Positions 1 to 64,000 of a stretch of DNA of 64,000 nt are shown piece by piece. Each line of letters opens with the position of its first letter. Position 1 is the stretch's first letter. The DNA is taken from positions 143,950 to 207,949 of the forward strand of contig CBDCBW010000012.1 in assembly GCA_965214485.1 (NCBI GenBank), written 5' to 3'. The notes beneath the pieces were generated by a model. It ran no database searches. It was not told the origin of the DNA and was given only the letters and a program-made list of their open reading frames with translations. The translations under genes and the position numbers were made by a program. This DNA comes from Rhodothermales bacterium (GTDB lineage: Bacteria > Bacteroidota > Rhodothermia > Rhodothermales > JANQRZ01).

Positions 1-8585: not shown

Positions 8586-10841
8586 ATGGAAACGACGGCA
8601 CCTTCTCCTATTCAGCGCCAAGCGGAGGGTCCGAAGCGCGTGGCGCTGCCCATCGAGGGGATGGAGTGCGCCGCGTGCGCGGTGCGGATCGAGAAGGCCC
8701 TCGGCAAGCAGGCCGGGGTCCGCACGGCGAGCGTGAACTACGCCACCGGCGAGGCGCTCGTCGAATACGACGCCGGCGCGGTCGGTCTAGACCTCCTCGC
8801 GGCGGCGGTCGAGCGGACGGGCTACCGCGTCCGCCCCGAGCCTCCCGGCGGAGCCGAGGCCGCCGAAGAGCAGGAGGACCGCTACCGAGCGACGCGCCGC
8901 CGCACCGTCGTCGCCGCCCTCCTGTCGCTCCCGGTCGTGGTGCTCTCGATGGCCCACGGCGCGATCGACTTCCCCGGGATGCGCGGGCTGATGCTCGCGC
9001 TCACGACGCCGGTCGTGGCGTGGGCGGGGGCGGGGTTCTTCGCCGGGGCGTGGCGGGCGCTCCGGCACCGCGCGGCGGACATGAACACCCTCGTCGCGCT
9101 CGGCGTCGGGACGGCCTACGGGACCAGCGTCGTCGCCACGCTCGCGCCGGGGCTGTGGGCGAGGGCGGGGCAGAGGCCGGAGGTGTACTTCGAGGCGGCA
9201 GCGGTGATCGTCACCCTCCTCCTGCTGGGCCGGCTGCTCGAGGAGCGGGCGAAGGGCAAGACCGGCGCGGCGATTCGGCGGCTCGTAGACCTCCAGCCCG
9301 AGACGGCCCGCGTCGTCCGTGATGGGCAGGAAACGGACGTGCCGGTGGCCGAGGTCGCGCTCGGCGAGACGGTGGTGGTGCGGCCCGGCGAGCGGGTCCC
9401 GCTCGACGGAACCCTCGTCGAGGGCGCGTCGGCGGTGGACGAGAGTATGCTCACCGGCGAGCCCCTCCCGGTCGAGAAGCGCCCCGGCGACGCGGTCACC
9501 GGGGCCACCGTCAACCGGACGGGCGCGTTCACCTTCCGCGTCACCCGAACCGGCGAGGGCACGACGCTCGCGCAGATCGTCCGCCTCGTCCGCGAGGCGC
9601 AGGGCCGCAAAGCCCCGATCCAGCGCCTCGCCGACACCGTCGCGGGCGTCTTCGTCCCCGTCGTGCTTCTCGTCGCTGTCGTCACGTTTGTGGTGTGGAT
9701 GCTCGTCGGGCCGGAGCCCCGGCTGGGCTACGCGCTCCTCACGTTCGTCAGCGTGCTCATCATCGCGTGCCCGTGCGCGCTCGGCCTCGCCACGCCGACG
9801 GCGATCGTGGTGGCGACGGGCCGGGCCGCCGAGCACGGCATCTTGTTCAAGGGCGGCGACGCGGTCGAGCGCGTGCGCGACGTGGAGGTCGTGCTCCTCG
9901 ACAAGACGGGGACGCTCACCGAAGGCAGTCCCCGCCTCGCGGACGTGGTGCCGCTCGCCGGGTGGGGCGAGGCCGATCTGCTCGCGCTCGCCGCCGCCGC
10001 CGAGGCGCGGAGCGAACACCCCATCGGCGAAGCCGTCGCTGCCGAGGCCGAAGCGCGCGGGCTGGCGCTGTCGCCCGTCGAAGCCTTCCAATCGCAGACC
10101 GGGCTGGGCGTCGAGGCGACCGTGGGCGGCCGCGCCGTGCTCATCGGCAACCGCGACTTTCTGGCCGAGCACGGCGTCGAGCAGGGCGCGCTCGACGGCA
10201 TCGAAGGCGGCCTCGCGGCGGCAGGCAAGACGGTGGTGCGCGTGGCGGTGGAGGGCGAGGCAGCGGGCGTGCTCGCCGTCGCCGACACGGTCCGCCCGAC
10301 GTCGAGGGAGGCCGTCGCTGCGCTGCGCGGCCTCGGCGTCGAGGTGGTGATGGTGACGGGCGACGCCGAGGCGTCGGCGCAGGCCGTCGCCGAGGCCGTC
10401 GGCATCGAGCGCGTCGAGGCGAACGTGCGGCCCGCCGGCAAAGCCGAGGTCGTGCGCCGCTACCAGCGCGAGGGCAAGGTGGTGGCCCACGTCGGCGACG
10501 GGATCAACGACGCCCCCGCGCTCGCCGCCGCGGATGTGGGCGTGGCCCTGGCCGCGGGGACCGACGTCGCGGTCGAGGCGAGCGACGTGACCCTGGTGCG
10601 GGACGACCTCCTCGCCGTCGCCGCCGCCTTCCGGCTCTCGAACCGGACCCTGCGGACGATCAAGCAGAACCTCTTCTTCGCCTTCGTCTACAACGTCCTC
10701 GGCATCCCGGTGGCGGCGGGCGTGCTCTACCCGGTCTTCGGTTTGCTCCTCTCGCCGGTCATCGCGTCGGCGGCGATGGCGCTCTCGTCGGTGTCGGTCG
10801 TGACGAACAGCCTCCGGCTCCGGCGCATCGCGCTCGGCTAG
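8586..10841 (+). CDS. copA: copper-translocating P1B-type ATPase
   Basis: There is an N-terminal HMA domain with [15 protein letters not shown]. The other motifs are CPC ([13 protein letters not shown]), DKTGTLT, TGD and [10 protein letters not shown]. Confidence 0.95.
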
Positions 10842-10956
10842 GCCGCGTGGACCTTCAACCCAGATCGGCTCTCATAGCAAGGCTATGGTGCGAGATATTT
10901 ATCTCACGGATTAGTATCAAATAATTGGGTTTGTTAGCCCTCCTTCCCTAAGTCAT

Positions 10957-10972
10957 CCCCGCGAAGGCGGGG
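10957..10972. terminator. GC-rich hairpin (CCCCGC-GAAG-GCGGGG), REP-like, between convergent genes
   Basis: A perfect 6-bp stem with a GAAG loop sits in the copA/aminotransferase convergent spacer. A related motif GGATTCCCGCCTGCGCGG follows at 11010-11027. Confidence 0.3.
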
Positions 10973-11034
10973 AACCCTGCGAGGGTTGAGCCACGCGCCC
11001 TCGCCGTATGGATTCCCGCCTGCGCGGCAAGGAC

Positions 11035-14000
11035 TCAGTCATTCAGAGAAGTGGTATAATCGGTCTGCAGAAAATCCTCGCCGAGCACCCGGTCGAGCGC
11101 GTCGGCGAGGCGGCCCGCGTCGGCGCGGCTGAAGACGAGGGGCGGCTTGATCTTGACGACGTTGCCGAGCGGCCCGTCGGTGCTGAGGAGGATGCCGTGC
11201 TCGCGCATCCGCTCGACGAGGTAGGTCGCGCGCTCCGGCGCGGGAGCGAGCGTCTCGCGGTCGAGCACGAGCTCGATCCCGAGGAAGAGGCCGAGGCCGC
11301 GCACGTCGCCGATGACGGGGTGGCGTCGCATCGAGTCAGACAGACGCTCTTTCAGGTAGCCGCCGACCGTTGCCGCGTGCTCGCGCAGGCCCTCGTCCTC
11401 GATCACGTCGAGCACGGCGAGGCCGACGGCGCACGAGACGGGGTTGCCGCCGTAGGTGTTGAAGTACTCCATCGGGGCGAGCGACGCTGCGATCTCGGGC
11501 GTGGTCACGACCGCCGCGAGCGGGTGCCCGTTGCCGATGGGCTTGCCGAGCGTCACGACGTCCGGCACGACGCCCTGCGTCTCGAACCCCCACCACCGCC
11601 CGACGCGCCCGAACCCGACCTGCACCTCGTCGGCGATGCAGACGCCGCCCGCCGCCCGTGTGAGCCGGTACGCCTCGGCGAGGAACCCGTCCGGGAAGAC
11701 GATCTGCCCGCCGCAGCCGAGGAGCGACTCCGCCATGAACGCCGCGACCTGTCCGCCCGCCTGCTCCACCGCCCCGGCGACGTGCGCGGCGTAGGGCCCG
11801 GCAGCGTAGGGCCCGGCGTCGGGGCTGCCGCGCAGAGGGTCCGGCATCGGGACGACGTGGACGTAGCCCGGCGGGCCGTGGCCGCCCGGCCCGTCGTGCT
11901 TGTACGGGCTGACCTCGATGAGGGCGGTCGTGTGCCCGTGGTACGCGCCGCCGAGCGCGATGACGTCCCGGCAGCCCGTGTGCGTGCGGGCGAGGCGGAG
12001 GGCGAGGTCGTTGGCCTCGCTGCCGCTGTTGACGAAGAAGCACACCGAGAGCGGGTCGGGGAGGAGCGCCGCGAGGCGCTCGGCGTAGGCGACGACGAGG
12101 GGGTGGAGGTAGCGCGTGTTCGTGTTGAGCACCGCCATTTGCCGCGCCGCCGCCCGCACCACGCGCGGGTGCGCGTGCCCGACGTGGCAGACGTTGTTCA
12201 CGCCGTCGAGGTACGCCCGCCCGTCGGCGTCGTAGAGCCGCGCCCCGACGCCCCGGACGAGGTGCAGCGGCTCTCGGTACGACACGCTGAGGGACGGCCC
12301 GAGGCGCTCGCGCCGGGCCTCGAGAATCTCCTCGCCGGTTCGTTCGGGTTCGGGAAAGGCGGATTCGGGGATGCGGAGCAGCAGGTTCGGGTCGGGGCAG
12401 AGGCTCCGCCACACGTCGCGCTCGTCGGCGGCCCCGACGCCGGGGAAGTCGCCGCGCCGGTCGAGGAGGTCGGTGACGAGCTGAAGGTGGAGGTGGGGGG
12501 CCCAGCCGCCGTTCTCCTCCGGCGCGCCGAGGGTGCCGATGGGCTGCCCCGCCTGCACCGCGTCGCCCTCGGCGAGCCCGCCGAGCGAGGCCCGGCTGAG
12601 GTGGCCGTAGAGCGTCCAGAACGGCGGGCACCCCTCGGGCCACCCGCCGGGCCGGTGTTCGAGAATGACGGTCGGCCCGTAGTCGAGCGGGAGGGCGTTG
12701 TCGGCGACGCTGTGGACGGTCCCGTCGAGCGGAGCGAAGACCGGCGCGCCCGCCGGTTGGAACAGGTCGATCCCGAGGTGGACCGTGCGCGCCCCGCCGG
12801 TCTCCGTGCGGAACTGCTCGCCGGTGTAGACCAGCCGCGCCTCGTCGTAGCGTCCGACGCCGACCTCGGCCCCGGCCTCGCGCATCTTCTTCTCGATCTC
12901 GTCCGAGGCGAGCATGGGCACCGAGAGCGCGTCCGCGCCCCACGCGGTGCTGCCCACGCCGAAGTCGAACACGACGACCGGCGCGGTGCCCGGATCGGGA
13001 TGGACCACGGGGGCGAGCGCGTCCCGGTTCGCCTCGAGCCACGCCGCGACGGCAGCGGTCCGCGGGCACGGGGCGAGGCCGCACGCGGCGCGTATCCGGT
13101 AGTGCGCCCATCGCCCGTGGACGCGGTCGAGCCGTTCGAGCGCGGCCCACGCGGGGGCTTCGCTGACCGAGAGGTAGGCGTCGTGGGGCTCGTCGCGCCG
13201 CCGGGCCGCCGACATCGCCACGCTCAGGCACAGCCGCAGCGCGACGAGCGGGAAGAAGGCGGCGAGCTCGGCTTCGCTCAGCGGGTACGCCGCGTGAAAC
13301 CCCGCCGCCACGTCCGCCGCCGCCCCGACCGGGTCGGGCGCGCCGAGCACGGCATACGCCGCCGCCACCGCCGGGTCGGCGACGGTCGGCGACCACACCG
13401 CGTCGCCGAAGTCGATCAGCCCGACGACCGTGCGCCCGGGCGATGGCAGGGGCGAGACGAGGACGTTGTGGTCGTTCGCGTCGCCGTGAACGAGGCTGTG
13501 GCGGAGCGCGCCGAGGGGCGGGGCCTCGCGCTCGGTGCGTCCGAGGTGGCGCTCTACGAGGGCGCGGCACTCCGCGTCCGGGACGTGCCGAAGGTGGCGG
13601 CGGACGACCGCCGGGGCGCGGCTCAGCTCCCAGTCGAACGGGCGGTGTGCCGCCGCCGCGTCGAGCCCGTCGAGGCAGGCCGCGAGCCGACCCAGCGTGC
13701 CGCCCAGGTCGCGGCGCAGCGCCGGGGTCTGCGGGTTGACCCCGGCCAACGGGACACCGGGGAGGTGCGAGACGACGTGGGCAAGATGCCCCCGGCCGTC
13801 GTCCTCGACCGTCGTGATCGCCTCGCCCGACGTGGCGAGCCGGACCACCGGGCACGGCACGCCGCACGCCCCGAGCCGCTGCATCATCTCGACCTGCATC
13901 GCCAGCACGGCCCGGTCCTCCGCCGCACTCGCGATCTTCAGCACCCACGCCGGTTCGCCGCGGACGCGGAGCAGCCAGTTCTGATCGCGGTCGCTCGGCA

Positions 14001-14097
14001 GGGCGGACGCTTCGGCGACGACGCCGAAGCGCTCGCGGGCGATCCCCTCGGCGTCGGCGGAAGAGAAGCGGGAACGGGCGTCGGCGAGCGAGGGCAC
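11035..14097 (-). CDS. tri-domain fusion of an APH/choline-kinase-like phosphotransferase, an M23/LytM-like segment and a class-III PLP aminotransferase-fold enzyme
   Basis: The ORF is 1020 aa. Kinase motifs are [15 protein letters not shown] and LIDFGD. M23-like motifs are VILEHRPGG...TLYGHLS and [10 protein letters not shown]. Aminotransferase motifs are [30 protein letters not shown] and [12 protein letters not shown] (PLP lysine). Confidence 0.9.
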
Positions 14098-14224
14098 AGA
14101 GGACGGGGGACGGCCAGTACGGCAGAAGCCGTGAAGCTACGGCACCGGCCTCGCCACGAGCGGCCGTAAGGGCAGACCTCTGGGTCTGCCCTCGTGCGGA
14201 GCGCACCCCACGCTTCGCAGCACG

Positions 14225-14671
14225 CTAGTGCCGGGCGAAGACGGCGGCGCGCCCATCGCGGGTGAACATGAACACCTCGTACTGCTGCGCCGGGCGGCCC
14301 TCGACCTCCATCCCCGGCGAGCCGATGGGCATCCCCGGCACGGCGATCCCGACGGCCTCGGGCGGTTTCTCGGCGAGGAGCCGCCGCACGTCCTCCGCCG
14401 GCACGTGGCCCTCGACCACGTAGTCGCCGACGACGGCGGTGTGGCAGGAGGCCAGCTCGTCCGGCACGCCGAGCCGCGCGCGCGCGTCCGCCGTGCTCGA
14501 CACCTCGACGGTCTCGACCTCGAAGCCCGCCTCGGTCATGTGGTCTGCCCAGAGGCCGCAGCAGCCGCAGGTCGGGGTCTTGTAGACGGTGACGCTCGGG
14601 GTCTGCGCCTCGGAGCGGCAGCCCGCCAGGGCGAACGCGAGGAGGAGGAGCGGGAGGAGAGAGAGTCGCAT
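14225..14671 (-). CDS. DUF411 (CopG-like) metal-binding protein
   Basis: It has a signal/lipobox LAGC and the CGCC motif (TPTCGCCGLWADHM). It also has CHTAVVGDYVVEGHVPAEDV and GIAVPGMPIGSPGME. Confidence 0.85.
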   Translation of the reverse strand: MRLSLLPLLLLAFALAGCRSEAQTPSVTVYKTPTCGCCGLWADHMTEAGFEVETVEVSSTADARARLGVPDELASCHTAVVGDYVVEGHVPAEDVRRLLAEKPPEAVGIAVPGMPIGSPGMEVEGRPAQQYEVFMFTRDGRAAVFARH

Positions 14672-14679
14672 GGTCGTGG

Positions 14680-15210
14680 TCAGTTGGTGTAACCGCGCAG
14701 GCGGTCGTAGGCGGTGACTTGCTCGGGCGTGAGCGCGTCGCGCATCGCGATGTGCGCGTTGAGGTGAACGGCTCGGAGCCGCCCCCGCGCTTCGCCGATG
14801 TGCTCGGTCATACGCGCCACCATCTCCTCGGTCGCCTCGCCGCGTGCGAAGAGTTGATCGAGGTGACGCTCCATCTCGACGATCTGCGCGCCGAGCGGCC
14901 GGGCGTCGGCCTGCACCGCGTCGAAGAGCCGCTGCGCCTCGGCGCGTTGCTCGCCCGAGAGCGCCAGGCTGTCGGCGAGCTCGAGGACGTGGAGCGGGCC
15001 GGGGTAGCCGTTGAGCTCCGCCGCCCTCGCCAGCCCCAGCCCGCGCCCTTCGAGCAGGCCCGCCGTCTCCTCGGCAGAGAGCGCCTTGACGGTGCGGTCC
15101 GTGTCGCCGGCGTAAGCCGAGGGATTCGCGTGGTCCGCGTGGTTGTGGTGATCGCCGTGCTGCGCGGCGGCGGGAAGGGCGGCAAAAATCAGGAAAAGGA
15201 GCAGGCGCAC
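14680..15210 (-). CDS. periplasmic Spy/CpxP/ZraP-like heavy-metal stress protein
   Basis: A signal peptide is followed by the His-rich stretch HGDHHNHADHANP, then helical LTPEQ-type repeats (LSGEQRAEAQRLFD, LTPEQVTAYDRL). Confidence 0.7.
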   Translation of the reverse strand: MRLLLFLIFAALPAAAQHGDHHNHADHANPSAYAGDTDRTVKALSAEETAGLLEGRGLGLARAAELNGYPGPLHVLELADSLALSGEQRAEAQRLFDAVQADARPLGAQIVEMERHLDQLFARGEATEEMVARMTEHIGEARGRLRAVHLNAHIAMRDALTPEQVTAYDRLRGYTN

Positions 15211-15239
15211 GGTCGGGAGCGGTTAGCGGTCGGGAGCGG

Positions 15240-15686
15240 TTAGCGGTGGTCGAGGCTGTCGATTAGGGCTTCCATCTCGCTGATCTCGCGGCGCTGCGCC
15301 TCGATGATCTCGCCGGCGAGCCGGCGGACGCGCGGGTCGGAGAGGCGCGCCCGCTTACTCGTCAGGATGGCGACCGAGTGGTGCGGAATCATCGCCTTCA
15401 TCCACGCCACGTCGCCCACGGTGTCCTGGCTGCGGACGAGGAAAAGGGCGGCGGCGAAGACGAGCGCGCTCCCCACGAAGATAGCGATGTTCTTCCGCCA
15501 GTCGTTGTACATCCCGAGCATGAAGGTGAGCATAATGACGGCCATCGCCGCGCCCATGTAGAGCGCCATCCAGAGCTTCGTCTGGCTCCACCACACGTGG
15601 TCGAGGCCGTAGACGGTCGAGTACATGAGGACGAACATCACCACCGTCGAGGTGGCGATCATGGCAGCAAAGCGAAGGTAGGACAT
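15240..15686 (-). CDS. DUF305 domain membrane protein
   Basis: Three N-terminal TM helices are followed by MIPHHSVAILTS...DPRVRRLAGEIIEAQRREISEME, the DUF305 signature. Confidence 0.85.
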   Translation of the reverse strand: MSYLRFAAMIATSTVVMFVLMYSTVYGLDHVWWSQTKLWMALYMGAAMAVIMLTFMLGMYNDWRKNIAIFVGSALVFAAALFLVRSQDTVGDVAWMKAMIPHHSVAILTSKRARLSDPRVRRLAGEIIEAQRREISEMEALIDSLDHR

Positions 15687-15716
15687 GGGAGGAGGGAACG
15701 GGGGAGGGGAGAGTGG

Positions 15717-17111
15717 TCAGTGCATCGAGTGATCGCCGTGCTCGGCGGGAGCTGCGCCCGGAGTGAGGCGGATGCCGTCGCGGGCGGCTTCGGCGGCGGT
15801 GACGGCGCGGGCGACGGTGCCGGGCGGGTGGTTGTACCAGCCCGGGTCGGTGTCGTAGTCGACGGGCTTCGGGCGGACCTTGAGGTTGGTGTACATCCCG
15901 CCCATCGTGATGTAGCCGAACGGACCGGGCGAGCCTACCATCGGGATCGAGTTGTCGGGGACCGGCACGTGCCCCATCTGGACGTGTTTGCCCATCTCGT
16001 CCATCCCGTGCTCGCCCATCGTGTGGTAGCCGGGCAGGAGCGGCTGCACGTCGCGGTCGAGCGACGCCGCGTCGACGCCGGTCGTGTTGGGGACGTCGTG
16101 GCCCATCTGGTTCATCACGTGGTGCGTCATGTGGCAATGCATCGCCCAGTCGCCGAGCGCGTCCGCCGTGAACTCGACCGTGCGCGTCGAGCCGACGGGG
16201 ACGAGGACGGTGGTCTCGGGCCACTGCCCCGCTGCGGGGACCGGCCCGCCGTCGGTTGCGACGATCTGGAAGGAGTGCCCGTGGAGGTGGATCGGGTGGT
16301 GGTCCATCGGCGAGAGGTTGCCGAAGCGAAGGCGGACCCTGTCCATGTGCCCGACGACGAGCGGGTCGGTGCCGGGGAACGCCCGTGCGTTCATTGTGAG
16401 CACGTTGAAGTCGGCCATCGCGTTGGGGTCCGGGCGGCTCGTGCCGGGGCGGACGCGCCACTCGTGGAGCATGATCGCGACGTCGCGCTCCACGCGGTCG
16501 CGCGCCTCCCGTGGGTGGACGACGAACAGGCCCGTCAGCCCGAGCGCGATCTGCGTCATCTCATCGTGGTGGCTGTGGTACATGAACGTCCCGTTCTGGC
16601 GGATCGGGAAGTCGTAGACGAACGTCTGGCCGGGCTCGATCACGGGCTGGTTCAGACCGCCCACGCCGTCCATGCCGTTGGGGAGGAAGAACCCGTGCCA
16701 GTGCACCGTCGTCGCCACGCCCAGGCGGTTGGTGACGTAGACCCGCACGCGGTCGCCCTCGACGGCCTCGAACGTCGGGCCGTGGACCTGCCCGTTGTAG
16801 CCCCAGCACGTCGCCGTGAGGCCGGGCGCGAACGCGTGTTCGACCTCCTCGACGGTCAGCTCGTAGACCCACGCGCCGTCGCTCGCGCGGCGTCCGGTGA
16901 GGGACGAGCCGTTGGGGGTGTAGACGCGGGCGGGCCGGTCGCCCGTCCACCGTGTGGCGAGGCCGCCCGGCGTGGACCGGAGCGCCGGGGTCCGCGGTGC
17001 GTTGGGATCGAGCCGGACGGGGAGCGCGCCCGCCCGGCGCGCGCCGAGCGCGGCACCGCCGAGGCCGAGGGCACCGGCTTTCATCCAGTCGCGGCGAGAA
17101 AACGTAGACAT
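15717..17111 (-). CDS. multicopper oxidase (CopA/PcoA-like), Tat-exported
   Basis: It has a twin-arginine signal SRRDWMKAGALGLGGAALGA. Copper ligand motifs are TVHWHG, YHSHHDE, HPIHLHGH and HCHMTHHVMNQM. Confidence 0.93.
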   Translation of the reverse strand: MSTFSRRDWMKAGALGLGGAALGARRAGALPVRLDPNAPRTPALRSTPGGLATRWTGDRPARVYTPNGSSLTGRRASDGAWVYELTVEEVEHAFAPGLTATCWGYNGQVHGPTFEAVEGDRVRVYVTNRLGVATTVHWHGFFLPNGMDGVGGLNQPVIEPGQTFVYDFPIRQNGTFMYHSHHDEMTQIALGLTGLFVVHPREARDRVERDVAIMLHEWRVRPGTSRPDPNAMADFNVLTMNARAFPGTDPLVVGHMDRVRLRFGNLSPMDHHPIHLHGHSFQIVATDGGPVPAAGQWPETTVLVPVGSTRTVEFTADALGDWAMHCHMTHHVMNQMGHDVPNTTGVDAASLDRDVQPLLPGYHTMGEHGMDEMGKHVQMGHVPVPDNSIPMVGSPGPFGYITMGGMYTNLKVRPKPVDYDTDPGWYNHPPGTVARAVTAAEAARDGIRLTPGAAPAEHGDHSMH

Positions 17112-17143
17112 AGTCGTGAGGGGTAGTGACCGAGTCGTAAGGG

Positions 17144-18592
17144 CTAGTGACCGGCGTCGCCCTGAGCGCCGGTAGGGCTGGACGTCGAGAGGGCACCCGC
17201 GTCGAGGTCGGGCCTCCCGCCCTGGAGGAGGAGGGCGAGGTCGGCCCGCGCCGTCCAGTAGGCGGCGAGCGCGTCGAGGTAGTGGCGGCCGGCGCGGACC
17301 TCTTCCTGCTGCGCTTGCAGGAGGCCGAAGACGCCCGTCTGCATCGCGTTGTACTGCCGGAGCGTCTGCGCCGTCAGCTCGGCGCGGAGCGGGAGGACGA
17401 CGGCCTGGTAGTGCCGCGCCACGGTGCGCGCCGCATCAAGCCGGGCCGTAAGGAGCCGGGCCGCTGAGCGTACCTCGACGCCGAGGGCGTGGTAGATGGC
17501 CTGTCGGCGGCGAAGCTCGGCGCGGAGCCGGGCGAGGCGAGCTTGGCCTTGGTCGAAGAGGGGGAGGACGACGTCGGCCTCCGGCCCGGCCTCCCACTCG
17601 CCCTCCTCACGCTCTAGCTCGCCGCCGGCCTCTAGCTCGGGCAGCAGGCTTTCGGGCCGGGCGAGGCCGAGGCGCTCGCCGTAGGTCACGATGTCCTGCC
17701 GGGCCGCCGCAAGCGCGAGGCTGGCCTCGACAGCCTGGGCCTCGACGTTCGCCGCCGCCATCGCGGCATCGGGCACCGCGGCATCGGGCACCGCGGCATC
17801 GGGCACCGCGGGCAGATCGCCCGCGAGCGTGAAGGCCGCGTCCTCGCCGAAGACACCCATCCGGCGGGCGAGAGCCTCGCGGCTTTCGACGGCTTGTGCC
17901 TCGGCGCTCACGAGGTCGAGGCGGGCCTGCTCGAACCGGGCTTGCTCGGCGAGGAGGTAGGCGGCGGGCACGTTCCCGGCCTCTCGGAGAAGGAGTGCCG
18001 CACCGTACGCGGCCTCGGTATTCTCGACGATCACGCGCTGCATCGCGGTGAGGGCAGCGTCAGCCTGTGCTCGAAAGAACGCCGTCTGGGTCTCCGCAGC
18101 GAAGCCGAGCACCGCCTCTGCTACACGGAGCCGTGCGGCCTCGTAGGCACTCCGGGCAATGCGTTTGCGGAGCGGGAGGTAGAACACGTCGAGAAACTCG
18201 AACGCGGCGGTGAACCGGAGCTCAGGCGGGCCGCTCTCTTCGAGCGACCACCGCGCGCCCGCGCCGAAGACGGGGTTCGAGAGCAGCCCGGCTTGCACGA
18301 GGTCGGCCTGGGCCACGCCGAGGTCCTCGTAGGTCGCCTGGAGGCGTCGGTTGTTGAGGAGCGCCACCTGGACGGCGGCCTCGGCGGTGAGCGGGCCGGC
18401 GAGGAGCGAGTCCACGGCGCGGTCGGCCGCGGCGTCCGCCTCGCTGCCGGTGCGCCAGACCGTGCGCATCGCGGTGCGCCCGTCGAGCGTGGTGCCCACG
18501 TCCTCGAAGGCGCGTTGCGGCTGGACCGCCGCGCAGCCTGCGAGCGTGAAGCCGGCGCAGACGAGCGCCGGGAGGTAGCCTCTGTAGAGCAT
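17144..18592 (-). CDS. TolC/OprM-family outer-membrane efflux lipoprotein
   Basis: ATG 18592 gives MLYRGYLPALVCAGFTLAGC (lipobox). The OMF-type start is AEAAVQVALLNNRRLQATYEDLGVAQADLVQAGLLSNP, and the protein has two helical repeat halves. Confidence 0.85.
   Translation of the reverse strand: MLYRGYLPALVCAGFTLAGCAAVQPQRAFEDVGTTLDGRTAMRTVWRTGSEADAAADRAVDSLLAGPLTAEAAVQVALLNNRRLQATYEDLGVAQADLVQAGLLSNPVFGAGARWSLEESGPPELRFTAAFEFLDVFYLPLRKRIARSAYEAARLRVAEAVLGFAAETQTAFFRAQADAALTAMQRVIVENTEAAYGAALLLREAGNVPAAYLLAEQARFEQARLDLVSAEAQAVESREALARRMGVFGEDAAFTLAGDLPAVPDAAVPDAAVPDAAMAAANVEAQAVEASLALAAARQDIVTYGERLGLARPESLLPELEAGGELEREEGEWEAGPEADVVLPLFDQGQARLARLRAELRRRQAIYHALGVEVRSAARLLTARLDAARTVARHYQAVVLPLRAELTAQTLRQYNAMQTGVFGLLQAQQEEVRAGRHYLDALAAYWTARADLALLLQGGRPDLDAGALSTSSPTGAQGDAGH
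17763..17807. repeat. 15-bp tandem repeat x3 (GCGGCATCGGGCACC) inside the TolC-like gene
   Basis: Perfect copies lie at 17763-17777, 17778-17792 and 17793-17807, encoding AVPDAAVPDAAVPDA. Confidence 0.95.
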
Positions 18593-18705
18593 GACCTGAT
18601 CGGGGTAGAGATCAAAAAGACACACGTCTGCCCAAGGGGGAGCGTGTGAGCAAGCGGCTCAACCACGGAGCCGCCGGGCAGCAGCCGAAGCTGCTGGGCC
18701 GCCGA

Positions 18706-19152
18706 TCAGGTCAGGAAGCGGCCGAGAGCGATATGGAGCGGGATAGGTCGGCCCGGCGGCGAGGCGTCGGGCGACGGGACCGGCCGGCTCGGCGGCGAAG
18801 CGAGCGCCGCGTTCGGAAGAACGAGCACAGCCGCTACGCCGAGCGCCGGGGCCGGGGGGGCCGGCGCGCCGACGGCGACGAGCACGCAGCACGGCATCGC
18901 TGCCGTCGGCGGCGAGGCCGGGGCGTCCGCCGGAGCGGAGTCTTCGCCGTGGCACGGCGGCACCTCCGGCGTCGAGTGCTCGGCAGGGCCCGGAGGCCCG
19001 TCAGGCACCGAGTGCTCTTCGCGTTCTGCGTGTTCTGCCAGCGCGTCCATCATCGCGCACGCGTGCTGCGCGAGCGGCATCGTCACCGTCAGCACGAGGC
19101 CGGCGAGCAGCGCGACGAGCGAAGCGTAGTAGGAGGGCCGGAGGCTGCGCAT
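18706..19152 (-). CDS. hypothetical membrane-anchored His/Met/Cys-rich protein at the head of the copper gene string
   Basis: The 148-aa ORF has an N-terminal TM helix (YYASLVALLAGLVLTV) followed by QHACAMMDALAEHAEREEHS, PPCHGED and MPCC. Its position is directly upstream of the TolC-like gene. The coding status is not certain. Confidence 0.4.
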   Translation of the reverse strand: MRSLRPSYYASLVALLAGLVLTVTMPLAQHACAMMDALAEHAEREEHSVPDGPPGPAEHSTPEVPPCHGEDSAPADAPASPPTAAMPCCVLVAVGAPAPPAPALGVAAVLVLPNAALASPPSRPVPSPDASPPGRPIPLHIALGRFLT

Positions 19153-19327
19153 AGCGGGGGGACCAACGCGGAGGCCGGCGGCGCGTTCCCCGTCGTCGAG
19201 GCCGGCCGCCCGGGTCCGGTGCCGTATATTTTTCGTGATGCCGGACCCGGCGGGGGCGGCGTCCGTTCGAACCCCGACGCCGCCGCGCTCGGCCTCCCCC
19301 TGACGCTCTCACCTACCGAACTACGCC

Positions 19328-29200: not shown

Positions 29201-29850
29201 GCCGGTACCCCTTCGACCCGGACAGCCGGCAGGACGCCCCGCTCAACGACTTCGAGGAGTTCTTCCGCCCCGGCGACGGGACCTTTGCCGTGTTCTACGA
29301 CGAGGTGCTCGCGCCGTTTTTGACGCGCGAGGGCAGGCCGCGCGCGTGGGGGGGGCGCTCCGTCGGCCTCTCGGGCCGGGCCGAGGGCGCGGTCCGCCAA
29401 GCCCGCGACGTCGGCAGTACCCTCTTCAGCGGCGGCACGCTCCGGCTCGAGTTCGAGCTCCAGGCCGAGGTGCCCGCGCGCGACGGCGACGCCCCGACGC
29501 CGAGCCAGGTCTCGGTCTCGGTCCACGGGTCGGGCGACAGCTACGGGATGGGGTCGTTCCGCCCATGGACCCCCCTCGCGTGGCCCGGAAGCCCCGAGGC
29601 GCGCCTTACGCTCTCGACCAACCGGGGCGACCTGACGAAGCAGGCCGAGGGCGACTGGGCGTGGTTCCGGCTCCTCCGGCAGGCCACCGTCCGGCGCGCC
29701 TCGTCGACAGCGTACGAGCTCCGCTGGCCCTTCCAGGAGCGGGGGTACGTGGTCACCGCCCGCTACACGCTCCGCACGCGGAGCACCGCCTTCCCGTACG
29801 ACGACCCGCTCCGCTTCTTCGCCTTCGCCCCACCCGCGACGCTGAACTGA
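26275..29850 (+). CDS. tssM: T6SS membrane subunit TssM (IcmF family)
   Basis: The ORF is 1191 aa. It has N-terminal TM helices, a Walker A PWYLMIGPPGAGKTT, and IcmF-related central and C-terminal domains. ATG 26284 is an alternative start. Confidence 0.95.
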   Translation: MDAMKRLLNVFKSRGFWIGLGLFLLAAAVLLAALVLEWPLVVTGLGLAVALLLAGLLALLRQVKAAQASSGLEQQIFAQAQAQQHTVRADQQAEIARLQADLERAIETLKQSKLGKKGWRPGGGKAALYALPWYLMIGPPGAGKTTAIANSGLNFPVGTDRVRGVGGTRDCDWFFTDQAILLDTAGRYVTEHEDADEWLAFLDILKKHRKERPINGVLVGIALDELIGAAPAEVERHADTVRARIDELVQRLGIRFPIYLLFTKSDLVQGFAEFFGELDRREREAIWGATLAPEASHEAGPGGLFEREFGVLTEALSGVRSRRLRRAMPREERKLVYNFPLQFAALEGTLGAFVGRLFQPNPYQETPVFRGFYFTSGTQEGIPIDRVIRAVEAEFDLPPEMTPLGAETETKSYFIKDLFTQVVVPDQYLGRRTSRAATQRRLARAGASAAALAALALFVVGTSQALVRSTLDLNRARDAAAEAAVVRWDEARPSAADLGRMEALRAEIDRLDGGLPVLQLGLSRRGEVLGPARALYHARARAFAETYTLPELRRRIALAASDSAARAEVRDNLKAYLLVTSEAARLGEAADTSFLRQRLTDVTYAALYEADAPALGRAPEGFDRHLAALVDGLRARRVEPFDREDALVLRTRTQNCEQPSIRNVYERIRSEGSGHVPDVRLADAVTGRFQSMFQTAGGAARVPGFFTQRGWAEFAREAFEAASQDPERDDWVMECTTGPSLAATLEPGELRAQLEDLYFDDYARAWEQFMRSVRYQPAADAATAVAYLETLASATDSPLLHLLARVTEETTFGELPGGAVGERLADAARRGVDRTTRRLTGRGTEAGGGALHPVTQQFAGLHTLRADEGLAGGAADELYQALDALGQVGSALDRVAADPAQAAEFAAGVLGQSGGELSNALRQIQRLRHLSADVRKTLFEEPVFAAWGTILGGAQRHLNERWRDEVREPFERTLAGRYPFDPDSRQDAPLNDFEEFFRPGDGTFAVFYDEVLAPFLTREGRPRAWGGRSVGLSGRAEGAVRQARDVGSTLFSGGTLRLEFELQAEVPARDGDAPTPSQVSVSVHGSGDSYGMGSFRPWTPLAWPGSPEARLTLSTNRGDLTKQAEGDWAWFRLLRQATVRRASSTAYELRWPFQERGYVVTARYTLRTRSTAFPYDDPLRFFAFAPPATLN

Positions 29851-30000
29851 GGACGAGAGGGACGAGCGAAACCGACAACTGGCGAGGCCGTGGGCTTTCG
29901 CGCCCGTAGGGGCGATCCCACGGGAGCGCCCGGTTCGAGGAGGGCCACCCCGTCCCCGCCCCGCCGTCCACCGCCTCGCCGCCTACTGTTCCCTAAGCCT

Positions 30001-30954
30001 ATGCAGGCCGTCTCCCCCGGTGCCGCGTGCTTCGGCAAGCTCCCGACGCACGGCGACTTCGTCCGCCACCACGCGGGCGGGCGGGCGATGCGGACCTTCG
30101 ACGAGTGGGTGCAGCGGGGCCTCCGGCTCGCCGCCGCTTCGGCCGGCGGCGAGGCCGAGCCGGGCGGCGGGGCGTTCTGCTTCTTCGCCGACGTGCCCGG
30201 CGCGCCCCACGCCCTAGCCGGGGCGCTTCGCCCGAGCCGCGACCGGACGGGCCGCCGCTACCCGTTCCTCGTCGCCGTCGAGGTCGAGAAGCGGCAGGTC
30301 GAGGGGCGGCGGATTCCGTCGTGGCCGGTGCGCTACCACGCCTTCTACGAGGCCGCCGCCGCGCTCGTGGACGATGCCGTGGCGGACCGCCTCGCCCAGG
30401 GCGAGCTCGCCGCGCGGCTCCGGAGGCTCGGCTCGGTCTACGCCGCCACGCCGTTCCCGGTCGACTACGAGTTCCGGCTCCGGCAGGTCCCGGCCTGCAC
30501 CCTCTGGGCGCGGACGTGGGGCGACCCCGACGACGGGCGGAAGTACGTCCTCCTAAAGAACCTCACCGAGGTCCTCGGCGAGATGCGGGACCGCCGGGCG
30601 CGGCGGCTCCCCACCGCGCTGCGGCTCCCCCTCCCCGCCGCGCCCGACGCGCTCGACGCGAGCTTCTGGCTCGAGACCTGCTGGCACCTCCTCGGCACCA
30701 CGCCGGACCAGCCCGTGCTCTTCTGGCGGCTCGCGGGCGAGGCCGACCGGCAGGTCCTCCTCGCCACGGCACCGCCGCCGCCGGAGCTGTTCTCCGGCGG
30801 GCTCGCCGCCGCCTCCGAGGACGTGCTCGCGCTCGACGACGCGCGCGGGCAGCCGACGGTCCACGCCGCGCTCTCGCTCCCGGCGCAGGTCGGGCACCTC
30901 ATCGAGAGCGACACGGTGACCCTTCTCGACTTCATTCGCCGTATCGGTCCATAG
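30001..30954 (+). CDS. tagF: T6SS-associated protein TagF
   Basis: ATG 30001 opens MQAVSPGAACFGKLPTHGDFVRHHAGG, the TagF N-terminal motif (GK-P-GDF). Confidence 0.85.
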   Translation: MQAVSPGAACFGKLPTHGDFVRHHAGGRAMRTFDEWVQRGLRLAAASAGGEAEPGGGAFCFFADVPGAPHALAGALRPSRDRTGRRYPFLVAVEVEKRQVEGRRIPSWPVRYHAFYEAAAALVDDAVADRLAQGELAARLRRLGSVYAATPFPVDYEFRLRQVPACTLWARTWGDPDDGRKYVLLKNLTEVLGEMRDRRARRLPTALRLPLPAAPDALDASFWLETCWHLLGTTPDQPVLFWRLAGEADRQVLLATAPPPPELFSGGLAAASEDVLALDDARGQPTVHAALSLPAQVGHLIESDTVTLLDFIRRIGP

Positions 30955-30956
30955 AG

Positions 30957-31033
30957 CCGCACCGGTTCACCCGCACCGGTTCACAGAGAGGCTCCACAGA
31001 GAGGCTCCACAGAGAGGCTCCACAGAGAGGCTC
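30957..31033. repeat. two adjacent tandem repeats in the tagF-tssA spacer, 14 bp x2 (CCGCACCGGTTCAC) and 13 bp x3.8 (AGAGAGGCTCCAC)
   Basis: The 14-bp copies lie at 30957-30970 and 30971-30984. The 13-bp copies lie at 30985-30997, 30998-31010 and 31011-31023, with a partial copy at 31024-31033. The array ends 4 nt before the tssA ATG. Confidence 0.95.
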
Positions 31034-31037
31034 TCGA

Positions 31038-32603
31038 ATGCCGCTCCCCGCCGCCATGCCCGACGCCACCGAAGCCCAAAACCTCTCGCCGCTGCTCCAA
31101 GCCGTCCGCGCGCCGATCTCCGAGGCCAACCCCGTCGGCGAGGACGTGACCTACGAGGACAGCTTCCAGCAGCTCAAGGCCGAGGTAGACAAGCTCCAGA
31201 GCGCGAACGCCGACGCCGACTTCGAGCGCATCGTCGCGCTCGGGCGGCGCGTCCTCGCCGAGCAGTCGAAGGACCTCACGGCAGCGGCGTATCTCAGCGT
31301 TGGTCTCGTCCGCACCGGGGGCGTCGCGGGCGTGGCCGAGAGCGTGGACGCGGCGCGCCTGCTCTGCGAGACCTACTGGGACGACCTCTACCCGCCCGTC
31401 CGGCGGATGGCGGCGCGCAAGAACGCGCTCCAGCTCCTCATCGACCGCTCGCACGACTGGCTCGACGCCGCCAAGCCGAAGCGCGGCGACGACGAGGCGC
31501 TCGGGCGCGCGCTCGCCAGCTACAAAGCGCTCCAGGCCCTGGCGATGGAGCAGATGGCCGAGCACGCGCCCGTCGTCAGCAAGATGACGAGCCTCCTCGA
31601 GGCCAAGCTCCGCGCGGTGCCGAAAGCGCCCGCGCCGCCCTCCGGCGACGGGGCCGTCGGCGAGGCCGTTCCGCCCGGTGCCGCCGCCGGAGAGCTTCGC
31701 AGCCCGGCGAATGCGGCCGACGCCGTGGTGGCCGCCGCCGCCTTCCTCCACGGGCACGACAAGACCGACCCCGCGCCGTTCCGCCTCGCCCGCGCGCTCC
31801 ACTGGGGCGGCCTCCTCGGCGCGCCGCCCGCCGAGGACGGCCAGACCCTCGTCCCGCCGTTCGTCGGGCAGCGCAAGACCTTCCTCGACGGACTCCTCGA
31901 CCGGGCGCAGTTCGCCGAGCTCGTCAGCGAGGCCGAGGAGACCTTCCGCGAGCAGCCGTTCTGGCTCGACCTCCAGCGCTACGTCGTCACCGGCCTCGAC
32001 GCGCTCGGCGCGCCGCTGGCTCCGGCGCGCGACGGGGTCGTCGAAGACCTCGTCGGCCTCGTCCGCCGCTTCCCGGACCTCCCGGCGCTGGCCTTCAACG
32101 ACGGCACCCCGTTCGCCGACGCCGCGACGCGCGAGTGGATCGAGGTCCGCATCCGCCCCGCGCTCGGCGGCGGCGAGGCCGAGCCCGTGCCGCCCTCCGG
32201 CGAGGCCACCGCCCTCGACGTCGCCTACGCCGAGGCTCGGACGCGCCTCGCCTCGGGCGACCTCGACGCCGCCATCGCCGCCCTCACCGAGGCCGCCGAT
32301 GCGGCCGGCCGCGACCGCTTCCGGCGGCGGTTCTACCTGGCCTCGCTGTGCCTGCGCGGCGGCCGGCCCGCCGTCGCCCGCCCGGTCCTCGAAGCGCTCG
32401 ACGCCGAGATCGCCGCGCACCGGCTCGACGCGTGGGACCCGGGGCTCGCGCTCGAAGTGTGGACCGCCCTCCACGGGTGCTACACCGCGCTCCGGCGCTC
32501 GTCCGACGACCCTGCCCTCGCCCTCGCTGCCGAGCGCGTCTTCGGCAAGGTCTGCGCGGCGGCACCGGGCCGCGCGCTCGCCCTCGCCGCCGGGACGGCG
32601 TAG
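31038..32603 (+). CDS. tssA: T6SS protein TssA (ImpA N-terminal domain)
   Basis: The product opens MPLPAAMPDATEAQNLSPLLQAVRAPISEANPVGEDVTYEDSFQQLKAEVDKL, an ImpA_N signature. It is 521 aa. Confidence 0.85.
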   Translation: MPLPAAMPDATEAQNLSPLLQAVRAPISEANPVGEDVTYEDSFQQLKAEVDKLQSANADADFERIVALGRRVLAEQSKDLTAAAYLSVGLVRTGGVAGVAESVDAARLLCETYWDDLYPPVRRMAARKNALQLLIDRSHDWLDAAKPKRGDDEALGRALASYKALQALAMEQMAEHAPVVSKMTSLLEAKLRAVPKAPAPPSGDGAVGEAVPPGAAAGELRSPANAADAVVAAAAFLHGHDKTDPAPFRLARALHWGGLLGAPPAEDGQTLVPPFVGQRKTFLDGLLDRAQFAELVSEAEETFREQPFWLDLQRYVVTGLDALGAPLAPARDGVVEDLVGLVRRFPDLPALAFNDGTPFADAATREWIEVRIRPALGGGEAEPVPPSGEATALDVAYAEARTRLASGDLDAAIAALTEAADAAGRDRFRRRFYLASLCLRGGRPAVARPVLEALDAEIAAHRLDAWDPGLALEVWTALHGCYTALRRSSDDPALALAAERVFGKVCAAAPGRALALAAGTA

Positions 32604-32693
32604 GCCCAGGCCGGGCCGATTTAACCCCCTCCACTTTCAGCCTTTTACCCTACCTTCCTGAACCCCTCACCCATCCCCAACCGAGGCACCCTC

Positions 32694-33215
32694 ATGGCTC
32701 AAAGTTTTCAGCGCGAAAAACCACCCGCCCGCATCAACCTCTTCCTGGAAGTCGAGAAAGGCGGGGCCCAGCAGAAGCTCGAGCTCCCGATGCGGCTCCT
32801 CGTCATGGGCGACTACAAAGGCCGCCCGGACGACACGCCGCTCGCCGAGCGCGAGCTGATCAACCTCAACAAGGACAACTTCGAGGACGTCCTCAAGTCG
32901 ATGGACGTCAAGCTCGAATACACCGTCCCGGACGCGCTCTCCGGCGGCGAAGACGAGGAGATGAAGGTCGAGCTCGACATCAAGTCGATGAAGTCCTTCA
33001 GCCCCGAGGAGGTCGCCAAGCAGGTCCCGCAGCTCAACCGGATGCTCGCCATGCGGAACCTCCTCCAAGACCTCCGCAACCGCGTCGTCTCGGCCAACGA
33101 CTTCCGCAAGCAGCTCGAAGGCATCGTCAAGGACGAGGACGCCCTCGCCGCGCTCGCCGCCGAGCTCGACCAGTTCGTCCAGGCCGACGACGCCGACGGC
33201 GAACCCGAAGGCTGA
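32694..33215 (+). CDS. tssB: T6SS sheath small subunit TssB (VipA)
   Basis: The signature is PPARINLFLEVEKGGAQQKLELPMRLLVMGDYKG...FSPEEVAKQVPQLNRMLAMRNLL. Confidence 0.95.
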   Translation: MAQSFQREKPPARINLFLEVEKGGAQQKLELPMRLLVMGDYKGRPDDTPLAERELINLNKDNFEDVLKSMDVKLEYTVPDALSGGEDEEMKVELDIKSMKSFSPEEVAKQVPQLNRMLAMRNLLQDLRNRVVSANDFRKQLEGIVKDEDALAALAAELDQFVQADDADGEPEG

Positions 33216-33258
33216 CCCCCGCCCCTCCGACCCTTCCCGACCCTAGACTCCCGAAATC

Positions 33259-34788
33259 ATGGCTGAGACCCAACAAGCCGGGGCCGCCGCGGCCGCCGCG
33301 ACTGAAGAGAAAGGCAGCATCCTCGATTCCATCTTCCAGCAGGTCGCCGTCGCCGCGCCCGAGAGCGCCGTCCACGTCGGCGAGTTCGACGACGTGACGG
33401 CGAATGCCGACAAGCCGCGCGGGGCCGTCGTCGCCGCCGCGCTCCGCGTCTTCGTCGACGCCGTCAACGACCTCGAAAGCCCGGTCGAGAAGGTCGACAA
33501 AGAGCTCATCGACTCGATGGTCGCGCAGCTCGACCACAAGCTCTCCCAGCAGCTCGACGCGATCATGCACCACGAAGCGTTCCAGGAGAGCGAGTCCTCG
33601 TGGCGCAGCCTGAAGTTCCTCGTCGACCGGACGGACTTCCGCAAGAACGTCAAGGTCGAGGTCGTCAACTGCTCGAAAGAGGACCTCTTGGAGTCGTTCG
33701 AGGACGCGCCCGAGCTGATCCAGTCGGCGCTCTACAAGCACGTCTACACGAACGCCTACGACCAGCCCGGCGCGGACCCCTACAGCGCGATCGTCACGAA
33801 CTACGAGTTCAGGAACACGCCGCAGGACGTGGCCCTCATGCAGCAGGCGTCGAAGGTCGCCGCCGCGGCGCTCTGCCCGTTCGTCGCGTCGGTCGGGCAC
33901 GAGTTCTTCGGCAAGCCCTCGATGGAGGAGTGGAAGAAAATCCCCGACGTCTCGGCGCACATGGAGACCGTCGACTTCGTCAAGTGGAACGCATTCCGCG
34001 AGAGCCCGGACTCGCGCTACCTCGCCCTCACGTTCCCGCGCTTCATGCTCCGCCTGCCCTACGGCGAGGACACGGTGCCGGTCAAGAACTTCAACTACAA
34101 CGAGGACGTCACCGGGGCCGACCACGAGCGCTACCTGTGGGGCAACGCCTCGTTCGCCTTCGCCGGGAACATGGTCGAGGCGTTCGTGCGCGACGGGTGG
34201 AGCGTCCAGATCCGCGGCCCGCAGTCCGGCGGCAAGGTCTCCGACCTGCCGGTGCACCTCTACGACGTGGGCAAGGGCAAGCAGATGAAAATCCCGACCG
34301 AGGTCCCGATCTCGGAGACGCTCGAGTTCGAGTGCGCGAACCTCGGCTTCGTCCCGCTCTCGATCTACGAGGGCAAGGACTTCGCCTGCTTCTTCTCGGC
34401 CAACTCGTCCCAGAAACCGACGCTCTACGACGAGCCTGAGGCGACGGCCAACAGCCGCATCAACGCTCGGCTGCCGTACATCATGCTCGGCTCCCGCATT
34501 GCGCACTACCTCAAGGTGCTCCAGCGCGAAAACATCGGCGCGACGAAGGACGCCGGCCGGATCGAGGAGGAGCTCAACAAGTGGATCAACGGCCTGGTCA
34601 CCAAGATGCCGAACCCGACCGAGGACATGATCGCCAAGTACCCGCTGCGCAGCGGCCAGGTGACCGTCCAGGACCTCGACGACAACCCCGGCTTCTACCG
34701 CGTCCAGATGGCGATCATGCCGCACTTCCAGATCGAGGGCATGGACATCAACCTCTCGATGGTCAGCAAGATGCCGAAGGCGAAGTAG
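33259..34788 (+). CDS. tssC: T6SS sheath large subunit TssC (VipB)
   Basis: The 509-aa product contains SESSWRSLKFLVDR, LTFPRFMLRLPYG and the C-terminal FYRVQMAIMPHFQIEGMDI. Confidence 0.97.
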   Translation: MAETQQAGAAAAAATEEKGSILDSIFQQVAVAAPESAVHVGEFDDVTANADKPRGAVVAAALRVFVDAVNDLESPVEKVDKELIDSMVAQLDHKLSQQLDAIMHHEAFQESESSWRSLKFLVDRTDFRKNVKVEVVNCSKEDLLESFEDAPELIQSALYKHVYTNAYDQPGADPYSAIVTNYEFRNTPQDVALMQQASKVAAAALCPFVASVGHEFFGKPSMEEWKKIPDVSAHMETVDFVKWNAFRESPDSRYLALTFPRFMLRLPYGEDTVPVKNFNYNEDVTGADHERYLWGNASFAFAGNMVEAFVRDGWSVQIRGPQSGGKVSDLPVHLYDVGKGKQMKIPTEVPISETLEFECANLGFVPLSIYEGKDFACFFSANSSQKPTLYDEPEATANSRINARLPYIMLGSRIAHYLKVLQRENIGATKDAGRIEEELNKWINGLVTKMPNPTEDMIAKYPLRSGQVTVQDLDDNPGFYRVQMAIMPHFQIEGMDINLSMVSKMPKAK

Positions 34789-34809
34789 AGCCTGAAGGCG
34801 TGCGTGGCT

Positions 34810-34866
34810 ACGTGAGGCGTGGCCTCAGGCCCGGCGGCGGGGCCCGGGCTCACGCCTCACGTTTTT
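34810..34866 (+). terminator. intrinsic terminator/attenuator between tssC and hcp
   Basis: A perfect 12-bp stem pairs ACGTGAGGCGTG (34810-34821) with CACGCCTCACGT (34851-34862), with further GC pairing inside. It is followed by the T-run 34862-34866. Confidence 0.55.
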
Positions 34867-35017
34867 GTCACATCCCGTGGTCTGCTTTTTATGCGCTTCC
34901 TGCGTGTCCCCGGGACGGGGAGTTCGCCGTTTCCCCGGTAGACACCCGAAGCACTACCCGCCGGCTTTACGGCTCCGCTTCACCCCACAAACCAACCCCT
35001 GTACGGAGGTATCCGCT

Positions 35018-35491
35018 ATGCCCCTCGAATGTGCCATGACCTACTCCAACAGCATCGTCGGCTCGAACACCAAAGGAGGCCGCGCCGACACGTCGGCGGT
35101 GATCGAGTTCAAGCACGAAGTCTACAGCCCGGTTGACGTGCAGGAAGGCAGCGTCACCGGCAGCCGCGTCCACGGCACCGCCGAGGTCACGAAGGAGATC
35201 GACACGGCCTCGCCGTCGCTCTACCAAGCCTGCTGCACCGGCCAGACCCTCGACGAGATCAAGATCGACTTCTACAAGATCACGCCGGCCGGCAAGGAGG
35301 AGGTCTACTACACGATCACGATGAGCGGGGTCAAGGTTGCCTCCGTCACCGACCACGTGCCGAACACGAAGAACCCGGACTTCGAGAAGATGAACCACCA
35401 GGAGCGGGTTCACTTCCTCTACGAGAAGATCAACTGGAAGCACGCCGACGGCTACGAGTACGAGGACGAGTGGGCCGCGGTGGCGGCCTAG
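35018..35491 (+). CDS. hcp: T6SS tube protein Hcp (TssD)
   Basis: ATG 35018 is preceded by GGAGG 9 nt upstream. The sequence AVIEFKHEVYSPVD...GSRVHGTAEVTKEIDTASPSLYQA...ERVHFLYEKINWKH fits the Hcp pattern. Confidence 0.9.
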   Translation: MPLECAMTYSNSIVGSNTKGGRADTSAVIEFKHEVYSPVDVQEGSVTGSRVHGTAEVTKEIDTASPSLYQACCTGQTLDEIKIDFYKITPAGKEEVYYTITMSGVKVASVTDHVPNTKNPDFEKMNHQERVHFLYEKINWKHADGYEYEDEWAAVAA

Positions 35492-35593
35492 TCCGGCTTC
35501 CGACGCGGGACGCCGCACGGACCGCGGGCACGGCCCCTCGGGGCTTCCCGCCGGCTCGTGCGGCGTTTGGCGTCTCCCCCGACCGAGCGGGTG

Positions 35594-35639
35594 CCCGATG
35601 AACGCGAGCCTCTACGCCCGATGAACGCGAGCCTCTACG
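35594..35639. repeat. perfect 23-bp tandem duplication (CCCGATGAACGCGAGCCTCTACG x2) spanning the tssE start
   Basis: The copies lie at 35594-35616 and 35617-35639, and each contains an ATG (35598 and 35621). Confidence 0.97.
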
Positions 35640-36040
35640 ACGTACTGCGCGGGCGCTTCGGCGACGGCCGCCGGGTCGAAGCCGTGCCGCCGGAGGCGCG
35701 GCGCGAGGTGAGCATCGTCTCGAACCTCGACCGCCTCCTCAACACCCGGCAGGGGGCGCTCGCGCACCTCCCGGCCTACGGCCTGCCGGACCTCTGCGAG
35801 GTCTACCGCGACATGCCCGGCTCGGTCGTCCAACTCAAGCGCGCGGTGGAGGCCGCCGTCGAGGCCTTCGAGCCGCGCCTGCGCCGCGTCCGCGTCGAGC
35901 ACCAATCGACGGACCGCTTCGCGATGCAGCTCGTCTTCCTGCTCACCGCCGAGACGCTCGACGGCAACCGGGTCCGCTTCAAGACGACGTTCTCGTCGGA
36001 AGAGGAGGCCCACGTCTCGCCGGTCGCGAGTCCCCGCTAA
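35621..36040 (+). CDS. tssE: T6SS baseplate subunit TssE (gp25-like)
   Basis: The GPW/gp25 pattern is MNASLYDVLRGRF...VSIVSNLDRLLNTRQGALAHLPAYGLPDL...AVEAFEPRL. Confidence 0.9.
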   Translation: MNASLYDVLRGRFGDGRRVEAVPPEARREVSIVSNLDRLLNTRQGALAHLPAYGLPDLCEVYRDMPGSVVQLKRAVEAAVEAFEPRLRRVRVEHQSTDRFAMQLVFLLTAETLDGNRVRFKTTFSSEEEAHVSPVASPR

Positions 36041-36049
36041 GCACCCGCC

Positions 36050-37798
36050 ATGAGCCAGCGACGCTACTTCGACGAGGAGATGCGCTACCTCCACGAGGCC
36101 GGCAAGGCCTTCGCCGAGGTCCACCCCGAGCAGGCGCGCTACCTCAACGTAGACAGCCTCACCGACCGCGACCCGTACGTCGAGCGGCTCTTCGAGGGCT
36201 TCGCCCTCCTGACGGGCCGCATCCGCGAGCGGCTCGACGACGAGCTGCCGCAGGTCACCGAGGCGCTGGGCGAGCTGCTGTTCCCGCACTTCCTGCGCCC
36301 GGTCCCGTCGCTCTCGCTCGTTGCCTTCCGGGCGAAGCCGGGGCAGGAGGCCACGACGCTGCCGCGCGGGACCGAGGTGCAGAGCGAGCCGGTGGGGGAG
36401 GAGGGGACCGTCTGCCGGTTCGTCACCACGCGCGCCGTCACGGTGCAGCCGCTCGCCCTCCGCGACGTGGCGCTCGAGTGGGCCGCCGACGGGACGTCGA
36501 GCGCGACGCTGTCGTTCGCCCTCGCGCCCGGCGCGGCGTTCGAGCGCCTCGACCTGGGTGCGCTCCGGCTCACCTTCCACGCCGACCCGGCGACGGCGGC
36601 GGCGATGCACTACTTCGTCACGCAGCGCGTCCGCGCCGTCACGGTCGAGAGCGGGGCCGCCGGCCCCGGCGAGGCGTCGCTGCGGCTGCACGGGCAGGAG
36701 TGGCTACGCCCCGGTGGTCTCGAGGTGGACGAGGCACTCTTGCCCGAGGCCGAGCGCGCGCCCTCCGGCCTCCGGCTCCTCCAGGAGTACCTCGCCTTCC
36801 GCCCCAAGTTCTGGTGCGCCGACCTCCTCGGGCTGGACCGCTTCGAGCCGCCGGGCGACACCGCCGCCTTCCGCGTGCGGCTCGACTTCGACCGGAGCTT
36901 TCCCGAGGCGCAGCGCTTCGGGGCCGCCCAGCTCCGCCTCTTCGCGTCCCCGGCCGTGAACCTCTTCGCGCAGGACGCCGAGCCGGTCCGCGTGGACCAC
37001 CGCAGCGCCGAGCACCGGGTGACTGCCGACGTGCGCCGCCGCGCCGGCGTCGAGGTCTACTCGGTCGAAACAGTCACCGGGATCGAGGACATGACCGGGC
37101 GGCGGCACGCCTACCGGCGGCTGCTCTCGCCCGAACGCGCCGAGGGCGGGCGGACCTACACCGCCACCTCCCGGCGCGGCCTCACCGACCGCTACGAGAC
37201 CACGCTCGCGCTCCAGGGCGTCGCCCCGACCGACGGCACGCTGCCCACCGAGACCCTGTCGATCGCCCTCCGCTGCACGAATGGGAGCGCGCCGCGCGAG
37301 CACCTCCGCGAGCGGTCCATCACCCGGTTCGCCTCGAAGAGCATCCAGGGCGTCGAGCTCGAGAACCTCGTCCAGCCGACCCTCATCCGCTACCCGCCGA
37401 CCGACCGGCCGGACTTCTACTGGATGCTGCTCTCGCACTGGTCGTTCAACTACCGCTCGGCGGCGACGCGGGAGGCGCTCGCCGGCACGCTCCGGCTCTA
37501 CGAGTGGAGCGGCTCGGAGAGCGTCCGCCGCCGCATCGACGGCATCCGGGACGTGCGGTGGGCACCGAAGGAGCGCGTCCACCGGGGGGCCGTGCTCCGG
37601 GGCAGCGAGGTCACGGTCGAGCTCGACGAGGCGAAGTTCGCGGACGTGGGCGACGCGGCGCTGCTCGGCCTGGTGCTCAGCCGGTTCTTCGCGTCGTACG
37701 CGACGATCAACTCGTTCGTGCACCTCGCCGTCGTGCTCGTGCCCTCGGGCGAGACGATGCGCTGGGAGCCGGGGCGCGGGGAGCAGCCGCTGCTATGA
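36050..37798 (+). CDS. tssF: T6SS baseplate subunit TssF
   Basis: The 582-aa product starts YFDEEMRYLHEAGKAFAEVHPEQARYL, which is the TssF N-terminal signature. Confidence 0.95.
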   Translation: MSQRRYFDEEMRYLHEAGKAFAEVHPEQARYLNVDSLTDRDPYVERLFEGFALLTGRIRERLDDELPQVTEALGELLFPHFLRPVPSLSLVAFRAKPGQEATTLPRGTEVQSEPVGEEGTVCRFVTTRAVTVQPLALRDVALEWAADGTSSATLSFALAPGAAFERLDLGALRLTFHADPATAAAMHYFVTQRVRAVTVESGAAGPGEASLRLHGQEWLRPGGLEVDEALLPEAERAPSGLRLLQEYLAFRPKFWCADLLGLDRFEPPGDTAAFRVRLDFDRSFPEAQRFGAAQLRLFASPAVNLFAQDAEPVRVDHRSAEHRVTADVRRRAGVEVYSVETVTGIEDMTGRRHAYRRLLSPERAEGGRTYTATSRRGLTDRYETTLALQGVAPTDGTLPTETLSIALRCTNGSAPREHLRERSITRFASKSIQGVELENLVQPTLIRYPPTDRPDFYWMLLSHWSFNYRSAATREALAGTLRLYEWSGSESVRRRIDGIRDVRWAPKERVHRGAVLRGSEVTVELDEAKFADVGDAALLGLVLSRFFASYATINSFVHLAVVLVPSGETMRWEPGRGEQPLL

Positions 37799-38796
37799 CC
37801 GACGCCACCCCCGGCCCGGCAGGGCGCGCCGCCGTCCCGGCGAAGGGCATCTACGCCGACCTCTTCGGCGCGGGCTACCGGTTCGACTTCTTCCAGGCCG
37901 TCCGCCTCCTCGAAGCCTACTTCCCCGATGCCCCCGCGCCGGGCACGAGCGCCGGCGGGGAGCGCATCCGCTTCGTCCCGCACCCGGCGACCGTCTTCCC
38001 CGCCTCCGACGTGCGCTCGGTGACGCTCGGGGCCGGCGGGGCCGAGGTGGCGGTGACGTTCATGGGGCTCTACGGCATCGCCTCGCCCCTCCCGGTGTAC
38101 CTCTACGAGGACCTCGCGACGGAGGCCCCGGAGACGGACGCGCTCCGGCACTTCCTCGACATCTTCAACCACCGGCTCTACAGCTACTTCTACCGAGCCT
38201 GGAAAAAGTACCGCCCCGACGAGATCGCCAGCCGGGAGCGGCGGACCCACCGGCTGCTCGCGGTCGCCGGGCTGGGCACGCCGGCGGTGCTCGACGGGGC
38301 CCCGGTCTCCACCGACCGCCTCGCCGGGCTGGCCGGCCTCCTCAACCGCCGCGTCCGCACCGCCGAAGGGCTGGCGATGCTCCTCGCCGCGTTCACCGAC
38401 GGGCTGCCGGTCGAGGTCGAGGAGAACGTGCTGCGGCGGGTGCCCGTCGCCGACCGGCCCCGGCTCGGGCAGGGCGGGGCGCGCGCCACGCTCGGCGGCT
38501 CGGCGCTCCTCGGCGCGACGGTGCTCGACGCGGGCGGCAAGTTCCGCGTTGCCCTCGGCCCGATGGGGCTGGCCGACTTCGAGCGCTACCTCCCCGGCGG
38601 CGACCGCGCCCAAGCCCTCGGCTGGCTCGTCGGCCTCTACGCCCCCGACCACCTCGACTTCGACGTGCTCCTCCGGCTCCGCGCCGACGAGGTGACCGGC
38701 CTCCGCCTCGGGGACCGCTCGGCCCGGCTCGGCGAGAACACCTGGCTGGGCCGCCCGCCCGACGCTCTCACCGAGCGCCTCGTCGCCTACGCCTGA
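37795..38796 (+). CDS. tssG: T6SS baseplate subunit TssG
   Basis: ATG 37795 overlaps the tssF stop (ATGA). The sequence is YRFDFFQAVRLLEAYFP...IRFVPHPATVFPASDV...VTFMGLYGIASPLP. Confidence 0.92.
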   Translation: MTDATPGPAGRAAVPAKGIYADLFGAGYRFDFFQAVRLLEAYFPDAPAPGTSAGGERIRFVPHPATVFPASDVRSVTLGAGGAEVAVTFMGLYGIASPLPVYLYEDLATEAPETDALRHFLDIFNHRLYSYFYRAWKKYRPDEIASRERRTHRLLAVAGLGTPAVLDGAPVSTDRLAGLAGLLNRRVRTAEGLAMLLAAFTDGLPVEVEENVLRRVPVADRPRLGQGGARATLGGSALLGATVLDAGGKFRVALGPMGLADFERYLPGGDRAQALGWLVGLYAPDHLDFDVLLRLRADEVTGLRLGDRSARLGENTWLGRPPDALTERLVAYA

Positions 38797-38832
38797 GCTC
38801 CCTTCGACTTTCGACTCCCGACCCGTACCGCC

Positions 38833-41556
38833 ATGATCTCCAAAGACCTCAAGAAGCTCCTCCAAAAGCTCAACGGCACCCTCACGCGCGCCCTCGAGGC
38901 CGCCGCCGGGTTCGCCATCGCCCGAGGGCATTACGAGGTCTCGACCGAGCACCTCCTCGCCAAGCTCCTCGAAGCCGGCGACGGCGACCTGCCGCGCGTC
39001 CTCGACCGCTTCGGCGTCGACAGCGCCCGCCTGTGGGAGGCCCTCACGACGCGGCTCGAAAACTTCAAGTCCGGCAACACCGGCCGCCCGGCGTTCTCGC
39101 CGCTGCTGCTCGACCTCGTCGAGCGCGCCTTCGTCGCGGGGGCGGTTCACCACGGCGACAGCGAGGTCCGCTCGGGGTACGTCCTCGAAGCCCTGCTCGA
39201 GAGCGACGGGCTGCGCCTCGACGAGGTGACCGACGTGCTCGCGCCGGTCAAGCCCGAGGCGCTGCGGGAGGACTTCTTCGAGATCGTCGCCGGCTCCGCC
39301 GAGGACGGGGCGCTTCGCACCGGCGGGCCGCGCGCCGCCGGACCGGGCAGGCCCGGCGAGACCGCGCTCGACCTCTACACCGAGAACCTCACCGAGAAGG
39401 CGCGGCAGGGCGGGATCGACCCCATCTTCGCGCGCGACGGCGAAATCCGCCAGATGATCGACGTGCTCAGCCGGCGGCGCAAGAACAACCCGATCCTGGT
39501 CGGCGAGGCCGGGGTCGGCAAGACGGCGGTGGTCGAGGGGCTCGCGCTGCGGCTCGCCCAGGGCGACGTGCCGGACAGCCTGCGCGAGGTCGAGATCGTC
39601 GCGCTCGACCTCGGGCTGCTCCAGGCCGGGGCCGGCGTCAAGGGCGAGTTCGAGAACCGGCTCAAGGCCGTCATCCAGGAAGTCAAGGAAGCCCCGAAGC
39701 CGACCATCCTCTTCATCGACGAGGCGCACACGCTCATCGGTGCCGGCGGGGCCGCCGGCACCGCCGACGCCGCTAACCTCCTCAAGCCCGCGCTCGCTCG
39801 CGGCGAGCTCCGCACCGTCGCCGCGACGACGTGGAGCGAGTACAAGAAGTACATCGAGAAGGACCCCGCCCTCGAGCGCCGCTTCCAGCTCGTCAAGATC
39901 GACGAGCCCTCCGTCGAGGACGCCACCACGATGCTGCGCGGCATCAAGGCCATCTACGAGGACCACCACGACGTCCAGATCACGAACGAGGCCGCGCGCG
40001 CCGCCGCCGCCTTCGGCGACCGATACATCACCGGCCGCCAGCTTCCCGACAAGGCCGTCGACCTGATGGACACCGCCTCGGCGCGCGTCAAGATGAGCCA
40101 GTCGGCCAAGCCCGGCGCGGTGGACGACGTCGAGCGCCGCCTCCTCAACCTCGCCATCACCGCCAAGGCGATGCGCCGCGACCTCGAGACCGGGCTGCAC
40201 GACGACCACGACGCCCTCGCAGCGGTGGAAGCCGAGCAAGCCGAGCTGGAGCAGCGGCGCGACGCGCTCCTCGACCGCTGGGAGCGCGAGCGCGAGATCG
40301 TCCTCCAGATCGAGGCCGTCCGGCACCGCATCGCCGAAGGCCTGGGCGGCGATGGTTCGGCTTCGCTCACCACAGGCTCCGCACCCGCCGACCAGGGGCT
40401 GCGCGACGAGCTGAAGCGGCTGAAGGAAGAGCTGGGCGGCGTGCAGCAAGCGGAGGCCCTCGTCTACGCCGCCGTCAACGAGCACGTCGTCGCCCAAATC
40501 ATCGCCGACTGGACCGGCATCCCGGCCGGCACGATGGAGCGCGACGAGGCCCAGACGCTCCTGAGCCTGGAGGCCGACCTCGGCCGGTTCATCAAAGGGC
40601 AGGACGAAGCCCTCGACCAGATCGCCGACACGATCCGCACGGCGAAGGCCGGAATGGGCAACCCCGACGCGCCGATCGCCGTCTTCCTGCTCGTCGGGCC
40701 GAGCGGGGTCGGGAAGACCGAGACCGCGAAGCAGCTCGCCGAGCAGCTCTTCGGCGGCAAGCGCTTCCTGACGACGATCAACATGAGCGAGTACCAGGAG
40801 GCCCACACCGTGTCCTCCCTCAAAGGCTCGCCGCCGGGCTACGTCGGCTACGGCGAGGGCGGCGTCCTCACCGAGGCCGTCCGCCGCCAGCCCTACTCGG
40901 TCGTCCTCCTCGACGAGGCCGAGAAGGCGCACCTCGACGTGATGGAGCTCTTCTACCAGGTCCTCGACGGCGGCGTGATGCGCGACGGCGAGGGCCGCGA
41001 GATCAACTTCCGCAACACCGTCATCCTGATGACCTCGAACCTCGGCAGCGACACCGTGCTCGAAGCGACCGCCGACACGCAGGGCGAGCGGCCCGACGCC
41101 GACGCGCTCCGCGCCGCGATCCACCCCGCGCTCGTCGGGCACTTCCAGGCGGCCCTCCTCGGGCGGATGAAGGTGGTGCCGTACTACCCGCTCGACCGCA
41201 GCGCCATCGCCCGGATCACCCGGCTCAAGCTCGACCAGATCGGCCGCCGCCTCGGGGCCACGCACGGGATGGCGTTCGACTACGGCGACGAGATCGTCGA
41301 GCGCATCGCCGAGCGCTGCACCCAGGTGGACTCCGGCGCGCGCAACATCGACTTCATCATCGACCGGACGCTGCTGCCCGAGGCGAGCCGCGCGCTCCTC
41401 GCCCAGATGGCCGACGAGACCACGCCCGAGTGCCTCACCCTCGGCCTCGACGAGTACGGCGACTTCACCTACACCTTCGGCGACACGCCGCCTGCCGACG
41501 CGCCAGGTCCGGCCACCGAGTCCGACGAGCCGGCGGCGGCAGCGGCGGCCCTCTGA
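38833..41556 (+). CDS. clpV: T6SS AAA+ ATPase ClpV (TssH)
   Basis: The 907-aa product has a Clp N-domain and two AAA modules (GEAGVGKTAVVEGLA and LLVGPSGVGKTETAKQLA), with Walker B motifs ILFIDEAH and VVLLDEAEKAH. Confidence 0.97.
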   Translation: MISKDLKKLLQKLNGTLTRALEAAAGFAIARGHYEVSTEHLLAKLLEAGDGDLPRVLDRFGVDSARLWEALTTRLENFKSGNTGRPAFSPLLLDLVERAFVAGAVHHGDSEVRSGYVLEALLESDGLRLDEVTDVLAPVKPEALREDFFEIVAGSAEDGALRTGGPRAAGPGRPGETALDLYTENLTEKARQGGIDPIFARDGEIRQMIDVLSRRRKNNPILVGEAGVGKTAVVEGLALRLAQGDVPDSLREVEIVALDLGLLQAGAGVKGEFENRLKAVIQEVKEAPKPTILFIDEAHTLIGAGGAAGTADAANLLKPALARGELRTVAATTWSEYKKYIEKDPALERRFQLVKIDEPSVEDATTMLRGIKAIYEDHHDVQITNEAARAAAAFGDRYITGRQLPDKAVDLMDTASARVKMSQSAKPGAVDDVERRLLNLAITAKAMRRDLETGLHDDHDALAAVEAEQAELEQRRDALLDRWEREREIVLQIEAVRHRIAEGLGGDGSASLTTGSAPADQGLRDELKRLKEELGGVQQAEALVYAAVNEHVVAQIIADWTGIPAGTMERDEAQTLLSLEADLGRFIKGQDEALDQIADTIRTAKAGMGNPDAPIAVFLLVGPSGVGKTETAKQLAEQLFGGKRFLTTINMSEYQEAHTVSSLKGSPPGYVGYGEGGVLTEAVRRQPYSVVLLDEAEKAHLDVMELFYQVLDGGVMRDGEGREINFRNTVILMTSNLGSDTVLEATADTQGERPDADALRAAIHPALVGHFQAALLGRMKVVPYYPLDRSAIARITRLKLDQIGRRLGATHGMAFDYGDEIVERIAERCTQVDSGARNIDFIIDRTLLPEASRALLAQMADETTPECLTLGLDEYGDFTYTFGDTPPADAPGPATESDEPAAAAAAL

Positions 41557-41624
41557 GGCCGGAGAACGCGTTAGTCCAAGTGGAGGGTCGCCTCCGCAGC
41601 ACGCCCTAGCCCCATCCCGACTCC

Positions 41625-43859
41625 ATGCCCTCGCTCGCCGCCAACGCCACCCGGTTCTCCTTCTCGACGGCCCAGCTCGGCGAGGGCCGGCTCGAGGTCG
41701 TCACGTTCACCGGGCACGAGGCCATCTCGCAGCCCTTCCGCTTCGAGCTCGACCTGCTCTCGACCGACCCGTCGGTGCCGTTCTCGGACGTCGTGGACCA
41801 GCCCGCCACGCTCACGATGCACGGGGCCGAGGACGAGGCGTGGCCGGTCCACGGCGTCGTCGCCCACTTCGAGCAGGGCGGGCCCGTCGGCGACTACTAC
41901 CGCTACCGGGCGGTCCTCGTGCCCCGCCTGTGGCGGCTCTCGCTGACGCACCAGAGCCGCATCTTCCAGGAGAGGTCGGTCCCCGAGATCGCACGCGAGG
42001 TGCTCGTCGGTTCCGGCTTCGCCCCGGACGACTTCGAGTCGCGCCTGAGCGGCTTGTACCCGCCGCGCGAGTATTGCACCCAGTACCAGGAGACCGACCT
42101 CGCGTTCGTCTCCCGGCTGTGCGAGCACGAGGGCATCCAGTTCTTCTTCGAGCACCAGGACAGCCGCGAGGTCCTCGTCTTCACCGACGACCGGAGCGAG
42201 AACCCGCCCATCGAGGGCGACGACACGGTGACGTACCGGGCGATGGCGGGCCTAGCGCAGCCGCACGCCGAGACCGTGCAGGAGTTCGTCTTCCGCGAGA
42301 CCCTCGTCACCGGCAAGGTGGTCCTCAAAGACTACAACTACCGCACCCCCGAGGACGACCTCCGCGTCGAGTCCCAGATCAACGGCGACCTGCCGGGGGT
42401 CTACTACGAGTACGGCCCGCACTACCAGGACGCGGGCGAGGGCAACCGGCTCGCGCGCGTTAGGAACGAGGAGATCGAGTGCCGGCGGCGGATCGGGCAG
42501 GGCGAGGGGACGTGCGCGCGCCTCCGCGCCGGGCACACCTTCACGCTCGACCAGCACTACCGGCTCGACCTCAACCACGCCTACCTCCTGACCGAGGTCA
42601 CGCACTACGGCTCGCAGCCCGGCTTGGTGACGATGCAGGCGGGCACGGACGACACGTTGCCCTACCGCAACACCTTCGTCTGCATCCCGACCGACGTGGC
42701 GTTCCGCCCGCAGCGCCTGACGCCCGAGCCAACGCTGCCCGGCGTCATGACGGCCAAAGTCGAAACCGCTGGCGGCCCCTACGCCCACCTCGACGACCAG
42801 GGCCGCTACCACGCCAAGATGGACTTCGACCTCGGCGACGCGGGCGACGGCACGGCCTCGCTGCCTATCCCGATGAACCAGTCGTACTCAGGGTCAGACT
42901 ACGGCATTCACTTCCCGAACCACGCCGCCACCGAGATGATCTGGGCGTGTCTCAACGGCGACATCGACCGCCCGTTCGCGCTCGGGACCGTGCCGAATCC
43001 GTCGCAGGGTTCGCCGTCCGCGGCGGCCAACAAGCACCAGAACGTCATCCGCACCTGGGGCAAGAACGAGCTGACGTTCGACGACAAGCAGGGCGCGGAG
43101 AACATCTACCTCCATGCCACGAAGGACCACACGGTCGAGGTGACGAACGACGAGACCATCACGGTCGGCAACGACCAGTCGCAGACGGTGGGCAACGACC
43201 AGACGGAGTCGGTCGGCAACAACCAGACACTCTCCGTCGGGACGAACCGGGACAAGACCGTCGGCGCGAACCAGACCGAAACGGTCGGCGCGAACAAGAC
43301 GATCAACGTCGGGGGCAACCACAGCGAGACGATTGGGAGCAACATGACCCAGACGGTCGCTGCCTCGAAGGCGGAGACGATTGCCATAGCGAAAGCGCTG
43401 ACGATTGGCGGGGCCTACCAGGTCACTGTGGGCGGTGCTGAGAACCACACCGTCGGCGGCCTTCTCGCCCAAGAGGTCGGCGGTGCGAAGACAGTGGCCG
43501 TCGGCGCGCTCAGCAGCGAGAACGTGGGGCTCAACAAGTCCGTGGACGCCGGAGGTAGCATCTCGGAGAGTGCCGGGAAGAACTTCTCCTGTCAAGCCGG
43601 CAAGAGCTTCAGCGCACAGGCGGGCGACGACGTGGCGGTCCAGGCCGGGAAGAAGATGGCGCTCAGCGCAGGCGATGACTTCGCCGTCTCCGGCGGCAAG
43701 AAGGGCGTGATCACCATCGCCGACGAGCTGACCCTCAAGTGTGGCAAGGCGACAATCACGCTGAAGAAGAGCGGCGACATCCTTATCAACGGCAAGAAGA
43801 TCCAGATCAAGGGGTCCGGCGACGTGGTCATCAAGGGGAGCAAGGTCCTAGCGAACTGA
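41625..43859 (+). CDS. vgrG: T6SS spike protein VgrG
   Basis: The 744-aa product has a gp27-like N-terminus (FRFELDLLS...), a gp5 OB region and a beta-helix of repeated V-G-x-N/D-x-T/S octads. It has no extra C-terminal effector domain. Confidence 0.96.
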   Translation: MPSLAANATRFSFSTAQLGEGRLEVVTFTGHEAISQPFRFELDLLSTDPSVPFSDVVDQPATLTMHGAEDEAWPVHGVVAHFEQGGPVGDYYRYRAVLVPRLWRLSLTHQSRIFQERSVPEIAREVLVGSGFAPDDFESRLSGLYPPREYCTQYQETDLAFVSRLCEHEGIQFFFEHQDSREVLVFTDDRSENPPIEGDDTVTYRAMAGLAQPHAETVQEFVFRETLVTGKVVLKDYNYRTPEDDLRVESQINGDLPGVYYEYGPHYQDAGEGNRLARVRNEEIECRRRIGQGEGTCARLRAGHTFTLDQHYRLDLNHAYLLTEVTHYGSQPGLVTMQAGTDDTLPYRNTFVCIPTDVAFRPQRLTPEPTLPGVMTAKVETAGGPYAHLDDQGRYHAKMDFDLGDAGDGTASLPIPMNQSYSGSDYGIHFPNHAATEMIWACLNGDIDRPFALGTVPNPSQGSPSAAANKHQNVIRTWGKNELTFDDKQGAENIYLHATKDHTVEVTNDETITVGNDQSQTVGNDQTESVGNNQTLSVGTNRDKTVGANQTETVGANKTINVGGNHSETIGSNMTQTVAASKAETIAIAKALTIGGAYQVTVGGAENHTVGGLLAQEVGGAKTVAVGALSSENVGLNKSVDAGGSISESAGKNFSCQAGKSFSAQAGDDVAVQAGKKMALSAGDDFAVSGGKKGVITIADELTLKCGKATITLKKSGDILINGKKIQIKGSGDVVIKGSKVLAN

Positions 43860-43860
43860 T

Positions 43861-44397
43861 ATGAAGAAGCCGCAGGCTCCACAGCGACTCGTCCCCGCCG
43901 GAAAAGCAGAACGGTGGGTAAGCCCCGCCCAGACCGGCGCGGCGGAGCCGGTTCCGCGCATCGACGGCGTTGTGATCGGCCAGGTCGTTGGCTTGGACGA
44001 GGTCGGCCAGCCACTCGTTGACTTCGACCTCGCCCCTCTGGGGGTGGTGCTGACGGCGCGCTCGACGGTGGCGCTCGACGCCGACTGTGTAGGCCGCGAC
44101 GTAGCGCTCCTCTTCGAACAGGGTGACCCGTGGAAGCCCGTCGTGATGGGGCTGCTCTGGACCCCGGACCCGCCGAGCGAACAGGGCACCCCCGGAGCAG
44201 AGGCAGCGGGCCATATCGAGGTGAGCGCTGATGGAGAGCGGCTGACGCTCTCGGCGGAGCGGGAGATTGTGCTGCGCTGCGGGAAAGCCTCGCTCACGCT
44301 GACGCGGGCGGGGAAGGTGCTGATCCGCGGCGAATACGTGCTCAGCCGGTCCTCCGGGGTGAACCGGATCAAAGGCGGGTCGGTCCAGATCAACTAG
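43861..44397 (+). CDS. small gp5/VgrG-tip-like (OB-fold) protein, possibly DUF6484, in the PA0096-equivalent position
   Basis: The 178-aa ORF starts 2 nt after the vgrG stop. It contains IDGVVIGQVVGLDEVGQPLVDF and the C-terminal LRCGKASLTLTRAGKVLIRGEYV, which mirrors the VgrG C-terminus LKCGKATITLKKSGDILINGKKI. Confidence 0.65.
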   Translation: MKKPQAPQRLVPAGKAERWVSPAQTGAAEPVPRIDGVVIGQVVGLDEVGQPLVDFDLAPLGVVLTARSTVALDADCVGRDVALLFEQGDPWKPVVMGLLWTPDPPSEQGTPGAEAAGHIEVSADGERLTLSAEREIVLRCGKASLTLTRAGKVLIRGEYVLSRSSGVNRIKGGSVQIN

Positions 44398-44409
44398 GGG
44401 AGGAGAGGC

Positions 44410-45420
44410 ATGTGGATGCTGGACAACCAGACGCCTTATGAAGCCGAGCGGACGTGGGTGCGCGACAAGGACGGTCGGCACCACTGGATCGTCGTGGTGA
44501 AGGCGACTTACGATATCGGCACGGACGGCACGCCGAGCCTATCGGAGGAGCCGGTAGCGCCCCTCTACGCCCCGGAGTATCACGGGGCGGACGGCCTCTC
44601 CAGCCTGCGTTACGAGGCGGACCTGACGGCTATGAAGCCGGGAACCGACGTTTACCTCAACGCTGTGGCCTACGCGCCGCAGGGCAGGCCGAGCGAGAAG
44701 GTGACGGTCTCGGTCCAGATCAACCGCCTCCGCAAGGACCTGCTCGTCTACGGAGACCGGGTATGGGAGCGGACGCTGACGGGCGGCGCGAAGCCGTCGT
44801 CGCCCGACCCCTTCGTGACCATGCCGATCACCTACGAGCGAGCATTCGGGGGCACCGACCAGGAGGACCCGAATCCACGGAAGCATCGGATGGACTATCA
44901 GAACCCGGTCGGGACCGGAGTAGCGACTCAGGAGAGCCAGCTCATCGGGACCCCCGCACCTAGTATCGAGGACCCGACCCAGAAACCAGGGAAGGGCCGA
45001 CCCGCGGGCTTTGGAGCCGTCGCCAGCCACTGGTCTCCGCGCAGAGAGCTCGCCGGGACCTACGACGAGCGGTGGGCGGCCAAGAGACGACCGCTACTTC
45101 CTGTCGATTACGACCCGAGGCACCTGCTCTGCGCCCCGGCGGACCAACAGGCTCCAGGGTACCTGAAAGGCGGGGACCGGCTGGAGTTGACCAACCTGAC
45201 CCCGAGCGGTCGGTTAGCGTTCACGATTCCGAAGCTTTCGTTCCAGTTCGACACGTATTTTGGGAGCACACGCAAAGAGCACACCTCGGAGTTGGTTTCG
45301 GTCATCGCCGAGTCGGAAGGCCCCCGGCTGATTCTCGTCTGGCAGACGAGCCTGCCGTGCGGCAACGACGCCGACTACCTGGACCGAACCGTGATTCGAC
45401 AGGAGGAGCAGACCCTGTGA
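44410..45420 (+). CDS. DUF2169 family T6SS adaptor protein
   Basis: The sequence LDNQTPYEAERTWVRDKDGRHHWIVVVKATYDI...GTDVYLNAVAYAP...LLVYGDRVWE fits the DUF2169 pattern as I remember it. Confidence 0.85.
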   Translation: MWMLDNQTPYEAERTWVRDKDGRHHWIVVVKATYDIGTDGTPSLSEEPVAPLYAPEYHGADGLSSLRYEADLTAMKPGTDVYLNAVAYAPQGRPSEKVTVSVQINRLRKDLLVYGDRVWERTLTGGAKPSSPDPFVTMPITYERAFGGTDQEDPNPRKHRMDYQNPVGTGVATQESQLIGTPAPSIEDPTQKPGKGRPAGFGAVASHWSPRRELAGTYDERWAAKRRPLLPVDYDPRHLLCAPADQQAPGYLKGGDRLELTNLTPSGRLAFTIPKLSFQFDTYFGSTRKEHTSELVSVIAESEGPRLILVWQTSLPCGNDADYLDRTVIRQEEQTL

Positions 45421-46484
45421 GCCAGGACCTCCATATCGTTGCTGTCGGGGCACGCACGCCGCTGGGCCTGAGCGCCGAAGCGAGCGTGGCAGCGGTACGG
45501 GCGGGGATCAGCCACATCACCGAGCATCCGTTCTTCATAGACCGCGTGGCCGAGCCGGTGCGGCTCGCCCAGGACAGCCAGCTCGACCCAGGGCTGATGG
45601 GACCCGAGCGGCTCATCGAGATGACGGTGACGGCGCTGACAGAGGTGTGTGACAGGCTCCGGGAGGCCCAGGTCGATTTTCGGAGCGTCCCGCTGTTGCT
45701 TGCGCTGCCGGAAGAGCGGCCGGGGTGGGGGGGCGAGGACGTGCAGACCGTGGTGCGCGGAATAGAGGAGAGACTCCAGCCCGTCGAGTTCCAGTCCATC
45801 ACGGTCTTCCCCGCCGGGCACGCCGCAGCCCTCGCAGCGCTGGGTGTAGCCTGCCAGCAGCTCCGCGCCGGCCAGGCCGAGTTGTGCGTGGTCGCAGGCG
45901 TAGACAGCTACCTGGAGCCCGAAACCCTCCGGTGGCTGGACGAGAACCGGCAGCTTGCCACCTCCTACCATCGGGGGGCTTTCTTCCCCGGCGAGGGCGC
46001 GGGGGCCTTCGCCGTTGCCTCCAGCACCGCGCTTCGGCGGTATAGACTGGACACCCTGGCCGTCATCCAGGGGACGGGAACTGCCACAGAGACCAAGCTC
46101 ATCAAGACCGATGCCGTCTGTCTGGGTGAGGGGCTGACGGCGTGTGTCGGTCAGGCCGTCGCACCGCTTCGCCTCCCCGCTGAAGCCGTCGAGGGCATCC
46201 TGTGCGACATCAACGGCGAGCGCTACCGCTCCGAGGAGTGGGGCTTCGTGCTCCTGCGTCTCCCCATCGCCTTCGTGGACCCGACCGGATACGACCTGCC
46301 GGCCTCCTGCTGGGGCGATGTGGGGGCAGCGTCCGGTGCACTGTTCGTCGTCATCGCCGTGCTAGCGAGCCGACGAGGGTGGGCAAAAGGCACCCGCTAC
46401 CTGATCTGGACCAGCTCCGAGGCGGGCCTGCGCGCTGCCGTGCTCCTGAAGCTCATCCCGAGACAGGAGGAGGTAGCAAGATGA
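45417..46484 (+). CDS. beta-ketoacyl-synthase/thiolase-fold protein lacking catalytic residues (PA0098-like)
   Basis: GTG 45417 overlaps the upstream stop (GTGA), with AGGAGGAG 9-16 nt upstream. The thiolase-fold pattern is IVAVGARTPLGLSAEASVAAVRAGIS, CVVAGVDS and FFPGEGAGAFAV. The nucleophile position reads AGHAA rather than ACxxS. Confidence 0.8.
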   Translation: MSQDLHIVAVGARTPLGLSAEASVAAVRAGISHITEHPFFIDRVAEPVRLAQDSQLDPGLMGPERLIEMTVTALTEVCDRLREAQVDFRSVPLLLALPEERPGWGGEDVQTVVRGIEERLQPVEFQSITVFPAGHAAALAALGVACQQLRAGQAELCVVAGVDSYLEPETLRWLDENRQLATSYHRGAFFPGEGAGAFAVASSTALRRYRLDTLAVIQGTGTATETKLIKTDAVCLGEGLTACVGQAVAPLRLPAEAVEGILCDINGERYRSEEWGFVLLRLPIAFVDPTGYDLPASCWGDVGAASGALFVVIAVLASRRGWAKGTRYLIWTSSEAGLRAAVLLKLIPRQEEVAR

Positions 46485-47377
46485 GCGTCGGCATCAATCC
46501 TCCCAAGACCCCCGTCACCAAGGGGAGCAATGGCATCGCGGCGGCGACTATCCCGAACGTGTGCAAGATGCCGGGGCCGCCGGCTCCCTTTGTGCCCGCA
46601 CCGCTTCCGAACATCGGCAAATCGGGGAGCAGCCCTAAAGGGTACACGAAGAAGGTAAAGGCCGACGGAGATCCCGTTGCCGTCAGGGGAGCCAGCTTCG
46701 GCAGCATGGGCGACATGGCGAGTAAGGGAACCGGCGGCGGAATAGTATCCGCCAACACCCACGGCCCCTGCAAGTTCATAGGCCCTGGCTCAATGGATGT
46801 CAAGTTCGAGGGTAAGAACGTCCACTTGCTTAGCGACCCGGTGACCAACAACGGAGCCGGTAGTGGAACGCCAGCGAACGCAGCTACAATGGTAGGAGTA
46901 GCACAAACATTCGCAATTCCTGAGGAACACCTGAGGCAGGATGAGGATAAATGTCAGCAATGTAAATCAGCAAGTAGAGGAGAATCATATGAAGATTTTT
47001 TCACTGAAGAAGAAAGGGGGTATTTTGATATAATAGCTTCTCTATATCCAGGATTAGAGACTATGTTGCCTCCTTCCAATGCCAAATACTCATTTGTGAA
47101 ACCGAGTAAAGTCAAAGCTAGATATAAGAAATTCAAGGAAGCAATGAGAAGAGCGAAAAAGGCTGGAGCAATAACTGTGAATGGACCAGTCCATCATCCT
47201 CATCCGAGGAAATACGGAGGATGTTCCCTCCACCAGGATTTAATAGATATTGACGGCCAGGATAAAAAAGATATGGATGAAAAGATGAAGAACGTTATGG
47301 ATTATGTGAACGCTAGAAAGAATGATTCGCAGCATCATAGATCTACAAACTTAGCGAAAATACAACAATGGATTTAG
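46481..47377 (+). CDS. DUF4150 (PAAR-like) T6SS toxin with a C-terminal putative xHH-type HNH/EndoVII nuclease domain (Tse7-like architecture)
   Basis: ATG 46481 overlaps the upstream stop (ATGA), with AGGAGGAGG upstream. The N-terminal 130 aa read PNVCKMPGPPAPFVPAPLPNIG...VKFEGKNVHLLSDPVTNN, the DUF4150 pattern. The C-terminal 165 aa are Lys/Asp-rich, low in GC and carry GPVHHPHP. Confidence 0.85.
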   Translation: MSVGINPPKTPVTKGSNGIAAATIPNVCKMPGPPAPFVPAPLPNIGKSGSSPKGYTKKVKADGDPVAVRGASFGSMGDMASKGTGGGIVSANTHGPCKFIGPGSMDVKFEGKNVHLLSDPVTNNGAGSGTPANAATMVGVAQTFAIPEEHLRQDEDKCQQCKSASRGESYEDFFTEEERGYFDIIASLYPGLETMLPPSNAKYSFVKPSKVKARYKKFKEAMRRAKKAGAITVNGPVHHPHPRKYGGCSLHQDLIDIDGQDKKDMDEKMKNVMDYVNARKNDSQHHRSTNLAKIQQWI

Positions 47378-48237
47378 GCAATAACGATAGGATGGCATCA
47401 TCAAGAAACAGGAGGCCTAAATACGTAAATCCTACATGGCTTACTTGCAGCGACGGATACAAATTTAAGTCTACACCTCCGTCTTCCATGCGCGAAGATA
47501 AATATCTGACGAGTTCGAATTTGTGGGAAAGGGTTATTTGCGTCACTCTTCAAGCGCAATCTGGTGATTTTCGCAATGTGGAAGTACTTCTTGATGTCGC
47601 CAGGGCAAGTGACGACTTTAGTTTAACTGATAGTTCGCTGAGGTTATTCGCTCAATCTGCTCCCTCTTCCTCTGTTTTGAGACTTGCTAGTCTGTTCAGC
47701 GACTCAGATCACTTCGTTAGACTATCGTCTTATCAGGCGGCTGTATTGAGTTGTGATCTACGTCTCGCAGGTTCTTTATCCGACCACTATGTAGATAGTG
47801 TAATCCAAGATCGCGAGGATATTTCCACTGCGATCAGTGATATGCTAGAACCTTTCAACGATAATATGGAACTATACGAAGGCCATGAAGAAGCTTATGA
47901 ATACAGAGATAAAGTTAAGAATAAGATATTTCAAATATCAGATATATATGGGAAGAAAACTGCCGTCTTCGGAGGGACAGTATTAGATTTGACGGACTTG
48001 ATGCGTCGCGTTATCCATCTTTGCGAAGATGATTGTGAAGAGTATAGTGCCGTAATATATGGGATGATGTCTATCGTTGAAGGAATGACTGGTGTCTTGC
48101 TAAAAGGATGCTTTGATGAAGAATGTAATCCTATAATGGACGAACTGACACATGTAATTAATAGAATGAATTTGGAAATTAAAAGCAAAAAATATAATAC
48201 AGGAGTTAGGTATTTTTTCAGTAATATATTAGTTTGA
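47368..48237 (+). CDS. putative cognate immunity protein
   Basis: The 289-aa ORF overlaps the toxin gene by 10 nt and shares its low-GC composition. It is acidic and has no signal peptide. The assignment rests on position only. Confidence 0.55.
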   Translation: MDLGNNDRMASSRNRRPKYVNPTWLTCSDGYKFKSTPPSSMREDKYLTSSNLWERVICVTLQAQSGDFRNVEVLLDVARASDDFSLTDSSLRLFAQSAPSSSVLRLASLFSDSDHFVRLSSYQAAVLSCDLRLAGSLSDHYVDSVIQDREDISTAISDMLEPFNDNMELYEGHEEAYEYRDKVKNKIFQISDIYGKKTAVFGGTVLDLTDLMRRVIHLCEDDCEEYSAVIYGMMSIVEGMTGVLLKGCFDEECNPIMDELTHVINRMNLEIKSKKYNTGVRYFFSNILV

Positions 48238-48460
48238 AAATCAAGACGCACACCGAGTGGAGTGAAATTCAGTATGAAAATGCTCCTATGTACTATCTTC
48301 TTATTCAGTTTGAGCCCGACGCCTCGGCTTTTGCACAGGCTCTAGACGTGTCTTGGTCACGCATCAAGTTTGGGCGCACATTCGGAAAGAAACTCGTAGA
48401 GCAGACCCTCTCGGTCTTGGGGCGATGGGGACTCCTGTAGGGGCAGCAGGGCCTACCCTC

Positions 48461-49723
48461 ATGAGCGATATCATCACCGATATCATCACGCAGCACGCCG
48501 AGGAAGCCGCCTTTCTGTGGCAGCTCCGGGGAGGCATCGTCCACGCGCCGCACTACACGCTCGAAGAACTGGCCGGGCACGACGAGCGCGCCGAGGCTCA
48601 CCTCGACGGATTGCGAATCGCGAGCGAACCAGGATGGGTTGTCTGCCGGGAGCAACTGGTCTGGCAGGAGGGGGGCGAGACCTTCGCCGCCGCCGTGCTG
48701 GCGCTGGAGGGTGGAACCGACGAGCGCTACAGCACGGTGCTCGAAGCCGCGAGCGGCACGGAGGAACAGGCGCGCGGGTTCGTCTCTGCGCTCGGGTGGC
48801 TGCCCTACAAGCGAGTAAAGGCGCGTATCGAGCAGCTGCTGAATGCAGAGTCGGCAGCGATGCAATACCTCGGAATCGCAGGGGCAGCGGTGCATCGGCA
48901 GGACCCTGGGGTGCATCTTGCCACGGCGCTCGCGGTGCCAGATGGGAGGCTGCAGGCGCGGGCGCTGAAGGCGGTGGGGGAGCTAGGGCGGCGGGACCTG
49001 CTCGGGTCGCTTTACCCCCATCTGCAGGCGGAGGATCAGAAGTCGCGCTTCTACGCAGCGTGGTCGGCGGTGCGGCTGGGGGACGACCGGGCCGTCCGGG
49101 TGCTGATGGAGATCGCGGAGGCTGGCGGCCTTTACGCAGAGAAAGCGCTGGACCTCGCGCTACGGCGGCTGCCCGTCGCGCAGGCGCTGGACGTCGTCCG
49201 CCGGTTCGACGCGGAGCCGGAGCGGCAGCGGTTGGGTGTGATCGGTGCCGGAGTGGTCGGAGACCCGGCGCTCGTGCCGTGGCTGATCGAGCAGATGGCG
49301 GTGCCGGAACTGTCTCGCGTTGCCGGAGAGGCGTTCACGAACATCACCGGCGTGGACCTCGCCTACCACGATCTCGAAGGCGAGTGGCCCGAGGGGTTCG
49401 AGGCCGGGCCGACGGAAGACTCGGAGGACGAGAACGTCGAGATGGACCGGGACGAAGACCTGCCGTGGCCGGACCCGGCGCTCGTCGCGGCGTGGTGGCA
49501 CACGCACGGCGGGGCGTTCCAGACAGGAACCCGCTACTTCCTGGGGCAACCGCTGAGCGAGCCGGTGTTGCAGGACGCGCTCCGGCTAGGGATGCAGCGG
49601 CAGCGAGCGGCAGCGGCGCTGGAGCTAGCGCTGCTTTATCCCGACCAACCCCTCTTCGAGGTCCGGGCACCGGGCTTCCGGCAGCAGCGGATGCTGGGAC
49701 TCGCGCCGGCCTGGGCGGGGTAG
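48461..49723 (+). CDS. TIGR02270-family HEAT-repeat protein (PA0101-like)
   Basis: ATG 48461 opens MSDIITDIITQHAEEAAFLWQLRG, the N-terminal motif I associate with TIGR02270. HEAT-like repeats and an acidic insert follow, for 420 aa. Confidence 0.8.
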   Translation: MSDIITDIITQHAEEAAFLWQLRGGIVHAPHYTLEELAGHDERAEAHLDGLRIASEPGWVVCREQLVWQEGGETFAAAVLALEGGTDERYSTVLEAASGTEEQARGFVSALGWLPYKRVKARIEQLLNAESAAMQYLGIAGAAVHRQDPGVHLATALAVPDGRLQARALKAVGELGRRDLLGSLYPHLQAEDQKSRFYAAWSAVRLGDDRAVRVLMEIAEAGGLYAEKALDLALRRLPVAQALDVVRRFDAEPERQRLGVIGAGVVGDPALVPWLIEQMAVPELSRVAGEAFTNITGVDLAYHDLEGEWPEGFEAGPTEDSEDENVEMDRDEDLPWPDPALVAAWWHTHGGAFQTGTRYFLGQPLSEPVLQDALRLGMQRQRAAAALELALLYPDQPLFEVRAPGFRQQRMLGLAPAWAG

Positions 49724-49886
49724 CCCTCCTGGCTCTCCAGTGATATCTCGCTGCGTGTCAGGGCCGTCCGGGAGCGACTCCGCGCGGGCACGCACCGTGG
49801 GGGCCACCCTCCCTAGAGTGCAAGACGATTGCTTGTAGGCGAACCCCCTGCTTCCGCTGCCATCGCTTTGCTCCGAGCAGCGAAAG

Positions 49887-49912
49887 CTGTCCCCCTCGCG
49901 TGAGGGGGACAG
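49887..49912. terminator. perfect 11-bp GC-rich hairpin after the last cargo-module gene
   Basis: CTGTCCCCCTC (49887-49897) pairs with GAGGGGGACAG (49902-49912) across a GCGT loop. There is no clear T-tail. Confidence 0.35.
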
Positions 49913-49987
49913 TCCGTTGGCCGTTGAGCGCCAGCGATGGGCCGACGGACGGGGAGTCGGCTCACGAGAAAAGAGACCGCGACGCTA

Positions 49988-50503
49988 GGCTCTGTCTGAG
50001 ATTGGATGCGGTGTAGCTTGGGTGCGCCACCTACTCTCGGTCCTCTAGGCCGCAACGCCGCTACGAACTCGCCGAGGAGCCGTTCGCCCTCATCGAATCC
50101 CTGGTGCCCCACCCCACACGCGGCTCCCGGCGCGCCGACCGCAGCGCGTGACCGGGGCTGCGATGCGAAGCAGGGGCGGGCGTGGCTACGTGCGCGGCGT
50201 ATCCGAGCGCTGATCCCAGAGCGGCGGTGATCCCAGAGCGGAAGCTCCCAGTCGGCACGAAGCGTCGGCGAAGAAGCGTCGGCGGCGGGGTCGCCCTCCG
50301 GTACGGGAGGGCGAGCAGGACCGGCGGCGCATCGAGCGCCTGGTGGGATGGCTTGGGCGGGCGTCCGCCCGCCCGGAGCACCGCAGCGTAAGGAGCACCG
50401 CAGCGTGGCGACGGGCTTCGACAAGCGGGCCTCGTCGTGCTTGGCGATGGTGAAGCGGGCCTGCATCCGGCGCTTGCTGCGGGCCGCTATCTCAGACAAG
50501 CCC
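49988..50503 (+). mobile_element. internally deleted IS5-family (IS427-like) element, MITE-like, with terminal inverted repeats and a TA target duplication
   Basis: IRL is GGCTCTGTCTGAGAT (49988-50002). IRR is ATCTCAGACAAGCCC (50489-50503), whose reverse complement GGGCTTGTCTGAGAT matches IRL at 12 of 15 positions. TA flanks both ends (49986-87 and 50504-05). The inside holds transposase fragments in several frames, YELAEEPFALIESLVP (N-terminus), RRRIERLVGWLG and ATGFDKRASSCLAMVKRACIRRLL (C-terminus). At 516 bp it is too short for an intact IS. Confidence 0.7.
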
Positions 50504-50806
50504 TAGACTACTATGTGGCCGTGTGGGGACCGGCGTATCCCTTCGAGATGCGCGCTGACACCGTGCGGCACGGGGAAATTGGCGCGCGCTGGCTGAACTT
50601 AGTGGAGATACGCCGAACCGCTGTGGCGGGGGATGACTATGCATACTCCGTTCGACTCCGTTTCTCCGGGTCAGTCTACGAAGTGGTTGAGGGGTCCGAG
50701 GAGCGGCTGTAGCCGTCTGGAGGTTCCGAGCGTTCCGCCCGTGGAGACCTTGAAGGCGAGTAGCCGGAGGGGTCGAGGCCGGAGCGGGTCGAGGCAGGGA
50801 GACGGA

Positions 50807-50902
50807 GGACTCCGGTTGGCCCTACTCCATCCCGACCGGCCGCTCTTCGAGACGCGGGTCCCCAGCCTTCAGCAGCGGGTGCTGGGGCTCGCGCCGGCGT
50901 GG
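50807..50902 (+). pseudogene. 3' fragment of a second TIGR02270/HEAT gene
   Basis: The fragment encodes GLRLALLHPDRPLFETRVPSLQQRVLGLAPAW, which is colinear with the C-terminus of the intact gene (LELALLYPDQPLFEVRAPGFRQQRMLGLAPAW at about 49621-49717). The DNA is also visibly similar. Confidence 0.65.
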
Positions 50903-50961
50903 CGGCCTCTTCCACGCAGCCTTTGCGTTCCCCGAGTATCACCACGAAACAGAACCACCTC

Positions 50962-52785
50962 ATGGGAACGCACCCGCACGAACACGTCGGCATCCGCGTC
51001 ACCTCGGACCCGGACACCACCTTGGTCACGCAGCCTGCCGCCGAAGCCCGGCGGCGCGAGACGCCGATACCGCTCCGGCTTCTCTTCGTGGCGGACCTCA
51101 CGCCGCAGACCGAGCACAAGTGGCGCGGCGAGTCGCTCGTCCGCCGCGTGGACGTGAACGGCTTCGCTGGGCTGATGGCCGAGTGGCAGCCGGGGCTCCG
51201 GCTCGACGTGCCGAACCGCCTCAGCTCCGAGCCGAAGGCGCTGGAGGTCGCGCTGCGGTTCGCGTCGCTCAAGGACTTCACGCCGGGCGGGGTCGCGCGG
51301 CAGGTCCCGGCGCTTGCACGCCTCCTCGCCATCCGCACCGAGGTGGACGGCGTCCGCACGAAGGGCACCGACGCGGCGACCTTCCGCGCCGGCCTCGCCG
51401 AGGCCGGCGTAGACGAAGCCTCCGCCGACGGGCTGTACGCCCAGCTCACCGTCGCGCCGCCGGAAGCCACGCCTAAGCAGTCAACCGGAGACGACTCACT
51501 CGACCGGCTCATGGGGATGGTGGACACGGGCAAGGGCGAGCAGGTGCCCGGCTTTGTGGAGGCCGTCGCCGAAGCCGTGGCGGGCGACACGCCCCGCGTC
51601 GCCCGGTCCGCCGCCGACACTATCCTCGCCGACTTCGACCGGAAGCTCGGCGGGCAGCTTCGGGCGATCCTCGAGCACCCGGACCTCCGCCGGCTCGAAG
51701 CGGCGTGGCGCGGCCTGAAATTTCTCGTGGACCGCCTGCCGTTCCGCGACGGGGTCCACCTCGACGTGCTCCCCGCCGGACGTGACGAGCTGGGCGAGGC
51801 GCTCTACGAGCAGGTGCTCCTCCCGGAGCATGGTGCCGATGACGGGCGTGCCCCGCTCGCGGCCGTCCTCCTCGGATTCGCCTTCGGCAACAGCCAGGCC
51901 GACGCAGTGCTCCTCGACGACCTCGCCGGGACGGGGGCAAGCCTGCAAGCGCCGATCATCGCCTCGGCCGATCCCGCGTTCTTTGCGCTCGATGGGCCGG
52001 AGGACGAGGGGGCGATCCCGCTCGTCGCCCACCTCACCGACGGGCCGGCGTACCTCCACTGGAACAAGCTCCGGGCGAAGGACGAGGCGCGGTACGTCGC
52101 CCTCGCGTTCCCGCCGTTTTTGCTCCGCGCGCCCTACGGGCCGGAGAACCCGTCGAGGGAGGTGCCGCTCGGCGAGGAGGGGTTTCTGTGGGGCGGGGGG
52201 GCGCTCGCCGTCGGCCTCGCGCTCGCGGACTCGTTCGCCGAGACGGGCTGGCCGACCCACCTCGCCGGGCGGCGCGTCGGCGACCTGCCGCTTCACGAGA
52301 CGGGCCGGGGCGCGACGCCGCTCGCCCGCCTGCTGCCTGAGGCGAAGGCGGCGGAGCTGGCCGAGGCCGGGTTTGCCGTGCTGACGGGCGAGGCGAACCG
52401 GGACGCGCTGCGGCTCGCGCACGCGCCGAACCTTTCGAAGCCCGCCGCCTTCGACGACCCGGAGAAGACGGCCCACGCGGCGGCGCACGCCACGCTCGCG
52501 TGTGGGCTCTTCTCTGCCCGCGCCGCGCACCGGCTCCTCACCCTCCCCGGCGAGCTCGACCCGGCGGACGCGCTGGAGGCCAAGCAGGACGCCGTCGTCC
52601 AAAAGCTCCGCGCCTTTCTTGGGACGCCCGAAGCGGACGTGCCGGCCGGTGCCGTGACGGCCGAGCCGGTGCCCAAGGCGGAGATCGAGGGGCATGACTT
52701 GCTGGCGGTTCGGTTGCAGCCGCCGCCTCACGTCCTGTATCACCCCGTCCACCTCGCGGTGGGCCTCCCGGTGCCTCGCGCCTGA
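50962..52785 (+). CDS. fused TssB-TssC-like contractile-sheath paralogue
   Basis: This is a single ORF of 607 aa from ATG 50962. The N-terminal part aligns with TssB (PLRLLFVADL, LRFASLKDFTPGGVARQVPALARLLAIR). The rest aligns with TssC (LEAAWRGLKFLVDR, LAFPPFLLRAPYG, AGFAVLTGE). Confidence 0.8.
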   Translation: MGTHPHEHVGIRVTSDPDTTLVTQPAAEARRRETPIPLRLLFVADLTPQTEHKWRGESLVRRVDVNGFAGLMAEWQPGLRLDVPNRLSSEPKALEVALRFASLKDFTPGGVARQVPALARLLAIRTEVDGVRTKGTDAATFRAGLAEAGVDEASADGLYAQLTVAPPEATPKQSTGDDSLDRLMGMVDTGKGEQVPGFVEAVAEAVAGDTPRVARSAADTILADFDRKLGGQLRAILEHPDLRRLEAAWRGLKFLVDRLPFRDGVHLDVLPAGRDELGEALYEQVLLPEHGADDGRAPLAAVLLGFAFGNSQADAVLLDDLAGTGASLQAPIIASADPAFFALDGPEDEGAIPLVAHLTDGPAYLHWNKLRAKDEARYVALAFPPFLLRAPYGPENPSREVPLGEEGFLWGGGALAVGLALADSFAETGWPTHLAGRRVGDLPLHETGRGATPLARLLPEAKAAELAEAGFAVLTGEANRDALRLAHAPNLSKPAAFDDPEKTAHAAAHATLACGLFSARAAHRLLTLPGELDPADALEAKQDAVVQKLRAFLGTPEADVPAGAVTAEPVPKAEIEGHDLLAVRLQPPPHVLYHPVHLAVGLPVPRA

Positions 52786-52905
52786 GACCCCCGGGGCCTC
52801 GCGCCGGAGACGGACTGACCCGCTTCGGCGAGAAACGTCGTTTCTGTGTATTAACCTCGTCTCTCTGCCTCAGAGGCTGCCTGGCCTCTCCGCTTCGTAG
52901 GCCTC

Positions 52906-54711
52906 GTGCCCTCCTTCCGCCCTCCCTCGCCGCCTGCTGACCTCGCGCGCCCCGCCGTGAGGGCACGCGTCGAGGGCACGTCCGTCCTCGGCATCGAGCG
53001 CGCCTTCACCGAGTCGTTCACGGTCGGGCGCGGGATGCAGGCCACGCTCCACGTCGACTCCGGGCGCGTCAGCCGGCTCCACGCCGAGGTGGTTTTCGAG
53101 GAGGGCGAGGCAGGAGCGCCCGGCCGGTGGATCGCGCGCGACGCCGGGAGCACGAACGGGACGTACTACCGAGGCGAGCGGGTCGAGGAGGTCGTGCTCG
53201 AGGGCGACACGGCGGTCCGGCTCGGGCGCGAAGGACCGTTCCTCTACCTCTCGGTCCTCTCCACCGAGCGCGGCGGGGGCGAGCCGTCTGGGCGAGCCGA
53301 CCGTCCGGCGGGGCCGACAACGCCCGACGCCCACGCGCCCCTCGGCTCCGGCCTGGGCTCCGGCCTCCAGCGACCGGCGGAGCCCCCGCGCGCAGCAGTG
53401 CGAGCCGAGGCCCCCGAAACCTCGGTCGGCTCCAGCGAGGTCGGCTCCAGCGAGGTCGGCTCCAAAGAAGGCGGGCCGGCGAGCAGGGAAGGGGTCGCAC
53501 CGGAGCCGAGGGCCGCCGAGCCGGGGGCCGCCGAGCCGGGGTCCGTCAGCCAGGTCATCCGGCACTACTTCGACGAGGACCGGCCGGCGGGCGCGCAGAC
53601 GATGATGATCCGCCAGGCGTTCCACGAGGTGCAGAAGAAGCAGAAGCGGACCTACGGCACGGTGCTCGCCGCGGCGGCGGTGCTGCTGGCCGCCGTGCTC
53701 GGGCTCGCGGCCTGGCAGCAGGTGCGGGTGTCCCGGCTCCAAGACTCGACCGAGACGCTGTTCTACGAGATGAAGGAGCAGGACCTGGGGATCGCGGAGC
53801 TCCGGCTCTTCGCCGCCGAGGCGGAGGACGGCGACTTCGCCGCCCGGCTCGAGAGCCTCCAGGCCGGCCGCCGCCGCACCGCCGAGCGCTACGAGGGCTA
53901 CGTCGAGGAGCTCGGCCTCTACCGCAAGCTCACGCCCGAGGAGCGCGAGATCTACCGCATCGCGCGCATCTTCAACGAGAGCGAGTTCACCATGCCCGCC
54001 GGGTTCGTGCGCGAGGTCGAGGCGGTGATCGCCGAGTGGCAGCAGACCGAGCGCTTCGAGCGGGCGCTGCAGACGGCGGAGGAGAACGGCTACACCCGCC
54101 TCATCGTCGAGACGCTGGTCGACTACGGGCTGCCGCCGGAGTTCTTCTACCTCGCGCTCCAGGAGAGCGACTTCGTCCCGTGCCGCGTCGGGCCGCCGAC
54201 GCGGTGGGGCATCGCCAAAGGCATGTGGCAGTTCATCCCGATGACGGCCCGCCGGTTCGGCCTGCAGCCTGGCCCCCGCGAGGACCAGCGCGCCCCCGAC
54301 CCGGACGACGAGCGGTGCGACGTCGAGAAGGCCACCGACGCCGCCGCGCGCTACCTGCTGACGATCTACACGGACCTCGCCCAGGCCTCGGGCTTGCTCG
54401 TGATGGCGTCCTACAACTGGGGCGAGCACCGCGTCGGCCCCAAGCTCGACGAGCTGACGCCGCTCGAGGTCCTCCGCCAGGACCTCGCCGACATCCCGGA
54501 GAACCCGCAGGCGCGCAACTACTGGCGCTTCCTCTCCGAGTACCGCGACCGGATGCCGGAGCAAACGAAAGACTATGTGTTGCATATCTTTGCCGCCGCC
54601 GTCATCGGCCAGAACCCGCGCCTCTTCGGGTTCGACTTCGACAATCCGCTGCAGCGCTACATTGAGGAGGCGGTGACCCCGGCCATCGCCCGAGCGCCCG
54701 TCCGGCCCTGA
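52906..54711 (+). CDS. FHA domain - TM helix - SLT lytic transglycosylase fusion protein
   Basis: The FHA domain reads FTVGRGMQATLHVDSGRVSRLHAEV...ARDAGSTNGTYYRGERV. The TM helix is VLAAAAVLLAAVLGLAAW. The SLT motifs are LALQESDF, GIAKGMWQFIPMTARRFGL and MASYNWGEHRV. The GTG 52906 start is uncertain, and GTG at about 52957 is also possible. Confidence 0.85.
   Translation: MPSFRPPSPPADLARPAVRARVEGTSVLGIERAFTESFTVGRGMQATLHVDSGRVSRLHAEVVFEEGEAGAPGRWIARDAGSTNGTYYRGERVEEVVLEGDTAVRLGREGPFLYLSVLSTERGGGEPSGRADRPAGPTTPDAHAPLGSGLGSGLQRPAEPPRAAVRAEAPETSVGSSEVGSSEVGSKEGGPASREGVAPEPRAAEPGAAEPGSVSQVIRHYFDEDRPAGAQTMMIRQAFHEVQKKQKRTYGTVLAAAAVLLAAVLGLAAWQQVRVSRLQDSTETLFYEMKEQDLGIAELRLFAAEAEDGDFAARLESLQAGRRRTAERYEGYVEELGLYRKLTPEEREIYRIARIFNESEFTMPAGFVREVEAVIAEWQQTERFERALQTAEENGYTRLIVETLVDYGLPPEFFYLALQESDFVPCRVGPPTRWGIAKGMWQFIPMTARRFGLQPGPREDQRAPDPDDERCDVEKATDAAARYLLTIYTDLAQASGLLVMASYNWGEHRVGPKLDELTPLEVLRQDLADIPENPQARNYWRFLSEYRDRMPEQTKDYVLHIFAAAVIGQNPRLFGFDFDNPLQRYIEEAVTPAIARAPVRP
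53424..53468. repeat. 15-bp tandem repeat x3 (GGTCGGCTCCAGCGA) in the FHA-SLT linker
   Basis: The copies lie at 53424-53438, 53439-53453 and 53454-53468 (the last diverged), encoding EVGSSEVGSSEVGSK. A second 15-bp repeat (CCGRGGGCCGCCGAG x2.6) lies at 53506-53540. Confidence 0.93.
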
Positions 54712-54723
54712 CTGACCCCTCCC

Positions 54724-63274: not shown

Positions 63275-64000
63275 GGATGACGCGGCCCGTAGCCACGCGG
63301 TCGTCGCTTTCGAGTTGCCAGATATACACGCCGCTCGGGAGGCCGCGCCCATCGAAGGACATCTCTTGGGTTCCCGGCTCTACTGTGCCATCGAGCAGCA
63401 CGCTCACCTCACGCCCGAGCACGTCATAGACAGCGAGCCGGATGGGATCTGCCGTCTTGGTATCAAAGGATAGCGTGGTCTGGTCACGGAACGGGTTGGG
63501 ATAGACCACCAATCCTAAAGGTCCACCTACGCGTCCGGTGCTGGCCCCGGATTTAGGTACAACTGCGGCGATGTCGGATATGACAGCGTCCTCGAATTGC
63601 CCATGGAACTTCGGCGGCGGCCAGTCCGCAGCCCTGATCCCCCGCCCTTCTGTGACCGTGATTCGAAGCTCATCGCGGTCGAGTACAATACCTTCTGCTG
63701 TTTCGGCTCTAAGGACGTAGCGATACCTCCCGGTGGGCGTTCCTGGCGGCACCTGCTGCTCGGCGTCGCTAACAAACGTCGCGCCTGCGCTAAGCGTCCC
63801 GGTGACGACAGGTCCGAAGTCCGTTATGAGGATGCCGTTCTCGTCGCGGACCGCGGCGCGAATGGCACCGGAAAGAGGAAGCGTACTACTGTTCGCGATG
63901 GTGTAGTCGAAAGTGAAAGTCCCCCCAGGCGTGACGCCCGTAGAGCTTGTGGCTCTCGCGGTAAGTGCAATAGGTACGCCGCTGAAGAGATAGGCTTGAC
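63264..64000 (-). CDS. T9SS-sorted secreted protein (partial, 5' end beyond the window end)
   Basis: The C-terminus VVYPNPFRDQTTLSFDTKTADPIRLAVYDVLGREVSVLLDG...GVYIWQLESDDRVATGRVILIR is a T9SS CTD. I translated the frame upstream of the track start (63752) and it stays open to position 63998. Confidence 0.8.
   Translation of the reverse strand, partial: QAYLFSGVPIALTARATSSTGVTPGGTFTFDYTIANSSTLPLSGAIRAAVRDENGILITDFGPVVTGTLSAGATFVSDAEQQVPPGTPTGRYRYVLRAETAEGIVLDRDELRITVTEGRGIRAADWPPPKFHGQFEDAVISDIAAVVPKSGASTGRVGGPLGLVVYPNPFRDQTTLSFDTKTADPIRLAVYDVLGREVSVLLDGTVEPGTQEMSFDGRGLPSGVYIWQLESDDRVATGRVILIR

Follow-up and report, generated by a model that had tools for sequence, protein, structure and literature searches.

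How has a stretch of AT-rich DNA come to lie partly inside a single uninterrupted reading frame of a GC-rich type VI secretion system (T6SS) cluster, and what do the genes within it encode? In the 64-kb window, the term by which we denote the whole stretch of DNA analyzed, 300-nt segments have a mean G+C of 0.707 (sd 0.064, minimum 0.327), and the low-GC island of Table 1 is the sole segment in which this value falls below 0.55. The G+C inside it is about 0.40, against about 0.65-0.71 in its surroundings: sliding values run at 0.64-0.70 up to about position 46800, at 0.34-0.45 over 46800-48350 and at 0.61-0.72 beyond, with maximum-likelihood change points at 46885 and 48314. The drop starts within one 298-aa ORF (46481-47377), whose GC3 is 0.78 over codons 1-125 and 0.33 over codons 126-298; it is 0.35 in the downstream gene and 0.82-0.97 in the neighboring genes. 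A preliminary description had reported such a sharp fall inside one ORF from hand counts on four 60-nt lines (45, 27, 21 and 13 G+C; 44, 27, 21 and 12 on recomputation), had placed the break right after the DUF4150 domain and had proposed a computed profile of G+C and codon usage as a check. Sliding G+C, the change points and GC3 all reproduce the discontinuity, and the codon table switches at about codons 125-127. We interpret the locus, with a probability of about 0.8, as a T6SS spike-tip effector that has been re-armed by an AT-rich cassette encoding a rare toxin and a HEAT-like immunity protein.

Table 1. Features of the locus, in window coordinates, with the evidence for each.
Feature	Coordinates	Strand	Basis
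VgrG spike protein, effector carrier	41625..43859	+	Pfam Phage_GPD E 2.5e-93, Gp5_trimer_C
DUF6484 protein, predicted TvpC-type VgrG mimic	43861..44397	+	Pfam DUF6484 E 3e-20; weak DUF2345 and Phage_base_V matches
DUF2169 chaperone (TvpA) for PAAR-like/PIPY domain	44410..45420	+	Pfam DUF2169 E 1e-86
Thiolase-like PRK06147 protein, TvpD-type accessory	45417..46484	+	NCBIfam PRK06147 E 4.4e-64
Effector, 298 aa, PAAR-like/DUF4150 carrier plus putative novel toxin domain	46481..47377	+	ORF and sequence
PAAR-like (DUF4150/'PIPY') carrier, host-like GC3 0.78	46481..46855	+	Pfam Tox-PAAR-like, residues 21-125
Junction, crossover zone	46853..46906	+	Codon table, change point 46885, end of L013 homology, ends of N-only matches
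Low-GC island, GC about 0.40	46885..48314	.	Sliding GC and maximum-likelihood change points
Putative toxin domain, residues about 143-298 (about 155 aa)	46907..47377	+	Alignments, distant members, AlphaFold2 model
Putative cognate immunity gene, 281 aa, acidic	47392..48237	+	Homologues adjoin toxin domain in 14/14 loci
PKMT-type methyltransferase remnant (C-terminal winged helix), last approximately 49 codons and stop	48291..48440	+	tblastx, BLASTP
TIGR02270-family HEAT/armadillo-like accessory protein	48461..49723	+	NCBIfam TIGR02270 E 2.7e-121

The genes between 41625 and 49723, as assigned with Pfam and NCBIfam, follow the order VgrG, DUF6484, DUF2169, thiolase-like protein, effector, partner and TIGR02270. 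This order corresponds to the definition of the 'synteny type A' or Class II Tvp module (PMC11883445; PMC13373197) and, as judged from gene content, the locus is a complete T6SS cluster of this kind. In such systems DUF2169 is the chaperone for the PAAR-like/PIPY domain (PMC11883445; PMC13373197) and the DUF6484 protein is a TvpC-type VgrG mimic of the Class II Tvp systems (PMC13373197). The GTG start of the PRK06147 gene overlaps the DUF2169 stop (GTGA), and the ATG of the effector, preceded by GGAGGAGG, lies in a 4-nt ATGA overlap with the gene upstream. Synteny across many loci identifies the TIGR02270 gene as the conserved downstream border of a slot, beginning at the PAAR domain, whose content varies across phyla. 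A published counterpart is the vgrG1b cluster of P. aeruginosa, with PA0096 (DUF6484), PA0097 (DUF2169), PA0098 (PRK06147), Tse7 (DUF4150 plus Tox-GHH2) and Tsi7, which has been classed as 'synteny type A' (Sachar et al., 2025; PMC11883445) and as 'Class II Tvp' (Monlezun et al., 2026; PMC13373197). Our locus resembles it in the order of its genes from VgrG through the DUF4150 effector and its partner to the armadillo/HEAT-like TIGR02270 protein, and in the fusion of the toxin to the spike-tip domain. It differs in its C-terminal toxin, which has no relation to Tox-GHH2 (hhalign probability 0.07%), in its PAAR-like domain, which shares only 31-36% identity with that of the Pseudomonas type and has PAPL instead of PIPY at its vertex, and in its host DNA, about 71% GC in the window; the nearest carriers suggest a Nannocystaceae-like, myxobacterial host.

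The carrier is recognized by Pfam Tox-PAAR-like (PF13665) over residues 21-125 (E 2e-17; 63.7 bits, above the gathering cut-off of 31). Its vertex motif, read by eye, is PAPLPNIG where Tse7-like proteins have PIPYPNTG, a variant of P(I/V)P(Y/F). This match and the intact ORF bear out the earlier view of a toxin domain and immunity cassette joined in frame to a PAAR-like carrier. Full-length relatives of the effector come from Myxococcota (49-58% identity). Of the 120 best matches, 99 share the N-domain only, at up to 88% identity and with alignments that end mostly at residues 139-147; these closest carriers bear unrelated C-termini. Proteins with the same C-terminus have a mean N-domain identity of 75%, below the 88% maximum of the N-only matches. 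The same delivery domain is thus joined to unrelated C-termini in close relatives, as is characteristic of polymorphic toxins. In 96 of 98 close relatives the C-terminus is without a Pfam toxin domain, and VRR-NUC and NucA domains are seen among the C-termini at the effector position. A CxxC opens many of the unrelated C-termini found on the PAAR-like carrier.

The C-terminal domain belongs to a very rare uncharacterized family: it comprises 14 clusters among 1.84 billion representatives, and the pair that it forms with the downstream gene product is represented by about 35-40 known sequences, which have no annotation. The C-terminal domain by itself retrieved nothing in a word-index homology search; the family was recovered through the neighbors of the partner gene and a search with the full-length effector. 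Neither the domain nor the partner has a Pfam, NCBIfam or PDB match, in keeping with the earlier suggestion that both may be new families, and searches of PDB sequences with the single domain and with a profile returned only noise (fibrinogen, SDS3). The Myxococcus effector TsxE was considered and set aside: it is amidohydrolase-type and belongs to a different cluster. In a 21-sequence alignment the invariant residues are C158, C161, Y170, F173, F174, M195, P197, P198, H238, H239, P240, G246, G247, C248, H251, Q252, D266 and R279; the window copy keeps them all, and H238 varies in more distant representatives (H/A/Q/D). The AlphaFold2 model (pLDDT 90, pTM 0.83) predicts a mostly helical fold, and the pI is mostly 8-9 across the family.

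Whether this domain is a nuclease is a point on which our results depart from the preliminary description, which had read GPVHHPHP...SLHQDL...SQHH as a possible xHH-type HNH/EndoVII motif. HHPHP and (S)LHQ are indeed conserved in the family; SQHH is not, lying in the last 17 residues, which are unique to the window copy. What is invariant is the pattern CxxC...xH...CxxHQ. In the model, strands 98-99 and 115-117 and a helix at 121-141 give a strand-strand-helix order around HH...CxxHQ...D266. This order and the invariant H, CxxH-Q and D are compatible with the ββα-Me (HNH/EndoVII) fold, in which a β-hairpin that ends in the catalytic His precedes a helix bearing a metal ligand, often with a Cys4 or Cys3His zinc site as a brace; Foldseek retrieved no ββα-Me protein. 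Profile comparisons were negative. Comparison by hhalign with eight Pfam-verified Tox-GHH2 domains (PF15635) gave a probability of 0.07% (E 0.67), and the Tox-GHH2 signature, s[AGP]HH followed by HxxxH, is absent: the toxin reads (P)VHH and has no HxxxH. Membership in Tox-GHH2 was rejected on these grounds and for want of a Pfam match. With hmmscan, neither the window domain nor the 21 family members significantly matched AHH, SHH, WHH, LHH, HHH, HNH or Col-Pyo_DNase, the single chance-level match being to Col-Pyo_DNase (E 0.062) in one of the 21. With Tox-GHH2 at 0.07%, no HNH Pfam match and an empty fold search, the assignment is not established, and the HNH-nuclease idea is a lead at the level of the sequence pattern only.

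The 'NGO1392-like' HNH clade, whose signature the pattern resembles, has CxxC, DH, CxxC, Q, and Tox-ColE7 has HH, H, H (PMC3482391, Table 2). Like the former, the window toxin has the order CxxC...(H)H...CxxH-Q and then a helix that bears an invariant Asp; unlike it, the first CxxC stands 77 residues upstream, set apart by a helical insert, and a His would take the place of Cys as the last zinc ligand. As in HNH/EndoVII toxin clades generally, the toxin is basic and its putative immunity protein acidic; unlike them, it is predicted to be mostly helical, has no PDB counterpart and is without profile or fold-search support. The HH-x6-GG spacing of the window toxin resembles that of colicin DNases. 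The most likely role of the invariant CxxC...CxxH is that of a structural zinc site, and there is about a one-in-three chance that His239, Gln252 and Asp266 constitute a divergent His-Me (HNH/EndoVII-like) nuclease center acting on nucleic acid of the target cytoplasm.

We give not quite even odds to a reading in which the replacement is real and the toxin has some function other than that of a nuclease: its Cys3-His site and invariant histidine would serve another metal-dependent activity or a non-enzymatic toxin of new fold. The confident model is consistent with this in having no match in PDB or BFVD (best Foldseek E 0.48, TM 0.22), as are the lack of similarity to HNH profiles and the 77 residues that separate CxxC from the HH motif, a distance much shorter in EndoVII-type enzymes. 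Further, since many unrelated C-termini on the same carrier begin with CxxC, this element may not be catalytic. On the other hand, a basic toxin, an acidic cytoplasmic immunity protein and an HH...GG...H pattern are typical of nuclease toxins, and most of the characterized effectors in this setting are nucleases (Tse7/Tox-GHH2; VRR-NUC and NucA domains).

It is with the toxin domain, and not with the carrier, that the gene directly downstream is linked, as is expected of an immunity gene. The two adjoin in 14 of 14 independent loci with several carrier types, the partner gene lying 5-90 nt 3' of the toxin domain, and this co-occurrence upholds the earlier treatment of toxin and downstream ORF as a cassette pair. 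The carriers and delivery routes of the pair vary and include a DUF4123-adaptor cargo version, and an N-terminally truncated orphan module of toxin and partner exists elsewhere (locus L092). The divergences of the two proteins co-vary (r 0.70, a value reached by 3 of 5000 permutations), and at the partner position related loci have recognized immunity families (SUKH, TsiV). The start of the gene, given in the earlier description as 47368 (289 aa), is probably ATG 47392 (281 aa), as indicated by the homologues and the database gene call. The protein has a pI of 4.9 in the window copy (4.6-6.1 across the family), with no signal peptide or TM segment predicted. Its structural model was built from a three-sequence alignment, the size of which limited its quality (pLDDT only 66), and retrieved alphaRep and CpcE-type proteins with Foldseek (E 0.008-0.1; target-normalised TM 0.55-0.62 over about 150 residues). 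The N-terminal half appears HEAT-like; the C-terminal third, with the invariant MTG...GC.D..C.P...G.RYFFG, does not and is poorly modeled, and Pfam HEAT finds no match in the protein. HEAT repeats are a listed class of immunity proteins, for Tox-REase-7 (PMC3482391, Table 3). The partner, likewise encoded directly downstream of a polymorphic toxin, may also be an all-alpha HEAT-like solenoid; it differs from the Tox-REase-7 immunity protein in its different toxin, in the lack of a Pfam HEAT match and in its non-HEAT C-terminal third.

It is improbable that the 281-aa protein is instead a HEAT-like adaptor or chaperone that loads or stabilizes the toxin. It is a predicted helical-repeat protein like the adjoining TIGR02270 protein, with which it has in common a G-RYF-G motif and a weak hhalign similarity of the repeat region (probability 13%), but it tracks the toxin domain across carriers and delivery routes, including carrier-less orphan modules, its charge complementarity and position are typical of immunity genes, and the SUKH and TsiV families occupy the same position in related loci. 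Kinship of the partner with TIGR02270 was not adopted because the similarity (hhalign probability 13-18%) is weak and repeat-driven. Beyond the preferred reading of a toxin with its immunity protein, we regard as rather unlikely the further proposal that the toxin is a new zinc-braced fold with an activity undescribed for T6SS effectors, paired with a new HEAT-like immunity family and mobile across base compositions and delivery routes (PAAR-like fusion, split PAAR plus toxin, DUF4123-adaptor cargo).

Both edges of the island are sharp, each within about 50 nt. On the left, synonymous third positions turn to A/T from about codon 125-127 (nt about 46853-46860), inside the motif NNGAGSGTPANAATMVG; because the conserved carrier end NNGAGSGTPANAATMVGVAQ is already in A/T-ending codons, the crossover zone is placed as given in Table 1. 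Locus L013, the closest in synteny, is 87% identical in the carrier DNA over codons 100-120; its DNA homology to the window ends at nt 46905. On the right, the methyltransferase remnant matches the C-terminus of a 516-aa methyltransferase in locus L036 (41% identity; pairwise E 2e-10), whose Pfam assignment and distribution in related clusters form part of the basis for this identification; about 470 codons are missing, and the remnant marks the right edge of the replacement. Cassette replacement at the effector C-terminus is well supported by these sequence comparisons, because close carriers have unrelated C-termini and a truncated methyltransferase lies at the right edge. The earlier proposal of C-terminal toxin/immunity swapping accords with the N-only matches, the stop of the L013 homology and the invariable co-occurrence of the pair. 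The same description had called the island foreign, which holds for its composition; a donor of the AT-rich cassette was not found, the nearest toxin domain being only 46% and the nearest partner about 42% identical, and plasmid searches with both proteins gave no match. High-GC Myxococcota account for most occurrences of the toxin family, Myxococcus sp. CA056 being one of its bearers; among partner sequences, too, those of high-GC Myxococcota resemble the window copy more closely than do the low-GC ones sampled. A classical integrative island was rejected, as neither a tRNA nor meaningful flanking repeats nor Rfam matches turned up.

Could the low GC have arisen in place, by relaxed or AT-biased evolution or by selection for AT-rich toxin genes, with no import? 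In the 78 comparable loci the cassette usually exceeds its flanks slightly in A+T (median difference 0.045, maximum 0.196), the toxin family is native to Myxococcota and, as noted, no donor was found. The window cassette, at 0.255 below its flanks, has the largest contrast of all 79 loci. The sharpness of the edges, the synonymous switch inside a conserved motif, the truncation of the host methyltransferase gene, the discordant N-domain phylogeny and the retention of all functional residues despite a GC3 of 0.33 make such an origin very improbable. Although the conservation of PAAR-like N-domain DNA between organisms (the 87% over codons 100-120 shared with L013) could mislead a metagenome assembler, an assembly chimera of two organisms joined at this sequence is scarcely credible, since the same T6SS cluster resumes after 1.43 kb, a result that would take two precise chimeric joins, the frame is kept, the sequence at the right join is not repeated and the database places the window's partner protein on a 469-kb contig.

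In the re-arming that we favor, the 46481-47377 product would be a specialized T6SS spike-tip effector whose DUF4150 ('PIPY', PAAR-like) N-domain would cap VgrG, aided by the DUF6484, DUF2169 and thiolase-like proteins, by analogy with what has been published on Class II Tvp / synteny type A systems. The C-terminal approximately 155 residues would act as the toxin, and the 47392-48237 product would serve as its cognate immunity partner in the cytoplasm: acidic and built of HEAT-like repeats, it presumably neutralizes the basic toxin by binding to it. The DNA for both would have arrived jointly as an AT-rich cassette of about 1.45 kb, displacing an earlier cassette. The left crossover would have fallen inside the conserved carrier end (codons about 125-142), with carriers about 87% identical just upstream, and the reading frame would therefore have been kept; the right end of the insert would have fallen inside the methyltransferase gene, of which the last 49 codons were left. 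The sharp edges and the unameliorated GC3 (0.33 versus 0.8-0.97) indicate that the replacement is recent.

Replacement of C-terminal toxin/immunity cassettes is known from polymorphic toxin systems (Zhang et al., 2012; PMC3482391), and sequential effector displacement from Vibrio cholerae (PMC5361080). Like polymorphic toxins such as the Rhs and CdiA tips, the locus joins hypervariable C-terminal toxins to a delivery domain that is conserved; an immunity gene follows immediately downstream, a recombination junction lies at a conserved motif and truncated orphan modules occur elsewhere. The cassette is also AT-richer than its host, as in Rhs tips, those of E. coli being the classical case. Unlike in Rhs and CdiA, the carrier is a short DUF4150 domain and, unlike in the displacement systems, there is no array of displaced orphan immunity genes; the neighboring methyltransferase has been truncated instead.

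Cassette swapping is an ordinary, well-established route of bacterial weapon diversification, and on this carrier nearly all C-termini (96 of 98 close relatives) are unclassified. The significance of the locus is limited on both counts: it therefore adds one more uncharacterized toxin, not a new principle. What it offers is a clean natural example of the re-arming of a T6SS spike-tip effector, in which both recombination edges are readable and a neighboring gene has been damaged, and a rare, unannotated toxin/immunity pair, without a structural relative, that toxin discovery could reasonably take as a target.

The window holds a complete T6SS cluster (Fha, TssK, TssL, TssM, TagF, TssC, Hcp, TssF, ClpV and VgrG), in which an effector with an N-terminal PAAR-like carrier domain and a C-terminal toxin domain (residues ~143-298) is directly followed by a putative immunity partner. 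The DUF2169, thiolase-like and effector genes are coupled by four-nucleotide start/stop overlaps. This gene order corresponds to the "synteny type A" of Sachar et al. 2025 (PMC11883445) and the "Class II Tvp" system of Monlezun et al. 2026 (PMC13373197), the model for both being the P. aeruginosa vgrG1b-PA0096-PA0097-PA0098-Tse7-Tsi7 cluster. According to these two papers (PMC11883445, PMC13373197), VgrG is capped by the DUF4150 ("PIPY") domain, which depends on the DUF2169 chaperone; by homology and gene order the window's PAAR-like domain would do the same. In architecture and predicted function, the effector belongs to a known class: the PAAR-like-fused polymorphic T6SS effectors with downstream immunity. 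Further downstream, one ORF combines TssB- and TssC-like domains, lacks the VipB_2 domain and looks like a fused sheath-like paralogue, present alongside the canonical TssC.

Features of the effector locus and its surroundings (window nucleotides)
Feature	Position	Strand	Remark
TssC	33259-34788		canonical
VgrG	41625-43859
DUF6484	43861-44397		after VgrG
DUF2169	44410-45420
Thiolase-like PRK06147 protein	45417-46484
Effector, 298 aa	46481-47377	+	residues 21-125 match Pfam Tox-PAAR-like/DUF4150, E 2e-17
Partner, 281 aa	47392-48237	+
Methyltransferase stub	48291-48440	+
TIGR02270 HEAT/armadillo-like gene	48461-49723
Intergenic stretch, ~1.2 kb	49724-50898		no convincing gene-like ORF or Rfam match
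TssBC-like ORF, 628 aa	50899-52785	+	TssB/VipA domain (residues 47-182), TssC/VipB N-terminal domain (241-504)

In a 300-nt sliding profile, G+C is 0.64-0.70 until ~46800, 0.34-0.45 over 46800-48350 and 0.61-0.72 thereafter; this island is the only spot in the 64-kb window with a 300-nt G+C below 0.55 (window mean 0.707, sd 0.064), and a two-segment likelihood places its change points at 46885 and 48314. The shift sits at synonymous sites: GC3 is 0.78 in effector codons 1-125, 0.33 in codons 126-298, 0.35 in the partner gene and 0.82-0.97 in the surrounding genes. The effector reading frame runs unbroken across the change, the switch to A/T-ending codons falling at codon ~125-127, within the motif NNGAGSGTPANAATMVG. 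The preliminary description had noted a low-GC discontinuity inside one ORF; sliding G+C, change points and GC3 all show it, and its four 60-nt hand counts, when recomputed, agree to within one base. The observation is real, precisely placed and far beyond chance.

The best database matches to the whole effector fall into two sets: 21/120 are full-length at 49-58% identity (including Pyxidicoccus fallax, Myxococcus sp. CA056, Archangium sp. and Myxococcota MAGs), and 99/120 cover the N-domain only, their alignments mostly stopping at residues 139-147, beyond which they carry unrelated sequence of up to 316 residues. The N-domain is closer to proteins with other toxins (up to 88% identity, mean 81%) than to those with the same toxin (mean 75%), hence the two halves of the effector have discordant histories. 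In the closest syntenic locus, L013 (amino-acid identity 75% for DUF2169, 65% thiolase-like, 83% PAAR-like, 57% TIGR02270), the DNA alignment is continuous from the DUF2169 gene and ends at window nt 46905; immediately upstream of this junction the carrier DNA is 87% identical, enough for homology-assisted recombination. The discordant halves and the end of DNA homology uphold the earlier proposal of a C-terminal toxin/immunity swap, and the signature is that of the well-known C-terminal cassette replacement. L013 itself (JAIWDV010000095.1) is labelled a Bacteroidales MAG and has a GC of ~0.52, much lower than the window: it is either a mis-binned contig or an accessory module moved between phyla.

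In 78 comparable loci from many phyla, what lies 3' of the PAAR-like domain varies; the slot between this domain and the TIGR02270 gene measures 0.5-2.2 kb where that gene lies on the same strand within 4 kb. As a rule the slot slightly exceeds its flanks in A+T (median 0.045, maximum 0.196); at 0.255 the window shows a larger contrast than all 78. In L036, a Desulfobacterales MAG, two genes occupy the equivalent slot (10980-12435), one of SUKH-1 (SMI1/KNR4) and one of TsiV-type immunity; recognised immunity families can evidently be housed there.

On its right-hand side the island abuts a G+C-richer stub, whose translation ends in FGRTFGKKLVEQTLSVLGRWGLL and a stop. It matches the last 49 residues, including the stop, of a 516-aa PKMT-type methyltransferase in L036 (41% identity, pairwise E 2e-10). 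About 470 codons of this gene are gone in the window, so the incoming segment ends inside a truncated neighbouring gene. In another locus, a PKMT-type methyltransferase directly follows the same toxin/partner family, and intact versions occur in the related T6SS clusters L031, L032, L036, L039 and L044. A classical integrative island is ruled out by flanks in which no tRNA, integrase-type repeats or Rfam elements were found: this is a recombinational replacement.

A word-index search with the partner protein recovered only two relatives, each located immediately 3' of a PAAR-like gene with a C-terminus that can be aligned to that of the window's effector. Across all 14 independent loci found by any route, a partner homologue (frameshift-split in one) begins 5-90 nt after the toxin domain. 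The carriers are diverse: a PAAR-like domain of the window's type; a more distant PAAR-like type (39% identity); in L101, separate genes for the PAAR-like domain and, after it, the toxin; an N-terminally truncated orphan keeping only the tail of the PAAR-like domain (L092); and a position behind a DUF4123 adaptor gene in the Rhs/Tsi6 region of a complete genome (L102; CP132203.1, 1859142-1869699), from which it follows that the toxin also travels as an adaptor-dependent cargo effector. An Rhs protein and a Tsi6-like protein are encoded upstream of the pair in L102. A 145-aa chimeric ORF in L103 (P0135, 2696-3133), directly after DUF6484, DUF2169 and thiolase-like genes, begins with the N-terminal ~53 residues of a TIGR02270-type protein and continues with the C-terminal half of the toxin domain; it seems to have arisen by deletion or rearrangement.

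Loci with more similar toxin domains also tend to have more similar partners (pairwise identities, r = 0.70, reached by 3/5000 permutations). With a pI of mostly 8-9 the toxin domains are basic; the partners, at 4.6-6.1, are acidic and lack both a signal peptide and hydrophobic segments. The partner goes with the toxin and not with the carrier, its charge is complementary, and its gene lies where an immunity gene would; together these features speak for a cognate immunity protein of the cytoplasm, with a predicted cytoplasmic target. A partner model from a three-sequence alignment is of moderate quality (pLDDT 66; residues ~30-150 at 75-90, the last 50 unreliable); its confident part resembles the HEAT-like α-solenoids alphaRep and CpcE (E 0.008-0.1, target-normalised TM 0.55-0.62), and HEAT repeats are a recognised immunity class (PMC3482391). 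Homology to the adjacent TIGR02270 protein is not claimed, the similarity being weak and repeat-driven (probability 13-18%).

Regarding the source of the AT-rich DNA, cassette composition is near the host's in most relatives (0.56-0.65 in Myxococcota-like contigs); it is 0.39 on the ~0.39-GC contig of L092, and also 0.39 in L102, within a 0.51-GC region. Of the toxin domains, that of L092 is most similar to the window's (46%); the partner, by contrast, has its nearer relatives on window-type carriers (38-42%). Since the incoming DNA writes the window-type junction motif in A/T-ending codons, the donor was probably a genome of lower GC with this same type of carrier. Window-type carriers occur in 0.50-0.55-GC genomes with ~0.40 cassettes, e.g. 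L036; plasmid searches with both proteins were negative and no donor was found. Both the sharpness of the edges and the unameliorated GC3 speak for a recent replacement. In L001, DUF2169, thiolase-like, PAAR-toxin and partner genes (1100-5700) all have a GC of 0.45-0.60, adjoining 0.65-0.74 DNA upstream, and little sequence follows the partner gene before the end of the contig; here the whole module, not the cassette alone, looks transferred. In the window, the accessory genes at 43861-46855 and 48461-49723 (DUF6484, DUF2169, thiolase-like, PAAR-like N-domain, TIGR02270) have a GC3 of 0.78-0.83, below the 0.94-0.97 of the core T6SS genes, and the entire module may be an older import.

The toxin family has few members and a clear boundary: when 1.84 billion representative proteins were searched exhaustively with its HMM, 14 clusters came up, all at E < 1e-21 and none weaker, and five more loci came from a pattern scan across 241 million metagenome records. 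A 21-sequence alignment has C158, C161, Y170, F173, F174, M195, P197, P198, H238, H239, P240, G246, G247, C248, H251, Q252, D266 and R279 invariant, all kept in the window's copy; in more distant members H238 varies (H/A/Q/D), with H239 and GGC..HQ fixed. The AlphaFold2 model is confident (pLDDT 90, pTM 0.83) and mainly helical, with short strands at the HH pair (98-99 in domain numbering) and 115-117, then a long helix bearing D266. While the cassette graft of the preliminary description stands, the specific xHH/HNH nuclease assignment that it raised as a possibility is not supported: neither the single sequence nor the 21-sequence profile matched Pfam, NCBIfam or PDB sequences, and Foldseek returned no similar structure from the PDB (best E 0.48, TM 0.22) or from viral models. 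The comparison it had suggested with Tox-GHH2, which is Tse7's toxin, used a profile built from eight domains verified by Pfam, from syntenic Pseudomonas-type loci, and gave a probability of 0.07%. The SQHH proposed as a motif lies in the final 17 residues, which are unique to the window's copy.

The HH-x6-GG spacing recalls colicin DNases. At the level of pattern only, CxxC...(H)H...CxxH-Q is the same kind of signature as the "CxxC, DH, CxxC, Q" of the NGO1392-like HNH/EndoVII clade (PMC3482391, Table 2). Given these two resemblances, no activity would be likelier than that of a divergent zinc-braced His-Me nuclease, with a probability of about one in three; a different activity, on a new fold, may apply instead. 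Many unrelated C-termini on the same carrier (P0023-P0123, alignment A6) start with CxxC 15-20 residues after NAATMxG, with a consensus ending in PCxxC, a hint of a large and unannotated group of toxins that may be deaminase-like. As already suspected, the toxin and immunity families are both undescribed as far as the libraries searched and the literature show, though unclassified C-termini are the norm on this carrier: only 2/98 close relatives have a Pfam toxin domain and 96/98 do not. The main value of the system lies in the activity and fold of its toxin.
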